Source: Nitrospirota bacterium | Lineage (GTDB): Bacteria; Nitrospirota; UBA9217 | Length of the DNA stretch: 64,000 bases | Direction of reading: 5' to 3' | NCBI GenBank assembly: GCA_963740085.1 | Contig: CAVUCU010000001.1 | Location: 1,024,001 to 1,088,000 of the forward strand | In this document: positions 1-64,000 of the stretch, piece by piece | How the letters are laid out: the number at the start of each line of letters is the position of its first letter | How positions within the stretch are numbered: the first letter of the stretch is position 1 | Program-made: the position numbers and the translations under genes | Notes under the pieces: generated by a model | Seen by the model: only the letters and a program-made list of their open reading frames with translations | What the model was told of the DNA's origin: nothing | Database searches by the model: none

Positions 1-174
1 CAATCTTGACATGGAAATTTGATGGTATTTATCATAGGTTCAGGAGAAATATAGCAAAGTCATATAATCAAGTCAAGCGTTTTTATCTGTATTTCCATCT
101 TGACCTCACTGAATCTTACTTCTATAATAATTTTGTTATCAATACAGCATACTCAGCTCGCAGGAGGATTTCAC

Positions 175-1401
175 ATGAAAAGAGTGTTATTGGTATTCGC
201 AACAATTGTAGCCGGCATCGTGATGAGTTTTTCAGTAAGCTTCGCATCAGGCTTCAGGCTGCCAGAGCAGGATTCAACAGCCCTGGGAATGGCAAGCGCG
301 TTCGTGGGCCAGGCAGACAACCCGGCTGCGGTATGGTACAACCCGGCGGGTATCACCCAGCTCGACGGGACAATGGTCTCCGGAGGCGTTATCGGCATAT
401 ACCCGGAATTGACCCATGAAAACACGAACGGCACAACGGATGTGTCCAAGCGCGACTTGTACCTCCCTGTCCACTTATACGCAACACATAAATTGAATGA
501 GAATATCTTCTTCGGTTTCGGCATCAACAATCCATTCGGCCTATCCACGGACTGGCCGAAGACCAGTTCCACCCGGTACGTAGCCACGTTTTCCAGTATC
601 GTCACCACAGAGTTTAACCCGAATATAGCGTATAAGTTTAACGATGACCTGTCGGCTGCGTTCGGCATAGCCTATCTGCATATCCGAGCCACCCTTGAAA
701 AAATCACGCCTACTTCTCCCCTTACTGATGCAAACTTCAGACTCAGCGGAGATGCTGACGGATGGGGCGTAAACGCTGCGTTAACATATAAAGTATCTGA
801 TGCGGTGCATCTCGGCCTCTCTTACCGGAGCAGGATTAAGGAAAACGTGGAGGGGACCGCAGAAATCAATGGCACACCTCTGTCTGGAACCGGAAAAACA
901 TCGATCACACTTCCGGACCTGACGCAGTTCGGTGTATCATACCGCGCTTCGGACACACTGACATTAAATACCGACTTGGAATATACCATGTGGTCAACAT
1001 ACGATAAGCTGGAGATAGAATCTGATGTTCCGGCCTTCAATAAAACAGAAGAAAAACAATGGAAGAATACCTGGTGCCTCCGGATCGGCGGCCAGTATAA
1101 ATTATCTGACCAGTGGAAGTTGCGCGCCGGCTATTTGTACGATCAGAATCCGGTCAAGGAAGAATACTTTGAAACACGCATTCCCGACTCCGACAGGCAG
1201 GGCATATCAATCGGCGCCGGTTATACCATCGGCAGCGTCACGATTGACGCCGCCTACATGTACCTCCAGTTTAATAAAAGGACAATTTCCAATAGCGTGA
1301 TGGACGACGCGTCGGTAACACCCAAGGCCCCGGACGCCCTGAACGGAACTTACAGGTCCAGGGCCCAGCTCGCAGGAATCACGATCGGATATAAGTTTTA
1401 A
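175..1401 (+). CDS. OmpP1/FadL/TodX family outer-membrane transporter
   Basis: AGGAGG before ATG175; signal peptide; 'SGFRLPEQ..ALGMASAFVGQADNPAAVWYNPAG' FadL N-terminal motif; 'IPDSDR'; C-terminal Phe. Confidence 0.92.
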   Translation: MKRVLLVFATIVAGIVMSFSVSFASGFRLPEQDSTALGMASAFVGQADNPAAVWYNPAGITQLDGTMVSGGVIGIYPELTHENTNGTTDVSKRDLYLPVHLYATHKLNENIFFGFGINNPFGLSTDWPKTSSTRYVATFSSIVTTEFNPNIAYKFNDDLSAAFGIAYLHIRATLEKITPTSPLTDANFRLSGDADGWGVNAALTYKVSDAVHLGLSYRSRIKENVEGTAEINGTPLSGTGKTSITLPDLTQFGVSYRASDTLTLNTDLEYTMWSTYDKLEIESDVPAFNKTEEKQWKNTWCLRIGGQYKLSDQWKLRAGYLYDQNPVKEEYFETRIPDSDRQGISIGAGYTIGSVTIDAAYMYLQFNKRTISNSVMDDASVTPKAPDALNGTYRSRAQLAGITIGYKF

Positions 1402-1426
1402 CGATTTTCGCCTCTCTTATGAATTG

Positions 1427-1472
1427 TCCGGTTCTGCCTTCCTGCTGCATCAGGCCAGGCAGGACCGGATTT
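1427..1472 (+). terminator. Possible intrinsic terminator hairpin after fadL-like gene
   Basis: TCCGGTTCTGCCT...AGGCAGGACCGGA inverted repeat followed by only a short T run. Confidence 0.45.
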
Positions 1473-1714
1473 GCCATATCATCTTTTCTTCCTGAACGTT
1501 TCCTCTTATTTCTCGAAGTCATCACATAAGCTGTCACCATAAATCTCTCTGGTTCGGGCGGTGAACAGACGCACATAACGACGGGCCGCACCGAACATTA
1601 CCATCACACCCATTACTGCTCATTCCCGAGCAATCTAACTTATGCACACGGGGGGCGCGTCATATTGAGACGCCTGCGACTTTGACGTTGCCTTGATGAG
1701 ATAAAGACGAAGTG

Positions 1715-1744
1715 TTGACACCCTGCCAAGCTTTGTGGTATTTT
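1715..1744 (+). promoter_or_regulatory. sigma70-type promoter, probably leaderless transcript
   Basis: TTGACA-18nt-TATTTT (with TG extension), 6 nt before ATG1751; no SD. Confidence 0.6.
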
Positions 1745-1750
1745 TAGCCC

Positions 1751-4700
1751 ATGGCAATCGACAAGAATAAGACCATAAAAGAAGCACAGAAGCACGTTGC
1801 CAAGGGCCAGTTTGATAAGGCGATTGCAGAGTGGAAGAAGCTCCTCAAGGAAACGCCCGACGATCCTAATATTTACAATACCATAGGAGACCTATGTCTC
1901 AAGAAAGACTCCAAGGCAGATGCAGTCGAGGCTTATCACAAGGCCGCCAATCTTCTTGCCGCTGACGGGTTCACCTCCAAGGCCATCGCCCTCTTCAAAA
2001 AAGTTCTCAATATCGACGCCAAGAAAATGGATGCCCATCTCGCACTCGGCGACCTGAATGCAGAGAAGGGACTTACCAGCAACGCGCTCGAAAGCTACAA
2101 GATCGTTGCGGACCACTATACCCAGCAGAACCAAACAGCCAAGGCCCTCGACATCTACCAGAAGATGGCGGACCTGAACCCCTCCAATGTCGTATTCCAG
2201 ATCAAGCTCGGCGACATGTATGCAAAAGAGAGCATGAAGGATAAATCGGCCAAGGCATACCTCGCGGCTGCTGACGTTTACCTGTCCAAAGACGCATTCA
2301 AAGATGCACGACACCTGTTCGAGAAGATCCTCGCGCTGGAACCGGGCAACAAGGAGGTCTATCACAAGGCCGGAATCGTTTACTTCAAAGAAGGCAAATT
2401 CGTTGAAGCCTGCAAGGCGTTAAAACCAGCCTTTGAGAACGATCCATCAAATAAGGAGCTTGTCGAGATTTATCTTGAGGCCCTGGACAAGGCGGGCAAG
2501 GATGTCGAGGCTGAACAGGTCATCCGGAAGCTCCTCGCCGAGAACCCGAACAATGCCGAACTTCGTGCAAAACTGTACAACCTGTATCTTGCGAAAAAGG
2601 ACTTTGAAAAAGCCATTGTCGAGGCCGGGACCCTCGCTGACGGAAAAATCGAGAGCGGGAATACCGAAGAAGCTGAGGAGATCTACAAAGCCTTTGTGGC
2701 CAACAGTCCGTACTTTCCCCCCATCCGGCAAAAACTTGCCGAATTCTACATTTCCGTCAAACGGCCACTGGATGCAGCAGCGGAACTCATGCAGGCCTCC
2801 GAGTTGTTCATCACGGAAGGTGATGACCAGAGCGCCAGGGCCGTTCTATCGCAGGCGATCGAGATCGCGCCTGACCTGTCTGAGGCCAGAGAACGGCTCG
2901 CACAGATGCAGCCTGCCGCCGCGACTACACCTCCTTCGGAGCCGGAGTTCACAGCCGCAGAAGAACCAGTCCCGGTCTCACCCTCACCTGCTGTCGCCGA
3001 ACCCGAGCCATTACCAGTCCTTGAAGCGCCGCCACCGGCTCCCACCCCGCCGCCCGACTCTCCGGTCGCAGATGCGCCTGTTTTGGAGAAAGAAGATCCT
3101 GCGATCGCCGAAGCGTTCACCGAAGCCGATGTGCTCATCAAATACGGCCTTGCCGACAAGGCGGTTGAACAGCTCGAGGTGCTGAGCAGTAACTTCCCCG
3201 AAAATCCGCGAATACATATCAAGCTCCGGGAACTCTACCGTGAACAGGGGAACATTGATAAAGCTGTGCAGCATGCCCTTGTCGCCGTCTCGCTCCACTC
3301 AAAATACGGCAGGGAAGACCAGGCAACGACCGTGCTGCAGGAGACTTTTGAAATGGCGCCCGATCATGCGGCGGTCCTCTCCAGGCTCGGAAGGGCCCCT
3401 GTTGCGCCGGAAGAACCTGTGCGAGAAGCACTCGAGGAAGTCCCCCAGCCGGAGATCACCCCGGTCGATATCGAGACCCCTCCCCTCTCGTCCGTGATAA
3501 CTCCCCCGTCACTTGAAGAAACCTTGATAGAGACGGCATCGCTGGAGACTCCGGTCCCTTCGGGTGAAATTGAGTTTGAGGGGCTTGAATCGGAACTGCC
3601 CCCCCTGGAAGAGTTTTCGCCCGCGGAAACTGTCCCTGTTGCCGAACTGCCTGCGATTGAACAGCAGCCGGTTGAAGAAGAACCGCCCTTTGCCGAAGCG
3701 CCTTCTGTTGACGAACCGACTGCGATTGAACAGCAGCCGGTTGAAGAAGAACCGCCCTTTGCCGAAGCGCCTTCTGTTGACGAACCGACTGCGATTGAAC
3801 AGCAGCCGGTTGAAGAAGAACCGCCCTTTGCCGAAGCGCCTTCTGTTGACGAACCGACTGCGATTGAACAGCAGCCGGTTGAAGAAGAACCGCCCTTTGC
3901 CGAAGCGCCTTCTGTTGACGAACCGACTGCGATTGAACAGCAGCCGGTTGAAGAAGAACCGCCCTTTGCCGAAGCGCCTTCTGTTGACGAACCGACTGCG
4001 ATTGAACAGCAGCCGGTTGAAGAAGAACCGCCCTTTGCCGAAGCGCCTTCTGTTGACGAACCGACTGCGATTGAACAGCAGCCGGTTGAAGAAGAACCGC
4101 CCCTTGCCGAAGCGCCTTCCGTTGACGAACCGACTGCAGAGGAACAGCCGTTTATTGAAAAAGAGTTTGCGGACGAGCAGGAACAGACTGTGATTGCACC
4201 TGTGGAAGAAGAGGCAGCGCACAAACCAACCGACGAGGTTGATATCGGTGAGATATGGGCGGAAGCGGAGTTCTACTTTCAGCAGGGATTGTTCGACGAG
4301 GCAAAGAAGCATTACACTCAGATCATCGCCTTGACACCCGACAACCAGCGAGCGGGCGATCGGCTTGCCGAAATCTCTCGTGAAGAAAATGAAACACGGG
4401 AATTTGCCAAACTTACCGATGCGGTCGAAGGGCTGGAAGGCTATCTCCCGCCGGAGGCAACCGAGGGAGAGCTTGCAGCGAGCGCATCTGACGATGAGGC
4501 AGTCCGCGCTCTGATGCTGGAGATCCAGCAGCTCAAGCAGCAGTCGGCGCCCCCTCCCCCGCCGCCGAAAGAGAAAAAAATCGCTGTGCCGCCTCAGCAG
4601 ATTGCGGCCGACGCAGCACTCAGCAATCCTGTCGAGCCTGCAAAAAAGAGCGATGAAGAAGACTTTTTTGACTTGGGCGCAGAGCTCCAGCGGGAGGCGG

Positions 4701-5374
4701 CCGCTGACCAGCAGGGGAAAGCAGCTTCCGAGGATTTCTTTGATCTTGCCGCAGAACTCAAAGACGAGCTGAGCAGCATTCCAATCCCCGCGCGGCGTGC
4801 GGTGCCCGAAGAGGAGCAAACACTCGACGATATCTTTGAAGAATTCAAAAAGGGAGTTGAGCAGCAATCGACAACGGAGGACGCGGATACACACTATAAT
4901 CTCGGTGTGGCCTATAAAGAAATGGGCCTCCTGGATGATGCCATCGGGGAATTCATCATGACGCCCGAGGATGAGCCCAAGTTCGTCCAGAGTCGGTATA
5001 TGCTCGGCTTGTGTTATATGGAGAAGGGAGAGTATCAGAACGCCATTGGCGAGATCCGGAACGCTCTGGATTATGCGGAGGCACTGGGGCTCGAAACCGA
5101 GAACCGTATTGAGATGCACTACGATCTCGGCCTTGCGTGTCAGTGCGCAGGTAACATCGACAGCGCAACCGATGAGTTCCAAAAGGTCGTCGACGAGGAT
5201 CCCGGGTATAGGGATACTGCCGCGAAACTGAACGATATCCAGAAGGGAGACTTTATCTCGCTCGAGCAGCTCAAGGATGATATCGAGAAGGAAATATCCT
5301 CAAAGTTCCTCGAAGAAGGCGTGCGAATCGAACGTGAAGAAAAGACACGAAAAAACGAGCGCGTAGGGAAATAG
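1751..5374 (+). CDS. Large TPR protein with acidic Pro/Glu-rich linker (SgmX/FimV-like polar scaffold)
   Basis: N-terminal TPR array, low-complexity acidic middle, C-terminal TPRs 'DTHYNLGVAYKEMGLLDDAIGEF'. Confidence 0.8.
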   Translation: MAIDKNKTIKEAQKHVAKGQFDKAIAEWKKLLKETPDDPNIYNTIGDLCLKKDSKADAVEAYHKAANLLAADGFTSKAIALFKKVLNIDAKKMDAHLALGDLNAEKGLTSNALESYKIVADHYTQQNQTAKALDIYQKMADLNPSNVVFQIKLGDMYAKESMKDKSAKAYLAAADVYLSKDAFKDARHLFEKILALEPGNKEVYHKAGIVYFKEGKFVEACKALKPAFENDPSNKELVEIYLEALDKAGKDVEAEQVIRKLLAENPNNAELRAKLYNLYLAKKDFEKAIVEAGTLADGKIESGNTEEAEEIYKAFVANSPYFPPIRQKLAEFYISVKRPLDAAAELMQASELFITEGDDQSARAVLSQAIEIAPDLSEARERLAQMQPAAATTPPSEPEFTAAEEPVPVSPSPAVAEPEPLPVLEAPPPAPTPPPDSPVADAPVLEKEDPAIAEAFTEADVLIKYGLADKAVEQLEVLSSNFPENPRIHIKLRELYREQGNIDKAVQHALVAVSLHSKYGREDQATTVLQETFEMAPDHAAVLSRLGRAPVAPEEPVREALEEVPQPEITPVDIETPPLSSVITPPSLEETLIETASLETPVPSGEIEFEGLESELPPLEEFSPAETVPVAELPAIEQQPVEEEPPFAEAPSVDEPTAIEQQPVEEEPPFAEAPSVDEPTAIEQQPVEEEPPFAEAPSVDEPTAIEQQPVEEEPPFAEAPSVDEPTAIEQQPVEEEPPFAEAPSVDEPTAIEQQPVEEEPPFAEAPSVDEPTAIEQQPVEEEPPLAEAPSVDEPTAEEQPFIEKEFADEQEQTVIAPVEEEAAHKPTDEVDIGEIWAEAEFYFQQGLFDEAKKHYTQIIALTPDNQRAGDRLAEISREENETREFAKLTDAVEGLEGYLPPEATEGELAASASDDEAVRALMLEIQQLKQQSAPPPPPPKEKKIAVPPQQIAADAALSNPVEPAKKSDEEDFFDLGAELQREAAADQQGKAASEDFFDLAAELKDELSSIPIPARRAVPEEEQTLDDIFEEFKKGVEQQSTTEDADTHYNLGVAYKEMGLLDDAIGEFIMTPEDEPKFVQSRYMLGLCYMEKGEYQNAIGEIRNALDYAEALGLETENRIEMHYDLGLACQCAGNIDSATDEFQKVVDEDPGYRDTAAKLNDIQKGDFISLEQLKDDIEKEISSKFLEEGVRIEREEKTRKNERVGK
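3651..4137 (+). repeat. In-frame tandem repeat, 7 x 69 bp (23 aa AIEQQPVEEEPPFAEAPSVDEPT)
   Basis: Units start at 3651, 3720, 3789, 3858, 3927, 3996, 4065; six identical, seventh has two substitutions; no spacers. Confidence 0.97.
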
Positions 5375-5376
5375 AG

Positions 5377-5481
5377 TGCCTATATTTTAGGCTGCTGGTC
5401 GTTTTTTGTGCATGCCCGCCACTTTTTAAAAAACATAACAATTTGAAATATAATATGTTACGCTCTAGCATCAAAATTGCT
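5377..5481 (+). promoter_or_regulatory. Putative NtrC-type enhancer pair, IHF-like site and degenerate sigma54 promoter for glnB-glnA
   Basis: 17-bp semi-palindromes TGCCTATATTTTAGGCT (5377-5393) and TGGTCGTTTTTTGTGCA (5396-5412); TAGCATCAAAATTGCT (5466-5481) has -24/-12 spacing but AG instead of GG. Confidence 0.4.
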
Positions 5482-5491
5482 TATTAATTAG

Positions 5492-5847
<356 letters not shown>

Positions 5848-5848
<1 letters not shown>

Positions 5849-5929
5849 ACAGAATACAGAAGTCAGAAGACGGAAGTCAGCTCGATATGCAACGACTTCT
5901 GGATTCTGGCTCCTGACTACTGAATTCTT
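5848..5929. repeat. Heptamer-periodic inverted-repeat intergenic element
   Basis: gacagaa tacagaa gtcagaa gacggaa gtcag ... ttctggc tcctgac tactgaa ttct between glnB and glnA. Confidence 0.75.
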
Positions 5930-5952
5930 GAGTTTAACTATAGGAGGAACCG

Positions 5953-7365
5953 ATGAAACCCAAGGACGTACTGCAGATGGCAAAAGAGAGCAAGGCAATG
6001 ATGGTTGATTTCAAGTTCATGGACTACCCCGGGCTGTGGCAGCATTTTTCCGTGCCCGTGGACGAACTGACCGAGGGCGTTTTTGAGGATGGGCTTGGCT
6101 TCGACGGATCCAGCATCCGCGGATGGCAGGCGATCCATACGAGCGACATGCTGGTTGTACCTGATCCGGCGACGGCGGTTATGGACCCGTTCACCAAATA
6201 CCCCACGCTTTCGCTCATCTGCAACATTGTCGACCCCATCACCAAGGAGCGCTATTCCCGCGACCCGCGCCACATCGCACAGAAAGCGGAGGCGTATCTC
6301 AAGTCATCCGGCATTGGCGATACGGCATTCTTCGGCCCGGAGGCTGAGTTCTTCATCTTCGATGATATACGCTTCGACCAGAACTCCCATGAGGGTTATT
6401 ACCACCTGGACAGCGTGGAAGGCATTTGGAACAGCGGCAAGGACGAAAAGCCGAACCTCGGTTATAAGCCGCGCCACAAGGAAGGCTACTTTCCCGTTCC
6501 GCCCGTCGACAGCCAGGAGGACATTCGCACCGAGATGGTAGCGGAGATGCAGAAGGTCGGCATCTACGTTGAACGGCAGCATCATGAGGTTGCCACCGCC
6601 GGTCAGGCGGAGATCGACATCCGCTTCAGCCCGCTCGTGAAGTGCGCGGACCAGCTTATGTACTTCAAGTACATCATCAAGAACGTGGCAAAACGGCACA
6701 ACAAGACCGTGACCTTCATGCCAAAACCGCTCTTCGGCGACAACGGCTCGGGCATGCACACGCACCAGTCTATCTGGAAGGGCGGCAAACCCCTGTTCTC
6801 CGGCAATGAGTATGCGGGACTTTCCAAGCTCGCGCTTCACTACATCGGGGGCATTTTGAAACACGCCAAGGTGCTCGCGGCATTCACGAACCCGACCACG
6901 AATTCGTACAAGCGACTGACCCCTGGCTTCGAGGCTCCGGTGAACCTTGCCTACTCGAGCAGAAACCGCTCGGCATCCATTCGCATCCCCATGTATAGCG
7001 CAAACCCAAAGGCTAAACGCGCCGAGGTACGGTTCCCTGACCCTTCCTGCAATCCGTATCTCGCATTCGCGGCCATGCTGATGGCCGGTCTCGACGGTAT
7101 TGAGAACAAGATCGATCCAGGCCAGCCCCTCGATAAGGACATCTACGATATGGCGCCGGAAGAACTGGCGAGCGTGCCGACAATGCCTGCATCACTCGAA
7201 GAGGCACTGGACAACCTTGAGGCGGACCACAACTTCCTCCTGAAGGGTGATGTATTCACCAAGGACGCGATCGAGATGTGGATCAACTACAAACGGACCA
7301 AGGAAGTGGACGCCCTCCGTTTGCGGCCCCATCCGTATGAGTTTTTCCTGTATTACGATATCTAA
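5953..7365 (+). CDS. glnA: Glutamine synthetase type I
   Basis: 'FDGSSI', 'HHEVA', '[15 protein letters not shown]', 'PGFEAP', 'EVRFPDP'. Confidence 0.98.
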
Positions 7366-7394
7366 ACACTTACTCCCCGACCAGGTGAGCGCAC

Positions 7395-7432
7395 AACCGG
7401 GACCCGATCATGCATGGGTCCCGGTTTTTTTT
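7395..7432 (+). terminator. Intrinsic terminator after glnA
   Basis: AACCGGGACCC / GGGTCCCGGTT stem followed by T-tract. Confidence 0.9.
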
Positions 7433-7622
7433 AGCATCCAGAAGCCGCCCGTGGATTTCCCTTAAGGTAATTCAAAACCATTCGAGACCCCCTTTGTCAG
7501 ATCATCCGCGTAAATCTCCGTCAAACAACGTCTTTATGAAATTTTAATGCTTTTTGCCGCACTTTTAGCGGTAATTTAACGCGCCTTGTGCTTATATTAT
7601 TGCATGCAAAGGAGGAAAGCTC

Positions 7623-7703
7623 ATGGACGTCCTTTTTATCGGCATCACGATCGCGCTTTTTGTTGCAAGCTGGTTTTTTATGAAACTCTTTGAACGGGTC
7701 TAG
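7623..7703 (+). CDS. Small single-TM peptide upstream of kdpF (26 aa, MDVLFIGITIALFVASWFFMKLFERV)
   Basis: AAGGAGG SD; hydrophobic helix; below ORF-track size cutoff. Confidence 0.75.
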   Translation: MDVLFIGITIALFVASWFFMKLFERV

Positions 7704-7717
7704 GAAGGAAGAAGGGA

Positions 7718-7810
7718 ATGGAATTATTCTACTGGATTGGCGGCATTCTCGCTGCGGCGTTGTTGATCTATCTCCTGATAGCACTTCTTAAACCAGAGGC
7801 ACTCTCATGA
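7718..7810 (+). CDS. kdpF: K+-transporting ATPase subunit F (30 aa)
   Basis: MELFYWIGGILAAALLIYLLIALLKPEALS with the 'YL..ALL.PE' KdpF motif; ATGA overlap with kdpA. Confidence 0.9.
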   Translation: MELFYWIGGILAAALLIYLLIALLKPEALS

Positions 7811-9609
7811 CGGGCAACGATATTCTGCAAATAGTTATATTCTTTGGTGTCTTGCTGCTTCTCGCAAAACCGCTTGGAGTCTATATGGCGCGGGTTTACG
7901 AAGGACAACCTTCGGGACTGGACCGCGTGCTGGGACCTGTTGAACGGTTTTTCTACCGGATTTGCGGCATCAAGCCCGACGAGGAAATGAGATGGAAGAA
8001 GTACGCCGGCTCGATGCTTCTCTTCAGTGCAACGGGCTTCTTCTTCCTTTATCTTCTGCAACGCTTTCAGGGTATCTTGCCGCTCAATCCACAGAAGTTC
8101 GCCGGGGTCTCGCCAGATCTGTCGTTCAACACCGCCGTGAGCTTCATGACCAACACGAACTGGCAGAGCTACGGCGGCGAAACAACGATGAGCTACTTCA
8201 CCCAGATGATCGGGCTTGGAGTGCAGAATTTCGTGTCTGCCGCGGCAGGTATGGCCGTGCTTGTCGCCCTGATACGCGGGTTCAAGAGACACTCTGTTGA
8301 CACGATTGGTAATTTTTGGTTCGACCTTGCCCGCTCCACACTTTACATCCTGATGCCGCTCGCGCTGGTTTATTCTATCCTTCTCGCTTCTCAAGGGGTA
8401 GTACAGACCTTCAGCGAATATAAGGCGGTGCAGCTCAGCCAAACCATCACCTACGATAACCCAAAGCTCGATGCCCAGGGCAACCCGATCAAAGATGAAA
8501 AGGGCAACCTGGTGACCGAGAAAGCGGAGATGAAAGAGCAGGTCATACCGCTCGGACCGGCTGCTTCGCAGATCGCGATCAAACAACTCGGCACGAACGG
8601 CGGTGGATTCTTTAATGCAAATTCGGCCCATCCCTTTGAGAACCCGACTGCTTTTTCCAACTTTCTGGAAATGCTGGCGATCCTCCTGATACCCGCAGCG
8701 CTCTGCATCACCTTCGGCAAGATGGTGGGAGACATGCGCCAGGGATGGGCATTGCTCTCGGCGATGGTGATCGTTCTCCTTACGCTGATGGCTTTATGTA
8801 CCTGGAGCGAGCAGGGCGGCAATCCTCGCTTTGCATCCATCGGCGTCGATCAGTCAGCGAGCGATTTGCAGCCCGGCGGCAATATGGAGGGAAAAGAAGC
8901 GCGTTTCGGGATCGTAAATTCCGCGATCTGGGCCACGACAACAACTGCGGCCTCGAACGGATCGGTCAATTCCATGCACGACTCTTTCACTCCCATGGGC
9001 GGCCTGTACCCGCTGGTACTGATCCAGTTGGGAGAGGTGATCTTCGGAGGCGTGGGCTCCGGTCTTTACGGCATGCTGATCATGGCAATTATCACGGTCT
9101 TCATAGCCGGCCTCATGGTCGGCCGCACGCCGGAGTATCTGGGAAAAAAGATCGAGATGTTCGAGATGAAGATGGCTTCGGTCGCCGTGCTCGTTGTCAA
9201 TGCCCTGGTCAAGATCGGCACGGCTGTCGGCGTTTCAACTGCAGCGGGAGTAGCGGGAGCAGCGAACCCCGGTCCGCATGGATTTTCCGAGATCCTCTAT
9301 GCCTTTTCATCCGCGGCGAACAACAACGGAAGCGCCTTTGCCGGCATCTCCGCCAACACGGTTTTCTATAATACGGCCCTTGGGATAACCATGTTTATAG
9401 GCCGGTTCTGGGTGATAATCCCGGTGCTTGCCATTGCCGGTTCTCTCGCGAAGAAGAAGCAGGTTCCTGCCGGCCTGGGAACACTGCCGACCCATACCCC
9501 ATTGTTCGTGGTGCTCTTGATCGGAGTCATCGTGATCGTAGGCGCGTTGACGTTCATGCCGGCGTGGGCTCTCGGGCCGATTGCCGAACAATTGATGGCG
9601 GGGAGATAA
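7807..9609 (+). CDS. kdpA: K+-transporting ATPase subunit A
   Basis: 'NTNWQSY', 'LGTNGGG', 'SNGS', 'NNGSAF' filter motifs. Confidence 0.97.
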   Translation: MTGNDILQIVIFFGVLLLLAKPLGVYMARVYEGQPSGLDRVLGPVERFFYRICGIKPDEEMRWKKYAGSMLLFSATGFFFLYLLQRFQGILPLNPQKFAGVSPDLSFNTAVSFMTNTNWQSYGGETTMSYFTQMIGLGVQNFVSAAAGMAVLVALIRGFKRHSVDTIGNFWFDLARSTLYILMPLALVYSILLASQGVVQTFSEYKAVQLSQTITYDNPKLDAQGNPIKDEKGNLVTEKAEMKEQVIPLGPAASQIAIKQLGTNGGGFFNANSAHPFENPTAFSNFLEMLAILLIPAALCITFGKMVGDMRQGWALLSAMVIVLLTLMALCTWSEQGGNPRFASIGVDQSASDLQPGGNMEGKEARFGIVNSAIWATTTTAASNGSVNSMHDSFTPMGGLYPLVLIQLGEVIFGGVGSGLYGMLIMAIITVFIAGLMVGRTPEYLGKKIEMFEMKMASVAVLVVNALVKIGTAVGVSTAAGVAGAANPGPHGFSEILYAFSSAANNNGSAFAGISANTVFYNTALGITMFIGRFWVIIPVLAIAGSLAKKKQVPAGLGTLPTHTPLFVVLLIGVIVIVGALTFMPAWALGPIAEQLMAGR

Positions 9610-9707
9610 GGTAAGCACCAAATGACAAGCATCAAATTTGAAAAATTGCAAACGTTTCGGTCATTGCCGTTTTGAATTTGAAATTTAGACTTTTGTTGGA
9701 GAAAATG

Positions 9708-11783
9708 ATGAGCAGTAAACCGAAAAAGCTGTCGCTCTTTGAACCCGTGATCGTAAAAAAGGCGTTATGGGATTCGTTCCGAAAATTGAATCCAATACAC
9801 CAGATCAAGAACCCTGTCATGTTTGTCGTGGAAGTGGGCAGTATCTTGACGACGCTTCTGTTTTTCCACGCACTCCTGACGGGAAAAGGAGAGGCGTCCC
9901 CTTCCTTCATTCTGCAGATCTCCCTCTGGCTCTGGATAACAGTGCTCTTCTCCAATTTTGCGGAATCCATGGCAGAGGGCCGCGGCAAGGCCCAGGCTGA
10001 ATCCCTTCGCCAGACACGACGCGAGGTCATGGCCAAGAAACTTGCGACGCCGTCGCCTGATGCGGACGTCACGAAGATCTCCTCGTCACAGCTCAAAAAA
10101 GGCGATGTCGTGCTCGTGGAGGCTGGCGACATCATCCCCATGGATGGAGAAATCATCGAGGGTGTGGCCTCGGTCAATGAAAGCGCCGTGACCGGCGAAA
10201 GCGCGCCGGTTATCCGCGAAAGCGGCGGGGACCGAAGCGCGGTCACCGGAGGGACCACCGTCCTGTCCGACTGGCTCGTGGTGCGCATCACCTCAAGCCC
10301 CGGTGAGACCTTCCTGGACCGGATGATCAATATGGTTGAAGGGGCGAAACGGCAAAAGACGCCGAACGAGATCGCACTCGATATCCTGCTCGCGGGCATG
10401 ACGATAATCTTTTTGCTTGTGTGCGTGATGCTCCTTCCCTATTCCCTCTTCAGCGTCAAGGCTGCGGGCCAGGGCACGCCGGTAACCATCACGGTGCTCG
10501 TAGCGCTGCTCGTATGTCTTATCCCGACCACGATCGGCGGCCTCCTCTCGGCCATTGGAATTGCCGGCATGGACCGGATGATCCAGGCAAATGTGATCGC
10601 AATGTCGGGGAGGGCCGTGGAAGCAGCCGGAGATGTTGATGTGCTGCTTTTGGATAAGACCGGGACGATCACGCTCGGCAACAGGCAGGCAACGGAATTC
10701 ATCCCTGCCCCGGGGGTGCACGTGGGCGCTCTGGCAGACGCGGCACAGCTTGCCTCGCTGGCCGACGAAACGCCCGAGGGGCGAAGCATTGTGGTGCTTG
10801 CAAAAGAAAAGTACAGTCTCCGCGCCAGGGACATGCAAAGCATCAAGGCGGAGTTTGTCCCCTTCTCCGCCCAGACGAGGATGAGCGGTGTGAACCTCGA
10901 CAACCGGGAGATCAGGAAGGGCGCATCCGACTCGGTTGAAAAGTATATACACCATCAAGGCGGGACGTTCCCTCCTGAGGTTCGCTCGATCGTGGACGAC
11001 GTTGCCAAACAGGGCGCAACACCGCTCGTGGTTGTCGAAGGGAGCAAGGTGCTTGGCGTCATTCGCCTAAACGACATCGTGAAGGGCGGGATCAAGGAAC
11101 GATTCGCAGAGATGCGCAGGATGGGCATCAAGACGATCATGATCACCGGTGACAATCCCCTGACCGCCGCCGCGGTCGCAGCAGAGGCAGGGGTCGATGA
11201 TTTTCTCGCTGAGGCGACACCCGAGGCAAAATTGAAACTCATCCGCGAGTACCAGAAAGGCGGAAGGCTCGTTGCCATGACCGGCGATGGGACGAACGAC
11301 GCGCCCGCGCTCGCCCAGGCCGACGTGGCCGTGGCCATGCATACCGGGACCCAGGCCGCCAAGGAGGCGGGTAATCTCGTTGATCTCGATTCGAACCCGA
11401 CCAAGCTCATCCAGATCGTCGAGATCGGCAAACAGCTGCTCATGACCCGCGGCACGCTCACGACCTTCAGCATTGCCAACGACGTGGCGAAGTATTTCGC
11501 TATCCTACCTGCTGCGTTCATTTCGATCTATCCGACGCTCGGGGCACTGAATATCATGGGCCTTGCAACGCCACAGAGCGCCGTCTTGTCTGCCGTCATC
11601 TTTAACGCGCTGGTTATTGTTTTCCTGGTCCCCCTGGCACTTCGCGGCGTCAAATACCGCCCCCTTGGCGCGTCAGTGGTGCTGCGGAATAACGCCCTAA
11701 TCTATGGTGTAGGCGGGCTTATCGTGCCGTTCATCGGAATCAAGCTGATTGATATGCTGATAACGGCGATTCATATTGTTTGA
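9708..11783 (+). CDS. kdpB: K+-transporting P-type ATPase subunit B
   Basis: 'TGES', 'DKTGT', 'GDGTNDAP'; GGAG before ATG9705/9708. Confidence 0.97.
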
Positions 11784-11793
11784 TGGGTCCATG

Positions 11794-11877
11794 CCCCTCA
11801 CCTCAGTCCTCTCCCCGACGGGGAGAGGAAGTAAATAAATCTCCTCGCCCCTCAGGAGAGAGGGCCAGGGTGAGGGG
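11794..11877. repeat. REP-like paired palindromic element (CCCTCACC..CCTCTCCC..GGGAGAGG family)
   Basis: Two inverted hairpin units between kdpB and kdpC; close copy at 25826-25909. Confidence 0.85.
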
Positions 11878-11903
11878 TGGTGTCGTACTGAAAGGAGAAA
11901 CAC

Positions 11904-12494
11904 ATGTTCACCATGATTCGCAATTCGCTCATGTCTCTTTTGATATTCACGATCCTCACGGGGATCATCTACCCCCTGGTGGTGACCGGGATCGCCCAAG
12001 TGATATTCCCGCGACAGGCAAACGGCGGCATCATCTCGAAGAACGGCAAAGCCGTCGGGTCCGAGCTGATCGGCCAGCAGTTCGATGGCCCGAAGTACTT
12101 CTGGGGCAGGCTTTCCGCAACAACGCCCTATCCTTACAACGGTGGGTCGTCGTCCGGCTCGAATCTCGGCCCCAACAACCCTGACCTCATGAAGGCTGTG
12201 CAGGCTCGTATAGATGCACTGCGGGGTGCCGATCCCGGCAATGGAGCAAAAATACCCGTCGATCTGGTCACTGCCTCCGGCAGCGGGCTCGATCCGCATA
12301 TCAGCCCGGCTGCCGCCGAATATCAAATACACCGAGTAGCAAAGGCCCGGGGACTTGATGATGCCAAAGTCCGAGACATCATTAAGAATAATACCAAAGG
12401 ACTCTTGCTCGGCGTGATCGGCGAGTCCACGGTCAATGTCCTTATGCTGAATATGGCACTCGATGAACAGACAGTAACAGGAGGGGGGAAATGA
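11904..12494 (+). CDS. kdpC: K+-transporting ATPase subunit C
   Basis: 'GSELIGQ', 'SGSNLGP', 'DLVTASGSGLDPHIS'. Confidence 0.97.
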   Translation: MFTMIRNSLMSLLIFTILTGIIYPLVVTGIAQVIFPRQANGGIISKNGKAVGSELIGQQFDGPKYFWGRLSATTPYPYNGGSSSGSNLGPNNPDLMKAVQARIDALRGADPGNGAKIPVDLVTASGSGLDPHISPAAAEYQIHRVAKARGLDDAKVRDIIKNNTKGLLLGVIGESTVNVLMLNMALDEQTVTGGGK

Positions 12495-12883
12495 AAAAGA
12501 TCGTATGGGTTTTTAGTTTCATGGTTTTGTCGTCAATCATGGGTCTTCCTTTGCACGTTCACGCCGTCTCGTATTCCGTTGTCGAGAAGCAGCGTGACGA
12601 GAAGATCTCCAAGGGGATCATGAAGGTCGGCGATTCGGTATGCCTGTTCCAAAGCGGGACCCCGGATGTAAAAAAAGCGATCGCGATCGGTGACATTCTC
12701 GTCGTCTATCGGGAAGTATCGAAGCACGAACTTAAGAAAGTCGGAAGAATTAAAGTGCTCTCGTTCTCGGGGGAAGATTATTTGAAAGGCGAGGTTTTCG
12801 AAGGCGAAATTAAAGCCGGCGATATCGCAAAAAAGGGGGATGTTGCAAGCCTTATCATATCGGCAGGAGACAAATGCAGGTAG
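12491..12883 (+). CDS. Uncharacterised exported beta-rich protein
   Basis: ATGA overlap with kdpC; GGAGG SD; signal peptide ending VHA; small beta-barrel-like pattern. Confidence 0.7.
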   Translation: MKKIVWVFSFMVLSSIMGLPLHVHAVSYSVVEKQRDEKISKGIMKVGDSVCLFQSGTPDVKKAIAIGDILVVYREVSKHELKKVGRIKVLSFSGEDYLKGEVFEGEIKAGDIAKKGDVASLIISAGDKCR

Positions 12884-13060
12884 TTCGGTTCAATCTCTCC
12901 AATGCGTGGCCGCCCAATAGACATCCCATTCTTAACAGATCGCTCTGCATACTTGATGGCGCTGGTAACCGTGTCGCGGCACGGGGTCATTGGAGAAAAA
13001 CATTTACACGCACTTTCAAACATGCGACAATACCTGCTGCAATCATCCCAGGGAGCATTC

Positions 13061-15743
13061 ATGGAACAACAAAGACCTGATCCCGACCAGCTTCTCCAAC
13101 GGGCCCGCGAAACAGAAGAGCGAAAACGCGAGGGACAGCTGAAGATCTTCTTCGGTGCGGCGCCCGGCGTGGGTAAGACCTATGGCATGCTCGAGGCCGC
13201 TCGCCAGAAGAAACGGGAAGGCGTTGAAATCGTAGTCGGCCTTGTCGAGACCCACGGTCGGAAAGAAACCGAGGCGCTCCTCGAAGGATTGGAAGTCCTC
13301 CCCCGCCGAAACGTCGAATATCGCGGCGCTGTCCTGAAAGAATTCGATCTTGATACAGCCCTGCGCCGTAAACCGGCAATCGTCCTTGTTGACGAGCTCG
13401 CCCATACCAATGCCCCGGGCTCCCGCCACAAAAAACGCTGGCAGGACATCTACGAACTGCTCGGCGCGGGTATTTCCGTCTATACCACCGTCAATGTTCA
13501 GCACCTTGAAAGCCTGAACGATGTTGTCTCCCAGATCACGGGCGTCAATGTACGGGAGACCGTACCCGATTTTCTGCTCGACCGGGCGGATGAGATCGAG
13601 TTGATCGACCTGCCTCCCGACGATCTTCTCCAACGCATGAAGGAAGGTAAAGTATACATGCCGGAGCAGGCGGCCGCGGCCATCGAGAATTTCTTTCGCA
13701 AGGGCAACCTGATCGCGCTCCGCGAACTAGCGCTCCGGCGCACCGCCGACCGCGTGGACGAGCAGATGCAGGTCTACCGACAGGACAAAGGGATCAAAGA
13801 TATCTGGCCCGCCGGGGAACGGATCCTGGTCTGCGTAGGCCATAATCCCCGCTCGATCCGCCTGATCCATGCGGCGCGCAGGCTGGCAGCCGGTCTGCGG
13901 GCAGAGTGGATCGCCGTGCACGTGGAAGCACCGTCACGGGTCCGGACCTCGGAAAGTGACATAAAACAGCTGGGCGACCACATGCGGCTCGCGGAAAGTC
14001 TCGGCGCGGAAACCGCGGTATTGAGCGGCCAGCGGATGAGCGAAGAAGTCATAACCTACGCGCGCAGCAGGAACGTGAGCCGTATTATCATCGGCAAACC
14101 GACCCATGCCCGCTGGAAGGACAAATTATTCGGTTCCCCCCTGGACGAGATCGTGCGCGGCAGCGGCGATATCGATGTCTACGTCATATCGGGTGATGTT
14201 GCCGAATCCCATTTCCATCTTGCCGCACCATCGCTTCCCCGTTCATGGCGCAAGCGGGAGTTCGCATGGAGCATCCTTACCGTGGCCGGCTGCACCGGCA
14301 TTGCCCGGATCATGTTCCCCTATTTCGAACGGCTGGATGTGGCCATGATCTATCTGCTCGGGGTCGTGCTCATATCGAGCAGGACCAGCAAGTGGCCGGC
14401 CCTGTTCACCACGGTCATGAGCGTGGCGGCCTTTGATTTTTTCTTTATTCCCCCTTTTTATACTTTCGCGGTCAGCGACGTTCGCTACTTCATCACGTTC
14501 ATCGTAATGTTTCTGGTCTCCTTTGTCATCAGCAGGCTCACGCTCCGGGTGCGGCAGCAGGCTGAAGCGGCAAGGCTGCGCGAGCGCAGGACGGCGGCCC
14601 TGTACAGCATGAGCCGCGAGCTCGTCCGCGAGCGCGGCACCAAACGACTCAGCGAGATCGCGATACGGCATATGAGCGAGGTGTTCGACAGCGGGGTCGC
14701 GATCCTGATCCCGGAGGAAGACGGCCGTCTGGTGCAGACGGGGACCGGCGATGCGGTCTTCACGCCTGATCAGCAGGAACTGAGCGTTGCCCAGTGGGTT
14801 CTCGAGCACCGGCAGGCGGCAGGCTTAAGCACGGACACGCTGCCCGGGGCAAAGGCATTATATCTTCCGCTCATTGGTTCATCGGGAGCCATCGGTGTCG
14901 CCGGTATTCTGCCGAAGAACGCGGGAGACGGTTTTGAACCTGAACAGTTCCATTATCTTGAGGCCTTCGCGAACCAGACGGCCATCGCGATCGAGCGGTC
15001 CTTCCTGGGCGAGGCGGCCCAGCGCGCCATGTTGAAAGCCGAGACGGAAAGCCTCAGGAACACGCTCCTCAGTTCCATCTCACACGATCTGCGTACGCCG
15101 CTGTCGGCGATCACGGGTGCGGTGACGACACTCCTGGAGAATGACACGGCCATCGACATGGTCGGCCGCCTCGATCTTCTCCAAACGGTCCGTGAAGAGG
15201 CCGATCATCTGAACAGGATCATAAAAAACGTACTCGACATGACGAGGCTCGAATCAGGTGCGATCACCCTCAACAAAGAATGGCAGCCCCTGGAGGAGGT
15301 CGTAGGCGCCGTGATCAACCGCCTGGGCGACCGCCTCAATGGTCACCCCCTGACCGTTAAGCTGCCGGGGAACCTCCCGCTCGTCCCCTTCGACAGCCTT
15401 CTCATGGAACAGGTATTGGTGAATCTTTTCGACAACGCCATCAAGTACACCCCGGACGGGTACGCCTCTTGAGCTCTCGGCTTCGGAATCGTTTTACACC
15501 GTTACCGTCGAGCTGGCAGATCGCGGTCCCGGCATACCTCCGGGAGAGGAGGAGCGCATCTTCGAAAAGTTCGTACGCGTCGGCGCCACGGGAGGCGGCG
15601 TTGGACTCGGCCTCGCGATCTGCCGCACCATTATCGAAGCCCATGGCGGTAAAATATGGGTGGAGAATCGCGAGGGCGGCGGCGCGGTCTTCCGATTCAC
15701 CCTCTCCACAGCGGGACTCCCTCCGGCGACGAAGAAGGAATAA
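13061..15743 (+). CDS. kdpD: Sensor histidine kinase KdpD, with +1 frameshift near 15458-15461
   Basis: 'GAAPGVGKT', 'DELAHTN', USP, TM, GAF, 'SHDLRTP'; after 'NAIKYTPDG' the HATPase continues in another frame (TPLELSA..DRGPGI..GLGLAICR..HGG) to TAA15743. Confidence 0.93.
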
Positions 15744-15854
15744 GAACAAGAGTGAATGAGTATATGCGAAAAGGCCCTGATACATTTATGCGACTTGGCT
15801 TATCTGCATATTCGCTTCCCCTCCTCTGCGCATGTTGGCCACTGAGATCTAAAC

Positions 15855-16562
15855 ATGACTGAAGACAAAGAACTTATATTGCTGATCGAGGATGAACCTC
15901 AGATGCGGCGTTTTCTCCGGATAACGCTCCAGAGCCATGGGTATCGTCTGATCGAGGCGGCCACCGCTCACGAAGGCATGATGCAGGCGACCGCACGAAA
16001 TCCCGATGTGGTGCTCCTCGATCTTGGCCTGCCCGATCTCGACGGTCTGGAAGTAACGAAGCGATTGCGCGAATGGACCGAAACACCGATCATCGTCATA
16101 TCCGCGCGGGAACAGGAGCAAGACAAGGTCAAGGCACTGGATGCGGGCGCTGACGATTATCTCACGAAACCGTTCAATGCCGGTGAATTGCTTGCGAGGA
16201 TCCGCGTCGCATTACGACATGCGGCAAGACAGATCACTGATCAGAACGAACCGATCTTTACCCTTCGGAACCTGCGGGTAGATCTGGCGCTTCGGCAGGT
16301 ATTCCTTGACGATAAGGAAGTGCACCTTACGCCCATTGAGTACAAACTGCTGATGGTGCTGGTCCGGCACGCAGGCAAGGTCATTACCCACACTCAGCTT
16401 CTGAAAGAAGTCTGGGGACCAGCACACGTGGAAGAGGTGCAGTACCTGCGAGTATATATGACGCAACTCAGGCATAAACTCGAAGCGGACCCCACGCGGC
16501 CGCGGTTTCTTATGAACGAGCCGGGAATCGGGTATCGCTTGAAATACGACGCCGAAGAATGA
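15855..16562 (+). CDS. kdpE: Response regulator KdpE
   Basis: REC + winged helix; 'DLGLPDLDG', 'YLRVYMTQLRHKLE.DP'. Confidence 0.95.
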   Translation: MTEDKELILLIEDEPQMRRFLRITLQSHGYRLIEAATAHEGMMQATARNPDVVLLDLGLPDLDGLEVTKRLREWTETPIIVISAREQEQDKVKALDAGADDYLTKPFNAGELLARIRVALRHAARQITDQNEPIFTLRNLRVDLALRQVFLDDKEVHLTPIEYKLLMVLVRHAGKVITHTQLLKEVWGPAHVEEVQYLRVYMTQLRHKLEADPTRPRFLMNEPGIGYRLKYDAEE

Positions 16563-16662
16563 GGCGAAATCTGCCCGCAAATTGTCTATTTTGCAGCCAC
16601 CTGATGAAATAAGCGTCATGAGTGTTATGATTACATCCGCACCAGAAAAGAACTAACTTTAG

Positions 16663-16716
16663 AATCAATCGGTTATCAAAAGCTCCGAATCGCCTCCAAA
16701 GGGCATATACTTTGCT
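16663..16716 (+). promoter_or_regulatory. IHF site plus sigma54 (-24/-12) promoter upstream of APC transporter
   Basis: AATCAAtcggTTA (16663-16675) matches WATCAANNNNTTR; GGCATATACTTTGC (16702-16715) is GG-N10-GC. Confidence 0.6.
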
Positions 16717-16796
16717 TGTACAGAAGGTTTGACGTATCATGCTGTTTGCGTTCCCTATTGATTTAATACGCGATGGACTGAGGAGAGAGTTACTGC

Positions 16797-18792
16797 ATGG
16801 ATCGGAAGCCAACGATAGTTCAACGATTGAAGACCCTCATCATCGGCGGCAAGCATAACATCGAGGACTCATCGATCTTCCACAAGCTTTCGCTCATCGC
16901 TTTCTTCGCCTGGGTGGGCCTGGGCGCCGACGGACTTTCCTCGTCCTGTTACGGACCGGAGGAGGCTTTCATTGCATTCCATGGCCACGTGTACCTGAGC
17001 GTCTTCGTTGCGCTCATGTCTGGGCTTACGGTGTTCATTATCGCTGCGAGCTACTCGCAGATCATCGAGCTCTTCCCGTCTGGCGGTGGAGGTTATCTCG
17101 TCGCGAGCAAACTGCTGTCGCCAACGGCCGGGATGGTCTCGGGCTCGGCGCTCCTGATCGACTATGTGCTGACGATCACTATTTCCGTGGCGAGCGGGGC
17201 CGATGCCCTTTTCAGCTTTCTGCCAGCGGCCTGGATCCCATACAAGATTATATTCGCCTTCCTCGGCGTGCTGCTCCTGACCGTTATGAACATGCGCGGA
17301 GTCAAAGAATCGGTCCTTCCCCTGGTGCCCATCTTCCTTACCTTCGTAGTAACTCACGCGTTCATCATCGGCTACGCGGTGATCATGAATCTGGGAAACC
17401 TGGGTGCTGTCGCGGCTTCGACCAGGTCGGACATCATACAAACACAGGCGGAACTGGGATTCGGCGGCATGCTCCTCCTCGTTCTGCGCGCCTACAGCAT
17501 GGGCGCCGGCACGTATACGGGGATCGAAGCGGTCAGCAACGGTCTGCCCATCCTTCGCGAGCCGAAGGTGAAGACGGGCAAGCGTACCATGCGCTACATG
17601 GCGGCCTCCCTCGCCTTCACGGTCATGGGTCTCATGATCGCCTATCTTCTGTATCGTGTCGTACCGCAGTCCGGCAAAACACTGAATGCGGTGCTGTTCG
17701 AAACCATGACAAAGGACTGGGGAAAGGGCGGGGTCGCCTTCGTGCTGATAACGCTCCTGTCCGAGGCTGCGCTCCTGCTCATCGCTGCCCAGGCCGGCTT
17801 CCTCGACGGGCCGAGGGTGCTTTCGAACATGGCCCTGGACCGCTGGTTCCCGACCAAGTTCGCCATGTTGAGCGACCGGCTTGTCACGCAGAAGGGCATC
17901 CTGATGATGGGCGGAGCCGCGCTGATCACCATGGTCCTGACCAATGGCTCAGTGAAATATCTCGTGGTCCTCTACAGTATCAATGTGTTCATCACTTTCT
18001 TCCTTTCCCAGTACGGCATGGTGCGTCACTGGTGGCAGGTCCGCGGCAAGGAGGACCATTGGGAAAAGAAGCTCTTCATCAACGGCCTGGGTATGACGTT
18101 GACGTTTGGCATCCTCATAACGGTGACCATACTCAAGTTTCACGACGGGGGATGGATCACGCTGATCCTCACCGGCTCATTGGTCACGATCGCACTGCTC
18201 ACGAAACGGCATTACCGGAACACCCACAAACTGCTGAACCGGCTCGACGAGCTGGTTACCGTGGCGGAGTCATCATGTCCCGCATTTCCCGGTGAACAGG
18301 GAACTGACAGGGAACTTGAGGTGAAATACGATCCCCAGGACAAGACCGCGGTCCTGCTCGTGAACGGGTTCAATGGCCTCGGCCTGCACACGCTGTTCAG
18401 CGTCATCCGTCTCTTTGGCAGCACCTTCAGGAACTTCATATTTATTCAGGTCGGCACCGTAGATGCGGGTAATTTCAAGGGCTCCCAAGAGGTATCGTCC
18501 ATGAAAACTGAGGTACGGAAGAATTTGGACCGCTATGTCCATTATATGCGATGCCACGGTTATTATGCGGCCTCGTACGCATCATTCGGCACCGACGTGG
18601 TGGACGAGGTCGACCGCATCATGCCGGAAATCCTGGTGCGATTCCCGAACGCGGTTCTATTCGGAGGGCAGCTGGTATTTCCCGAGGACAGCGTTGCTCT
18701 CCAACGTGTTCCATAATTATACGATCTTTGCCGTACAACGCAGATTTTACAACCAGGGCATTCCTGTAGTGATCCTCCCCATCCGTGTCTAG
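16797..18792 (+). CDS. APC-superfamily KimA-like K+ transporter, with +1 frameshift near 18693
   Basis: 'DGLSSSCYGPEE', 'GGGGY', 'TGIEAVSNG'; C-terminus 'LHN'-like 'FHNYT..AVQRR..G..VVILP.R' lies in another frame ending at TAG18792. Confidence 0.85.
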
Positions 18793-18897
18793 CGAACAGC
18801 AGCAGAGACAGATAAGGCGGCGCGAACTTCTCGCTGATTGCTCTTTCGCGCCTTTTTCTCATTGACCCTCCCCTGTTGGTTAGGTTACAATTTGAGC

Positions 18898-19646
18898 ATG
18901 CGGTTTCATATCAGACTTTATCACCGACTTGAAGAAGAAAGAATGCGGATAAAACCGTTCCTTTTTTGGATACTTGTTTTCCTCCTATCCACGGGCTATC
19001 ATGCGAAGGTTCTTGCGGAAATCAAATGATGGCCTCATCATCGAGCACGGCCGCAGGGACTCCCGTGAGATCGCCATTACCTTCGATGCCTGCCCCACGA
19101 CCCTGCCGGATGAGTATGACGAAAAGGTCATCGAGGTCCTGCTCCGCGAAAAAACACCGGCCACGCTTTTTCTGAGCGGTCGATGGGTGGAGAAAAACCT
19201 GGAAACGGTAAAGTTCCTCGCTGCCCAGCCCCAATTCGAGATCGCGAACCATACCTTCTGGCATCCCCATCTGCTCGAAAAGGATGATGAACGGATTTTG
19301 AGTGAACTGAAGCGGACTCAGGCGATCATCAAAAAAACAACCGGGCGGACACCGCGCTATTTTCGCCCTCCCTACGGTGAGGTTGACGAGCGGGTGGCCG
19401 CTATCGCGCGGAAAGCCGGACTGGTGACCATACAGTATGATATTGCTTCCGGTGATCCGGATCCCGGACTTTCCGCCCGGGAGGATCGTGCGCGGAATAG
19501 TGCGGGACGCTAAAGGCGGGAGCATTATCGTGTTCCATATGAACAGGAAAGGCGTTCACACCGCGGAGATCCTGCCGGAAATCATCGACGGTTTGCGGGA
19601 AAAGGGGTTTACCCTGGTGACCGTGGGGGAACTGCTAAAGAAGTGA
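18898..19646 (+). CDS. Exported polysaccharide deacetylase (CE4/NodB), broken by two +1 frameshifts (~19020, ~19477)
   Basis: Signal peptide in frame 1; 'IAITFDA', 'NHT..HP', 'FRPPYG' in frame 2; 'GSIIVFH..L..KGF..VTV.ELL' in frame 3. Confidence 0.85.
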
Positions 19647-19941
19647 TCCGGAATCGAATTTAGCTCCAGATACATAAAATGCCTCCGCCCCGACAATTCA
19701 GAGCTGGTACCGGGGAACCGCGATGGCCTATGAAAGAAAAGCGGCCACTTAGGAAATCCGCAATGGTCGCGAAGGAAGTCTGACTGCTTGTTTGGCTTTT
19801 AAACCAGGAAGTTATGTTCCCTTCTTTGCGCCCTTTGCGTCTTGGCGGTAAACGTTATTGTTTCTTGGTTGCTTATAGATAGTTTTGATCCCTTTCCAAA
19901 AAGCCCTCGCATTTCCTTTTCTTTCGGTTATAATATCCCCC

Positions 19942-20946
19942 ATGCAGATCCGAGAGATGCTCAAGATCAACCCACTTGTGCTCGCGCCCATGGCCGGCAT
20001 TTCCGACTTTCCCTTCCGCAGGATCTGCAAGGAGCTCGGCGCGGGGCTCGTATTCTCAGAGATGGTGAGCGTCGAGGCGTTGATCCGGGAGCACAAGCGT
20101 ACCCACGGCATGCTTCGCACGGACCCGGCCGAGCGCCCCGTCGTATTCCAGATCTTCGGGTCAAAACCCGCGTCCATGGCAGAGGCGGCGCACATCGTAT
20201 CGCAGGGTGAAGTGGACTTTATCGATATCAACATGGGTTGCCCGGTGCCGAAGATCCTGAAGTCTGGCGCCGGCGCAGCGCTCCTGCGCGATCTCGGACT
20301 TGCCAAGGAGATCATGGCGGCTGTCGTGGGGGCGTCAAAAGTTCCGGTCCTGGTCAAGATGCGGCTCGGATGGGATGCAAAGAGCATCGTGGCCGTGGAC
20401 GTGGCGCAGGCTGCCGAAACTGCGGGCATCGCCGCCGTAACCGTGCACGCGAGGACCAAAGTACAGGGCTTTTCGGGCCATGCGGACTGGGGAATGATCA
20501 AGGTCGTAAAGAAGTCCGTCGGCATACCGGTGATCGGGAACGGTGATGTGCGCTCCGGGCAGGACGCAAAGAGGATGATGGACGAAACAGGATGCAATGG
20601 CGTCATGATCGCACGGGCGATCCAGGGATATCCATGGATCTTCCGCGAAACACGGCAGTATCTCGAGACCGGCCTCGCGTCTGCCCACCCTTCCCAGGAA
20701 GAACGTCAAGCAATCATGCTCCGCCATCTGAATGATATGGTAAAACTGCTCGGCGAAAATGTAGGCGTGCGCGAGATGCGCAAGCATCTCTGCTGGTACA
20801 CGAAAGGCCTGCATGGCGCAGCGGAGTTCAGAACGACGATCAACCATCTGGCGACAGCCCGGGAGGTGCGGCAGGAGATCGAGGAATACTTCGAAAGCCT
20901 GCGGGGGGGATGTGTCGCGACACTTCGCCAGGCATCTTGTTCGTAA
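19942..20946 (+). CDS. dusB: tRNA-dihydrouridine synthase DusB
   Basis: 'LAPMAG', 'DINMGCP', 'TVHART', 'GNGDV'; TATAAT 7 nt before ATG19942. Confidence 0.93.
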   Translation: MQIREMLKINPLVLAPMAGISDFPFRRICKELGAGLVFSEMVSVEALIREHKRTHGMLRTDPAERPVVFQIFGSKPASMAEAAHIVSQGEVDFIDINMGCPVPKILKSGAGAALLRDLGLAKEIMAAVVGASKVPVLVKMRLGWDAKSIVAVDVAQAAETAGIAAVTVHARTKVQGFSGHADWGMIKVVKKSVGIPVIGNGDVRSGQDAKRMMDETGCNGVMIARAIQGYPWIFRETRQYLETGLASAHPSQEERQAIMLRHLNDMVKLLGENVGVREMRKHLCWYTKGLHGAAEFRTTINHLATAREVRQEIEEYFESLRGGCVATLRQASCS

Positions 20947-20987
20947 AAACAGCTTCGTTACGTCAAAGACGATCGAGGGGTGCACAC

Positions 20988-21374
20988 GTGTCAGTAAAGG
21001 ACTCGCAACCAGAGAACGATCAACAGGAGCGGATCATCGCAGAGGCGCGGCATAGTCGCGAACTCCGGGAAAAGACCTACCGGGACCAGGCGCTCAAGCT
21101 GTACCCTTCGATCTGCGCCCGTTGCGGACGAGAATTCGCGGGGAAAAAACTTCGCGAGCTCACGGTCCATCACAAGGACCATATCCACGACAACAATCCG
21201 CCAGACGGCAGCAACTGGGAGCTGCTCTGTCTTTACTGCCACGACATTGAGCATCAGGAGTATCTGGATGAAGAATCGTTCGGCAGGGCGAAACCGGCCG
21301 GAGATAAAGATATCACCACGACGTACAAACCCTTCGCTGCGCTCGAAGCGTTGCTGAAGGGCAAAAAGAAGTAA
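20988..21374 (+). CDS. YajD-family HNH nuclease
   Basis: 'YR.QALKL.P.ICARCGREF', 'LTVHH.DH.HDNNP.DGSNWELLCLYCHD.EH'. Confidence 0.9.
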   Translation: MSVKDSQPENDQQERIIAEARHSRELREKTYRDQALKLYPSICARCGREFAGKKLRELTVHHKDHIHDNNPPDGSNWELLCLYCHDIEHQEYLDEESFGRAKPAGDKDITTTYKPFAALEALLKGKKK

Positions 21375-21397
21375 AACCCGGGATCTTTCACCTGCCC

Positions 21398-21690
21398 GAT
21401 TTGGATTCAGGGGGTAAGGCGAAGTGGTCCCGGCACTTCCGGAGCCTTTTTAAAAAACCTTTTTCCGGGATTCATCATTTTTTTCGATGCGAGGCCTTAC
21501 ACACCGCATCGGCCTGCAAGACCCTTCAACTCCTCGGGCGTAAGTAAGTCATCCCGGGGCCCGAGAATAGATCTCCTCGAACTACTTCTTCCCGTCATCC
21601 TGCGCAATGGCGGCCGCCGGAGACGACCGTTATGCCGGAGAGCGTCGAGAGTGACGCGGCCAGCGTGATCTCTCCGCAGGATCGATGCAT
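21398..21690 (-). pseudogene. Decayed gene for a small exported helical Cys-containing protein
   Basis: Stitched frames read AIAQDDGKK*FEEIYSR / LTPEELKGL / RPRIEKNDESRKKVF / KRLRKCRDHFAL, with stops and several frameshifts. Confidence 0.5.
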
Positions 21691-21695
21691 CTATT

Positions 21696-22517
21696 TCAAG
21701 ACAATTCGCTTTTGCCCTGACCGTGCGTATGCATTATTTTTTCAAGCATGCGGACAAGTCCTGTTGCCAGCGTAAAGAGCGATTCAACGGGAAGGTTCTT
21801 TTCAGCCGAAGCATCGAAGAACAGGTGAAGTCTGGATTCAAGATCGTCTTCGGGCTTCCAGTAGCAGACAAGGATCGGTACTTTGGGAAGAGGATATAAA
21901 ACCACGGAGATATCCGAGGAAAAATCATTGAAAGACGACACGCCGCTGAACATGCTTATCAGATCTTCGAAAAGCTCTCCATGGAAATCTGCGATCTGTT
22001 TCATCGGCTGTTCGCACCGTCGTTCAAAAAGGGGAGCCCACCTTCCTCCCAGGCGCAATTCCCTGAACGGCACCCATATTCCGGATGGTGTTTCCCCCTC
22101 GCTGAAGAGAACATAGCTGAGGAGCGGAATAGAGAACCAGGCGTGCGTATGGCACTGCGACATCACCGTACCCCGCGCATCAATTTCAAAGTCCTTGCCG
22201 AGACACTTCACGACCAGCGTTTCACCATTGTACCGGACACCCAACAGCTCCGCCCGCGAAGAAAGATCGATCGCCGAGATCTTCTTTTGAAGGTCTTTCA
22301 GCGATTCTTCCTGAATGCTCTCGATATTGACCTGCCGCTCCACTGTCCCGCCAAAGCGGGCAACAACGGTCCTGTCCAGGTGAGGACAATCAGCGAGTCG
22401 TTGCTCCTGTTTTACGACCGCGACGGCAAACGCCATGCAGGTCCGGAGCCGGCATTCGCCGCAATTAGATTGAGGCAACAGCTTATATACTTGCAGAGGC
22501 GTTTTGATTGTGGACAT
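21696..22517 (-). CDS. Fe-S cluster domain + DUF3786-like protein
   Basis: 'LPQSNCGECRLRTCMAFA...CP' N-terminal Fe-S domain; 'PLPKVP..V.YW..EDD' C-terminal domain. Confidence 0.8.
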   Translation of the reverse strand: MSTIKTPLQVYKLLPQSNCGECRLRTCMAFAVAVVKQEQRLADCPHLDRTVVARFGGTVERQVNIESIQEESLKDLQKKISAIDLSSRAELLGVRYNGETLVVKCLGKDFEIDARGTVMSQCHTHAWFSIPLLSYVLFSEGETPSGIWVPFRELRLGGRWAPLFERRCEQPMKQIADFHGELFEDLISMFSGVSSFNDFSSDISVVLYPLPKVPILVCYWKPEDDLESRLHLFFDASAEKNLPVESLFTLATGLVRMLEKIMHTHGQGKSELS

Positions 22518-22637
22518 TGAACAACGCACCTTCGGGTTCAGATCTTATGGTGAAAAAAGAGTGCAAAGAGAACATGGTCAGGTACGGCACCGCAACAGAA
22601 CAGTATGCCGAAAAAAAGATATGGATGTTTCCAGGCG

Positions 22638-24533
22638 TTACCCCCTCAGCGCCTCCAGCTCATCCCACCGCTTGTACACCCGGGCAAGTTCCTGCTCCAG
22701 CGCTTCCAGCCGCGCCTTGCCGGCCGAAACCTTGTCGCCGCTGGTGCGATAAAAGGCAGGGTCAGCCATGGCCGCGATGATCTGCTGATGCTCGGCATCG
22801 AGCGCTTCGATACGTTGCGGCAATGTCTCAAGCTCTTTTTGTTCTTTAAAGCTCAGTTTTCGCGGCTTCTCTTTTTGAGAAACAGGCACGATCCTTTTTT
22901 CGTCCGTCCTGGCCGGCATCGCGGGCACTTCACTTTTCCTCTGCCGTTGACGAAGCCAGTCGTCATATCCGCCGACGTATTCATTCACCCTGCCGTCGCC
23001 TTCGAACACAAGCGTGCTGGTGACGACATCGTTGATGAACGCGCGGTCATGGCTTACGAGCAGTACGGTGCCGGGATAGTCCATTAAAAGCTCTTCAAGG
23101 AGGTCGAGGGTCTCGATATCCAGATCGTTCGTGGGCTCATCGAGCACCAGGACATTCGAGGGCCGGGTAAAGAGCTTCGCAAGCAACAGCCGGTTCCGTT
23201 CGCCGCCGGACAGGACCTTCACGGGGCTGCGTGCACGGGCGGGCGGGAACAAAAAATCCTGCAGGTAACCGATGACATGCCGCCGGATACCGTTGATGGT
23301 CACGTGGTCGCTGCCATTCGCAACATTGTCCTGCACGGTCTTTGCATCATCGAGTTGTTCGCGGTGCTGGTCGAGGTATGCCACTTCAATATTCGTACCG
23401 TGTTTTACCCTGCCCGACCGGGGCTTCAGATCCCCCAGCAGTATCTTGAGCAGCGTGGTTTTTCCTGAGCCGTTCGGCCCGATGATTCCGATCTTGTCTC
23501 CCCGGATGATGGTCGTGGACAGATCACGGATGACTACCGTGTCGTTGTAGCTGTGGGTGACCCCGGCTGCCTCGATCACCAGCTTGCCCGTGCGCTCCGC
23601 CTCCTGCATCTGCATGCGCGCCGCGCCGATCACCTCACGCCGCTCGCTCCTGGTCCGGCGCAGCTCCTTGAGAGCACGCACGCGGCCTTCATTGCGCGTC
23701 CTGCGCGCCTTTACGCCCTGGCGGATCCAGACCTCTTCCGCGGCCAGCTTTTTGTCGAACTTCGCATTCTCCACAGCCTCTCCGTCCAGCGCCGCCTGTT
23801 TCAGCTCAAGATAGGCCTGGTAATTGCCGGGCCAGCTGGTAAGCCTGCCGCGGTCAAGATCGACTATTCTTGTTGCGAGCTTCTGGAGCAGCATGCGGTC
23901 GTGGGTCACGAAGAGCAAGGCCCCTCCGAAGGAGAGCAAGAACTCTTCGAGCCAGGCAATGGCATCGATATCCAGGTGGTTCGTGGGCTCGTCGAGGAGC
24001 AGAAGGTCCGGCGCGCCCGCCAGCGCCTTTGCAAGCAGGACGCGCCGCTTGAGACCGCCCGAGAGTTCCGAGAACTCGGCATCCTCGGGAAGCTTAAGCC
24101 GCGTGAGGATGGTTTCGACACGCTGCTGCATTTGCCACCCACCGGCCGATTCGAACCTATGCTGCACATCCTCGAGCTCCGCCATCAATTTTTCGCTGTG
24201 ATCGTGTGCCAGTTTGGCGCTCACGTGATGATATGCGGCAAGCAACTTCCCCTGCTCTCCAAAGGCGCTCGATACCACATCGAACACGCTGCCAAAAAGG
24301 GACTGGGGCACCTCCTGCGTCAGGAGCGTGATCTTCACTCCCTGCTGGAACACGACCTTGCCGCCGTCAGGCGCCAAGTCCCCGGCAATGAGCTTCAAGA
24401 TCGTGGATTTGCCCGTGCCGTTCCGTCCGACCAGGCAGACCCGCTCTCCGCGGTCGATCGAGAGATCGGCTCCATCGATCAGCAGCGGCCCGCCGAAACT
24501 GACCTTGATGTCCTGTAAACTTACCAATGCCAT
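22638..24533 (-). CDS. uup: ABC-F family ATPase Uup
   Basis: Two ABC cassettes; 'EEVWIRQGVKARRTRNEGRVRAL'; C-terminal coiled coil 'KLSFKEQKELE.LP'. Confidence 0.93.
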   Translation of the reverse strand: MALVSLQDIKVSFGGPLLIDGADLSIDRGERVCLVGRNGTGKSTILKLIAGDLAPDGGKVVFQQGVKITLLTQEVPQSLFGSVFDVVSSAFGEQGKLLAAYHHVSAKLAHDHSEKLMAELEDVQHRFESAGGWQMQQRVETILTRLKLPEDAEFSELSGGLKRRVLLAKALAGAPDLLLLDEPTNHLDIDAIAWLEEFLLSFGGALLFVTHDRMLLQKLATRIVDLDRGRLTSWPGNYQAYLELKQAALDGEAVENAKFDKKLAAEEVWIRQGVKARRTRNEGRVRALKELRRTRSERREVIGAARMQMQEAERTGKLVIEAAGVTHSYNDTVVIRDLSTTIIRGDKIGIIGPNGSGKTTLLKILLGDLKPRSGRVKHGTNIEVAYLDQHREQLDDAKTVQDNVANGSDHVTINGIRRHVIGYLQDFLFPPARARSPVKVLSGGERNRLLLAKLFTRPSNVLVLDEPTNDLDIETLDLLEELLMDYPGTVLLVSHDRAFINDVVTSTLVFEGDGRVNEYVGGYDDWLRQRQRKSEVPAMPARTDEKRIVPVSQKEKPRKLSFKEQKELETLPQRIEALDAEHQQIIAAMADPAFYRTSGDKVSAGKARLEALEQELARVYKRWDELEALRG

Positions 24534-24753
24534 GCAATACCCCGTTCTTTATCGCCGTGTTGCGCCCGCACAATGTACTCCCGGGCGTGTTGAATTGCAA
24601 CCGAAAATAGGACCCTCTTTGACACGTCCAGCCGCGGGAAAGAATGCGAATGAGGTGATAAGGAGTTTGCTAAAGACACCCGTTGTGATAATATAATCGA
24701 GGCGCTTGACGCGCCGTGTTTCGCCAGGTCAGTCAACGGAAGGTGAGTTTGTC

Positions 24754-24953
24754 ATGAAGGAGCAGCAGATCATAGACGGTCACAAGCAATATGCCTGTGC
24801 AAGGGCGTAAAAAAAAGTGTTTTCCTCAGGCATATCAAAGCCGGCTTAACGACCATAGAAGAATTAAAAAAGGCCACTGGGGCCAGTTCCGGTTCCTGCA
24901 AAGGAAAGCGATGTGCGCCGCGCATTGTCGAAATAATCAAATCCAGTGAATAG
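24754..24953 (+). CDS. BFD-like [2Fe-2S] protein with 1-nt deletion near 24785 (absent from ORF track)
   Basis: MKEQQIIDGH then shifted frame AICLCKGVKKSVFLRHIKAGLTTIEELKKATGASSGSCKGKRCAPRIVEIIKSSE*; CxC...CxGxxC BFD signature. Confidence 0.8.
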
Positions 24954-24976
24954 TACCGAGTACAAAGAATAACGCA

Positions 24977-25663
24977 TCAATCCCGCGAAGCCTGTTTTCG
25001 TCCCACATACACCACATGCCGCAACCCGCCCCTTCCCGGCCGCTGTCGATCAACGGTAAATCCAGCGGCAGCCAGACGCATCTCGAACCCTGCATCAGGA
25101 TTCTCTCCCCAGACGGCGAAAACACCGCCTGCGTAAAGTGCGGCGGCTGTCGTCTTGAGCGCACGGCTCCCGTAGAACGGATCGAGCAGGGCGTCGCTGG
25201 ATGCGCCAGGGCCTTCGTAAAGGTCTATGATGATGGCGTCGAATTTTTCTGCGCCGGGCTGAGCAGCCAGCGCGATCATTGCCGCGACATCGTCGATCAC
25301 AATGGTAACCCGCGGATCATCTACAGCACTCTTTGTTATCCCGGCAAGAGGACCTCGGCACCAGGTGACCATAGTCGAATTAAGGTCCGCTACCACGACC
25401 TGCGCAGCAACAGGCAACGCATCGATAGCTGCCCGCAGGGTGAGCCCCATGCCCAGGCCGCCGATCAGTACCCGCGGGGCACTGAGTCCTGCAACCAATT
25501 TGCAAGCACGCTCTCCGAGCACGATCTCAGAACGGTTTGAGCTGCTGTTCATCAGCACACGGTTATTGATGAGGATCAGAAAATCCCGTTCGCCCCGCTT
25601 ACGCAGTTCGAGGACCCCTTCTGGGGTATCAACCTTGTCCAATGTCTGCCACGGCTTGGCCAT
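24977..25663 (-). CDS. Spermidine synthase-like SAM-binding protein
   Basis: 'VLMNS', 'VLIGGLGMGLTL', 'FDAIIIDLYEGP'. Confidence 0.82.
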   Translation of the reverse strand: MAKPWQTLDKVDTPEGVLELRKRGERDFLILINNRVLMNSSSNRSEIVLGERACKLVAGLSAPRVLIGGLGMGLTLRAAIDALPVAAQVVVADLNSTMVTWCRGPLAGITKSAVDDPRVTIVIDDVAAMIALAAQPGAEKFDAIIIDLYEGPGASSDALLDPFYGSRALKTTAAALYAGGVFAVWGENPDAGFEMRLAAAGFTVDRQRPGRGGLRHVVYVGRKQASRD

Positions 25664-25763
25664 GATGTGCCTCTCGGTGAATGCCAAATGTCAAAGCTCA
25701 AAGTTCAAATCAAACTGCAAAATGCAATGTACTATTTAATATTCTGTCACTAATGATTAATAC

Positions 25764-25909
25764 TCCCCCTCCCTGCGACGGGCGAGGATCAACGGAAGGG
25801 TGATGCGTCCGACATTCCTACACTTCACCCTCACCTAACCTCTCCCGTCAAGGGAGAGGAATAATGAAAAAAACCCTCGCCCCTCCGGGGAGAGGGCCAG
25901 GGTGAGGGG
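25764..25909. repeat. Cluster of REP-like palindromes (same family as 11794-11877)
   Basis: ccctcacctaacctctcccgtcaagggagagg and ccctcgcccctccggggagagggccagggtgagggg, plus a degenerate upstream unit. Confidence 0.85.
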
Positions 25910-25934
25910 TCATTCTGCATTCAGTGCTCCCTCG

Positions 25935-26357
25935 CTACTCCGAAGAATAAACCGTTTTCCGCATCTGCTTGGTCCTGCCCCGCTGCTTCTTGCTCTCGAT
26001 CCGCCGCTCTTTCGCTGCCAATGTCGGCCTCGTCTTCTTCCTCGGCTTCGGCTTCTCGCTCGCCTTTCGAATGAGCTCCACCAGCCGCGCGACCGCGTCC
26101 TCGCGGTTACGCTCCTGCGTGCGGTGCTGCCGCGCTTCGATGAGCAGGATGCCGTCCTGAGTGATGCGCCTGCCTGCCAGGCGGATGAGCCGCGTGCGCA
26201 CATCGCCGGGAAGGGACGGTGAGTTCCCCACATCGAACCGGAGCTGCACGGCCGTGGACACCTTGTTCACGTTCTGGCCGCCCGGGCCCGAGGCGCGGAC
26301 AAAGTGAAGCAGGATCTCGTTCTCTTCGAGAGCTATGGTTCGGGTAACGGGAATCAT
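25935..26357 (-). CDS. arfB: Alternative ribosome rescue peptidyl-tRNA hydrolase ArfB
   Basis: 'RASGPGGQNVNKV', 'RTQERNR', basic tail 'PRKKTRPT'. Confidence 0.95.
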   Translation of the reverse strand: MIPVTRTIALEENEILLHFVRASGPGGQNVNKVSTAVQLRFDVGNSPSLPGDVRTRLIRLAGRRITQDGILLIEARQHRTQERNREDAVARLVELIRKASEKPKPRKKTRPTLAAKERRIESKKQRGRTKQMRKTVYSSE

Positions 26358-26643
26358 GATAGTACTTTACACCTTAATCGCTCCTGGCTCAAGCATAACC
26401 GTGTTGATGACGCTCCGCTGCCAGGGGAGTCCCTGCTTCATTCAAGGACGCAGCGTAACTGCCGGTTGACACTCGCCGCTGGGTATGCTTGATGATCGGA
26501 GATGAGCAATCCGTTCGCTTGACAGAAGCGCGTCCTCATGGTACGTTGAGCCGTCGGTATAATTCCCGTGGAGGCTTCCGGGAAACGGTTGTTCGAAACA
26601 ACGTTCCTGCTCTCTATGCTGTCATCTTCATGGCCCTCACACG

Positions 26644-28329
26644 ATGGTAAACCTGCGCACATTCAAGAACGCAACCCCTTTCATTCTCACTGCGCTGACC
26701 GCTCTCGCTGCGTTTCTCGTGCTTTTTGCCTTTCGCTCTGCAGACGATAATCTGCTTTTCAACTGGCAGTGGGTTTTCACCCGAGAGAATATTAGCCGCA
26801 TTGTTCTTTTTCTCATCCTCGGCATGATCGCGGCCTATCTGCTTGCCCGGACAGCGGTCTTCGAGCGCAGCCCTGTCGCATTTCTCTTTCTCTTCTCGTT
26901 CGTGTCGGCAGCGCTCTTATGGACGGAACCGGAGCTGCTCATTGATGCCTCGCGGTATTTTACCCAGGCGAAGCACCTTGAAGTGTACGGGATCGAATAT
27001 TTCGTGCGGGAATGGGGCAGGGGCATCACGGCCTGGACGGATCTGCCCGCGGTCCCTTTTCTGTACGGCCTGGTCTTCACGTTGTTCGGTGAGAACAGAA
27101 TTTTCATTCAGGCGCTCACAACCTTTTTGTTCTCAGGGACCGTTGTCCTGACCTATCTCATCGGAACGACGCTGTGGACCAAAGAACTCGGGTTTTGTGC
27201 GGGAATGCTCCTCCTCGGCATGCCGGTCCTTCTTACCCAGGTACCTCTCATGCTTGTCGATGTTCCGGCGATGTTCTTTCTCACGCTTGCCATCTATACG
27301 TTCATGAAAGCGCTGGACCGCGGCGGGGCCGGAATGATCCTGCTGGCATCGCTCGCGCTGCTTCTTGCGGCCTTCTCCAAGTACTCAATGTGGATGCTGC
27401 TTTCTGTGTTAGGCATCATCCTCGCTGTTTATTGGAGACGGAATCCCGGGCCGGTGTTTCGCCGGTCCTTTGCGGTACTGGCGCTGTCCGTTGCGCTCAT
27501 TGGCATAGCGATAGCGCTGAAATTTGACGTATTCTCCGAACAGATCAGGCTTTTGTTCAGCTATCAAAAACCGGGTTTGCAGCGCTGGGGGGAGAGTTTT
27601 CTGTCTACCTTTTTTTTCCATATCCATCCGTTTATAACACTTGCTGCAATCTCCTCCCTCGTTGCAGCTTTCAAACAACGGGATCTCAGCTACGGGATCA
27701 TATGCTGGCCGATACTGCTCGTCCTTGCATTCGATATCAATCGGAGCCGGTATCTCCTGCCGGTTTTGCCCATGCTTGCCTTGACGGCCTCCTACGCATT
27801 CCAGAAGATTGAAAGGCGGGAGTTGAGAAGGTTTATTGTTTTCGTCATCGTCATCTCCTCGCTGATAACGACCACGTTCGCTTATCTCCCGTTTGCACGA
27901 AGAACGAGCGCGGAAAACATAAAAGATGCCGGTGAGTATCTGAATGCCCTCGGGAGTGAGGCTGTCGAGGTCTTTACCCTGCCTCTCAGAGACCCTGTCG
28001 TCAATCCGTCGGTTGCCGTTCCGATCCTTGATCTCTACACGCAAGCGAGCGTACGGTATCAGTATCCTCTCGGATTGTTCCCGCCGCCGGGCAATATTGA
28101 AACATGGGCCTTGAGATTCACCTGGGAAGTTAACCACCCGCAGTATTACTCGACAACCGGCGCCTCAACAGCGCCCGCAGCGATCGCGATCATATCAGGA
28201 GAGCCGGTCAGCGTCCTCCCTCATGCACTGCAGCAGCGGATCAAGGGATATCGGCTGTCCAGGAGATTTACGGCTTCGTCCGATCCCTTCCGATATAAAA
28301 CGATCGTCGAAATATATACGGAGCAGTGA
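26644..28329 (+). CDS. ArnT/PMT-like (GT-C fold) membrane glycosyltransferase
   Basis: About 12 TM segments; 'IDASRY', 'P..PFLYG', 'LVDVP..FF', 'SKY', 'RYLLP..P'. Confidence 0.78.
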   Translation: MVNLRTFKNATPFILTALTALAAFLVLFAFRSADDNLLFNWQWVFTRENISRIVLFLILGMIAAYLLARTAVFERSPVAFLFLFSFVSAALLWTEPELLIDASRYFTQAKHLEVYGIEYFVREWGRGITAWTDLPAVPFLYGLVFTLFGENRIFIQALTTFLFSGTVVLTYLIGTTLWTKELGFCAGMLLLGMPVLLTQVPLMLVDVPAMFFLTLAIYTFMKALDRGGAGMILLASLALLLAAFSKYSMWMLLSVLGIILAVYWRRNPGPVFRRSFAVLALSVALIGIAIALKFDVFSEQIRLLFSYQKPGLQRWGESFLSTFFFHIHPFITLAAISSLVAAFKQRDLSYGIICWPILLVLAFDINRSRYLLPVLPMLALTASYAFQKIERRELRRFIVFVIVISSLITTTFAYLPFARRTSAENIKDAGEYLNALGSEAVEVFTLPLRDPVVNPSVAVPILDLYTQASVRYQYPLGLFPPPGNIETWALRFTWEVNHPQYYSTTGASTAPAAIAIISGEPVSVLPHALQQRIKGYRLSRRFTASSDPFRYKTIVEIYTEQ

Positions 28330-28587
28330 CACTGGTGATTTTCTCATTATTCTCTCAATTGCCTCTCATGCCCCGCCGAGCAAATAACCTTGACACACGG
28401 AGAACAGTAGTTTAGCATTCTCAAGAGGCACTTCCTGACGCTTCCGACCGGTCACGGGATGGGTCTCTTCCGGATGCGGGCGGCCTGCTCGTTCGCAGTA
28501 ATCATTTTTCGATCAAGCTGGCGTGCTTCACCGCCTTTTATGCACCCAGCAGCACGTCGCAGCGGAAACAGAGAACGGGACTGCCCA

Positions 28588-30000
28588 TTGAGTAACACCA
28601 GCAACGACATCATCATCCTCGGCGGCGGTCTTGCCGGACTCTCCGCAGGCCATGTCCTGACGAATGCGGGATCACGCGTTCGCCTGTTCGAACGCGATCA
28701 TACCGTCGGCGGTCTTTCCAGGACGATCATGAAGGACGGATTCCGCTTCGATCTTGGCGGCCACCGGTTTATCACGACCGACGCGACCATCGATGCGTTC
28801 GTGAGAGAGCTCATGGCGGACGAGCTGGTCACGGTTTCGCGCAGCAGCAAGATATACCTGCGCGGGAATTATTTCGATTATCCGCTCCGGCCGTTGAACG
28901 CAATGTTCGGCATGGGCATTCCGGCGACGGCGAAGATCATCGCCGACTATGGCCTGGAATCGATTAAACGGCTGGTCAAACAGAGGCGGATCGTTTCGCT
29001 CGAGGACTGGGTGGTCAACAATTTCGGCCGAACCATGTTCTCCCTCTATTTTCAGCAGTACAGCGAAAAGATATGGGGCATTGACTGCAGCAGAATCAGC
29101 GCGGAGTGGGTCGCTCAGCGCATCAAGGGACTTTCCCTGGCAAAGGCGATTAAGCACGCTTTCTTCAGGCCGAACGGGAGAGCGCTGCCGACTTTCGCCG
29201 ACAGGTTCCTCTATCCGCGCCTGGGCATCGGGCGCATTGCCGACAGGCTCAGGGAGGACATAGAACGTCGGAATCAGGTGGTTACCGGCGCGAACGTGCT
29301 GAGGATCAACCACTCCGGCCAGACGATAGAGGACATCCTGGTCGAAAACGAGCAGGGCCGGCAGGTCGTCGGGGGGGAAGCATTCGTCTCAAGCATACCG
29401 GTAACCCAGCTGGTCCGGAGACTCCATCCGGCACCGCCTCAGGCTGTTCTGGATGCCGCTTCAACGCTCAGGTTCAGAGACCTCATCGTCGTGGCGATCA
29501 TGCTCGACCGGGAGCGGGTCACCGACCAGACCTGGATATACCTCCCGGACCGGCAGATCCCCTTCGGCAGGATCCATGAACCGACGAATTGGAGCAGAGC
29601 CATGGCTCCCGCAGGCAAGACCCTGCTGGTGATGGAGTTCTTCAGCTTCCGGGGTGATGCGGTCTGGAATGAACGGGATGAGCGCCTCGCGTCCATGGCG
29701 GTCGACAACCTTGAGCAGCTCGGCTTTATTGAAAAACGGGATGTCCTTGACCATGTCGTTGTACGGGTGCCGAACGCCTATCCGCTGTTCGAGGTCGGCT
29801 ACCGGAAACGCTGCGATGTACTCCTTGACTACCTGGGCAGGCTTACCAATCTGCACCTCACGGGCAGAAGCGGCTTGTTCCGGTACTACAACATGGACGT
29901 CGCGATCAAATCGGGGAGAGAAACGGCAGAAAGGATGTTACGCGGGGAACGCGCCGCGAGCGGCGAGAAATCACGAGATCCGATCCTTACGCATACCTGA
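28588..30000 (+). CDS. FAD-dependent oxidoreductase (protoporphyrinogen oxidase/UDP-galactopyranose mutase-like)
   Basis: 'IILGGGLAGL', 'FDLGGHRF', 'AYP', 'GRSGLFRYYNMD'; TTG start inferred. Confidence 0.85.
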   Translation: MSNTSNDIIILGGGLAGLSAGHVLTNAGSRVRLFERDHTVGGLSRTIMKDGFRFDLGGHRFITTDATIDAFVRELMADELVTVSRSSKIYLRGNYFDYPLRPLNAMFGMGIPATAKIIADYGLESIKRLVKQRRIVSLEDWVVNNFGRTMFSLYFQQYSEKIWGIDCSRISAEWVAQRIKGLSLAKAIKHAFFRPNGRALPTFADRFLYPRLGIGRIADRLREDIERRNQVVTGANVLRINHSGQTIEDILVENEQGRQVVGGEAFVSSIPVTQLVRRLHPAPPQAVLDAASTLRFRDLIVVAIMLDRERVTDQTWIYLPDRQIPFGRIHEPTNWSRAMAPAGKTLLVMEFFSFRGDAVWNERDERLASMAVDNLEQLGFIEKRDVLDHVVVRVPNAYPLFEVGYRKRCDVLLDYLGRLTNLHLTGRSGLFRYYNMDVAIKSGRETAERMLRGERAASGEKSRDPILTHT

Positions 30001-30001
30001 T

Positions 30002-31468
30002 ATGAAGTGCGCATTCATCATACCGGCATGGACGCCGGAGAATATCTTTTCCTCAAAGACGGCGAGCTCGCAGATTAACTACTGGCAGCCGGTCGGCACC
30101 CTCCTGGTGGCTGCTGTCCTCCGCCGGGCAGGGCATGAAGTCACTTTTTTGAACGGCGCTTTCATGACCCATGAAGAGATATGCAGGCATGTTGAGATTT
30201 TCAGTCCGGAATTTATCGGTATCTATTCCACGACCTTTGGATGGGTAAAAGCGAAACAGACGGCAGAGGACCTGAAAAGAACGTATGCTCGAAACGCTTT
30301 CCTCTGTGCAGGAGGCCCCTATCCTATTGCAGTGCAGGAACAGTGCCTCCGGGATGCCGGCACCTGCCTCGATGCAATAGTCACCGGCGAAGGGGAATTC
30401 ACCACCCTCGAAATAGTGGAACGGCTGCAAGCCGGCGCAGGCCTTGAAGGGGTTCTTGGCGCCGCATATTGGGAGGACGGAAAGATCATCAAAAACCTGC
30501 CGCGCCCGTTCATCACGGACCTGGATTCCCTCCCGATTCCCGCGAGAGACCTGTTGGGCGATGCAAATCGGTATATCCCTCCTCCCGGTACCTACCGGAA
30601 AAAACCGGTCGCCGTAATAATAACTTCGAGAGGATGCAACAGGCGGTGCATTTATTGCTTTCAGATGGACAAAGAGCGGAAGAGCGGTATCCGCTACCGC
30701 AGCGTCCTGAACGTGCTGGATGAGATAGAACTCTGCATCAGGCAGGGGTATAAGGAGATCAAATTCCTGGACGATACCTTTGCCGCTGATTACAACAGGG
30801 CCATGCAGATAGCACGGGCCATAAGGGAACGAGGGCTCAACTTCACGTGGTTTGCCTCGGCCTGTGTCAACCAGGTGGACAAGCCCTTGCTCAAGGCCTT
30901 CAAGGACGCAGGATGCTGGGCCATTCTTTTCGGCGCGGAGAGCGGGGTCCAGAAAAATCTCAACACCATACGCAAAGGGACGACCCTTGCGCAGATAACA
31001 AGGGCGGTAAGGGATGCACAGGAGGTCGGGCTCCAGGTCAGTACTCCGTTCATGTTCGGCATACCCGGTGAGACCTTTGAAGAGGGTCTTCAGACCATTC
31101 AGTTCGCCGTTGAGCTGGACCCTGACATGGCGAACTTTCACGCGATCACGCCATTTCCGGGCACCGAACTCTACGACAATCTGGATCTCTATGGGACCAT
31201 TTCCGACGATCTCACGGACTTCACGTACCAGGGTGCGGCGTTCATCCCTTTTACCATGACACGCGAGCAGATCTTGCAGCTGCGACAGATCGCGTTTAAA
31301 CGGTTCTACTCCAGGCCTTCATTTATATTCAAAAAACTCCTCCAGGTCAGAAACTGGCATGATTGCCTGGCAGCCGCCAAGAGCGCAAAAAGCTTATTCT
31401 GGCTGTGGAGAAAAAACAATCTCTTTCTGGAAAAGGCTGCTCTGAAAAAAGGGCGCGTCCGCTGCTGA
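30002..31468 (+). CDS. Cobalamin-binding radical SAM protein
   Basis: N-terminal B12-binding domain ('GGPYP', 'GEGE'); 'SRGCNRRCIYC'; 'DDTF'; 'GAESG'; 'PFPGT'. Confidence 0.92.
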   Translation: MKCAFIIPAWTPENIFSSKTASSQINYWQPVGTLLVAAVLRRAGHEVTFLNGAFMTHEEICRHVEIFSPEFIGIYSTTFGWVKAKQTAEDLKRTYARNAFLCAGGPYPIAVQEQCLRDAGTCLDAIVTGEGEFTTLEIVERLQAGAGLEGVLGAAYWEDGKIIKNLPRPFITDLDSLPIPARDLLGDANRYIPPPGTYRKKPVAVIITSRGCNRRCIYCFQMDKERKSGIRYRSVLNVLDEIELCIRQGYKEIKFLDDTFAADYNRAMQIARAIRERGLNFTWFASACVNQVDKPLLKAFKDAGCWAILFGAESGVQKNLNTIRKGTTLAQITRAVRDAQEVGLQVSTPFMFGIPGETFEEGLQTIQFAVELDPDMANFHAITPFPGTELYDNLDLYGTISDDLTDFTYQGAAFIPFTMTREQILQLRQIAFKRFYSRPSFIFKKLLQVRNWHDCLAAAKSAKSLFWLWRKNNLFLEKAALKKGRVRC

Positions 31469-31732
31469 AGGGTCAATGCCTGCTCTTCGCCCCAACGCAT
31501 CGTCTTTCCCCAACGGTGCGGCTCTCCGGGGGATGCGAGTCGTATGGCTTCCGGGGGAGAGGGCCCTGCGTGATGATCAGGTTCATGCCAACCACCTCCG
31601 GAGCATCGCCGGTCTCGACGAACGGGCGCCTGTCATGCTGCCTCAAAGACCTCACCGCTGTTTAACAGGCATCTCTATTTATAACCAGACATCATTGCTA
31701 TCTGCAAGTTTATGCAAAATTATACAATTAGG

Positions 31733-31761
31733 TTGACAAATACGCAATGTAGTTCTAAGCT
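31733..31761 (+). promoter_or_regulatory. sigma70-type promoter of rhodanese-porin operon
   Basis: TTGACA-17nt-TAAGCT in an AT-rich intergenic region. Confidence 0.6.
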
Positions 31762-31949
31762 CATATTAATGATTTAATGAAACCATCGTGTAATCGTAAG
31801 CAGCGAAGCACCTCAATTACTTACTGCATTATATTATTTTACGCGTACCATGGAGATACTGAATCCTTAGTCTTATGAACAGGAGGTGAAGGGGTCGATT
31901 GGGGTGAGTTCTTTTTGTCCAGGCACATTTAATGAAAAGGAGGCCGCGA

Positions 31950-33623
31950 ATGGATTTTCCAAACAAGCATCGGAAACGTTTCTCATGGCAACTCGTGGTA
32001 TTAGCATTGTGTCTCTTGCTGGTTCCCATCGTCATAAACGGCTGCAGCTCCAGCAGTTATGACACCCCGGTAACCGCTCAGACATCTGCGACATTAATCT
32101 CTCCGGAAACGCTCAAGACATGGACAGACAGCGGGATCGTGAACAGCACGGGTTTCGACCGGGTCGTGATCCTCGACGTCACCTCCTTGGCGACCTACAC
32201 CGCAGGCCACATCCCGGGCGCGCAGTTCGTGAACAGCAATGACATCTATCAGGTCCGCCAGGAAGGCCCCGCCACCGATGTCAACATGGTCATTGACGGC
32301 GCGCACATGGACGCCCTGGTCCAGAAATACGGGATCGACAAGGATACCACCGTCGTGTTCACCAGCGGAGCAGCGTCTCCCGGTGCAGGTTCCGTGCTCA
32401 GCGCCACGCGGGGCTATTGGACATTCCGGTACTGGGGATTCCCGAAGGAAAAGCTCAAGCTGCTTGACGGTATCAATTTTGCCTGGAATGCAGCCTACGG
32501 CCTGGCCACGGAGATCCCTCCCGCACCGACGCCTTCCACCTACAGCGTGAAGAACAATGCGCAGTTGCGCACGGACCTCAGGGCATCCCTGAGCGATATG
32601 ATCAACGTGGCTGAGGGCAAGGTGGCGAATGCCGTACCGGTTGACATGAGAAGCGGACCGACGGACGGATCGTATGTGGGCAAGCGCGGCTCGACCACCG
32701 GCGTCTTCAATCCGGGAAGCGATTATGTTGCTTTCGAAGGCCGCTTGAAGGGCGGCAAGGCCCTGCTGTATACGGACATGCTCGATCCTGCAAACAATTA
32801 TCGTTTCAAGTCGGCCGACGTCCTTGCCGCCATGTTCATGGCCATCGGGGTCGACAGCACGAAATATGCCCATGTTTACTGAAGGACCGGAGTGATCGCC
32901 AGTTCGGCGTTCTTTGTTCTTGATGCAATCCTTGGTTGGCCGGTCGCAGACTATGACGGTTCATGGAGCCAGTGGGGGCAGATGGCTGCTGCAAATAATG
33001 ACAACGGCGGAATGTTGACCGCAGATTCTCCGTGGAGGACGGACGTCCCCTCCCGCAGCGAGCTCTTCGTTTACAACTACGATACAACGGCAGGCCCGGT
33101 GTTCTATACGTCGGTTTCCACGACGGTAACCGGCCTGAACGACATGACCGCGGGAGGAGCCTTCAGCGGAACAGCGAGCAGGTATTTCAGGGTTCAGATC
33201 GACGGCTCAGGCACGCCTGATACGTTCAAGTGGTGGCTCTCGAGCAGTGCTACCAATACAGTGTGGAACGCTCAAAACGTTCCCGTCTCGGCCGGAACAT
33301 TCACTCTCGGTGAGGGCATGACCGTCTCCTTTGCCACAACGACGGGCCATACCGTTAGCGACCGGTGGGATTTCATCACCAAGAGGGCGGTGGAGAGGCT
33401 TGCGCTTGACGGCAGTATCTGTTCAAGCAGTACGAGCGTGGCCGGCGTGACGACCTATAGTCCCGCAGGATGCACTCCCCTGCTGCCCAATTCGTATGCT
33501 CCGTCGGGGAATGAGATCGAAGAGGAAGATGCCACCTATTTCGGGGTCGGCGGCAGCGGCGGCAGTAGCGGAGGCGGCGGTGGCCCCATAGCGCCGGGAT
33601 ACGCACCGGGATTGTTAAAATGA
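31950..33623 (+). CDS. Selenocysteine-containing tandem-rhodanese lipoprotein (ExtH-like), 557 aa with Sec at residue 311
   Basis: AGGAGG SD; lipobox INGC; 'GHIPGA'; ORFs 31932-32882 and 32892-33623 are in one frame joined by TGA-AGG-ACC-GGA (HVY-U-RTG); 'YDGSWSQW' rhodanese C-terminal signature lies after the UGA. Confidence 0.88.
32883..32920 (+). promoter_or_regulatory. Putative bacterial SECIS element
   Basis: Upper stem CGCC/GGCG with loop AGUUC starting 18 nt after UGA; lower stem AGGA-C-CGGAG / CUUUG-UUCU using GU pairs (folded by eye). Confidence 0.7.
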
Positions 33624-33886
33624 AGTCGACTGTCACCAGCGTCATTGTGACAGCATGCATGCTCGCAGCGGGTGTACCGGTGGGAACCGTTCTTGCGGGA
33701 TCAAATGGCGAAGCGGTGCATCCGCAGCACAATACGACGACCGAGAGCCCTTTTGAAGGAGACCATGAAGGCAAAGGAGCCGAAGAAGGACTGTCTTCGA
33801 AGGAAACCGACACTCGGAAAAACATCATGTCTCCGCAGAAGAAACCTCGTCTGAAATATCGTGACGAGTCAAAGTGCTCGTGTTAG
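33620..33886 (+). CDS. Small exported protein with C-terminal CxC (…KPRLKYRDESKCSC)
   Basis: Signal peptide ending VLA; disordered acidic middle; sits between rhodanese and porin genes. Confidence 0.65.
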   Translation: MKSTVTSVIVTACMLAAGVPVGTVLAGSNGEAVHPQHNTTTESPFEGDHEGKGAEEGLSSKETDTRKNIMSPQKKPRLKYRDESKCSC

Positions 33887-33942
33887 TATGAGGTATGGCA
33901 ATAAAGTCATGCAACGTATCGGCGCATATTAAGGAGGCTTTC

Positions 33943-35202
33943 ATGAGAAAATCAGGAATTACATTATCCGCGTTGCCAGCGGGGGCATGTCTCGCGGTAC
34001 TGCTATTGATCGGCGTACCCGCTCTCGCCCAGCAAACAGAACCCGCGGTTCAGACAACTCCTGCGAACCAGCCGGATACTGCAAAAGATGCAGGAACGCA
34101 GCAAATAGTGGACGCGCTGTCTTCGATCAGGTTGAACTATGCGTTTCAACTTTACGGACAGTGGAGGGACACGGGCTCCGGGCCGAAGGGAACGGACAAT
34201 ACAAGCGACATCTACTTTAAGAGAGACCGGCTCATGATGTCGGGACAGTTGGATGATGTCTACAGCTTTTATTCCGCTGTTCAATTCCAGGGGGACGAGA
34301 GGATCTTTCCCACCGATGTAACCACGACACCGTCGAAAAACTTTGACATCATTGACACGTACCTGAGCGCCGACTACACGGATGCGTTCCGGCTTCGTGC
34401 AGGACTGACCAAGGACCCGATGATACGGGAGCAGAACGAGAGCTGCTTCGAGCCTCTCAGCGTTGACCGGTCCTATTTTGATTACACGAACCTGCCGCGC
34501 TTGAATCGCGATTTCGGCCTCGTTGTGTGGGGAAATGTCGCCGACGCGCTATTCCAATACAGGGTAGCGGCAATGAAGGGCAATGACGACAGCAACGACC
34601 CAAAGAGCTCTCTGCGGTACACGGCACGGGTCCATGTCTCGCTCCTGGACCCCGAGTATTCGATCAGCTACAAGGGAACCTATCTCGGCCAGAAAAAGGT
34701 CCTGACCATCGGCGCAGGCTACCAGCTGGAGCCGGATGCTGTGTATGGAAATGTCGCCGGAAAGGATGGCGCAAAGGATTATAAGGCGTACACATATGAC
34801 ATTTTTTTCGAATATCCGACACCTGCCGGAACGTTCACAGCTTCCGGTGCATATCTTAAATTGGATTTTCAGGGTGCATATCAAGGTGCAGATCCTGACC
34901 CGCGGAGTATCGGCCTGAATGGAGAGAAAAAAGGCTGGTACACTAAAGTCGGGTATCTTCTGCCTGTCAAGATCGGAACGGGCGCACTCCAGGTCTACGG
35001 CCGCTATGAACAATGGAGATTTGCAGATCTTGCTGCAATTGTAGATCAGGAAATAAAATGGTCAGCTGTCGGTGTCAACTATTTTCTCAAAGGGCAGGAC
35101 CTGAGGCTCACCCTTGAATATTCAATGAACGATTACGAAAAGGAAGACGCTAACATTAAGGACTTTAAGACCGTCTCCGCAATGCTCCAGCTTCGTATTT
35201 GA
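33943..35202 (+). CDS. OprO/OprP-like anion porin (ExtI-like)
   Basis: AAGGAGG SD; signal peptide; 'DIYFKRDRL', 'RAGLTK', 'LSVDRS', 'RD.G.VVWGN', 'GVNY..KG..L.LT'; amphipathic beta strands. Confidence 0.85.
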   Translation: MRKSGITLSALPAGACLAVLLLIGVPALAQQTEPAVQTTPANQPDTAKDAGTQQIVDALSSIRLNYAFQLYGQWRDTGSGPKGTDNTSDIYFKRDRLMMSGQLDDVYSFYSAVQFQGDERIFPTDVTTTPSKNFDIIDTYLSADYTDAFRLRAGLTKDPMIREQNESCFEPLSVDRSYFDYTNLPRLNRDFGLVVWGNVADALFQYRVAAMKGNDDSNDPKSSLRYTARVHVSLLDPEYSISYKGTYLGQKKVLTIGAGYQLEPDAVYGNVAGKDGAKDYKAYTYDIFFEYPTPAGTFTASGAYLKLDFQGAYQGADPDPRSIGLNGEKKGWYTKVGYLLPVKIGTGALQVYGRYEQWRFADLAAIVDQEIKWSAVGVNYFLKGQDLRLTLEYSMNDYEKEDANIKDFKTVSAMLQLRI

Positions 35203-35229
35203 CGCATGAATCCTGCCTGACGACATGAC

Positions 35230-35268
35230 ACTTCAGGGGGCGTGCAAGATGCCTCCTGAAGTTTTTTT
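35230..35268 (+). terminator. Intrinsic terminator after porin
   Basis: ACTTCAGGGGGCGT / ATGCCTCCTGAAGT stem + T7. Confidence 0.88.
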
Positions 35269-35839
35269 ATGGTAAACGAGGCGCGCGGAAGCATGCAGGG
35301 AGATGCGCTGATGCGGCGGGATGAAAAAGCCTTTCAACGTTTACCTTGAAGATATCCCGTTGCGAGAGCAGGATATCGTTTCGGATTGAAGGGGATCTTA
35401 GTCGTGACAGGGCACTCATGGGCGCACTGGCATCGATCGTCGCATATGGCATCAATTGTCGTTCCGGCCTTTTCAGTTCTCAACATCCCTGCCGGGTCAT
35501 CGTTCTGCGTTCTTATATTGCCGAGACCTTCTGTCGACATTTCTCACGGACCCACATAACCACTCTCTTCAAAAAGCTCGATTCAGCCTTCCCGTGCAGC
35601 GGGGTATGATCCGCGTTTATTCGTACGCTGACAGGCAGACCCAGCGGCGCTGCGAGATGTGCGGTTTCACATGTCAGATGCCATGATAAACCGTACTTTT
35701 CCGAGTGCGTTCGGGCAGCTGCAGTGGAGATGGATCTCGTGCCCCGCGCCCGGACAGAGAAGCATACCGCCAATCGCCACAGGGCATTGTCCGAATCTTG
35801 AGGATGAAACGGGACGAGCGGGCGCATGAGTTCATTCCG

Positions 35840-35905
35840 CCGTTTGTCCGCGGCTTGACAACCGTTTGTCCGCGGCTTGACAGCGAGGACACCTCGTGGT
35901 ACCTT
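35840..35905 (+). promoter_or_regulatory. Promoter with 22-bp tandem duplication containing TTGACA
   Basis: ccgtttgtccgcggcTTGACA twice (35840, 35862); second copy is 17 nt from TACCTT, which is 7 nt before ATG35913. Confidence 0.7.
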
Positions 35906-35912
35906 GCATGCC

Positions 35913-36797
35913 ATGGCACCGGTCATCGAAGTAAAAGATCTCATCAAGACCTATCCGGGCGTGCGCGCGGTGGATAATGTCAGCCTGACGATCCATCAAG
36001 GCATCTGCTTCGGCCTGCTCGGACCGAACGGAGCGGGCAAGACCACGCTCATCGAGATCATCGAAGGTATCCAAAAATGCGATTCCGGCGCCACGCTGTA
36101 CAAAGGCGCGGCAATAGGCCCCGCGTTTCGGAAAGAAGCGGGCATCCAGTTCCAGGTCACGTCACTCCAGGAATTTCTGACCGTGCGCGAAACACTGCGG
36201 CTGTTCAAGAGCCTCTATCCGCAAACCATGGACATACCGGAGGTCATCCGCCTGTGCAGTCTTGATGAATTCCTCGACCGGGACACGCGCAAACTTTCCG
36301 GCGGCCAGCGTCAGCGGCTTCTGATGGCCCTCGCCATTATCAATGATCCTGAAGTGCTCTTCCTCGACGAGCCGACGACCGGCCTCGACCCTCAGTCGCG
36401 ACGGAATTTCTGGGACCTCATCAATCTCATCAAGTCCTGGAACAAGACGATCGTGCTGACCACGCACTATATGGACGAAGCCTACACGCTCTGCGATGAG
36501 ATCGCGATCATGGACCGAGGAAAGATCATCGCGCAGGGACCTCCCGAGGCTCTGCTCAAGGAGCACTTCGGCAATGTGGTGCTGCAGTTTCCGGAAGAGG
36601 ACGTGAACGACAAGCTCGAAGGGCTCGGGCTCTGCACGTCGAAACAAACGGGATGGTGCGAGATACAGACGCACGATATCGATGACACGATCAGAACGCT
36701 CCTGGGCCGCGGCGTCTCGTTGTCGCGGATGAACATGCGGTCCTGGAGCCTGGAAGACCTGTTCCTCTCGCTCACGGGGAAGGATCTGAGGGGCTGA
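35913..36797 (+). CDS. ABC-2 type exporter ATP-binding subunit
   Basis: 'GPNGAGKT', 'LSGGQ', 'LDEPTTGLDP', 'TTHYM'. Confidence 0.93.
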   Translation: MAPVIEVKDLIKTYPGVRAVDNVSLTIHQGICFGLLGPNGAGKTTLIEIIEGIQKCDSGATLYKGAAIGPAFRKEAGIQFQVTSLQEFLTVRETLRLFKSLYPQTMDIPEVIRLCSLDEFLDRDTRKLSGGQRQRLLMALAIINDPEVLFLDEPTTGLDPQSRRNFWDLINLIKSWNKTIVLTTHYMDEAYTLCDEIAIMDRGKIIAQGPPEALLKEHFGNVVLQFPEEDVNDKLEGLGLCTSKQTGWCEIQTHDIDDTIRTLLGRGVSLSRMNMRSWSLEDLFLSLTGKDLRG

Positions 36798-36806
36798 AGC
36801 AGGATT

Positions 36807-37062
36807 GCCACGGAGACACGAAGGCACTGAGGAAGACACTGCTTTTACACTGATGACCATGACTGATGAAATCGTAAAAAAAGTTGAAAAACTCCCGACT
36901 TGTCATTTTGAACGAAGTGAGAAATCTTGGTTTTCCAGTCGGTTGAAAGATCCCTCTCTTCGTTCGGGATGACACATTCTGACTTTTTACGAGACCATCG
37001 TAATTGGATCATGAAGTATCCTGCTTCTTCATAGCTTTCATCCGCCATTATCCGTGTCAAAG
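36807..37062. repeat. Nested set of short inverted-repeat elements between ABC ATPase and permease
   Basis: Outer 36843/37062 arms, middle 36864-36884/36982-36999 arms, inner 36901-36927/36948-36974 arms. Confidence 0.7.
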
Positions 37063-37104
37063 ACTTTGACTTTTTTTATGGTTTTGTCCAAGAAGGATCT
37101 CATT

Positions 37105-38112
37105 ATGAAAAGATTTCTCGCCATTCTCCACGCGCGCAATATGGAGTTCGTCCGGGACAAGTCGTCCCTGGGATGGAACTTCCTGTTCCCCCTCCTCCTC
37201 GTGCTCGGTTTTGCCGTCGTATTTTCGGGAGAACCCCCTGCCATGTTCAAGGTCGGCGTCATCGGCGACACAGCGACCCTCGTTGGATCGGATGCGGAGT
37301 TTCTTAAAACAAAATATGTCCAGTTCATCACTGTTGACAATGGGGAAGCGGCCATCGACAAGGTCAGGCATTTTCAGCTCGATATGCTGATCGATCTGCG
37401 CGCGGGAAAGCAATACTGGATCAATGAAAACGCGCCGAACGGCTACGTTCTCGAACGTATGTTGGGGAGCGGAAAGCGATCGGGGTATCAGCGCCGGACG
37501 GTCCAGGGACGCAAGATACGCTATGTGGATTGGGTCGTGCCGGGGATCCTCGCCATGAATATGATGTTCAGCTGCCTCTTCGGCGTGGGCTACGTGATCG
37601 TGCGGTACCGGAAGAACGGGTTCCTCAAGCGGCTCAAGGCAACGCCGCTCAACCCCTTCGAGTTCCTGCTTGCGCAGATGACCTCGCGCCTGCTCTTGAT
37701 CCAGACGATCACGACCCTCGTCTATGCAGGATGTAATTACTTCATTCACTTTCAGATGCGCGGGTCATACGTGAACCTTTTTCTTGTCTCATTCGCCGGC
37801 GCGATCTGCCTGATCTCCCTGGGCCTGCTCGTGTCAGCCCGGCTTAAGAGTGAAGAGCTCGCCGGCGGCATCCTGAACCTGCTTACCTGGCCCATGATGC
37901 TGCTCTCCGGCGTCTGGTTCTCCCTCGAAGGCACGAACCCGATCGTCCAGAAGATCGCCCAGTTTCTGCCGCTCACCCACCTTGTTGACGGCGCCCGTGC
38001 GATCATGACGGAGGGTGCCGGTCTCGTGGACATCGCTCCGCACCTCGTGATCCTCGCGCTCATGACCGCGGTCTTTCTCGCGATCGGCTCGTTCATCTTC
38101 CGGTGGGAGTGA
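37105..38112 (+). CDS. ABC-2 type exporter permease
   Basis: 'EFVRD....W..LFP', 'YVDWVVPGI', 'G.LKRL.ATP', 'LPLTH'. Confidence 0.92.
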   Translation: MKRFLAILHARNMEFVRDKSSLGWNFLFPLLLVLGFAVVFSGEPPAMFKVGVIGDTATLVGSDAEFLKTKYVQFITVDNGEAAIDKVRHFQLDMLIDLRAGKQYWINENAPNGYVLERMLGSGKRSGYQRRTVQGRKIRYVDWVVPGILAMNMMFSCLFGVGYVIVRYRKNGFLKRLKATPLNPFEFLLAQMTSRLLLIQTITTLVYAGCNYFIHFQMRGSYVNLFLVSFAGAICLISLGLLVSARLKSEELAGGILNLLTWPMMLLSGVWFSLEGTNPIVQKIAQFLPLTHLVDGARAIMTEGAGLVDIAPHLVILALMTAVFLAIGSFIFRWE

Positions 38113-38220
38113 TCTTTCCCGTCCTCTGCCTGCATCGTCCTGGCTACATGCAAGTTCGTCTTTTTTCCCGCCCATCAACGATAATCGTCTCCCAGAAGCA
38201 CATGCGCTCCTCCGCACGGC

Positions 38221-38931
38221 TCAAAACAATCGTGCCAACAATGCAGGTACCGCTGTCTCCACACTCAGTATCCGCTCTCCCATCTGCACGGGAGTGAACC
38301 CGCAGACAACGAGTTTTTCCACCTCGTAGGGAATGAACCCCCCTTCAGGGCCGATCGCGAGCGTCACCGCCCCCTTGACATCGCGCGGACAGGGATCGGA
38401 TGCGGCAGGGTGGGCTGCAAGTGAAATCGTTCCTCTGATGACCTCGGGAAGTTCGTCCTCTACAAAGGGCTTGAACAACGGGCGAAGAAGGACCTCGGGT
38501 AATACAGTGTCCCTCGCCTGTTCCAGGCCGAGCATCAATTGATCGTTGACCGCCGCTTGGTTCAGAAACGGACTCTGCCAGAAGCTCTTCTCGACCCGAA
38601 AACAATTAAGCAGAATGATTTTTTTTACGCCCAGCCCGCTCGCGGACCGAAGCACCCGCCGGAGCACCTTGGGTCGCGGCAATGCGAGGATGAGCGTCAA
38701 CGGAGGCGCCGGAGGCGGCAAGCGTTCGAGCCGGACCTCCATCTCCAGGACCGATCGATTCAGGAGCGTTACCTTGCCGAAGCCGACCTGTCCGTTCAGG
38801 ACACCGACGCAGAGTTCGTCGCCGACCGAGGCACGGTGCACTTCCAGGACATGCGTTAGGCGTCGTCCCTGAAGACGAACGAGGCTGGTGTTGTCGACAA
38901 AATCGTCTAGAAAAAGAAGGATGAGATTCAT
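38221..38931 (-). CDS. rsmE: 16S rRNA m3U1498 methyltransferase
   Basis: 'EQARDT.LP', 'IGPEGGF', 'RILSVETA'. Confidence 0.92.
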   Translation of the reverse strand: MNLILLFLDDFVDNTSLVRLQGRRLTHVLEVHRASVGDELCVGVLNGQVGFGKVTLLNRSVLEMEVRLERLPPPAPPLTLILALPRPKVLRRVLRSASGLGVKKIILLNCFRVEKSFWQSPFLNQAAVNDQLMLGLEQARDTVLPEVLLRPLFKPFVEDELPEVIRGTISLAAHPAASDPCPRDVKGAVTLAIGPEGGFIPYEVEKLVVCGFTPVQMGERILSVETAVPALLARLF

Positions 38932-38970
38932 ATCAAGATCACGCTGTAATACAAATCAATCGAAGGAAAG

Positions 38971-39073
38971 ATTACCGCGAAGACGCAAAGGTCGCTAAGG
39001 ACAGCTAATAATTTATAGGTTTAATTCAAAATATGAAGGATTTCCTTGGCGGACTTCGCGCCTTCGCGGTTCA
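38971..39073. repeat. 9-bp-periodic inverted-repeat (MITE-like) element
   Basis: accgcgaagacgcaaaggtcgctaagg ... ccttggcggacttcgcgccttcgcggt with AT-rich core. Confidence 0.8.
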
Positions 39074-39106
39074 TGCTCTTCTGTTTTGGGTTTTATAAAC
39101 TTGATC

Positions 39107-39613
39107 TTATTCAAATGGCTTGTACTGCACACTGATGATCGTGAACACGGTATCGCCCTTCGGACGCTTGACCATAACTTCATCGCCCTCGGCCTTCTTC
39201 ATCAGCGCCCTGGCCATGGGCGCGTCCATGCTGATCAGGTTCTTCGCCGGATCGAACTCGTCGGGACCCACGATGCGGTATTCGGCGACATTCCCCTCGT
39301 TGTCCTCAAGCCGCACCCAGGCGCCGAAGAACACCTTTGACGGATCGGTCGGCGCGCTGTCTACCACTACGATATGCTCCAGCCGGTCCTTGAGATGGTG
39401 GATGCGGCCGTCGATCTCGCGCAGCTGCTTCTTGCGGTAGATATACTCCGCATTCTCCGACCGGTCTCCCTCGGCCGCCGCAGCGGCAAGCGCCGCGGTC
39501 ACTTCAGGGCGCTTTTCCCGCCAGAGGAATTCGAACTCGTCGCTCAGGCGCTTCTTGCCTTCAGGCGTTATATATTTGGAACCCGGTGTCTGTGGAGGTC
39601 GGTATCTGCTCAT
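39107..39613 (-). CDS. greB: Transcription elongation factor GreB
   Basis: 'YITPEG', 'AAAEGDRSENAEYIYRKKQLREID', 'YRIVGPDE'. Confidence 0.95.
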   Translation of the reverse strand: MSRYRPPQTPGSKYITPEGKKRLSDEFEFLWREKRPEVTAALAAAAAEGDRSENAEYIYRKKQLREIDGRIHHLKDRLEHIVVVDSAPTDPSKVFFGAWVRLEDNEGNVAEYRIVGPDEFDPAKNLISMDAPMARALMKKAEGDEVMVKRPKGDTVFTIISVQYKPFE

Positions 39614-39660
39614 AGGGACAGAATAATACGGCAAACGTGGGAGAGAAGCAAGAACCAACT

Positions 39661-39795
39661 ACCCTGACCCGGCAAGCCGGAATAATTTCAATTAACCGCG
39701 AAGGCGCGAAGACCGCAAAGGAAAGCAAAAGATTCACCCAGTTTAAAAAGTGAATTAAAGGTTGTCTTCGCGACCTTCGCGCCTTCGCGGTTAAT
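39661..39795. repeat. 9-bp-periodic inverted-repeat (MITE-like) element
   Basis: attaaccgcgaaggcgcgaag ... cttcgcgccttcgcggttaat perfect arms; preceded by cccggcaagccggaa. Confidence 0.85.
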
Positions 39796-39850
39796 TATTT
39801 TGGTTACGAAAGCCACATCATCATGTTTTTGCGGCAACTCTTCCACTGGA

Positions 39851-40963
39851 CTAGCCTGCGTAAGACACGATAGTCTCTTTCCCAACCTTGAGCCGCTTTC
39901 CCTCATCGGTCAGCCGCTCAAACCGGACGCAGTCGCCCCGTTTCAATGTCTCATAGGGTTCGTTTCCCGTAGTTGCGTCCTTGTCCAGCCTGGCGATCAG
40001 CCGCCTGCCTGCTTCGCCGCAAACATAGAATTCCCGCTTGCCCTTCGAAACCAGGGGCTCGCTCACCACCCGGAAGCTGTTCAGGCCGCAGACATCCGAA
40101 AAAGAGAGTCCGTCCTTTCTGAATACGAGATAGGAGAACTTAAGGGAGTCCTTGCGGAGCCCTGTCAGCTTGTCTATCTCTTTCACCAGCGGGGGCGGAT
40201 CCCAGGGAATGTCCTCATGGCACCAGTCTTTGGGGTTCGCGAGGGCAGGACACTTTCCGCTGAAGTGACACGGAGAATAAACGTGAAATCCGTTCTCCAG
40301 CAGGCCGTCCCTGACCGCGAGCATATCGCGCGAAGTCTCCCGCAAGGCTGGCTCGATGATGATGCAGCTGCCGTCATCAGCAAGTGACCTTTTCAGGATT
40401 GTATCCAAGATGCTTACCCGCTTCTCGGTCCTTCGATCATTCCGGGCAAACAGCTCGTTCACGACATTCGACAGGATGATCACGTCAAAATGTCCATGCA
40501 AAAGAGTTCCCAGCCCCTCGATGTCCGAATGGATTGTTTTCAATGATGCCTCGAATTCACGCGTTGCTCCGGAGGATGAAAATAGCTCCTCGGCTATCTT
40601 CAGATTACCCGCCACCTGATCAATGGCCGTGAACTCAAGTTGTGGTTTCTTCTGTTCCCGTTGCGAGAAGAACGCCAGCGCGCCGAGTAAGGCTGTGCCG
40701 GGACCGGTGCCGATGTCAAGGATTCGGAGCTTTGCTTTTGAGAACAGCTCCCGGGGATGAGAGGATAATTCCTGAAGAGGTTTGTGGATCTTGGAGAGGT
40801 TTGACGGAAGAAAATAGGCCCAATATGCCTTCCGAAGTCCCTCGTCCCTGAGATAGGCCGCGGGAAGCTCATCACGCTCCCGGGTGAGCAGCATTGAAAG
40901 CCTTGCCACATCCGCTGCAAGGGAGCGCATCTCATCGTGCGATAGTTCCGGTGATATCTTCAT
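39851..40963 (-). CDS. Rsm22-family SAM-dependent methyltransferase
   Basis: 'AY..YFLP.N', 'LDIGTGPGT', 'IIEPA', 'PC....CP......WCH', 'FSYL'. Confidence 0.82.
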   Translation of the reverse strand: MKISPELSHDEMRSLAADVARLSMLLTRERDELPAAYLRDEGLRKAYWAYFLPSNLSKIHKPLQELSSHPRELFSKAKLRILDIGTGPGTALLGALAFFSQREQKKPQLEFTAIDQVAGNLKIAEELFSSSGATREFEASLKTIHSDIEGLGTLLHGHFDVIILSNVVNELFARNDRRTEKRVSILDTILKRSLADDGSCIIIEPALRETSRDMLAVRDGLLENGFHVYSPCHFSGKCPALANPKDWCHEDIPWDPPPLVKEIDKLTGLRKDSLKFSYLVFRKDGLSFSDVCGLNSFRVVSEPLVSKGKREFYVCGEAGRRLIARLDKDATTGNEPYETLKRGDCVRFERLTDEGKRLKVGKETIVSYAG

Positions 40964-41123
40964 GGATGGATCTGTTGCTCAGTAGCCAAGCGTATCGTGG
41001 AATTGACCGGCCAGAGAAAAAAAAGGGGTTGCTCAGTACGTGAAGGCATGGACCGGGGAAAGGACCATGCGCGACAGAGCGCCCTCTTGCTCATTGCTGA
41101 GCCGCGCATAGCTCCCGGGCCGC

Positions 41124-41603
41124 CTACTCAACAATGGTGATCGCCACGCCGCTCCCCTGGGACACGATCTTGCCCGTGATGCTTCCGATGAGCGGGTTTT
41201 TACCCGCGGCGATGCCGCGACGGCCCACCACGATCGTCTGATAGCCGCCATCCTTTGCTTCTTCAAGAATACTCTCGGCCACATCCGTGGAATCGGAGAG
41301 AGACTTTGTCGCTATCTGTCCGGCACTGATGCCTTTGCCGGTCAGCGCATCAACGGCCTTCTTGAACACCGGCTCCATCCTGGCCTTCCGGTCGGCGATC
41401 CACTTGTCAACCACCTTCTTCCGGTCCTGCTTCTCTTCCGTGGACAGGATGTGGCCTTCGTCCCAGAATATGGCCGGCAGGTTCGGCAGCACATGCACAA
41501 GCTCGATTTCGAGTTCGCCGGTCCCGGCGAACTGCTGTGCCACGTACTCCACGGCCCTGGATGCGTTCGGTGAATCGTCGATCGCGATAAGCATTTTCTT
41601 CAT
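41124..41603 (-). CDS. Universal stress protein
   Basis: 'LIAIDDS', 'IVVGRRG', 'IGSI'. Confidence 0.9.
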   Translation of the reverse strand: MKKMLIAIDDSPNASRAVEYVAQQFAGTGELEIELVHVLPNLPAIFWDEGHILSTEEKQDRKKVVDKWIADRKARMEPVFKKAVDALTGKGISAGQIATKSLSDSTDVAESILEEAKDGGYQTIVVGRRGIAAGKNPLIGSITGKIVSQGSGVAITIVE

Positions 41604-41746
41604 GGTCTGTCCTCCCCAAAAAATATCCGCTTCAATTTATATATAGCACACTTTTCAACGATTTGGATTCTCTTTTTCATCCCCGAGAGAGAGCAAAGGA
41701 AAAGGGGATGATCAGCTCATCATCCCCTTTGATTCGCTGGAAACGC

Positions 41747-42862
41747 TTACCGTGTCTTCACCGGTTCGTAGGTGCAGAATGGCTCGGCAGCGAGGTAGTC
41801 GCCGGATATGGCGAAGGCACGGGCCCTGCAGCCCCCGCAGACCCTGCGATATTCGCAGATGCCGCACTTGCCGTGGTAGTGGTCGAGATCGCGCATCTCT
41901 TTAAAGAGCTGCGAGTTGTTCCAAATTTTCGAAAAGGGCTCTTTCCTGATGTCGCCGGCTTCCTCTTCGAGGAAGCCGCAGATCTGGACCTTGCCCATAT
42001 GCGATACGAAAGCAAAACTCTGGCCGCCCATGCAGCCCTTCGTCATGGCATCGAAGCCATGGGACTCGGGCGTGACGATCTTGCCCTTTTCCTTCTCACC
42101 CTGCCGGAAGATACGGTAATAGTGCGGTGCGCAGGTGGGCTTGAACTGGATCGGCACTTTGTCCCGCATCTCGTAGAACCATTTGAGTGTGCTCTCGTAT
42201 TCTGCAGGCGGGATCTCCTGGTCGACGAGTTCCTTGCCGCGACCCGTGGGGACGAGCAGGAACGGATGATAGGCAACAGCGCCCAGTCCGATCACCATCT
42301 CAAGGAGCTTCGGCAGATCCTTCACATTATGCTTCGTGATCGTCGTGTTCACCTGAAATTCCATGCCGACCTTCTTAAAGTTCTCAATGGCCTTCATCAC
42401 GCCTTCGAAGGCGCCTTCAACGCGCCGGAAGGCATTATGGCTCTTTGCGTCCAGGCCGTCGATCGAGAGCGACACGCGCATGATGCCCGAATCCTTCATC
42501 TTCTGCGCCAGTTCCTCGGTCACGAGCAGGCCGCAGGGCGCCATGACCATGCGCAGACCGAGCTTCGTACCGTGCCTGGCGATGTCATAGATGTCGGGAC
42601 GCATCATCGGCTCGCCGCCGGTCAGGATGATGATCGGGTCACTGAAGGACTTGACGTCGTCCAGGAACCGATAGCACTCCTCCGTGTTCAGCTCGCCCGG
42701 GTACGGGCCGTACCGCGCCGCGGCGCGGCAGTGGACGCAGTTCAGGACGCAACTGCGGGTCACCTCCCAGGCGATCAGCCGGGGGAGGTATATCTTTTCT
42801 TTTCCTTCGCCCCCGGGATGGCCGTGGCCATGGGGCGCTTTCTCTGTATGGGGATGAGACAT
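41747..42862 (-). CDS. ahbD: Radical SAM/SPASM heme b synthase (alternative heme pathway)
   Basis: 'RLIAWEVTRSCVLNCVHCRA', 'FLLVPTGRG', 'KPTCAPHYYR', SPASM 'GC.GG..C..GKCG.CEY..VCGGCRARA'. Confidence 0.85.
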   Translation of the reverse strand: MSHPHTEKAPHGHGHPGGEGKEKIYLPRLIAWEVTRSCVLNCVHCRAAARYGPYPGELNTEECYRFLDDVKSFSDPIIILTGGEPMMRPDIYDIARHGTKLGLRMVMAPCGLLVTEELAQKMKDSGIMRVSLSIDGLDAKSHNAFRRVEGAFEGVMKAIENFKKVGMEFQVNTTITKHNVKDLPKLLEMVIGLGAVAYHPFLLVPTGRGKELVDQEIPPAEYESTLKWFYEMRDKVPIQFKPTCAPHYYRIFRQGEKEKGKIVTPESHGFDAMTKGCMGGQSFAFVSHMGKVQICGFLEEEAGDIRKEPFSKIWNNSQLFKEMRDLDHYHGKCGICEYRRVCGGCRARAFAISGDYLAAEPFCTYEPVKTR

Positions 42863-43125
42863 GTAGACTCCTTGCAAAGTAAGCCAACGTTCAAGATCCA
42901 AATATATTTGAATTTTCTCTGAACGCTGAACTTTGCCCTTTTGAATTGTTATTGCACTGACACTGTGTATATTAGCCAATCAGGAGGGAATAGTCAACTG
43001 CGTTAGAGAAACAATATCTCCCGCCCTGCGCCCGGCCGCGACCCACACGTGCGATGTCTGTCGTGCCGAAGGCGCGGCGGCTTTCCTCAACGGTCTGAAG
43101 GCCCAATACAGGTGCAGGTGCAGAT

Positions 43126-43500
43126 TCAGACACAGACCCGGTTCCTCCCCTGTTCTTTCGCCCTGTAAAGCGCCGAATCGGCACAACGGATGAGCCCTTC
43201 GCTCCAGGCCGCTCCGTACCGGTGGCAAGCAGGCAGAACTCCTCGCCTCCATACCTCACTATCAGGTCCGTCTCCCGGAGTCTTTCATTGATGAGCGTCG
43301 CCACGCCGGCAAGGACCGTGCCGCCCGCCTGGTGGCCGTACGTATCGTTTACCTTCTTGAAAAAGTCGATATCGATCATGAGGAGCGAGACCGGCGGACC
43401 ATAGCGGCACACACGCTTCACCTCCTGCCTCAGGCGCTCCATGAAGTAGCGTCGATTGTATATCTTCGTGAGCGGGTCGGCGATCGCGCTCGGCAACCAG
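43126..43500 (-). pseudogene. Diguanylate cyclase remnant with internal deletion
   Basis: 'DPLT..YNRR', 'DID.FK.VNDTYGH', 'RYGGEEF', then abrupt jump to the domain end 'EGLIRCADSALYRAKEQGRNRV' in another frame; no intact N-terminus. Confidence 0.85.
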
Positions 43501-43703
43501 GCGCATTCCGACTTTAAGAAGGATGGAAAGGTGTTCGGGTTCGATGCTCTGGATAGCACAGGTCATATTGAACGCACTACCGGTGAAACGCTCAATCCTC
43601 GACAAATCTAAGATCTCGCGGACAATGGGCAAAACGTTCCGTCATTTGAATTGAGCACGTATTGCGTGATTGCGGATCTGGTATTTCGAGCCGGGCATCT
43701 GCA

Positions 43704-44561
43704 TCATAGTGAGTTTATCCCCAGATATCTCCTCGGGTTGTCCGCCGCGAACTGGATTGCACGCTCCAGAGGCACTCCGAGCGCGACGAGGTTCTTCACC
43801 GCTTCCGCAAGCGCAATACCGCTCCCCATGAGAACGCCGCCCACGCCCCTGACAGGGCCGCTTCCCCAGTTCGGCCCTTTGACCGAATCCGAGACGACGA
43901 TGATCTTGTCGGGCGATTTCATATCGAAAAGCATTTTGAGGCTCTGCGGGTGCAGGTGTGCCATGTCCGCGATGACCTCAACGTAGACGTCCTCATCCAT
44001 GAGCCCGAACCCGGCAAGCCCGGGCTCGCGGTGGTGAAATCCGCGCATGGAGTTGAATACATGGGTGATGCCGGTGGCGCCGGCGCGCTTGCCCTCCTCG
44101 GCCTGTTCGAACGATGCATCGCTGTGGCCCATGTGCACGAGAAAACCCTTTTCGCGGCAAAGCTCGATCACGCGGAGGGCGCCCGGCAGTTCCGGGGCAA
44201 TAGTAATGATCTTGATGAGATTCTCGAAATCCTCAACGAGCTGAGACAGCATTTCCACCGAGGGATCAACGAAGCTCTTCCCGTCGAGCGAACCCGCCCG
44301 CTCGGGATTGAGAAATGGCCCTTCGACGTGTACGCCGAGGATCCTCGCGCCATCGCGCTGCGCGTCCCTGGCGTGCTGCACTGCGGCCATGTTCTCACGC
44401 ATGGTCTCGATGGAACCGGGATAGATGGTGGGAAGGACCGCCGACGTTCCCCGATCACCGTGAATGCCGGCCATATGGAGAATATCGTCCTGCCGCCGCG
44501 TGCGGGTGTCGTAATCACCCGCGCCGTGTACATGGATGTCGATCAGGTATGGTTTGTTCAT
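43704..44561 (-). CDS. nagA: N-acetylglucosamine-6-phosphate deacetylase (compact)
   Basis: 'DIHVHG', 'HVEGPF', 'TIAPE', 'GHS', 'THVFNSM', 'D..H', 'VSD'. Confidence 0.85.
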   Translation of the reverse strand: MNKPYLIDIHVHGAGDYDTRTRRQDDILHMAGIHGDRGTSAVLPTIYPGSIETMRENMAAVQHARDAQRDGARILGVHVEGPFLNPERAGSLDGKSFVDPSVEMLSQLVEDFENLIKIITIAPELPGALRVIELCREKGFLVHMGHSDASFEQAEEGKRAGATGITHVFNSMRGFHHREPGLAGFGLMDEDVYVEVIADMAHLHPQSLKMLFDMKSPDKIIVVSDSVKGPNWGSGPVRGVGGVLMGSGIALAEAVKNLVALGVPLERAIQFAADNPRRYLGINSL

Positions 44562-44676
44562 GACTGAATAGGCCAAGTGTACCTCAAGTGATAATGCAAA
44601 ATGCAAAAGGTAAAAGGCAAAAAGCAAAAACCGGCATCTTCATTTTGAACTTTGCACTTTGAATTTTACCCTGCTT

Positions 44677-44919
44677 CTACGTGATCTTCCCGCGCCGCGA
44701 GAAAAACTCGCTCAGGGCGAGCCGCACCACAGCCCCGCGGTCCCAGGGTTGTTTCAGCTCTTTCGTGAGCTCTGCGGCCACCTCATCCAGCGCCGGAATG
44801 TGTTCATCCTCAAGCTGGATCGTCACGTCGACCAGACCGTGTTCGTGCTCCTCGTGGTCGGCATGACCGTGTCCGCTCTGTGCATCGTGTTCGTGCGTAT
44901 GATCGTGTTTAGGGTCCAT
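44677..44919 (-). CDS. His-rich small protein with ribbon-helix-helix-like C-terminus
   Basis: GGAGAGG SD; HDHTHEH..HGH..HEEHEH then 'VTIQLEDEHIPALDEVA...RGAVVRLALSEFF'. Confidence 0.7.
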   Translation of the reverse strand: MDPKHDHTHEHDAQSGHGHADHEEHEHGLVDVTIQLEDEHIPALDEVAAELTKELKQPWDRGAVVRLALSEFFSRRGKIT

Positions 44920-44940
44920 AATAAACCTCTCCAAACTGAC

Positions 44941-45867
44941 CTAATAAAGCAACTTCATCATCACCGGCATCGTGAAGAACAATGCAACCGTGGAAACCGT
45001 AATACACGCCGCTGAAAGCGGCACATCAAGGTCGAACTCGTCGGCGATCACGAGTGAAAGCACCATCACCGGCATCGCGCCCTCAATCGTGGTCGCTTTG
45101 AGTACGTCGGCACTTATCCCGAGCCGCGAGCCGATCCACCAGGCCAGGACCGGGGCAAGCATTAATTTGATCGCGAGCGCCGGCACCGCGATCGAAAGCC
45201 GTTTTACGTCGCGGAAATCGAGTGCCAGGCCCACGGTAAAGATCATGATCGGGACCACCGCCTTGCCCATGAGCCCGACGGCATCCAGCACCGGCAGCGG
45301 CACCGCAATCCCGAAAAGACGGACAGCAATGCCGGCAGCCACTCCCCAGAGCGGCGGAAGCAAGAACACGCGTTTGAGCGACGCGCCGACCGAAACGGAC
45401 TTTCCGCTCCCATACCGGGCGGCGATGAAGACCCCGATCGTCAGCAGGATCGGTGTTGACGCGAGCAGGTCGTAGAGGACCGCCACATATCCGTATTGCG
45501 CGCCGAGCATCTCGGTGATGACCGGGAGCCCCAGATACATCACGTTGCCGAAGGCGCTGGATATGATCATGGCCCCGAAAGCGGGCCGCGGTATGTCGCT
45601 GAACCACGGCAGAAGCCGATAGGCCGCAAATCCGGCCCCGATGGACGCAATGACGACGACAGCCGCCGTCAGCGGTATGGAAATCAGACTCCGATCGACA
45701 GGGGCGCTCGACATCAAGCCGAAGGCCAGCGGAGGTATAAAGAAATTGAACACCGCCACGCTCAGCGCGTGACGCACCCGGTTTCGGTCAAGCCCTCCGG
45801 GGTTGAAGAACCTCCATGCGTATCCCGCCGCGATGATAAGTCCGAATGAGTACAGGACCTTGTTGAT
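44941..45867 (-). CDS. AEC (auxin efflux carrier) family transporter, probable ATC start
   Basis: 'FGN..YLGLP', 'PP.W', 'IKL...P', 'AMP'; reading frame extends 30 codons beyond the tracked GTG to ATC preceded by AAGGAG. Confidence 0.85.
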   Translation of the reverse strand: MNKVLYSFGLIIAAGYAWRFFNPGGLDRNRVRHALSVAVFNFFIPPLAFGLMSSAPVDRSLISIPLTAAVVVIASIGAGFAAYRLLPWFSDIPRPAFGAMIISSAFGNVMYLGLPVITEMLGAQYGYVAVLYDLLASTPILLTIGVFIAARYGSGKSVSVGASLKRVFLLPPLWGVAAGIAVRLFGIAVPLPVLDAVGLMGKAVVPIMIFTVGLALDFRDVKRLSIAVPALAIKLMLAPVLAWWIGSRLGISADVLKATTIEGAMPVMVLSLVIADEFDLDVPLSAACITVSTVALFFTMPVMMKLLY

Positions 45868-46100
45868 ACCGGCTCCTTATTGTTCATTATAGCAAGTCTT
45901 TACCGTGTCCGGGGAAATCACCGGAAACAACAGGAATATTTTACCTGCTTTTAAAAAAAGATACCAGTAAATGTTTTGTCTTCGGACTCCCTGAACCGTA
46001 CAGATGCCTTTGACAATCGTTCTCCTCTTGGCCTATAATGCCGGCATTGTGGAGGACCCATGGTCCCAGGGCATACAATTCAGGGTACGGAGGTCAACAA

Positions 46101-46346
46101 ATGTCTCAGATATGGATCGCAATAATCGCGGTGCTCATCATGGCAGGAGGATTGGGGGGCATCTATTATCTCATCATAAAACAGAACGCGGTGCTCGGGG
46201 CAAAGACCCTTCAGCTCGTTTCGATCGTGCTCGTGCTGCCCCTGATGCTTGCGCTCGGTGTAATGAACATTCTCCACAGTGAGACAATCGGCCCGCTAAT
46301 CGGCGTCATTATCGGATACGTGTTGTCCGGGTCGTATAAAGAGTAG
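46101..46346 (+). CDS. Small membrane protein (3 TM)
   Basis: GGAGG SD; TTGACA..TATAAT promoter upstream (~46010-46039); hydrophobic segments. Confidence 0.7.
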   Translation: MSQIWIAIIAVLIMAGGLGGIYYLIIKQNAVLGAKTLQLVSIVLVLPLMLALGVMNILHSETIGPLIGVIIGYVLSGSYKE

Positions 46347-46401
46347 GCGCTCACCAACGCATTTACAGCAAAAGCTTGTCGGCTTCCCGGTGAAGATTTC
46401 A

Positions 46402-47667
46402 TCACTGTTTCTCCATCCGGTCCTTCGGCAGGAACGGTATCGTCAGCATGCCGGGGACCGTCATCACGCACACGATAATGAAGAACGTCGTATATCCCAC
46501 GGACTGCTGCAGCCAGCCGCTCACGAACCCCGGCAGCATCATGCCGAGGGCCATGATGCCCGTGGATATGGCGTAGTGCGACGTCTTGTATCTTCCCTGC
46601 GCCGAGTACATGAGATAGACCGTGAACACCGTGAAACCCAGGCCATAGCCGAATTGCTCCAGCGCCACGAGCGGATAGACGAGACCGATGCCGGGCTGCG
46701 CATAGGCCATGTACACGAAGAACAGGTCCGGCAGATGCATGGTGATCACCATGGGCCAGACGCAGCGCTTGAACCCGAACCGTGAGATGAGCCAGCCTCC
46801 TAGTATCCCGCCGGTGACAAGGCACAGAACACCCACGGTGCCGTAGACAAGGCCGACCTCCTTGGTCGTGAGCCCGAGCCCGCCGACGTTTGACGTGTCC
46901 AGCAGGAATGGAGAAACCAGCTTCAGCAGCATGGCCTCGCCCAAACGGAAGAACAGGATGAACGCCAGCATGACGCCGATCTTCTCCTGCCGGAAATAAG
47001 CTCCAAATACCTCTCTGAATGACGCCTTCTGTTTCTTTTCTTTCCCCGAATGTCCGCCGTCAGCTACGGGGAACGGCAGCATAAATTTGTGATATACCGC
47101 CGCCCCTGCGAAGATCAACCCGGAAGCGACCATGACCGTTGACCAGCTGCGGGATATATCTCCGGTCGATGTTTCGAGCATGCCGGCGATATACACCAGA
47201 AATCCCGTGCCAAAGATCATCGCCAGCCGGTAAAATCCCGCGCGCAGTCCCACGAACAACGCCTGCTCCTTTTCCGTGAGCGCGAGCATGTAGAAACCGT
47301 CCGTGGCAATGTCATAGGTCGCAGAGATAAATGCGCCTGCGCCGAACGCGGCCAGGGACAGGAAAAAGAACGACTCGGTCCTGAGCGAGAAAGCGATGAC
47401 GAACAGGGAGATGCTCATTGCGGCCTGGGTGCCGAGGACCCACTTCCGCTTCGTTGAATACACATCAACGGCCGGTCCCCAGAACATCTTGATGACCCAG
47501 GGAAGATAGAGCCAGCTCGTCCAGAAGGCGATGGCCGCATTGTCAATGCCCATGCGCTTGTACAGGATGACCGAGACCGTATTGATCAGCACGTAGGGCA
47601 GACCTTCGGCAAAATAGAGCGTGGGAAGAAAGGACCAGGGGTTGCGGGCAACGGGTTGCTTTGTCAT
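46402..47667 (-). CDS. ampG: AmpG-like MFS muropeptide transporter
   Basis: 'LYFAEGLP', 'PW..K..W.P.VD', 'SAT.DIA.DG', 12-TM pattern. Confidence 0.82.
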   Translation of the reverse strand: MTKQPVARNPWSFLPTLYFAEGLPYVLINTVSVILYKRMGIDNAAIAFWTSWLYLPWVIKMFWGPAVDVYSTKRKWVLGTQAAMSISLFVIAFSLRTESFFFLSLAAFGAGAFISATYDIATDGFYMLALTEKEQALFVGLRAGFYRLAMIFGTGFLVYIAGMLETSTGDISRSWSTVMVASGLIFAGAAVYHKFMLPFPVADGGHSGKEKKQKASFREVFGAYFRQEKIGVMLAFILFFRLGEAMLLKLVSPFLLDTSNVGGLGLTTKEVGLVYGTVGVLCLVTGGILGGWLISRFGFKRCVWPMVITMHLPDLFFVYMAYAQPGIGLVYPLVALEQFGYGLGFTVFTVYLMYSAQGRYKTSHYAISTGIMALGMMLPGFVSGWLQQSVGYTTFFIIVCVMTVPGMLTIPFLPKDRMEKQ

Positions 47668-47921
47668 GGGCAAAAGGGTAGCAGATTGATGGAGAAACAT
47701 CCAGAGAAAAAAAGCCCTCTCCATAAAGAAGAGAGGGCTCTGCGCACACAACCACCCTTCAATGGAAAACAAAGGGGGTGCTTTATTGCGGGTTATTTTT
47801 ATTGTTGAATCTGATAACGGCTTCCTTCGCCTCCGGCGAGTCCATTTTGTTCAACACTCGCGCAGCATCGAGACGGACCACCTCATCCTCATCCGTCTCT
47901 CTTCCACCCGGTTTCGCGCGC

Positions 47922-48329
47922 TTACTTTTTCTCCGCCCTGACAAGATCAAGGGTCTTTTTCGCGTCGGGAATCAGAGCGCTGTCGGGATACTGCGTCAGG
48001 AACTTTTCCAGCCCCGTGATGGCGGCGGCCTGCTCACCCCTGGCAGCGAGGCCGAGGGAAGTCTTGAAATCCGTCATTTCTTCTTCCGATACCGGCTCGT
48101 CACTCTTCTCCCCTTTCCAGTAAAGCCTTACCGATGCTTCTTCCTTTGTCCCCCGTCTCTCCTCGCTGCGGCCGCTCAGGGGCACGATCTTCTTCGTCAC
48201 AATTTTGTCGATCTTCTTCCGGACCACCGTAAGCCAGTCCGTAAGAGATGAGCCCTTCTGTTCCTGGGCCGGAACCGCAGTGCAGCAGAGACCTGTTATG
48301 ACGATAAACGCAAACAGTTTATTGAACAT
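47922..48329 (-). CDS. Small exported TPR-like protein
   Basis: Signal peptide; 'LYWKG'; 'LEKFLTQYPDS.L..DA'; 3 nt downstream of the NHL gene. Confidence 0.7.
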   Translation of the reverse strand: MFNKLFAFIVITGLCCTAVPAQEQKGSSLTDWLTVVRKKIDKIVTKKIVPLSGRSEERRGTKEEASVRLYWKGEKSDEPVSEEEMTDFKTSLGLAARGEQAAAITGLEKFLTQYPDSALIPDAKKTLDLVRAEKK

Positions 48330-48332
48330 AGA

Positions 48333-51300
48333 TCACTTCACTCCCAGCCTCTCAGCAAGATCCGCATACCGCCGAATCACCCGCGGGTCGATCCCGGCCG
48401 CATCCAGGAACAATTTCTTTGCTTCCTCTTTTTTGCCTGCCTGCAGCGAAACACGGGCCAGGTTCACCATGACACCCGGTTCTCCGGGCGATGACCTGAG
48501 TGCCGCCTCGTAGGCCAGGCGCGCATCGCCAAGCCTGCCCTGCAGGTAGTTGATATTCCCGATATTGTTGAGCGCCAGGGCATTGGTCTTGTCCAATGCC
48601 AGCATCTTCTGGAACTGCTCAAGCGCCTCGGAAAAGAGACCGTCCTCTCCATAGAGAATTCCGAGCTGCCCCAGCATCGTGAGATCAGCCGGTGCCCTCT
48701 TGAGCGCGTCACGATACGCGGCGGACAGGAAAGCGAGGCGCCGGCTCGCAAGCGTTTCGAGTTCGTCCTTGAAGGTCGCTTCGATCTCGTTTCGCTTGAC
48801 CTTCACTCTCATCCCGGACCTGGGAAGCGTGACGGGCTTGAACTCATCCCAGCTCTTCTGAACATTGATGACGTTCACCTTGTTCCTGGCAGCCCAGTCG
48901 CGGTACTCCTCAGCGCCCTTTTGCCAGGCGCGGGTAAAGGACGTTCCCACCATGGTCATCTCCACCGGTATCCAGACCGTGCCGTGATAGGGCACAATGA
49001 GATCGTTCGGAATGCCGAGAGTAATCCTGTCCGGCACTTCGATCCCCGTGTTGAACAGGACGAACATATGGCCCGGCACGTTCACCAGCGCCGAGTCTAT
49101 CCCGATGTTCTCCATGCAGGCGGCGAAGAGGATCGATAACTCGTCACTGTCCCCGCTCTTTTTCATGAGAGTATCTCGTGGATACTGGAGATAAGTAACT
49201 TCGGCGGTGTTTGTGGAAAAATCCTTAAACGGGCTCGCGGGATTCACGATATACTTGAGCCCAAGAACGCCGAAGGCGTCGTAGATGCCCCTGGCATACA
49301 CGAGGATCTGCGGCAGATTGGGATGGGCGTCGGCGTACTGCTGGACAATCTGTCTGCTGAGGTCCGACACAACCGCGTCCGTGTGCGTTACGAAAGCGCC
49401 GAGCTTTGCCTTGTTGTCCCACCTCATGGCATGCCGCTCATAGAGTGTGAGCGGGAAACTCCGTGTCACGGTCCTCGGTTCACCCGCTGCAAAGAACGTG
49501 ACCGCGATCTCGCACGTGAGCTGCATATTCTCGGTGACCCCGAGGATTTTGCTGTTGAACAGGGGTTTGAGCGGGACTTCGACCTGTTGCTTTGCTGCGA
49601 TCTCAGGGACCTCGGTCTCGATCGGATAATCCATGAAATCCCTGGTCGAGAACCTCACCTTGACCTTCCGGTACGGAATATCAGTGGTATTCGCAATGAC
49701 GACCTTGCCGAGGGGATGGGAGGCATAAGTCTTATACGCAGACACGAAGACCTCGCCGGTCTCCACCCTGGCGATCTCGATGGGTTGAGCCGTCAGAGAC
49801 GCCCTGGGCATTGAGGCGACGACGACTTCACCCGGTTCACTCTCTTCTCCCTCGCTGCCCACGGCCGTTATCTGATAGTAATAGAGGGTGTCGTTTGCAA
49901 CCGGGCCGTCATCAAAGATCGTTTTTTCCGTTTTTGCCAGGAGCACATAGCCCGTTGATGCCTTTCTGGAACGGTACACCCGATAGTGTGTAACAAAGGA
50001 CTCAAGATTCGGCAGCCACGAGATCGTGATCTGCTTCCCCCAGGCGTCGCCCCTCACCCGCTTCGGCATAGCGGGGACCAGCTTCGGCGTGACCGCGGAA
50101 ACAGCGCCCGACAGTGCGCTTTCATTCCCCTCCCGGGCCTGGCTGCTCACGCGGTAGAGGAAGGTCCTGTTGCTCGGCAGGTTTTTGTCCAGATAGGACG
50201 TGGTGGTAGACGTGCCGATGAGCCTGAAGGCGTCCGTTGGTGAATCAGCCCGATAGATCTTATACTGATCCAGGTAGGTTTCGGTATTTGCCTTCCAACT
50301 CACCTGAACTTCATTTATTGTGGCCTGTGCCGTGACGTCCTTCGGCAATGCAGGCGTGTGTTTGAGGAGAAAGACCTGCACCCTTTTGTTTCCGCGGTCG
50401 CCAACATATAATCGAAGACCCTCTTCCAGTGCAAACCCCTGGGGCCGTCGGAACTGGCCGGCGTCGGAGCCTTCGCTTCCGAACTTTCTCAGGAATTTTC
50501 CGTTGGAGTCAAAAACCTGAACCCGTGAGTTCCCGGCATCGAGCACATACACCTCATTGTCCGGTGATACGACGATATTCTCCGGTTCCCGGAATTCACC
50601 TTCTTCTTTTCCGGTCTTCCCCGTTTCCCAGATAAGCCCCCCGTTGCTGTCGTATTTCGCGATCCGGTCATTCCCCCGGTCAGCAACGTACAGGTTCTCG
50701 AACGCGTCCGCCGCGATGTCGACGACCTCTCCGAACTGCCCGGATAATTTTCCCGCCTTCCCAAAAGCGCCGAGGAACATCCCCTTGGAGCTGAAAACCT
50801 GCACCCGCCTGTTCCCCGTATCGGCAACAGAGATGTTGCCCTTGGGACCCACGGCAACTCCCGAAGGTGAGCGGAACTCGCCTTCTCCGCTGCCGGATTT
50901 CCCGAACACCTGCAGAAGATTTCCTTCCCTGCTGAATTTCTCGAGCCGGTCATTGCCGGTATCGGCGACCCAGAAGTTTCCAAGGCCGTCCACGGCCAGG
51001 CCCCTCGAGTTCTTGAAAAATCCAGGGCGGCTCCCGCGCGAGCCGATGACGCGGTGGCTGCCTGAATCGCCGAGGACCATGAGAGAATCTCCCGAGATGC
51101 CCCAGGCGTTCTTATTGATCGAGAGAGCGGCCACCTCGCCCCGCATCTCCTTATAAAACTCCACGCCCGGCAAGGGAGACAATTTCGTGAGCGGAGGCGC
51201 ATCCCCGACTTCCGTTGAAAATACCTGGATCGTGTTCCTGGCCGCGTCAAGGACCCAGATATTGTTCTCTGAATCAGAGATCAGGCCCGTTAACTCGCGG

Positions 51301-52130
51301 AACTGTCCCGGGCCTTTACCCTCTGAGCCGATGGAAGCAACAAGCCTGCCGCGGGGCTCAAATTTCTTGACCTTATAGTTTCCCGTGTCCGCGACGTAAA
51401 TGTTTCCGCGGCTGTCCACTGCGATGCCCTGCGGCCGATCGAAACCGTCGGCACCTTTCCCCCGTGAACCAAAGACACGGACCTGAGCTCCGGACGGATC
51501 AAAGATGCGCACCATATCAGCCCCCGCGTCGAGGACGTATATCCGGTGTTGCACATCGACGGCCACACCGACAGGGGTCTTCATCTCATCGGTCTTCGTT
51601 CTCACCGTGATCTGGCGGATCGCGATGCCGTCGTCGGTCAGCACCTGCACACGACTGTTTCCTGTATCGGCAATAGTGACAAGCCCTTCGGAAACAGCGA
51701 TCCCGGTCGGGCCGCTGAACTCACGGAGGCCGTCGCCCCTCGCGCCGAAACCCCGCACCCACTTCCCCTCACTGTCGTACACCTGAATGCGGTTGTTGCC
51801 GGTGTCCGCCACATAGACGAGGCCCTGCTCATCGATCGCGATCCCCGAAGGATATTTGAACTGGCCCGGCTTGCTCCCTTTCAAGCCCCAGGACAGCACG
51901 GTCCTGCCGCTCTGGTCCAGAACGACGATGCGATGAGCCTCGGTATCGGCAATGTACAGGCGATCCCCGTACGCGGCCAATGCGCGGGGAGCGTTGAATT
52001 GCCGCTGCTTCGCCTGTTTTCCCGTTTCGCCGATCTCGCGCACGAACTCCATCGGCTGGAATGCGGCCGCTCGCGATACCAACAGCAAAAAAACAAGAAC
52101 GGCAAAAACGGAATGTCGAACAAAGACCAT
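48333..52130 (-). CDS. Exported NHL beta-propeller x2 / FN3 x2 / transglutaminase-like / TPR protein
   Basis: Many 'F..P.GIA.D..G..YVADTGN.R.Q.F' repeats; two FN3 ('W', 'Y..YR', 'YY..TAV'); 'SGDSDE..GH..WIPVE.T'; C-terminal TPRs. Confidence 0.85.
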   Translation of the reverse strand: MVFVRHSVFAVLVFLLLVSRAAAFQPMEFVREIGETGKQAKQRQFNAPRALAAYGDRLYIADTEAHRIVVLDQSGRTVLSWGLKGSKPGQFKYPSGIAIDEQGLVYVADTGNNRIQVYDSEGKWVRGFGARGDGLREFSGPTGIAVSEGLVTIADTGNSRVQVLTDDGIAIRQITVRTKTDEMKTPVGVAVDVQHRIYVLDAGADMVRIFDPSGAQVRVFGSRGKGADGFDRPQGIAVDSRGNIYVADTGNYKVKKFEPRGRLVASIGSEGKGPGQFRELTGLISDSENNIWVLDAARNTIQVFSTEVGDAPPLTKLSPLPGVEFYKEMRGEVAALSINKNAWGISGDSLMVLGDSGSHRVIGSRGSRPGFFKNSRGLAVDGLGNFWVADTGNDRLEKFSREGNLLQVFGKSGSGEGEFRSPSGVAVGPKGNISVADTGNRRVQVFSSKGMFLGAFGKAGKLSGQFGEVVDIAADAFENLYVADRGNDRIAKYDSNGGLIWETGKTGKEEGEFREPENIVVSPDNEVYVLDAGNSRVQVFDSNGKFLRKFGSEGSDAGQFRRPQGFALEEGLRLYVGDRGNKRVQVFLLKHTPALPKDVTAQATINEVQVSWKANTETYLDQYKIYRADSPTDAFRLIGTSTTTSYLDKNLPSNRTFLYRVSSQAREGNESALSGAVSAVTPKLVPAMPKRVRGDAWGKQITISWLPNLESFVTHYRVYRSRKASTGYVLLAKTEKTIFDDGPVANDTLYYYQITAVGSEGEESEPGEVVVASMPRASLTAQPIEIARVETGEVFVSAYKTYASHPLGKVVIANTTDIPYRKVKVRFSTRDFMDYPIETEVPEIAAKQQVEVPLKPLFNSKILGVTENMQLTCEIAVTFFAAGEPRTVTRSFPLTLYERHAMRWDNKAKLGAFVTHTDAVVSDLSRQIVQQYADAHPNLPQILVYARGIYDAFGVLGLKYIVNPASPFKDFSTNTAEVTYLQYPRDTLMKKSGDSDELSILFAACMENIGIDSALVNVPGHMFVLFNTGIEVPDRITLGIPNDLIVPYHGTVWIPVEMTMVGTSFTRAWQKGAEEYRDWAARNKVNVINVQKSWDEFKPVTLPRSGMRVKVKRNEIEATFKDELETLASRRLAFLSAAYRDALKRAPADLTMLGQLGILYGEDGLFSEALEQFQKMLALDKTNALALNNIGNINYLQGRLGDARLAYEAALRSSPGEPGVMVNLARVSLQAGKKEEAKKLFLDAAGIDPRVIRRYADLAERLGVK

Positions 52131-52349
52131 ACGTGCCTCCACGGATACGAACGCTAATCGACCGGCAGATGATCGATAAACGCGCATATTCTGGTAAATT
52201 ATGAACGGATTATAGCACACTGACCTTATCCTCGACACCAAAAATGTGTTTCAACAAATTTTGTCCTTCGACAGGCGCAGTGCATTTTCCTTTGACTTTC
52301 ACCCGATATTCAGGTATTTTTGAAAACGTACCGTGAGAGGAAAACTACC

Positions 52350-54182
52350 GTGATTATCAAAAGATCGGATATTCTCGTTGCCGCATTCCTCAGTATGGTT
52401 GCGCTCCTCACACCGGAGCCGGTCATGGCCAAGACGATTATTGTTGTGCAGAATTCCACTCAGTGCCCCACGGATATCGTTACCACTCCCTGTTATCTGA
52501 ACGTCAGCGATGCGATCACCAACGCCTTGGCCGGTGATTCGATCGAGATCAAACCCGGCACTTATCCCGGGCCTTTTACCATAAACCAGAATATTGCCTC
52601 GTTGTCCGGCGATGAGACCGCGCGCACGGTTCTTACCAGCAACGGGTCCGGAGCCGCGCTGACCGTAACCAACGTATCTGCGAGCATCGACATCAGAAGA
52701 CTTAACTTTACCAATGCTCAAACAGGGCTACTGGTGCAAAACTCACCATCGGTAACAATTACGAATAATATTTTTCAAGTGGGCTCGAGCAACACCGCAG
52801 TTCAATTGATCAACGCACCGAACACCAAAATAACGAACAATACTTTTTTCCAGGACGCGAACGGCATCAGTTCCGATCAAATTGCGGTGAATATCGTAAA
52901 TAATATTTTTTCGTCCCAATCGACTGCGATATCCCCGAACGTCGAGTTAACGGGCATTTTGTCAAATCTGTTCTTTAGCTGCACCAGCATCGGCCCAACA
53001 ATCTCTTTCGATTCCGCCGACACGGTCAACTATAAGCAAAATCTGCAAAACCAGGACCCGCTGTTCGTCGATACCTCCTCTTCGGACTTTCATCTGCAGG
53101 CAGGCTCTCCCTGCATTAACACGGGGAGTACGTCACCCGGTTTAAACACCATTGGAGATGCAACACATACCGACATGGGCGCTTATGGAAGTAATTCTAT
53201 GGACATCGTCCCATTCCCGGTCTCCGGCGTGACTTCCGCGACATCGGCCTCCGGGATCGACTTGGGATGGAAACCGAACAACAGCTACCAGGTGAGCGGC
53301 TACCGCGTCTATTATGGGAACGCGTCCGGAAGCCGGTCCGGCACTGGCGCGACGGAAGGCAATTCCGGATTCAATGTGACAACGGCCAGCGCCACGGTGA
53401 GCGGTCTTCCGACAACGGTTGCCACGCCCGCAACGCCGACGCTCGGCCCGACCCAGGCCCTGAATGAAAGCCTCTTGCTGAACTGGTCCGCTGTTCCCTC
53501 CGCCAAGAGATATAACGTTTACTACGGCACGACCTCCCCTCCTGGCACGCTTGCGGGCACAGCAGACACGACGACCTTTACCCTGACGGGTTTGACGAAC
53601 GGGCAAACATATTATGTGGCTGTTTCCGCAGTTGACGAGGCCATTTATTATTTTACGATAACCGCATTCGACAGCTTTGGAGTAACATCCGGTCCCACGG
53701 TCACCCCCGGTATCGCTCACGAGAGCGATTATTCGGTGGAAATTCCCGTAAGCATCGGCAATGCGGTGGAGGGACCTCTTTCCAACATTGTGTCGGATTT
53801 TCCCGAAACACTCAGCGCCTATCCGTCACTTCCCGAGGGACGTCAGGGATGCTTTATCGCGACGGCCGCTTATGGGCATTACTCCGATCCCGAAGTACAG
53901 GCATTGCGCGAGTTTCGCGATCGTTATCTTCTCACCAACAGCATTGGCCGCGCTTTCGTGGGATGGTATTACCAGTACAGTCCCGCTGCCGCCGCAGCCC
54001 TGAACGCACACCCGGCCTTGAAACCCCTGATCAGGGCGGCGTTGCTGCCCGCCGTTGGCGGGGCCTGCCTGTTGACCCGGACCTCGCTGCAGTTCAAGAT
54101 CAGCCTGCTGGTGGTCTTCGGATGCGCTGTTCTTTTCCTATTAAACAGAAAACGGTTTTCACGTTTCGGAGGCGACCGTTGA
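52350..54182 (+). CDS. Exported beta-helix + FN3 protein with CFI-box-CTERM tail
   Basis: Parallel beta-helix repeats, 'DFHLQAGSPCIN.G', FN3 domains, 'GCFIATAAYG....EV..LR.FRD..L', final TM + basic tail. Confidence 0.85.
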   Translation: MIIKRSDILVAAFLSMVALLTPEPVMAKTIIVVQNSTQCPTDIVTTPCYLNVSDAITNALAGDSIEIKPGTYPGPFTINQNIASLSGDETARTVLTSNGSGAALTVTNVSASIDIRRLNFTNAQTGLLVQNSPSVTITNNIFQVGSSNTAVQLINAPNTKITNNTFFQDANGISSDQIAVNIVNNIFSSQSTAISPNVELTGILSNLFFSCTSIGPTISFDSADTVNYKQNLQNQDPLFVDTSSSDFHLQAGSPCINTGSTSPGLNTIGDATHTDMGAYGSNSMDIVPFPVSGVTSATSASGIDLGWKPNNSYQVSGYRVYYGNASGSRSGTGATEGNSGFNVTTASATVSGLPTTVATPATPTLGPTQALNESLLLNWSAVPSAKRYNVYYGTTSPPGTLAGTADTTTFTLTGLTNGQTYYVAVSAVDEAIYYFTITAFDSFGVTSGPTVTPGIAHESDYSVEIPVSIGNAVEGPLSNIVSDFPETLSAYPSLPEGRQGCFIATAAYGHYSDPEVQALREFRDRYLLTNSIGRAFVGWYYQYSPAAAAALNAHPALKPLIRAALLPAVGGACLLTRTSLQFKISLLVVFGCAVLFLLNRKRFSRFGGDR

Positions 54183-54817
54183 AAAAGTTTATTATGCTCT
54201 TGATTGTTTTATTTGCTCCTGCAGTCGTCCATGCAGCCGATCCTCTTATTGACCATCCACATTGGTCGCTGGAGATCAAGGGGGGGACGTTCGCGCCGGC
54301 CTTGTCGAACTGGGCGCAGTATTACGACAAGAGGTCAATGCCGGCGTTTGAGGGATCCCTGGCCTACAAGCTGATCCGTCAGATCGACATCGGCATATCG
54401 GGCGGTTACGCCCAGGACAAGGGGCATGCCTATGCGCCGGTCCACGCAGCCTCGGCCGGAGAGGTAACCTACCGGATCGTTCCGGTCAATCTTTTTATCC
54501 TGTTGCGCGGGTTGGTGAGCGAGAATCAGTGGCTGGTCCCTTATGTGGGGGGGGGATTCACCAGACTGTATTATCAGGAAAAGATCGAGGGACAGGATTC
54601 AGTCAGAGGCTCGGTGGACGGTTATCATGTCAGGGGAGGCCTGCAGTTCCTGCTGAACGGTCTGGATGAGAACGCTGCGAACAGAATGTACATGGACTAC
54701 GGAGTTGACCACACGTATCTTGTCGTAGAGACGGAATACACTCATGCGGTTGTCCGCTCGGACTCAATCAATCTCGGCGGCACTGCGTATTTGATGGGTC
54801 TCTTGTTCGAGTTTTAA
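54179..54817 (+). CDS. Outer-membrane beta-barrel protein (MXAN_2562-like)
   Basis: GGAGG SD + TTG overlapping the upstream stop; signal peptide; 'LVPYVGGG', 'DYGVDHTYL', C-terminal 'GLLFEF'. Confidence 0.75.
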   Translation: MKKFIMLLIVLFAPAVVHAADPLIDHPHWSLEIKGGTFAPALSNWAQYYDKRSMPAFEGSLAYKLIRQIDIGISGGYAQDKGHAYAPVHAASAGEVTYRIVPVNLFILLRGLVSENQWLVPYVGGGFTRLYYQEKIEGQDSVRGSVDGYHVRGGLQFLLNGLDENAANRMYMDYGVDHTYLVVETEYTHAVVRSDSINLGGTAYLMGLLFEF

Positions 54818-54966
54818 CCGGGATCTCGGAACACTACTCGCTCGTGAACCATACGTCGGGTTTGGGGACGGCGGACATCGGGTCCCTGAATCGTCGCCAT
54901 TTCCGATCAATTCCCCTCTTCACCTGACCTCACCGTCCCTGATCTGAAGGGGTCAGATAGCGACCC

Positions 54967-55137
54967 TTACCAGCAAAATACCTTGTCACTGGCGAACACG
55001 TCCGCAACCAGTTTGTCGTATGCAATATCACCCTTCGTGAGATCAATGACCTTCGATTGATTTCCCGACGCCTGCACCTCGATGATCTTCTTCGTGCTTG
55101 CGTCAGGGGCTTTTTTTACAATGTGCAGAATCTTCAT
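54967..55137 (-). CDS. Small DsrH/TusB-like protein (56 aa)
   Basis: 'MKILHI', 'YDKLVADVF..DKV.CW'; AGGAGG SD. Confidence 0.7.
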   Translation of the reverse strand: MKILHIVKKAPDASTKKIIEVQASGNQSKVIDLTKGDIAYDKLVADVFASDKVFCW

Positions 55138-55156
55138 GGCGCGGTCCTCCTGATAC

Positions 55157-55435
55157 TTAGTACGGCACCACAAGGTCATACTCAAGGAGTTTCTTCGCCA
55201 TCTCCTCGAGCGTGATCGTTGTGTAGCCGTTTTCCGGATTATTGGAGTACATCTTCAACTCAAGGTCCGTGGCCAGTTCGAGTGGCTGCGCGATCACGGG
55301 GTCTTCCTTGTTAAGCTTGCGGTCGAGGACAAAGACCTCGATGGAATCGTCCGCAAGGGTGAGCCCGCCCGCTACACGGAGGGCCTCACCCGGGCGATCT
55401 CTCACGATAACCGCTATCCTTTTTACATCTCCCAT
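55157..55435 (-). CDS. DsrF/DsrE-like protein
   Basis: 'IAVIVRDR..EALR.A.GL', 'ITLEEMA..L.EYD.V'. Confidence 0.7.
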   Translation of the reverse strand: MGDVKRIAVIVRDRPGEALRVAGGLTLADDSIEVFVLDRKLNKEDPVIAQPLELATDLELKMYSNNPENGYTTITLEEMAKKLLEYDLVVPY

Positions 55436-55446
55436 AGTCTCTCTCC

Positions 55447-55752
55447 CTAAAATATCAGAACTCTCGTGCTGTCGTGCAGCATCCCGGCGTTATTGTACTG
55501 GCTGCCATAGGATATCCCTTCGGTCTTGGCGTGGACGCCGACCTGCTCGCAGCTGTGATCGCAGACCGATATCTCTATGCCGCCAACCTTGAGCAATTCG
55601 ATGAATTCGGGGTCACCGGTAAATTTCACGCCCTCGTCGGTCAAGAAGACCGTCACCGGATGCCCCGCCGCCCTCGCCGCCTTCGTGACACCGATAATGT
55701 GCTCCCGGTTCTCGTGCTTCGTGACCATGATTCCCAGCATTTCATCAGCCAT
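55447..55752 (-). CDS. DsrE-family protein
   Basis: 'V.VFLTDEGV', 'CDHSC', 'GSQY'. Confidence 0.82.
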   Translation of the reverse strand: MADEMLGIMVTKHENREHIIGVTKAARAAGHPVTVFLTDEGVKFTGDPEFIELLKVGGIEISVCDHSCEQVGVHAKTEGISYGSQYNNAGMLHDSTRVLIF

Positions 55753-55930
55753 GGTTCCACCTCGTCTTAAGTTGCATGTATTGAATAGAATAGAAAATAA
55801 ACATGATTCGTGGAAAAAACGTTGACTACTGCAATCATCACGGCTCAATTTTCTAACAATCGTTTTAACGGCGTCTGAAAACAAATGAGCCGGGCAGAAA
55901 TCTCCGCCCGGCAAAAGATACATCCGTATT

Positions 55931-56998
55931 TTACTCCAGGTCCCTCATCGGCCTGATGAGCACGAAGTACACCATGGTCCAGTTGCCCAGAATGATGAAC
56001 GCATTCGCCACCCAGCTCGAAACAGCAAGGGTGGACACGCCCGTGAGACTGTGTCCGATATTGCAACCGCCGCCGAGCTGAGCGCCGACTCCCATGATAA
56101 AACCGCCGAACATCACCTTCAGGAGCTCGTCCGCAGGCGGGACCTTGAGTTTCACTTCCTTCATGAACTTACCGCTGATATATGCGCCGATCGGCACCGT
56201 AAGCACATAGAAGGCGCTCCAGGACATCGTGATGCCGAGGATCGACGTGGACTCGGCCGCAGCGACCTTGGAGTCCCCGAAGAACACTCCGAGAAAAAAC
56301 TCGCGGACCGGACCGGTGAACGAGAGCCCGCGGGCCCTGCCCGTAAAATAGCCGGACGCCCAAAACGCCGCCACCGCAATGACTCCCACGAGAAGACCGA
56401 CAAGCGACCAGGAATATCCTTTTTTGGCCTTCTGGAACGGCTTGCCCCGGAAAACAAAATAGAAGATCGGGATCGTGACCACCGCGATGATGATCCACTT
56501 GTTGACTCCGATAATATTGTAGAGCGTCGGAACCTCCTCGTCACCTACGAACACCTGATAGTTTGTCAGTGAATCGAAGACCGGTTTCATGAATCCGAAC
56601 CTCGTCAAAACGATGCCGAAGAAGAAGCCGCAGACTGCCAGTACATAGGCCAGGTTTCCCTCGCCCACGCGGTACAGGATGCCGCTCCCGCAGCCGCCGG
56701 CGAGCACGATGCCCATGCCGAATATGAATCCGCCGATGATGTTCGCAAAGGGCGCAAAGCCCTGTCGATAGAGCAAGACAGTCTCACCAGCATGCTGGAT
56801 CCAGCCCATGTCCTCGATGATATTCGCGCCAATCATCGCGACAGCAACGGCAAGAAGATATGCCCGAAGCATCGTATAGTCCTGAAAAAGCACTTCGCGA
56901 AATGCGGAGTTCACGCAGAACCTGCCGCGCTGAAGTGCATAGCCGAACGCCGCACCGATCAGCAGGCCGGACAAAATGAACGCAATTGTAGAAACCAT
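55931..56998 (-). CDS. YeeE/YedE family thiosulfate/sulfur-compound transporter
   Basis: 'LQRGRFC', 'LAGGCGSG', 'GGGCNIG' three-Cys motifs. Confidence 0.92.
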   Translation of the reverse strand: MVSTIAFILSGLLIGAAFGYALQRGRFCVNSAFREVLFQDYTMLRAYLLAVAVAMIGANIIEDMGWIQHAGETVLLYRQGFAPFANIIGGFIFGMGIVLAGGCGSGILYRVGEGNLAYVLAVCGFFFGIVLTRFGFMKPVFDSLTNYQVFVGDEEVPTLYNIIGVNKWIIIAVVTIPIFYFVFRGKPFQKAKKGYSWSLVGLLVGVIAVAAFWASGYFTGRARGLSFTGPVREFFLGVFFGDSKVAAAESTSILGITMSWSAFYVLTVPIGAYISGKFMKEVKLKVPPADELLKVMFGGFIMGVGAQLGGGCNIGHSLTGVSTLAVSSWVANAFIILGNWTMVYFVLIRPMRDLE

Positions 56999-57081
56999 TC
57001 GCACCCCTCCTGGAAATCATTTCCCCTGTGGTTTTCGAACATGGTTTTCGAACCTGTGGAATGCAGCTTCCAGGCACGTGG

Positions 57082-57330
57082 TTACGGCTTCTTGATGTAG
57101 ATCTCCCACATACCTTTATCTTCTATCTTCACGGCCTCGACGCTGAGATTGTTCTTCTCGCAGTAGCGCGGGATGCTGTCCTCGGCCGAGGCCGGCGCAT
57201 CGCACAGCACTTTGATCGTCTGGCCGCTGCCGAGCTTCTCGATCGCCTTCTTGGTCAGGAGCAGCGGGTAGGGACATACCCTGCCGAGGGTGTCCAGAGT
57301 CTGGTCCGGTGTTGCAGTCTTGATTGACAT
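57082..57330 (-). CDS. tusA: TusA/SirA-family sulfur carrier
   Basis: 'LD.LG..CPYP'; AAGGAGG SD. Confidence 0.88.
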   Translation of the reverse strand: MSIKTATPDQTLDTLGRVCPYPLLLTKKAIEKLGSGQTIKVLCDAPASAEDSIPRYCEKNNLSVEAVKIEDKGMWEIYIKKP

Positions 57331-57643
57331 GTGATTCCTCCTTAGTGATATTAGAAAATTCGGGCGTTCACGAAAACGACCCGTTGACAAAAAGCGGTGA
57401 CGTGCAACAGTACAACCATGGTGCGAAACGCAAGGAATCCGGGTACCACCTCCTCGTGCGCAAGTTCGTACAGCCGCCCTGGGATAAAAGACAATGATCG
57501 TTCTCAGAGAAAGCCTGGGCGGGTCGGGCAGGTGTAGTAACTTATCAAAAACCGCGTTTCCTGTCAATACACGTTTTATGATTTCTTACATTAACAAAAC
57601 GGGAATCCACTATTTGACATTATTATAGCCCCGTGCGATTTGC

Positions 57644-58030
57644 TTATAGCAGTGACAGAAGGGTCAGTGCGATGACCACCGCGAGCAGGCAACAGCCGAG
57701 GATCGCGGGGATTATCCTCTGCCGGAGCCCGGTCGATTTTGATTTATCGAGGAACGGAGTAAGCAGAAGCGCGCCGAGTGCAATACCCGGCAGCAGCACG
57801 GCGCCGACGAATGTCCAGCCGCCGTAGAAGTATTTGGTGAGCTGATACAGGAACAGAAAATACCATTCCGGACGCGGGCTGAACTGGGCGGAGAAATCTA
57901 TTTCCCTGCCGATCCGCGGAGGGAACAGGACCGCGAGGACCAGCACCGCCTCGATCGTGAACATCACCACGAGCATGATCTCGAAGAAATAGTAGGGAAA
58001 GAACTTATTATCGTTTTTACTGTCTAGCAT
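57644..58030 (-). CDS. Cytochrome b6 subunit IV-like (C-terminal half of split cytochrome b)
   Basis: 'FFP', 'PEWYFLF.YQ', 'PFLD'. Confidence 0.88.
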   Translation of the reverse strand: MLDSKNDNKFFPYYFFEIMLVVMFTIEAVLVLAVLFPPRIGREIDFSAQFSPRPEWYFLFLYQLTKYFYGGWTFVGAVLLPGIALGALLLTPFLDKSKSTGLRQRIIPAILGCCLLAVVIALTLLSLL

Positions 58031-58064
58031 AGGGCGGCGTATAGCCAAAACCAAAGAACAAAAA

Positions 58065-58167
58065 CCTTTGACACTGAAAAATCTGATAAAGGCTATGATA
58101 ACAGCTGATAAATCAAGGCATTATCATGGTTCTTCATACTTCAATCCGCCTTTATCCGTGTCCAAGG
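58065..58167. repeat. Inverted-repeat intergenic element (same family as the outer element at 36843-37062)
   Basis: cctttgacactgaaaa ... atccgcctttatccgtgtccaagg; right arm nearly identical to 37040-37062. Confidence 0.7.
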
Positions 58168-58210
58168 TTTTCCTTTCTTGCCTTCTATCTTCTGACCCTG
58201 ACTCCTGACT

Positions 58211-58855
58211 CTACATTCTCCCCGATATCCCCAGTCTCCGAATAATATGGAAATGCACCCAGAGGAAGAGCGCTGTCACGACCGGGAACCAGAGCATGTG
58301 CATGCTGTAAAAACGGAGGAGCGTCTCGCCTGTCACTTCCGTCCCGCCGCGCACAAAGGCGGTGAGATGCGGCCCGAAGAACGGCACCGAGCCAAGCATG
58401 TTGGTCCCCACCACCGTCGCCCAGTACGCCTTCTGGTCCCAGGGCAGGAGGTAGCCGGTGAAACCGAACGCCAGCGTCATCACGAACAGCAGGGTGCCGG
58501 CGACCCAGGTCAGCTCCCTGGGATTTTTGTAAGAACCGGTGACGAAGACCCTGATCATATGGAGCAGCACCATCACGACCATGAGGTTCGCGGCCCATTT
58601 ATGTACTGAACGGAGCAGGCCTCCCAGCGGTACGGTCTGGTCCAGGCGCTGGATGCTCGCATACGCCTCCGCGTCCGAAGGGTTGTAGTGTATCGACAGG
58701 AGCAATCCGGTCAGGAACTGCACGATGAACAGCGTGAACGTTATCCCCCCGAAGCAATAAAAATAGTTGATCCACCCGGGCACCGGCCTGTCCATCACCC
58801 TCCGGTGTCTGCTCGTGAGTCCCATGCGACTGTTGAGGTAGTCTAGAAGTTTCAT
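58211..58855 (-). CDS. Cytochrome b6-type (N-terminal half of split cytochrome b)
   Basis: 'YCFGG', 'RSVH.W.A', 'LHM.RV', 'GYLLPWDQ', H..(13-14)..H pairs. Confidence 0.92.
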   Translation of the reverse strand: MKLLDYLNSRMGLTSRHRRVMDRPVPGWINYFYCFGGITFTLFIVQFLTGLLLSIHYNPSDAEAYASIQRLDQTVPLGGLLRSVHKWAANLMVVMVLLHMIRVFVTGSYKNPRELTWVAGTLLFVMTLAFGFTGYLLPWDQKAYWATVVGTNMLGSVPFFGPHLTAFVRGGTEVTGETLLRFYSMHMLWFPVVTALFLWVHFHIIRRLGISGRM

Positions 58856-58887
58856 ATAAGGTGCTCTCTACACCTGGCATTCGGCAT

Positions 58888-59340
58888 TTACACTTTGACG
58901 CCGACGAACAGCGTTCCGTCCTGAATCTTCAGGGGAAAGCGCGTAAGCGGCGCCGGAGGCGGGCCGGAAATGTTCCTGCCGGTCAGATCATACCTCCCGC
59001 CGTGGCAAGGGCAGACAAATTCCTGTTTTTCTTTATGGTAACTGACCAGGCATCCAAGATGCGAACAGACAGCGGAAAAAACCACCGGTCCCTCTGAAGA
59101 AGAGACGATAAAGACCCTGGCTTTCCTTTCTTTGCCCAGCACGGTGAACAGCAGCTCCGCCTTTTTCACGCCGATCCGCGGGATCTCCTCTTCGGCCATG
59201 AGCGGGAAAAAGACCAGCTTCTTATCACGGCTGCCGGTGGGAGCGAAGATCTTGACGGCGGGGAACAGAAATCCGAGGCCGAGCAGAGCGAGCGCCCCAT
59301 AGAGCGCCTTTTTGATAAATTCCCGCCTGCCGGTTTCCAT
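58888..59340 (-). CDS. Rieske [2Fe-2S] subunit with Tat signal
   Basis: 'GRREFIK', 'CSHLGC', 'CPCHGG', 'GPPP.PL'. Confidence 0.95.
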   Translation of the reverse strand: METGRREFIKKALYGALALLGLGFLFPAVKIFAPTGSRDKKLVFFPLMAEEEIPRIGVKKAELLFTVLGKERKARVFIVSSSEGPVVFSAVCSHLGCLVSYHKEKQEFVCPCHGGRYDLTGRNISGPPPAPLTRFPLKIQDGTLFVGVKV

Positions 59341-59515
59341 GGATTTTTATACTACGATAGGAAGATGGTGTCAACCACGAAAGAGTGTCAGGGTCACCGG
59401 GAAAATACCGCCGAGGGTCGGGGCGGACGTTTGCTGTTTCCGGGGACAACCGGGATGAGTCTCATAATGAGGAGACAGTGGGTACTATAGACCGGAGGAA
59501 AAGCTTTTCATTCAT

Positions 59516-60868
59516 TTAGTCTGACACGATCGTCGGTGTAATAAAGATCATAAGCTCCGACTGGTTGTCGATCGTGCTCTTCTTTTTGAAGAGCCAGCCG
59601 ATGACCGGTATCTGCGACAGGAACGGAACCCCGGACTCGACCTCGCTCTCGTTCTTGGTGAGGATGCCGCCGAGTACGATCGTCTCGCCGTTGTTCATGA
59701 CCACCTCGGAGGTCGCATTCCGTTTCGTGATCGTGGGAATGCCGTCCACCTGGTGAGAAAAATCGGGCTCCGACTTTTCCACATTGATCGTCATCGCGAT
59801 CTTGTTGTCGTTCGTAATGGTCGGAGTGGCCGACAACCCGAGGCTTGCGGATATCATCTGTACTGAGGCGGTATTGATGCTTCCCCCGGTGGTTTGGGCG
59901 GTGGCGCTTACCGTCCTGACCGGTATATCGGTGCCGCTCGATATCTTCGCCTCCTTATTGTTCATGGTCATTACCTTGGGACTGGACAGGATCTTGCCGT
60001 TGCCCGTGGACTGCATGGCGGACAGCTGGAGATCGAGCGTCAGGTTCCCTCCCAGCTTGCCGAAACTTATACCGAGCGCGCCGCCCGAACCAACCCCCAC
60101 ACTGGCCGGCAGGTTCACCACGAAGGCGTTGCCGCTCGCGCCGATATCGCCGGTCTGGGGATAGAGAACGGTGCCGCCGACAACGGCTGTCTGGCCGCCG
60201 GTCGTGCCGCCGCTCATCACCGTGGTCCCCTTGGAGCTGGTACTTGAATACTGCCCTCCCCACTGCACCCCGAACTCTCGCACGTAATTACTCGACACCT
60301 CCACGATCTTTGCCTCGATCAGGACCTGCGGCATTTTGACATCAAGTTCCTTGAGCAGCCGCGCCATGCGGTCAAGGTTCAACGAAAGGTCCCTGACCAC
60401 AAGCGCGTTCATTCTGCTGTCCTCGGAGATCCTCGCTGACGGATTGTCGCTTTTAAGGATGGGCAGGATGTCCTTGCTCTTTGCGTGCTGCAGTGGAAAG
60501 ACCCTTGTTTCCATGTCATTATCTCTCGCCTCGGCCACGGAGAGGACGCGGACCATGTTGCCGTCGCGGACATAGGTGAGCCCCTTGGTCTTGAGAATGG
60601 ATTCGAGCGCAGCCCAGATATCGACGTTTTTGATGCTCAGGGAGACCTTTCCACTCACCGCATCGCTCACGATCATGTTCAGGTTCGCCGCCTGTCCCAC
60701 GGCCCTCAGTACGTCCTTGATCTCGGCATCCCTGAACTCCATGGAAAACTCCGCATGCGTTTTCTTAATGTCGACGGTCTGGGCGGGAGCCGGCGCCGCG
60801 ATCAACCATAGGGCGACGCTCGCAAGCGTTACCAGACGAATCACAGATCTGGCTGTACAGGGAACCAT
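59516..60868 (-). CDS. pilQ: Type IV pilus/T2SS secretin (short PilQ-like)
   Basis: 'SMEFRDA', 'PQVLIEAKIVEV', 'GVPFLS.IP..GWLF', 'ELMIFITP'. Confidence 0.85.
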   Translation of the reverse strand: MVPCTARSVIRLVTLASVALWLIAAPAPAQTVDIKKTHAEFSMEFRDAEIKDVLRAVGQAANLNMIVSDAVSGKVSLSIKNVDIWAALESILKTKGLTYVRDGNMVRVLSVAEARDNDMETRVFPLQHAKSKDILPILKSDNPSARISEDSRMNALVVRDLSLNLDRMARLLKELDVKMPQVLIEAKIVEVSSNYVREFGVQWGGQYSSTSSKGTTVMSGGTTGGQTAVVGGTVLYPQTGDIGASGNAFVVNLPASVGVGSGGALGISFGKLGGNLTLDLQLSAMQSTGNGKILSSPKVMTMNNKEAKISSGTDIPVRTVSATAQTTGGSINTASVQMISASLGLSATPTITNDNKIAMTINVEKSEPDFSHQVDGIPTITKRNATSEVVMNNGETIVLGGILTKNESEVESGVPFLSQIPVIGWLFKKKSTIDNQSELMIFITPTIVSD

Positions 60869-60977
60869 AGTCACCTCCGGGCGAGCTGACGGAATCACGG
60901 GGTCCGGGGGGTGAGACGACATCGCCTTCAGACCCTTCAGACTCCATAAACTCAACAGACTCGATAAACTCTCTTCC

Positions 60978-61400
60978 TCACTTATTCACGGTAAAATCTT
61001 CGAGGAACACTTCTTCCTTTTCGCCGGCGGCGCTCTGGAACACCACGCTCCGCCTGCGGATTTCCACCAGTTTCCTGTCGCCGACCTTGCTGCCTTCCTG
61101 ATACGTCTCGCCGCCGAAGATGGCCAACCGGACGTCCTGGCTGTAAATAATGCCGGTCAGCGCGCGCTCGCCGGGAGCAGGCGCTCCATTCTGTGCCGGC
61201 CCCTTGCCGGCCAGGGGATTGTTGAACGGGTCCCTCCCCCACGGGCTCTCAGCAGTCCCGCCCGGGCGGATCGTTGTCACGGCAGGCCGGTCCGCGGAGG
61301 GATAGAAGGGGTCTCTCTCCACTGCCCGTTCCTGCGCCCCTGCAGCGGTCATGGAGAAAGCCGACACCACCGTTGCGATGATTACTAGTTTTTTCCACAT
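60978..61400 (-). CDS. PilP/GspB-like assembly protein
   Basis: Signal peptide; two 'RDPF' motifs; 'LTGII......AI'; position in the pil operon. Confidence 0.65.
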   Translation of the reverse strand: MWKKLVIIATVVSAFSMTAAGAQERAVERDPFYPSADRPAVTTIRPGGTAESPWGRDPFNNPLAGKGPAQNGAPAPGERALTGIIYSQDVRLAIFGGETYQEGSKVGDRKLVEIRRRSVVFQSAAGEKEEVFLEDFTVNK

Positions 61401-61505
61401 AGAGAACTGTTCTTTCGCTCTCGCTCGATGAACGACGGATGACCGCTCGCTTGGAAGAAAGTCGATTGATCAGCAATCGCCCATCCTCCCTTGCTCCTCC
61501 TCACG

Positions 61506-62063
61506 TCACTTCGCCATATACGTGACCGCCTCGATCTGTGCCGCGCACACGGAAGACGAATCCGGACAGGATTCGATGCGGATCTTGCGGACGTTCACGA
61601 CCTTGGACAGATGCTCAAGGCGTTTGAAATATTCCCCAAGCTCGCGGTAACGGCCTTTCAGGTCCAGGTTCATCGATATCTCTTTGTACTTATCCTTACT
61701 GATTTCCTGGGTGGGATGGACCGCCACCAGACTTACCCCCATGCGCCGCGCAGTGCCGGACACATCTTCGAGGAACAGGACCGCGCTCTTCTGGTCGGCC
61801 AAATCCCATCCTGCGGAAGCCGACATATCAATGGACGCACGCCGCTTGAGCTCAATGATCTGAGCCGACTCGTCGAGGATGTCCTTTTCCATGGCGCTGA
61901 TGCGCATCTGGTCGGAACTCAGCGACCGCGCCAGCATGGAATAGGGAAATTGATAGAGGAACCCCGAGAGAACGCAGAACAGGGTGATTGCCACGATGAT
62001 ACGCTCCCGCTTCGTGAGCTTTCGCCACAAGACGGCAATGCGTGAGGATATATCCGCCATCAT
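61506..62063 (-). CDS. pilO: Type IV pilus assembly protein PilO
   Basis: TM + coiled coil + 'G.Y..L..YF..LE.L'; synteny. Confidence 0.8.
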   Translation of the reverse strand: MMADISSRIAVLWRKLTKRERIIVAITLFCVLSGFLYQFPYSMLARSLSSDQMRISAMEKDILDESAQIIELKRRASIDMSASAGWDLADQKSAVLFLEDVSGTARRMGVSLVAVHPTQEISKDKYKEISMNLDLKGRYRELGEYFKRLEHLSKVVNVRKIRIESCPDSSSVCAAQIEAVTYMAK

Positions 62064-62632
62064 CGAGCCCCCTCCGCTTTCTTTATGCCGCAGATGATCT
62101 CAAACCCGACTATATCCCGCCCCTGGACAACGGCCTTCTGGGCATAGGAAAGCTGCGGATGTACGAAATATCCCGATTTTTCCATGGAAACCATAAAATC
62201 GGCTATTGAGATATAATTGAATGCTCCGCCCTTGATCTTGATCTCCGCCTTGCCCTCGGCACTGCCTTCAAGGTAATCGAACCAAAGCCCTGTGGGGACA
62301 ATGAGCGAGAGCTGCTTGAATACCTCTGACCACTTCACCCGCTCGTGCAAAATATCCTGGATCAGCGCGGCCTTGTCCCGCGTCATTCCCGACGGAGAGA
62401 CGACGGCAAGCTCTTTGCGCAAGGCGTCTGCCTGCAACTGGATGGTCTGTTGCTGTGAGCTCAGCGTCCTGATCCGGTTTTGCAACAACCGGTACTGCCG
62501 CACCTGCAGACCGAACAATCCCAGCCACACCAGAATGAACACCAGTGCCAGGAGAGCGCCCCACGTGGCAAAGGGAGAGGGCTTCTTTACCTCCTGCGGC
62601 AGCAGATTGATGTAGTCTTTTATCGGTTTCAT
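62060..62632 (-). CDS. pilN: Type IV pilus assembly protein PilN
   Basis: 'INLLP' motif, TM, coiled coil, 'P..LW'. Confidence 0.88.
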   Translation of the reverse strand: MKPIKDYINLLPQEVKKPSPFATWGALLALVFILVWLGLFGLQVRQYRLLQNRIRTLSSQQQTIQLQADALRKELAVVSPSGMTRDKAALIQDILHERVKWSEVFKQLSLIVPTGLWFDYLEGSAEGKAEIKIKGGAFNYISIADFMVSMEKSGYFVHPQLSYAQKAVVQGRDIVGFEIICGIKKAEGAR

Positions 62633-62670
62633 GATCTTGTTATAGTTCACTCCTGGAGCTGATCTTTCTA

Positions 62671-62815
62671 ATCCCAACCCGGACAAACCGGAACCAAAAG
62701 CGCCTCTCGCAGAGCACGCGGAGATTGCAGCGTTAAATTAAAACCTTCAGTTCTTTGTCTTTACCCGGAATATTTTTTGCTACTTTTCTCTCCGAGTTCT
62801 GCGCCCCCGCGAGAA
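62671..62815. repeat. 9-bp-periodic inverted-repeat element (degenerate)
   Basis: cccggacaaaccggaa then ctcgcagagcacgcggag ... ctctccgagttctgcgcccccgcgag between pilM and pilN. Confidence 0.6.
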
Positions 62816-62825
62816 AAATTGATTG

Positions 62826-63851
62826 TTACCCTTTTCTCAACGCCAGCCCGATAGCTGCCGAAAAACGCGGCGCAACCGGTCCGAACTCTTCAAGCATGTT
62901 CTTCCCGCAGGTCAGGCCGTCAAAAGGCCGGTCGATCTGTACCGTACCCTCCAGTGACTGGGCGATATAGTCCTTGAGCCCGCGCATGAGTGATACGCCG
63001 CCGCTCATGATCATGCCCTCTACGGTTTTTTCCCGGAACGTGGTTTTATAATATTCAACAGACCGCCGGATCTCCATCATCAGGCCGTCGACCCGCGGCT
63101 GAAGCGCCGCGATCGCCGGGTCCTGATCTGCCGGCGTCAGAATGTTCAGGGTGCGTTTCTTGTCCTCCGCCTCCTCAAAACCGATGTTCAACGTTTCGGC
63201 GATCGCGCGGGTCATGTCCAGACCCCCGCTCTCGACGCAGCGGCTGAAGCGGAGCATTCCGCCCTTGTAAACATTGACCTCGGTTTTGCCCGCGCCGAGG
63301 TCCACGACAAGGATGTTTTCGTCGACGGGCATCTCGCGGGTCCGGATAACATTGCGGAGGGCCAGGGCGTTTGCGTCAACGGCGGACACTTTGATCTTTG
63401 CATCATTGAACGGCGCCAACTGCTCAAGCACCTTCGCCCGTTCAGCGGCCACCATGATGAGGTCGTACTTCTCCACCGAGCCCTCGAGTTTTTCACCGAC
63501 AATGAGGTATTCGATCTGGGCGGAATCGACAGGATAGGAAATATGCCGCTTCGCCTCCCAGCGGACCGCCTCGCGCAGCTCGTTGAGCGGCATCTTGGGC
63601 AGGGTGAGCGAGCGGATCGTCAGATGCCTGCCGGGCATCAGCGTGACGACGTTGGCACCGCCGATCTTCTTGTCGGTCTGGAGATGGTGAAGGTCGCTGC
63701 CGACGTTCGCCACTACGGCCGGATCGGGAGACAATTCCACAAGCATGGCCGACACAAGTTTCGGACGACTCCCGCCCCCTGACAGGCGCACGACCTTGAT
63801 GCTTCCCGCGCCGATGTCAACCCCTGTTATGTCTTTTGAAAAAAGTCCCAT
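62826..63851 (-). CDS. pilM: Type IV pilus assembly ATPase-like protein PilM
   Basis: 'GVDIG..SIK.V', 'WEA..HI', 'VDLGAGKT', 'SGG', 'AIGLAL'. Confidence 0.92.
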   Translation of the reverse strand: MGLFSKDITGVDIGAGSIKVVRLSGGGSRPKLVSAMLVELSPDPAVVANVGSDLHHLQTDKKIGGANVVTLMPGRHLTIRSLTLPKMPLNELREAVRWEAKRHISYPVDSAQIEYLIVGEKLEGSVEKYDLIMVAAERAKVLEQLAPFNDAKIKVSAVDANALALRNVIRTREMPVDENILVVDLGAGKTEVNVYKGGMLRFSRCVESGGLDMTRAIAETLNIGFEEAEDKKRTLNILTPADQDPAIAALQPRVDGLMMEIRRSVEYYKTTFREKTVEGMIMSGGVSLMRGLKDYIAQSLEGTVQIDRPFDGLTCGKNMLEEFGPVAPRFSAAIGLALRKG

Positions 63852-63949
63852 AAAATAAAAAGTTCAGCGTTCAAAGTTCAGAGTTGCAAAATTTGGTCCT
63901 ATCTTCTTCTCCTTCTGCAATCCGTCAATCCACAATCAGCAATCTCTTT

Positions 63950-64000
63950 TCAACTACCCGCCTTCTCCGTCTTGAGTTCTTCAGAAGCCATCTGGAACGC
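63950..64000 (-). CDS. 3' end of a gene entering from beyond the window (…AFQMASEELKTEKAGS*)
   Basis: Open frame to TGA at 63950-63952; too short to identify. Confidence 0.4.
   Translation of the reverse strand, partial: AFQMASEELKTEKAGS

Follow-up and report, generated by a model that had tools for sequence, protein, structure and literature searches.

The window analysed here is a stretch of 64,000 nucleotides from a Nitrospirota bacterium. The source organism is a soil inhabitant that metabolises sulfur. At positions 31950–35202 of the + strand, the ORF list shows three co-oriented genes for exported proteins, in the order extH, a small gene, and extI, followed by a strong terminator:

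31734–31762, + strand: candidate sigma-70-like promoter, weak (TTGACA-17 nt-TAAGCT; read from the sequence)
31950–33623 (alternative upstream ATG at 31932), + strand: extH, predicted Sec-containing tandem-rhodanese outer-membrane lipoprotein (NF040901, PF00581, lipobox, AF2)
32880–32882, + strand: predicted selenocysteine codon UGA at the catalytic residue of the rhodanese (HVY-U-RTGVIASS); Cys-type homologues have their catalytic Cys here
32892–32912 (hairpin 32894–32912), + strand: SECIS candidate, hairpin GAUCGCC-AGUUC-GGCGUUC with loop AGUUC, in a block without synonymous change
33093–33491, + strand: inserted beta-rich domain of ExtH, ~130 aa (A2 alignment; AF2 strands 405–510, pLDDT ~75–84)
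33510–33620, + strand: C-terminal tail of ExtH, NEIEEEDATY, a Gly-rich run, PIAPGY, and six extra residues (APGLLK); no cysteine; pLDDT <50 for 540–563
33620–33886, + strand: small secreted protein of 88 aa with a signal peptide, mature form ~62 aa and probably disordered; conserved in 13 loci
33833–33883, + strand: C-terminal motif P-x-K-K-P-R-L-K-Y-R-D-x-x-x-C-x-C-COOH of the small protein (invariant columns in alignment A3)
33943–35202, + strand: extI, 16-stranded OprO/OprP-like outer-membrane porin (NF040900, PF07396, AF2, Foldseek)
34414–34506, + strand: loop of ExtI that joins strands 5 and 6 (L3 position), bracketed by strands E120–128 and E160–170 (pLDDT >90)
35230–35272 (stem-loop 35230–35262), + strand: intrinsic terminator, 14-bp stem with 7 G-C pairs, 5-nt loop, then a T-run

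The stop codon of extH overlaps the ATG of the small gene (ATGA), and a gap of 56 nt separates the small gene from the start of extI, which is preceded by an AAGGAGG ribosome-binding site. The sequence-only reading had described one promoter, three co-oriented exported genes, and one terminator. The genes, their orientation, and the terminator stand, whereas the promoter is weak: its -10 hexamer agrees with the consensus at only three of six positions, and the site is absent from the list produced by a consensus promoter scan. The flanking genes encode an FAD oxidoreductase, a B12 radical SAM protein, and an ABC-2 exporter, without a link to sulfur.

ExtH scored 313.6 bits against the NCBIfam equivalog NF040901 (selenite/tellurite reduction operon rhodanese-like protein; cut-off, 200 bits; model positions 5–393 of 430) and 306–307 bits in a genome search with the ExtH model, and it matches the Pfam family Rhodanese (PF00581). 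The extH frame is open only with readthrough of the TGA at 32880–32882, and the public gene calls break the gene into two ORFs at this codon. ATG 31950 is the likelier start, judging from a GGAGG ribosome-binding site, the near invariance of M7 in our alignment of ExtH homologues (A2), and the public gene call that begins there. The lipoprotein signal (...VINGC/SSS) contains a lipobox cysteine, C38 when counted from 31932, which is invariant in all 29 sequences of A2. The AF2 model has a pLDDT of 82.4 overall and >90 across the rhodanese domains, and its best PDB matches in Foldseek were the tandem rhodaneses 1uar, 3aax, and 8q5z (E ~1e-17). The inserted domain of ~130 residues is found in close relatives of the window protein and at two further loci (L086 and L087), and is absent from Geomonas ExtH (A2); no family was recognised for it in Pfam or in further searches. 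The tail motif is kept in 28 of the 29 homologues, in three Y/C patterns (A2). A Gly-rich tail ending in cysteine, an ExtH trait that comes from our own reading of the alignment and not from a published definition, occurs in Geomonas and ten other homologues; the window protein ends PIAPGYAPGLLK and has no cysteine there. Cys and Tyr exchange places in these tails between lineages, suggesting a functional pairing.

ExtI is present as a sole copy in the genome and scored 447.4 bits against the equivalog NF040900 (cut-off, 150). Both proteins thus lie far above the equivalog cut-offs, which identifies the rhodanese lipoprotein and the porin as orthologues of Geobacter ExtH and ExtI, the extHI pair that the sequence-only reading had named, and sets the porin apart from unrelated phosphate porins. 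The match to Pfam Porin_O_P (PF07396; 48.5 bits, cut-off 20.9) indicates membership at the superfamily level only. The AF2 model (pLDDT 89.2) has 16 strands, and its top Foldseek matches were OprO (4rjw) and OprP (2o4v), with TM ~0.6 and 14–15% identity in the structural alignment. A profile built from 32 ExtI sequences matched no PDB sequence, OprP and OprO included. The mature protein has a single cysteine, C139 (codon 34444–34446), which is located in the loop between strands 5 and 6 and is invariant in all 32 sequences, Geomonas included; its neighbours R133, E134, L143, D146, and R147 are also invariant.

The placement of Sec at the catalytic position of the rhodanese, proposed earlier from the sequence, was borne out by alignment with Cys-type homologues. 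TGA occupies this codon in 10 of the 29 aligned ExtH genes and in at least 12 distinct genes. One in-frame TGA was found in 11 of the 24 Nitrospirota genomes with ExtH above the cut-off, and about half of the sampled Nitrospirota ExtH proteins are predicted to be selenoproteins. Codons +4 to +10 after the TGA are identical in nine of nine Sec-type genes, none of the seven varying synonymously, whereas all 19 of the other invariant non-Trp/Met codons between -20 and +34 do vary synonymously. Two further sequence classes, in divergent Sec-type extH genes, likewise form a hairpin whose loop contains GU, at about +23 to +32. An Rfam search gave no match, which we regard as uninformative. The genome encodes tRNA-Sec, selA (608 bits), selB (376 bits), and selD (351 bits), together with several predicted selenoproteins, including ExtH, MccSep, and SelD. 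The hairpin conserved at synonymous sites in nine genes, the cysteine of the homologues, and the selA/selB/selD/tRNA-Sec machinery make selenocysteine a well-supported reading of this TGA.

The C-terminus of the small protein (...KCSC) ends KKPRLKYRDESKCSC. Its middle is of low complexity and its conservation is confined to the two ends, with P72, K74, P76, R77, K79, Y80, R81, C86, and C88 as invariant columns (A3). All 13 loci keep both terminal cysteines, and the basic stretch KKPRLKYRD equals CxC in conservation (A3). Only 33 cluster representatives were found among 1.84 billion proteins, and CxC forms the terminus in 31 of them. The gene was found only between GY-ended extH and extI, at 11 loci in genomes and on 16 contigs from metagenomes, wherever the contig keeps the flanks, and its carriers group as a single clade in the ExtI phylogeny (97/94 support). 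Judged by its distribution, the small protein is a rare, unnamed family and a clade-specific addition to the operon. The gene is also present in five loci whose ExtH tail contains Cys (A2). At locus L079 the ExtH tail lacks Cys and the small gene is missing as well, indicating that a cysteine arm supplied in trans is not obligatory. No match was obtained in Pfam or in NCBIfam (the latter up to E 0.1). Assignment as ExtJ (NF040942) was rejected: the small protein gave no match at E ≤0.1, while a Geomonas ExtJ control scored 81.2 bits against 52.5.

Co-conservation had been suggested as a check on the operon, and every related locus whose flanks are intact proved to keep the gene order. In three fetched sets, extH lies directly upstream of extI at 9 of 9, 18 of 25, and 15 of 20 loci, the remainder having ExtI or ExtH alone, and the synteny of the pair is kept across families and phyla. 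The neighbourhood survey agreed with the sequence-only reading that no multihaem cytochrome gene adjoins the operon: there are no cytochrome genes within ~13–15 kb on either side, and the nearest ORF with at least three CxxCH motifs is at C1:1,148,638, ~90 kb downstream of extI. The same reading had called the locus a minimal variant, and this did not hold. None of the 15 fetched Nitrospirota extH-extI stretches holds an ORF with two or more CxxCH motifs; among the Nitrospirota loci sampled, a pair lacking cytochromes is the norm, not a rarity.

The genome contains dsrA and an orthologue of MccSep (ExtKL), a Sec-containing polysulfide reductase (585 bits to PDB 9wt9), whose gene stands alone among unrelated neighbours at C1:787685–789007, ~267 kb from the operon. 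MccSep is described as a polysulfide reductase of sulfur respiration that also reduces selenite in vitro, and its authors call it unclear how polysulfide passes the outer membrane (PMC13510729). An MccSep-like match was found in 16 of the 27 ExtH-positive genomes of the phylum sample; outside the family of the window it occurred in only 2 of 10, and ExtH-ExtI may thus serve a different acceptor. As far as these co-occurrences indicate, ExtH-ExtI is not tied to MccSep.

The interpretation that we favour, and to which we give a slightly better than even chance, is that extH-extI is a stand-alone operon whose products, at the outer membrane, capture or relay polysulfide or selenite. What is carried and in which direction, that it is relayed covalently, and what the small protein does, we infer as follows. 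ExtH and ExtI would pick up either zero-valent sulfur, as polysulfide or possibly thiosulfate, or selenite at the outer membrane and send it inward. Polysulfide or an oxyanion might be loaded on the Sec of ExtH, as had been imagined from the sequence, and the chalcogen would be held there covalently as an Se-S or Se-Se adduct. It would then move to thiols in or near the ExtI pore and end at periplasmic acceptors, for example MccSep, the Sec-haem polysulfide reductase encoded elsewhere in the genome. In the clade of the window, where the ExtH tail lacks Cys, the 62-aa protein would probably dock on ExtI as a Cys-tipped accessory; the predicted complexes, in which the small protein has a pLDDT of ~39–40, give a faint hint of such an association. 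The chalcogen might even cross the outer membrane by covalent relay and not by diffusion, with the small protein as a trans-acting, Cys-tipped arm, though we consider this rather unlikely. Sec317 of a surface- or periplasm-facing ExtH would take sulfane sulfur or selenium, and the small protein would thread its KKPRLKYRD-xxx-CxC end into the ExtI pore and exchange the chalcogen with the Cys of the beta5-beta6 loop, standing in for the Cys-tipped C-terminal tail that ExtH has in other lineages.

Alternatively, the operon may handle selenium or tellurium instead of serving sulfur respiration, with ExtI as a selenite/tellurite channel and Sec-ExtH binding or reducing the oxyanion for selenoprotein synthesis or detoxification. 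The sole experimental phenotypes of ExtI agree with this, as loss of extI in Geobacter is reported to impair reduction both of selenite and of tellurite (PMC5877670) and also their uptake (PMC5877670; PMC8981825). NCBIfam labels both families as 'selenite/tellurite reduction operon' proteins, and the several selenoproteins of the genome, ExtH, MccSep, and SelD among them, point the same way. However, the effect on selenite may reflect a side reaction, as is argued for MccSep (PMC13510729), the published ExtI homologues come mostly from sulfur-cycling bacteria (PMC5877670), dsrA is present in this genome, and an outer-membrane system dedicated to a trace element would be unusual. We presume that selenium or tellurium handling is improbable as the main role.

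The small protein may also carry no chalcogen at all: it could be a plug, gate, or assembly factor of ExtI, or a metal-binding periplasmic peptide, leaving ExtH and ExtI as a sulfurtransferase and a passive anion pore without a thiol relay. The conservation of KKPRLKYRD, equal to that of CxC, the situation at L079, and the outright loss of the catalytic Cys in several ExtH homologues (S in L031, G in L032; A2) speak for such a role, as do the nearest named Atlas clusters, YbgS-like and PcoE-like, which with scores <0.9 are leads only. The invariance of the terminal cysteines and of the ExtI cysteine, the CxC end of nearly all representatives, and the Cys/Tyr swap in the ExtH tails make this explanation doubtful. 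That an ordinary phosphate-selective porin lies beside a thiosulfate:cyanide sulfurtransferase with which it shares no function, the TGA being a true stop or an assembly error, would accord with the Pfam assignment to Porin_O_P and with the two ORFs of the public gene calls. This last explanation is largely refuted by the equivalog score of ExtI (447 bits) and the failure of the ExtI profile to match OprP or OprO, by the recurrence of TGA at the same codon with its conserved hairpin, and by the synteny of the pair across families and phyla, and we regard it as highly improbable.

ExtH and ExtI are the obvious candidates for bringing polysulfide through the outer membrane to MccSep. If the relay is real, it would close the gap between extracellular S0 or polysulfide and that enzyme. 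The locus adds extH-extI as an independent, widely conserved module of sulfur-cycling Nitrospirota, in which many ExtH proteins are predicted selenoproteins, the pore has an invariant loop Cys, and one clade has a dedicated Cys-tipped micro-protein. The Sec, the CxC end, and the pore Cys are mutable residues for probing thiol/selenol transfer of sulfur or selenium across the outer membrane.

Among known systems, the closest counterparts are ExtH (GSU2940) and ExtI (GSU2939) of the extHIJKLMNOPQS cluster of Geobacter sulfurreducens, which belong to the same NCBIfam families and are encoded in the same order. Geobacter ExtH is likewise a rhodanese-type lipoprotein that has the acidic N-x-I-E-x-E-D motif and a C-terminal tail rich in Gly, and Geobacter ExtI is described as having a single Cys (PMC5877670). 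Its expression is reported to be unresponsive to phosphate starvation (PMC5877670), and ExtH requires ExtI for membrane localisation (BBRC 2019 work, according to PMC8981825). The window operon differs from the Geobacter cluster in its new small gene between extH and extI, in having no adjoining ExtJ, ExtKL, or ExtM-S genes, and in that no LysR regulator was seen beside it; Geomonas loci contain the full ext cluster, including ExtKL and multihaem genes. Compared to Geomonas ExtH, which has Cys at the catalytic site and a tail ending GGGGC, the window protein has Sec, a tail with APGY(APGLLK) and no Cys, and the extra beta domain of ~130 residues. The small protein resembles ExtJ (GSU2938) in being small, exported, encoded in the same neighbourhood, and provided with Cys close to or at the C-terminus (the end of Geomonas ExtJ is ...CEGDELQGC). 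However, the ExtJ gene follows extI and does not lie between extH and extI, and ExtJ looks beta-rich by eye from its sequence, whereas the middle of the window protein is of low complexity.

The predicted Sec rhodanese-related sulfurtransferases of selenoproteome surveys (COG2897 type, UxxG) share the tandem rhodanese architecture and the catalytic Sec, and U-R-T-G of the window protein fits UxxG (PMC13188914, PMC1088965, PMC1976440). For the surveyed proteins, which include a 'form 2' and a 'form 4' and are compared here by their descriptions only, the listings mention no lipoprotein, porin partner, or assignment to ExtH. OprP and OprO, the phosphate and diphosphate porins of Pseudomonas aeruginosa, share with ExtI the 16-stranded barrel and PF07396, but the invariant loop motif with its Cys belongs to ExtI alone. 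Sud of Wolinella succinogenes is a polysulfide-sulfur transferase, a periplasmic rhodanese-type carrier that feeds polysulfide reductase, and SoxY is a carrier that bears sulfur on the C-terminal Cys of a flexible arm. We use both as a working analogy only: in the window the partner is a porin, the carrier would be anchored in the outer membrane with a catalytic Sec, and the Cys-tipped end belongs to a separate protein of 62 residues.

Three co-oriented ORFs on the + strand, closed by one terminator, were found within positions 31700–35300 of the window, as the sequence-only reading had reported. The features are as follows.

31734–31762: candidate promoter of the sequence-only reading, TTGACA-17 nt-TAAGCT
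31932 or 31950 (ATG) to 33623, + strand: extH, open only when the TGA at 32880–32882 is read through
33620–33886, + strand: small gene, the second ORF, 88 aa
33943 (ATG) to 35202, + strand: extI, the third ORF, with AAGGAGG ahead of its start
35230–35272, + strand: terminator hairpin with a T-run; 14-pair stem, 7 pairs being G-C

ATG 31950 is the likelier extH start than ATG 31932, because GGAGG precedes it, the corresponding Met is nearly invariant in the homologues, and the public gene call starts there. The extH stop overlaps the ATG of the small gene (ATGA at 33620–33623); in the window ExtH, the stop that normally follows APGY has been replaced, adding APGLLK and creating this overlap. 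The single promoter that had also been proposed stands only in part: the TTGACA-17 nt-TAAGCT sequence is present, but its -10 hexamer gives 3/6 matches, and the site is missing from the promoter scan, which reported no + strand site upstream of extH. Co-transcription of the trio is suggested by the gene junctions and the single terminator. The only sequencing runs listed for the stretch are five soil-metagenome DNA runs from two studies, with no RNA run among them. An Rfam scan of positions 31000–36000 (E up to 10) gave two chance-level matches only, with no SECIS or riboswitch family.

The first gene matches Pfam Rhodanese and the third matches Pfam Porin_O_P. Against the NCBIfam equivalog models, ExtH scored 313.6 bits (NF040901, cut-off 200) and ExtI scored 447.4 bits (NF040900, cut-off 150); each is single-copy in the genome. 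The AF2 model of ExtH (pLDDT 82.4) contains two rhodanese domains with pLDDT above 90, and its closest PDB structures are tandem sulfurtransferases. An ESM Atlas search with the ExtH insert domain was uninformative (best score 0.87, unnamed viral clusters). The AF2 model of mature ExtI (pLDDT 89.2) has 16 strands.

The in-frame TGA of extH aligns with the catalytic Cys of the homologues (HVY-U-RTGVIASS versus YVH-C-RTGVIASA), and the public gene calls split ExtH into two nameless proteins of 310 and 243 aa. TGA occupies the catalytic codon in 10 of the 29 aligned extH genes. In a sample of 401 Nitrospirota genomes, ExtH exceeded the cut-off in 24, eleven of which have one in-frame TGA, and the TGA position was confirmed in 12 distinct Sec-type sequences and, in addition, at locus L079. 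A possible hairpin (GAUCGCC-AGUUC-GGCGUUC, nt 32894–32912) lies downstream of the TGA. Folding of 32870–32960 as a single sequence was no stabler than that of shuffles (z = 0.99). The seven codons +4 to +10 exhibited zero synonymous change across nine Sec-type genes whose proteins are about 54–84% identical to the window ExtH, whereas variation affects each of the 19 other invariant non-Trp/Met codons in the -20 to +34 interval of the same nine genes. It is this cross-gene comparison, and not the single-sequence fold, that is decisive for a putative SECIS element. The divergent Sec genes at L030/L033 and L063 have other sequences, which at a comparable distance also form a hairpin whose loop contains GU. 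The genome encodes tRNA-Sec, selA, selB, and SelD. The position of the TGA, the conserved hairpin codons, and the presence of the Sec machinery thus bear out the Sec-rhodanese of the sequence-only reading.

Some related genes deserve mention. The SelD gene of the same genome (C1:750805–751725) has one in-frame TGA, and its product is probably a Sec-containing selenophosphate synthetase. The Cys-type extH at L024 has a TGC catalytic codon and still folds an AGUU-loop hairpin at the SECIS position (L024:3207–3270), which looks like the leftover of a recent Sec-to-Cys change. At L031 and L032/L083, ExtH beside extI has Ser or Gly for the catalytic Cys and keeps a Cys-containing tail; these rhodaneses cannot perform classical sulfurtransferase action.

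The neighbourhood of the porin is conserved, in agreement with the sequence-only reading. The order extH, small gene, extI is kept in all nine close loci found with ExtI, and a profile search found 25 loci, 18 of which, including those of two Geomonas genomes, have extH directly upstream of extI; the remaining seven contain an ExtI-like porin alone. The two Geomonas loci show the canonical cluster, in which ExtJ, MccSep, and 12-, 10-, and 4-haem cytochromes come after extH-extI. Among 20 further Nitrospirota stretches, extH and extI are adjacent in 15, and none of the 15, as searched within the stretch, contains an ORF with two or more CxxCH motifs. The cytochrome-free pair is therefore the usual form in Nitrospirota and not the exceptional "minimal variant" previously supposed. 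The genome itself has 35 ORFs with three or more CxxCH motifs.

Other arrangements were also observed. Some Nitrospirota genomes have a second ExtI: the copy at L085 (G103:C59) groups with the Geomonas type in the tree, has an NF040900 score of 610.8 bits, and is separated by about 5 kb from a 13-haem ORF, and the copy at L084 (G022:C37) is adjoined by 8-, 5-, and 5-haem ORFs and lacks extH. A 5.2-kb contig (L012/L096) labelled as a Betaproteobacteria MAG has the end of extH, the small gene, and an extI 72% identical to that of the window, representing either mis-binning or transfer. Upstream of extH, several relatives have a PMT_2-type glycosyltransferase (window 26644–31468; L026, L081, L082, L090, and L092), and this neighbourhood reaches another family of the phylum with 65% identity. 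Some loci add a PRK07208-type FAD oxidoreductase and a B12-binding radical SAM protein with weak HpnJ/BchE likeness; L021 and L023 keep the trio without this pair.

The small protein consists of a signal peptide, a conserved (A)MGSKG-like mature start, a low-complexity acidic middle, and an invariant end, P-x-K-K-P-R-L-K-Y-R-D-x-x-x-C-x-C-COOH. The pI is 4.9 over the first 45 mature residues and 9.6 over the last 17. No match was found in Pfam or NCBIfam. Identity with ExtJ was rejected, as NF040942 scores the Geomonas ExtJ at 81 bits and leaves the small protein unrecognised; on another contig of the genome (C6:11036–11257, L106), far from extH-extI, the ExtJ model reaches 52.4 bits, a borderline score given its cut-off of 52.5. 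The B12 radical SAM gene upstream raised the idea of a RiPP precursor, which was set aside on account of the Sec-type signal peptide and is also opposed by the close relatives L021 and L023, where the radical SAM gene is missing.

A profile search of 1.84 billion representatives found 33 relatives of the small protein, all of 64–121 aa, and 31 of them have the CxC end. In one representative, P0027, the functional end is duplicated internally, the tail motif occurring twice (...KKPRLKYWDPYEG... and ...KKCRLKYFDPYECGC). In 11 species-level genome loci, the small gene lies between a GY-ended extH and extI. Of 16 metagenome contigs with the small gene, 15 have extH upstream and 12 have extI downstream, and contig ends account for the remainder; wherever a contig includes the flank, the small gene keeps its place. 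The nine small-gene loci among the 32 rows of an ExtI tree form one clade (support 97/94), inside which Sec and Cys forms of ExtH are intermixed. Another family of the phylum has a different ORF, of 100 aa, at the same place (L080:10087–10389), flanked by a GY-ended extH and by extI. Its product, with a signal peptide, a mature chain starting AMG, an acidic middle, and the end ...KPEYDLSDCCC, matches no NCBIfam model and may be an analogue or distant relative of the small protein.

The C-terminus of ExtH, disordered in the AF2 model, is conserved in 28 of the 29 homologues as N-x-I/V-E/N-x-x-D-x-x-[Y/C], a Gly run, and G-[C/Y]-COOH. The patterns are distributed as follows.

Tail patterns of ExtH and presence of the small gene
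Y...GC-COOH: 11 loci, Geomonas included; small gene in 0/11
C...GY-COOH: 10 loci; KKPRLKYRD gene in 5, CCC-ended ORF in 1
Y...GY-COOH, no Cys: 7 loci, window included; small gene in 7/7

Because Tyr and Cys exchange places between lineages (alignment A2 of the 29 homologues; window tail 33510–33620), the two tail positions are suggested to meet. L079 has a tail without Cys (F...PGY) and lacks the small gene, and this locus is a counter-example to a simple rule that Cys is supplied in trans.

The only Cys of mature ExtI is C139 (codon 34444–34446), which is invariant in 32/32 ExtI sequences from Nitrospirota, Geomonas, and other phyla. Its surroundings (K128...R133-E134..E137.C139..P142-L143..D146-R147-S148) are the best conserved stretch of ExtI. 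In the AF2 model, C139 is located in a 31-residue loop between strands 5 and 6, the predicted L3 position by strand count. The constriction of classical porins is formed by L3, which folds inward into the lumen. The passages of PMC5877670 that mention the single Cys do so solely as a typical trait of outer-membrane proteins.

The genome also encodes a clear MccSep (ExtKL) orthologue (C1:787685–789007; L020:8686–10008), about 267 kb from extH, which scores 585 bits to PDB 9wt9/9wt8. It contains five CxxCH motifs, and its in-frame TGA falls where the solved enzyme has U325. It stands alone among unrelated neighbours (a GH57 branching enzyme, DUF4912, and a PAS-GGDEF protein).

Genomes with an MccSep-like match (kin are not independent in these counts)
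All genomes sampled: 119/401
ExtH-positive genomes: 16/27
ExtH-positive genomes of the same family: 14/17
Same family as a whole: 46/64
ExtH-positive genomes outside the family: 2/10

Each of the two, ExtH-ExtI and MccSep, clearly occurs in genomes that lack the other, and the phylum-wide link is loose. Obligatory coupling of the two was rejected on this co-occurrence.

Past the identities, the conservation, and the folds, we infer, with a slight leaning in its favour, that the trio is an outer-membrane module for chalcogen capture and transfer. In this scheme, polysulfide, thiosulfate, or selenite would supply sulfane sulfur or selenium to Sec-ExtH, pore thiols at the CxC end of the small protein and at C139 of ExtI would receive the adduct, and the chalcogen would go on to periplasmic acceptors such as MccSep. 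In the literature behind this reading, selenite and tellurite reduction is impaired when extI is lost (PMC5877670), ExtI is described as needed for ExtH localisation (BBRC 2019 work, as described in PMC8981825), and the account of MccSep as a polysulfide reductase states that the outer-membrane route of its substrate is unknown (PMC13510729).

A role specific to selenium or tellurium would fit the impaired selenite and tellurite reduction described upon extI loss (PMC5877670); dsrA is present in the genome, which indicates a dissimilatory sulfur organism, and we consider such a restricted role unlikely. The small protein may instead plug or gate ExtI, or bind metal, and take no part in a relay, which we regard as similarly doubtful. 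Its ESM Atlas matches were unnamed clusters (best score 0.89), with YbgS-like (0.85) and PcoE-like (0.82) proteins as leads only, and the CxC end is kept in nearly all relatives. Complex prediction of ExtI with the mature small protein gave an ipSAE of 0.59 (runs 0.59, 0.57, and 0.60) versus 0.01 for the best control, with the verdict "weak support"; the runs share at least 51% of contacts, with a partner pLDDT of at least 38. In the calibration, 116 of 157 solved complexes attained the mark, as did 2 of 215 mismatched pairs, and scores of 0.60 or under include only 18 of the 157 plus both passing mismatches, counts that are only approximate here as the job used custom alignments. This prediction is left outside the evidence for the mechanism. 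That the pair is an unrelated phosphate porin plus a rhodanese is very improbable: the closest PDB structures to the ExtI model are OprO (4rjw) and OprP (2o4v), but the identity is 14–15%, a PDB sequence search with a profile of 32 ExtI proteins (E up to 1) gave no matches, and the NF040900 score places the porin with ExtI, as the sequence-only reading had assumed.

Compared with known systems, the chalcogen module that we slightly favour is built from members of known families, ExtH and ExtI. Predicted selenoproteins already include Sec-containing COG2897-type rhodaneses with a UxxG motif (PMC13188914, PMC1088965, PMC1976440), so that the presence of Sec in a rhodanese is no novelty on its own; the survey table passages of these papers hold no statement tying such rhodaneses to ExtH. 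In the literature on ExtI/ExtH in Nitrospirota, only the two known ExtI and MccSep papers were relevant; the search was noisy, and absence from print is not claimed. As far as limited literature searches show, the assignment of Sec to ExtH, the commonness of the cytochrome-free extH-extI pair in Nitrospirota, the clade-specific CxC micro-protein family, and the tail patterns of ExtH appear to be new.

Follow-up and report, generated by a model that had tools for sequence, protein, structure and literature searches.

Reading frame of the extH locus

Two neighbouring open reading frames in a 64,000-nucleotide stretch of a Nitrospirota genome (hereafter the window), listed mechanically at 31932–32882 (316 aa) and 32892–33623 (243 aa, with a GTG start), raise the question of whether the TGA that parts them ends a gene or encodes selenocysteine (Sec) within one. 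Inspection of the sequence and its translation showed a single frame on the forward strand from the ATG at 31950 to 33623, whose sole internal TGA lies at 32880–32882, in agreement with the first-pass annotation of this DNA, which had read the two frames as one interrupted only there. The local reading is ..AHVY-[TGA]-RTGVIASSAFF.., and the gene, extH, terminates at a TGA of its own (33621–33623). Read-through gives a product of 557 aa in which the recoded residue is at position 311, and the motif YDGSWSQW, claimed earlier to lie downstream of the UGA, was located at aa 335–342. The orthologues of extH begin at the Met equivalent to ATG 31950. The features of the gene as a whole are as follows.

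31937–31943 (+): Shine–Dalgarno-like AAGGAGG, six bases upstream of ATG 31950, read from the sequence
31950–33623 (+): extH, one gene including its TGA stop, for a predicted Sec-containing tandem-rhodanese lipoprotein (translation, NF040901, AF2, Foldseek)
32880–32882 (+): UGA predicted to be read as selenocysteine, U311 (column pairing, Sec machinery)

An error of assembly or sequencing that turned TGC or TGT into TGA has a negligible probability. Contigs from three DNA runs, all belonging to one study which possibly includes the source sample, span 32880–32882 with no difference listed, and eleven other genes from ten other genomes carry TGA at the same column. One RNA run placed no sequence on this DNA and is neutral as to expression. 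On the evidence set out below, extH is very probably a real selenoprotein gene in which UGA 32880–32882 specifies Sec311.

ExtH is a tandem rhodanese with residue 311 at the catalytic position

The read-through product scored 313.6 bits against the NCBI ExtH equivalog model NF040901 (cut-off 200), with a match that spans residues 13–380 and thus crosses U311; in the genome-level profile search the same model gave 306–307 bits for extH. The protein had previously been called similar to Geobacter ExtH, a relation which holds and was in fact understated, since the equivalog cut-off is passed and an extI gene adjoins. Five parts were distinguished along the product.

31950–32045 (+): putative signal peptide ending in a lipobox-like ..VING-C32, the codon of Cys32 being 32043–32045 (sequence)
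32091–32504 (+): N-terminal rhodanese domain, about aa 48–185 (Pfam PF00581, 1uar alignment, secondary structure of the model)
32547–32987 (+): predicted C-terminal catalytic rhodanese domain, about aa 200–346 (second Pfam stretch, phmmer, model)
33102–33464 (+): inserted beta-rich domain, about aa 385–505 (homologue comparison, AF2 model)
33510–33620 (+): conserved C-terminal block N521-x-x-E524-x-x-D527-x-x-Y530 and Gly-rich tail (invariant columns, tail comparison)

Cys32 is invariant in the 12 Sec-type orthologues, and conservation across 38 homologues reaches at least 90%. It follows a hydrophobic N-terminus in which residue −2 is Asn, an unusual residue at that lipobox position, and the putative assignment was read from the sequence. 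The N-terminal rhodanese domain, whose best PF00581 stretch is 71–181, is devoid of any Cys and presumably non-catalytic. In the C-terminal domain the active-site loop reads U311-R-T-G-V-I, and phmmer alignment to the solved rhodaneses 1uar and 3p3a, which align with ExtH across residues 72–346 and hence on both sides of U311, placed residue 311 on the catalytic cysteine of VYCR, where the first-pass annotation had put the UGA. In the AF2 model (pLDDT 82.8, pTM 0.76) residue 311 is situated between strand 306–310 and helix 314–327, and a Foldseek search with this model retrieved the tandem rhodaneses 1e0c, 1uar, 1rhd and others (TMt 0.76–0.84). With two PF00581 stretches and U311 in the second domain's loop, ExtH is a tandem rhodanese.

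The inserted domain is present in homologues of 530–590 aa, missing from those of ∼430 aa, and modelled with strands only (block pLDDT mostly 67–94). Pfam, searched at E-values up to 10, returned nothing for the C-terminal 171 aa of ExtH, which include this domain. The Gly-rich tail ends ..PIAPGY-APGLLK and has a pLDDT below 50 from residue 534 onwards.

UGA and cysteine codons alternate at residue 311

A phylum sample of 401 genomes yielded 30 ExtH-type genes in 26 of them. At the column of residue 311 these genes have TGA in 12 cases and Cys (TGC or TGT) in 16, the remaining two having Gly and Asp, respectively, and the Cys/UGA pairing anticipated for this column was thereby borne out. Each of the 12 TGA-bearing genes, which come from 11 genomes of several families, has one in-frame TGA, always at this column, and residues that are invariant 3' of the UGA in the Sec-type orthologues include D336, S338, G343, D365, N521 and D527. 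Profile searches of genome contigs gave 10 loci, mostly already among those collected, and from metagenome contigs 80 loci were kept, five of them ExtH-type (L076–L080) and the rest generic rhodaneses. A tree of 78 Sec and 37 Cys rows, from which ten proteins longer than 700 aa were excluded, suggested at least two or three Sec/Cys switches in the ExtH family; in this tree the Sec label of 72 database rows was inferred from truncation alone, and L058 and L062 form long branches.

The genome has the complete machinery for Sec, whose presence had been named as a check on the selenoprotein reading. A tRNA-Sec with anticodon TCA was found, the genome profile search gave 607.8 bits for selA, 376.5 bits for selB and 351.1 bits for selD, and selA, selB, selC and selD are all above their curated cut-offs. 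selD itself contains an in-frame TGA, and another gene for a selenoprotein of the Ext system, ExtKL/MccSep, scored 591.8 bits on NF040886. These data also bear on a read-through of the UGA without Sec, either by near-cognate insertion of Trp or Cys or under a variant genetic code. Such a read-through would leave the same open frame, and nothing specific speaks for it. Against it, long open frames in this genome end in TGA more often than in any other stop (457 of 1051), and TGA terminates extH as well as homologues, the latter right after a conserved ..GC terminus; the Sec machinery is complete; in active homologues Cys is the only alternative at this column; and the sequence just 3' of the UGA is itself constrained, as described next. 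We therefore consider read-through without Sec to be highly improbable.

The mRNA just 3' of the UGA is constrained

The hairpin noted in the first-pass annotation has the coordinates given for it, with a CGCC stem strand at 32897–32900, an AGUUC loop at 32901–32905 and a GGCG stem strand at 32906–32909, so that it extends from +18 to +30 with its loop beginning 18 nt after the UGA. Two overlapping features were delimited in this region.

32892–32912 (+): putative SECIS core, block GTG ATC GCC AGT TCG GCG TTC (codon alignment)
32880–32923 (+): extended predicted stem-loop including the UGA (minimum-free-energy fold)

The claim that this region serves as a SECIS gained support from codon alignment, as synonymous sites are frozen there in nine Sec orthologues. 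The block GTG ATC GCC AGT TCG GCG TTC (+13 to +33) is nucleotide-identical in all nine, corresponding to identity of codons +4 to +10 counted from the UGA, and recurs in further loci. Among columns with an invariant amino acid, 7 of 11 within codons +1 to +12 are also codon-invariant, compared with 4 of 116 elsewhere, and of all 12-codon windows in the gene the one starting at the UGA is the most conserved in these nine orthologues. Cys-type genes arrive at the same C-R-T-G-V-I-A-S through different codons and diverge afterwards.

Folding energy, on the other hand, gave no such support. A stretch of 61 nt beginning at the UGA folds with −15.1 kcal/mol, compared with −15.24 ± 2.82 for shuffled sequences (z = 0.05), and 91 of 200 shuffles reach an equally good fold. 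The energy is thus unusable as stand-alone evidence and the lower stem of 32880–32923 is only a prediction. The significance of the hairpin comes from the comparison of relatives and not from the window sequence by itself; as its pairs do not vary within the nine close orthologues, no compensatory change occurs in that clade. An Rfam scan of 31300–35400 at E-values up to 1 gave no match; a fitting model for bacterial SECIS elements is presumably absent from Rfam.

The SECIS of Escherichia coli fdhF is a stem-loop directly after the UGA, with G23 and U24 in the apical loop (the U of UGA being 1). In the window the corresponding positions are A22-G23-U24-U25-C26, whereas the upper stem, unlike that of fdhF, is only 4 bp long, and the loops differ in further Sec genes, both of the genome and of the family. 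Sec clades outside the nine orthologues have separate hairpins in this region, L079 and L080 showing a 13-pair stem with the loop GGUCA at nt 24–28 and L062 a loop GUU at nt 24–26. In the divergent locus L058 a CAGG loop follows the UGA by only 11 nt, a poor fit to the usual SECIS picture, and in L054, likewise divergent, a single clear hairpin was not found after the UGA. The metagenome loci added little hairpin variation. The selD hairpin of the same genome has a CCU loop, and G-U in the loop is therefore no rule in this organism. Taken from the sequence comparison, a SECIS stem-loop predicted to bind SelB is placed just 3' of the UGA in extH.

Public gene calls end at the UGA

In a search of a collection of 5.8 billion protein clusters, the best 120 matches were examined. 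As many as 73 of them have no more than 340 aa, and every one of these breaks off with ..[VAT]-Y directly before the codon of residue 311; the other 47 are longer and all have Cys at this column, so that no full-length Sec form of ExtH is found among these 120. Apart from the window's own entry, the 72 truncated matches are known as protein only and their TGA stop is assumed. One truncated match bears the NCBI name ExtH at a length of 311 aa, and truncated homologues are named SseA by JGI. The expectation that standard annotation would split the gene is thus matched by the public gene calls, which routinely shorten the Sec form of ExtH. Within this ExtH clade the Sec form seems to be more common than any other, although databases store it as a stump of 310 aa, and Nitrospirota metabolic reconstructions consequently hold an enzyme without its active site.

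The same gene calls would agree with a TGA 32880–32882 that is a true stop, in which case only a 310-aa lipoprotein with a non-catalytic rhodanese domain would be made and the downstream 243-aa frame would be a decaying remnant or a gene with its own start. GTG 32892 does open the downstream ORF, and the hairpin energy is, as noted, unremarkable. However, this GTG lies inside the nucleotide-invariant block, and GGAG abuts it with a spacer of zero; TGA has been retained at one column in 12 genes from 11 genomes and several families; the part downstream of it retains invariant residues and completes the rhodanese fold; and termination would leave an enzyme that is otherwise well conserved without its active site. 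A true stop is quite improbable in the light of these observations, and we proceed with Sec311 as the preferred reading.

Genes next to extH

Downstream of extH, three further features were recorded on the same strand.

33620–33886 (+): small ORF of 88 aa (tblastn, alignment)
33895–35202 (+): extI, outer-membrane porin (NF040900 porin_ExtI, Pfam Porin_O_P)
35230–35272 (+): terminator-like hairpin of 14 pairs, then a T run (consensus match only)

The ATG of the small ORF overlaps the extH stop (ATGA). Its product starts with a signal peptide, is of low complexity in the middle and closes with the conserved ..KKPRLKYRDExxC-S-C; it gave no match with Pfam (E-values up to 10) or NCBIfam; by tblastn, such an ORF lies between extH and extI in six of the 30 loci, including that of the window. 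extI, whose true start is likely the Met at 33943, scored 447.3 bits on NF040900 (cut-off 150) and adjoins extH in 21 of the 30 loci. By its match to the consensus, the terminator-like hairpin would close the unit extH–small ORF–extI.

None of the 13 neighbouring ORFs scanned around extH is a cytochrome gene, and ExtKL lies 267 kb from extH (C1:787688–789004); a Geobacter-type cluster of ExtH with ExtKL and other cytochromes is thus not formed here. Tight co-occurrence of ExtH and ExtKL was sought and not found: in the phylum sample ExtKL is present in 15 of the 26 genomes that bear ExtH and in 109 of the 375 that do not, and for the family of the window the corresponding numbers are 13 of 16 and 33 of 48. 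The functional tie of ExtH to ExtKL is accordingly a loose one.

Proposed function and comparison with known systems

The first-pass annotation had described a 557-aa exported, lipid-anchored Sec-sulfurtransferase (U311), of which the length and U311 stand by sequence, fold and pairing. Selenium incorporation, together with the substrate, the partner and the membrane side of ExtH, is what we infer in the following scheme. With the ribosome on UGA 32880–32882, SelB carrying Sec-tRNA(Sec) would bind the stem-loop 13–33 nt downstream (32892–32912), and selenocysteine would be put in at residue 311 in place of termination. ExtH would then be exported and lipid-anchored at Cys32, with Sec311 in the second domain's active-site loop, at the place where the Cys of other rhodaneses forms a persulfide. 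Sec311 may accept sulfane sulfur or selenium as an Se–S or Se–Se adduct from a donor at the outer membrane, which could be polysulfide, thiosulfate or a selenite-derived species, and would pass the atom onward in cooperation with ExtI, the porin whose gene is the second one downstream.

Both Sec-rhodaneses and ExtH are already known. ExtH of Geobacter sulfurreducens (GSU2940) is a rhodanese-like outer-membrane lipoprotein encoded in the extHIJKLMNOPQS cluster, and the window protein, which passes the ExtH model, resembles it in having a tandem rhodanese and an adjoining extI, together with a putative signal peptide and lipobox-like Cys. According to the account of Jahan et al. (2019) given in PMC8981825, ExtI is required in Geobacter for ExtH localisation and selenite uptake. 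In the descriptions of the Geobacter ext cluster in PMC5877670 and PMC6148476, only ExtKL is termed a selenoprotein; likewise, the NCBI model name of ExtKL has the ‘(seleno)’ tag and that of ExtH does not. Two Desulfuromonadaceae ExtH homologues have Cys; the catalytic residue of the window protein is encoded by UGA, in presumable contrast to that of Geobacter ExtH. Further differences from Geobacter are the lack of adjacent cytochrome genes, the distance to ExtKL, the extra domain of ∼120 aa, a tail with ..GY rather than ..GC, and the small CxC-ended ORF between extH and extI.

MccSep (ExtKL) is described in PMC13510729 as a Sec-containing pentahaem polysulfide reductase; it belongs to the same named Ext system, has a UGA-encoded Sec and acts on S–S or Se bonds outside the cytoplasm, and its gene is present in this genome, which would then hold two Ext-system selenoproteins, ExtH and ExtKL/MccSep. 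Unlike ExtH, MccSep as described there is periplasmic and has a multihaem cytochrome fold, its gene is not adjacent here, and co-occurrence in the phylum is weak. In the discussion of that 2026 paper on MccSep, the route of polysulfide across the outer membrane into the periplasm is left as a question, and a Sec-rhodanese lipoprotein with a dedicated porin is a candidate for this step. A more speculative extension, which we consider possible yet doubtful, is that Sec-ExtH and ExtI together make up a chalcogen-capturing module at the outer membrane, from which the atom is passed inward, via a mobile thiol, to periplasmic reductases such as MccSep. Sec311 would strip S or Se from polysulfide, elemental sulfur or selenite-derived species, and the mobile thiol would carry the atom through or past the porin; this thiol might be a terminal Cys on the Gly-rich ExtH tail or, where the tail ends in Tyr as it does in the window protein, the small secreted C-x-C protein. 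If true, the outer-membrane step missing from sulfur respiration would be provided by this module, and no selenoprotein would have been shown earlier to work at the outer membrane of a bacterium. A working analogy is offered by Sud of Wolinella succinogenes, a periplasmic polysulfide-sulfur transferase of rhodanese type which holds sulfur on an active-site residue and feeds a respiratory reductase, and which differs from ExtH in being single-domain, soluble and Cys-based.

Sec rhodaneses, including the tandem SseA/COG2897 with UxxG, have been catalogued since 2005 (PMC1976440, PMC9312934, PMC13188914). As predicted for the window ExtH, the rhodanese-like forms 1–5 of these catalogues have Sec in place of the catalytic Cys, and U-R-T-G of the window fits the UxxG of the COG2897 (SseA) Sec rhodanese, a likeness drawn from its table description; the catalogue descriptions in these three papers do not mention ExtH, a lipoprotein or a porin partner. 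The natural Sec/Cys pairs within one orthologous family provide a clean system for assessing the contribution of selenium to persulfide-transfer chemistry. A separate Sec tandem-rhodanese clade (Y-U-H/Q-S-G), 26–30% identical to the ExtH of the window, was observed in 11 of the 80 metagenome loci.

The extH frame and its product

The extH product is very probably a genuine selenoprotein. Sequence checking bore out the single frame proposed in the first-pass annotation, which opens at ATG 31950 and closes with the TGA at 33621-33623 on the + strand, with TGA 32880-32882 (AHVY-[TGA]-RTGVIASSAFF) as its sole interruption and a Shine-Dalgarno-like AAGGAGG six bases 5' of the ATG. In the mechanical ORF list this gene appears as two entries, 31932-32882 (316 aa) and 32892-33623 (243 aa, GTG start). 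TGA is an ordinary stop in the genome concerned, terminating 457 of its 1051 open frames of at least 400 codons, and is also the terminal stop of extH itself. A sequence error at 32880-32882 was excluded by the covering contigs, which come from a single study (three DNA runs) and have no difference listed at this codon, and by the presence of TGA in other genomes, which hold all eleven further TGA-bearing extH-type genes.

The 557-aa read-through product scored 313.6 bits (cut-off 200) on NF040901, the NCBI equivalog model 'selenite/tellurite reduction operon rhodanese-like protein ExtH', and the match spans the TGA (residues 13-380), so the suggested likeness to ExtH extends to passing the equivalog model. 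Pfam recognized two rhodanese stretches, and an AlphaFold2 model (38 homologues as input; mean pLDDT 82.8, pTM 0.76) matched the solved tandem rhodaneses 1e0c, 1uar, 3aax and bovine rhodanese with target-normalised TM scores of 0.76-0.84. Residue 311, encoded by the internal TGA, had been placed at the catalytic position, and phmmer indeed aligned it with the VYCR active-site cysteine of 1uar and 3p3a; in the model, strand 306-310 precedes it and helix 314-327 follows, a placement typical of the rhodanese catalytic loop. The hydrophobic N-terminal signal sequence closes at Cys32, which is conserved in homologues, as expected of a putative lipoprotein. The rhodanese pair is followed by a beta-rich domain of ∼120 aa (window 33102-33464), found only in longer homologues and without a family match in a Pfam search of the C-terminal part, and then by a conserved N-x-x-E-x-x-D-x-x-Y block and a poorly predicted Gly-rich tail. 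Between the rhodanese pair and the C-terminal block, homologues show a hot spot for inserted domains: the beta-rich insert is shared with 530-590-aa forms and absent from 430-aa forms, and three loci (L055-L057) carry a different, longer insert there.

Sec machinery and other selenoprotein genes

The complete Sec machinery was found in the same genome: tRNA-Sec (anticodon TCA, contig C3:198420-198514), selA (607.8 bits) adjoining selB (376.5 bits) on the same contig as tRNA-Sec, and selD (351.1 bits, contig C1:750805-751725). The selD gene has its own in-frame TGA (..SSCAG-U-AAKF..) and is itself a selenoprotein gene, with an 8-pair hairpin 11-29 nt past the UGA. A genome scan gave three candidate multihaem frames with an internal TGA. 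One of these, C1:787688-789004 (locus L065:7688-9004), is ExtKL/MccSep (NF040886, 591.8 bits, cut-off 250, NCBIfam scan), lies 267 kb from extH and reads ..HAIPDG-U-PTPN.. at its TGA. This pentahaem cytochrome-type gene is solitary, beside a diguanylate cyclase gene and outside any ext cluster; among the 401 genomes sampled from the phylum, NF040886 has matches in 124, most of them with a single TGA. The other two frames, C1:1148685 (+) and C7:47136 (−) (0-based starts), have 5 and 7 CxxCH motifs, respectively, and may be further Sec-cytochromes or chance read-through.

The catalytic column in relatives

Searching the 401 genomes with the ExtH model (E ≤1e-40) gave 30 matches in 26 genomes. 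Pairing of Cys and Sec at the catalytic column was evident: 12 matches from 11 genomes hold exactly one TGA, in all 12 at this column (Sec-type), 16 have TGC or TGT (Cys-type), and two sub-threshold copies of one genome have Gly or Asp. One genome of the window's family, G013, carries three ExtH-type paralogues (L027, L062 and L064), of which two have TGA and the third has Cys.

Sec-type ExtH is systematically mis-annotated. Among the best 120 matches in the protein collection, 73 are of 340 aa or less, including the window's own ORF, and all of these terminate ..[V/A/T]-Y, directly before the catalytic codon, whereas the column is Cys in all 47 longer ones; a full-length Sec form, which would score above the stumps, was absent from these 120. 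One 311-aa stump is named ExtH by NCBI and many are named SseA by JGI. As these stumps end before the catalytic codon, the prediction that standard annotation would break the gene was borne out for the N-terminal part. A FastTree phylogeny of the part before the codon (78 Sec rows, 72 of them labelled from truncation alone, and 37 Cys rows; ten proteins >700 aa excluded) needs at least three state changes, and well-supported branches force two of these.

A candidate SECIS element

The hairpin CGCC-AGUUC-GGCG is present as described, at 32897-32909, but its folding does not set it apart: with an energy of −15.1 kcal/mol, the 61 nt from the UGA do no better than their shuffles (−15.24 ± 2.82; z = 0.05), and taken alone the hairpin is unremarkable. 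The strongest evidence for a putative SECIS comes from comparison. Across nine Sec-type orthologues, whose proteins are 53-85% identical to the window's ExtH, codons +4 to +10 past the UGA are base-identical, and the hairpin falls inside this block:

32892-32912, + strand: frozen block GTG ATC GCC AGT TCG GCG TTC of nine Sec orthologues

With Met and Trp left out, codons +1 to +12 contain 11 amino acid-invariant columns, 7 of them codon-invariant, vs 4 of 116 elsewhere in the gene, and conservation over 12 codons peaks, gene-wide, in the window that starts at the UGA. The Fisher p of 1e-6 for this contrast is overstated because the nine genes are kin; despite this kinship, the conservation is plainly localised at the UGA-proximal codons. 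Cys-type genes encoding the same C-R-T-G-V-I-A-S use TCT, not AGT, for the serine and diverge past it to A-S-L-P or A-S-A-L, where Sec-type genes have A-S-S-A. The loop holds G23 and U24 (U of UGA = 1), the same register as in the SECIS of E. coli fdhF. Hairpins of other Sec clades stand in the same place but differ: a stem of 13 pairs capped by GGUCA (nt 24-28) in L079 and L080, which differ by a G.U to A-U change, and one of 9 pairs capped by GUU (nt 24-26) in L062. Mean folding energy of the first 48 nt was −15.2 kcal/mol in 12 Sec genes vs −11.7 in 16 Cys genes. Against a SECIS count the loop of L058, just 11 nt past the UGA, and the CCU loop of the selD hairpin; no clear hairpin follows the UGA in L054, and no compensatory stem changes were found in the main Sec clade.

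Gene neighbourhood and proposed function

Two features accompany extH and the porin gene extI (33895-35202; NF040900, 447.3 bits, cut-off 150), the second gene 3' of it:

33620-33886, + strand: 88-aa ORF between extH and extI, its ATG overlapping the extH stop
35230-35262, + strand: terminator-like hairpin 3' of extI

Upstream lie genes for a glycosyltransferase-like protein, an FAD oxidoreductase and a B12/radical-SAM protein, and downstream an ABC-2 transporter; model scans of these neighbours gave no evident functional link to extH.

The 88-aa ORF, without a family match, encodes a signal peptide and a C-terminus ..KKPR(L/I)KYR(D/E)xxC-(S/W)-C conserved across six loci. In aligned ExtH homologues (window 33510-33620) the N-x-x-E-x-x-D-x-x-Y block is invariant and precedes a Gly-rich linker of 10-20 aa. 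Most Cys-type proteins then end in Cys (..x-G-C), reminiscent of the SoxY swinging-arm cysteine; the window's clade terminates ..PIAPGY, to which the window's ExtH alone adds APGLLK. Because a small ORF with a Cys-cluster end occurs in 7 of 10 loci with ExtH ending ..GY vs 0 of 10 with terminal ..GC, the data suggest that the small protein replaces the terminal-cysteine arm.

Rhodaneses hold sulfane sulfur as a persulfide on the active-site cysteine. SelB recoding at the hairpin would probably yield a lipid-anchored tandem rhodanese with a selenolate nucleophile, whose adduct would take the form of a selenosulfide or, if the donor carries selenium, of Se-Se; in general selenium chemistry, a point taken up for MccSep (PMC13510729), adducts of this kind are more readily both made and released at neutral pH. 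The partner of ExtH would most likely be ExtI. Of the 30 loci, 21 have extI following extH, whether the form is Sec or Cys. According to a summary of Jahan et al. 2019 (PMC8981825), Geobacter without ExtI is impaired in selenite uptake and its ExtH is displaced from the outer membrane, and the discussion of the MccSep paper calls the polysulfide route across the outer membrane unknown, with further sulfur-transfer components possibly involved (PMC13510729). ExtKL occurs in 15 of 26 ExtH-bearing genomes vs 109 of 375 others in the phylum sample, and within the window's family in 13 of 16 vs 33 of 48; the link to ExtH in the phylum is weak.

Relation to known selenoproteins

ExtH is already a described protein, and Sec-containing rhodaneses have been in catalogues since 2005 (PMC13188914, PMC9312934, PMC1976440): a table of the 2026 review has five forms, two of them UxxG (PMC13188914), another has a Sec form of COG2897 (SseA) (PMC9312934), and 'Sulfurtransferase COG2897' stands among the known families in PMC1976440. 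No statement of ExtH occurring as a selenoprotein was found in searches of open-access papers, supplements aside. Sec-ExtH is a further member of these two known kinds rather than a new principle; its value lies in annotation and in the question of how sulfur or selenium is transferred at the outer membrane. Eleven of 80 metagenome loci (L088-L090, L092, L097-L100, L102, L106 and L117) belong to another Sec tandem-rhodanese clade, Y-U-H/Q-S-G, which may be the catalogued COG2897 form. In this clade TGA occupies the catalytic column (..Y-U-H/Q-S-G-V-R-S..), with, ∼20 nt downstream, a conserved hairpin GGCUCAC-AGUUUG-GUGAGCC, in whose stem L089 shows a G-C to A-U change.
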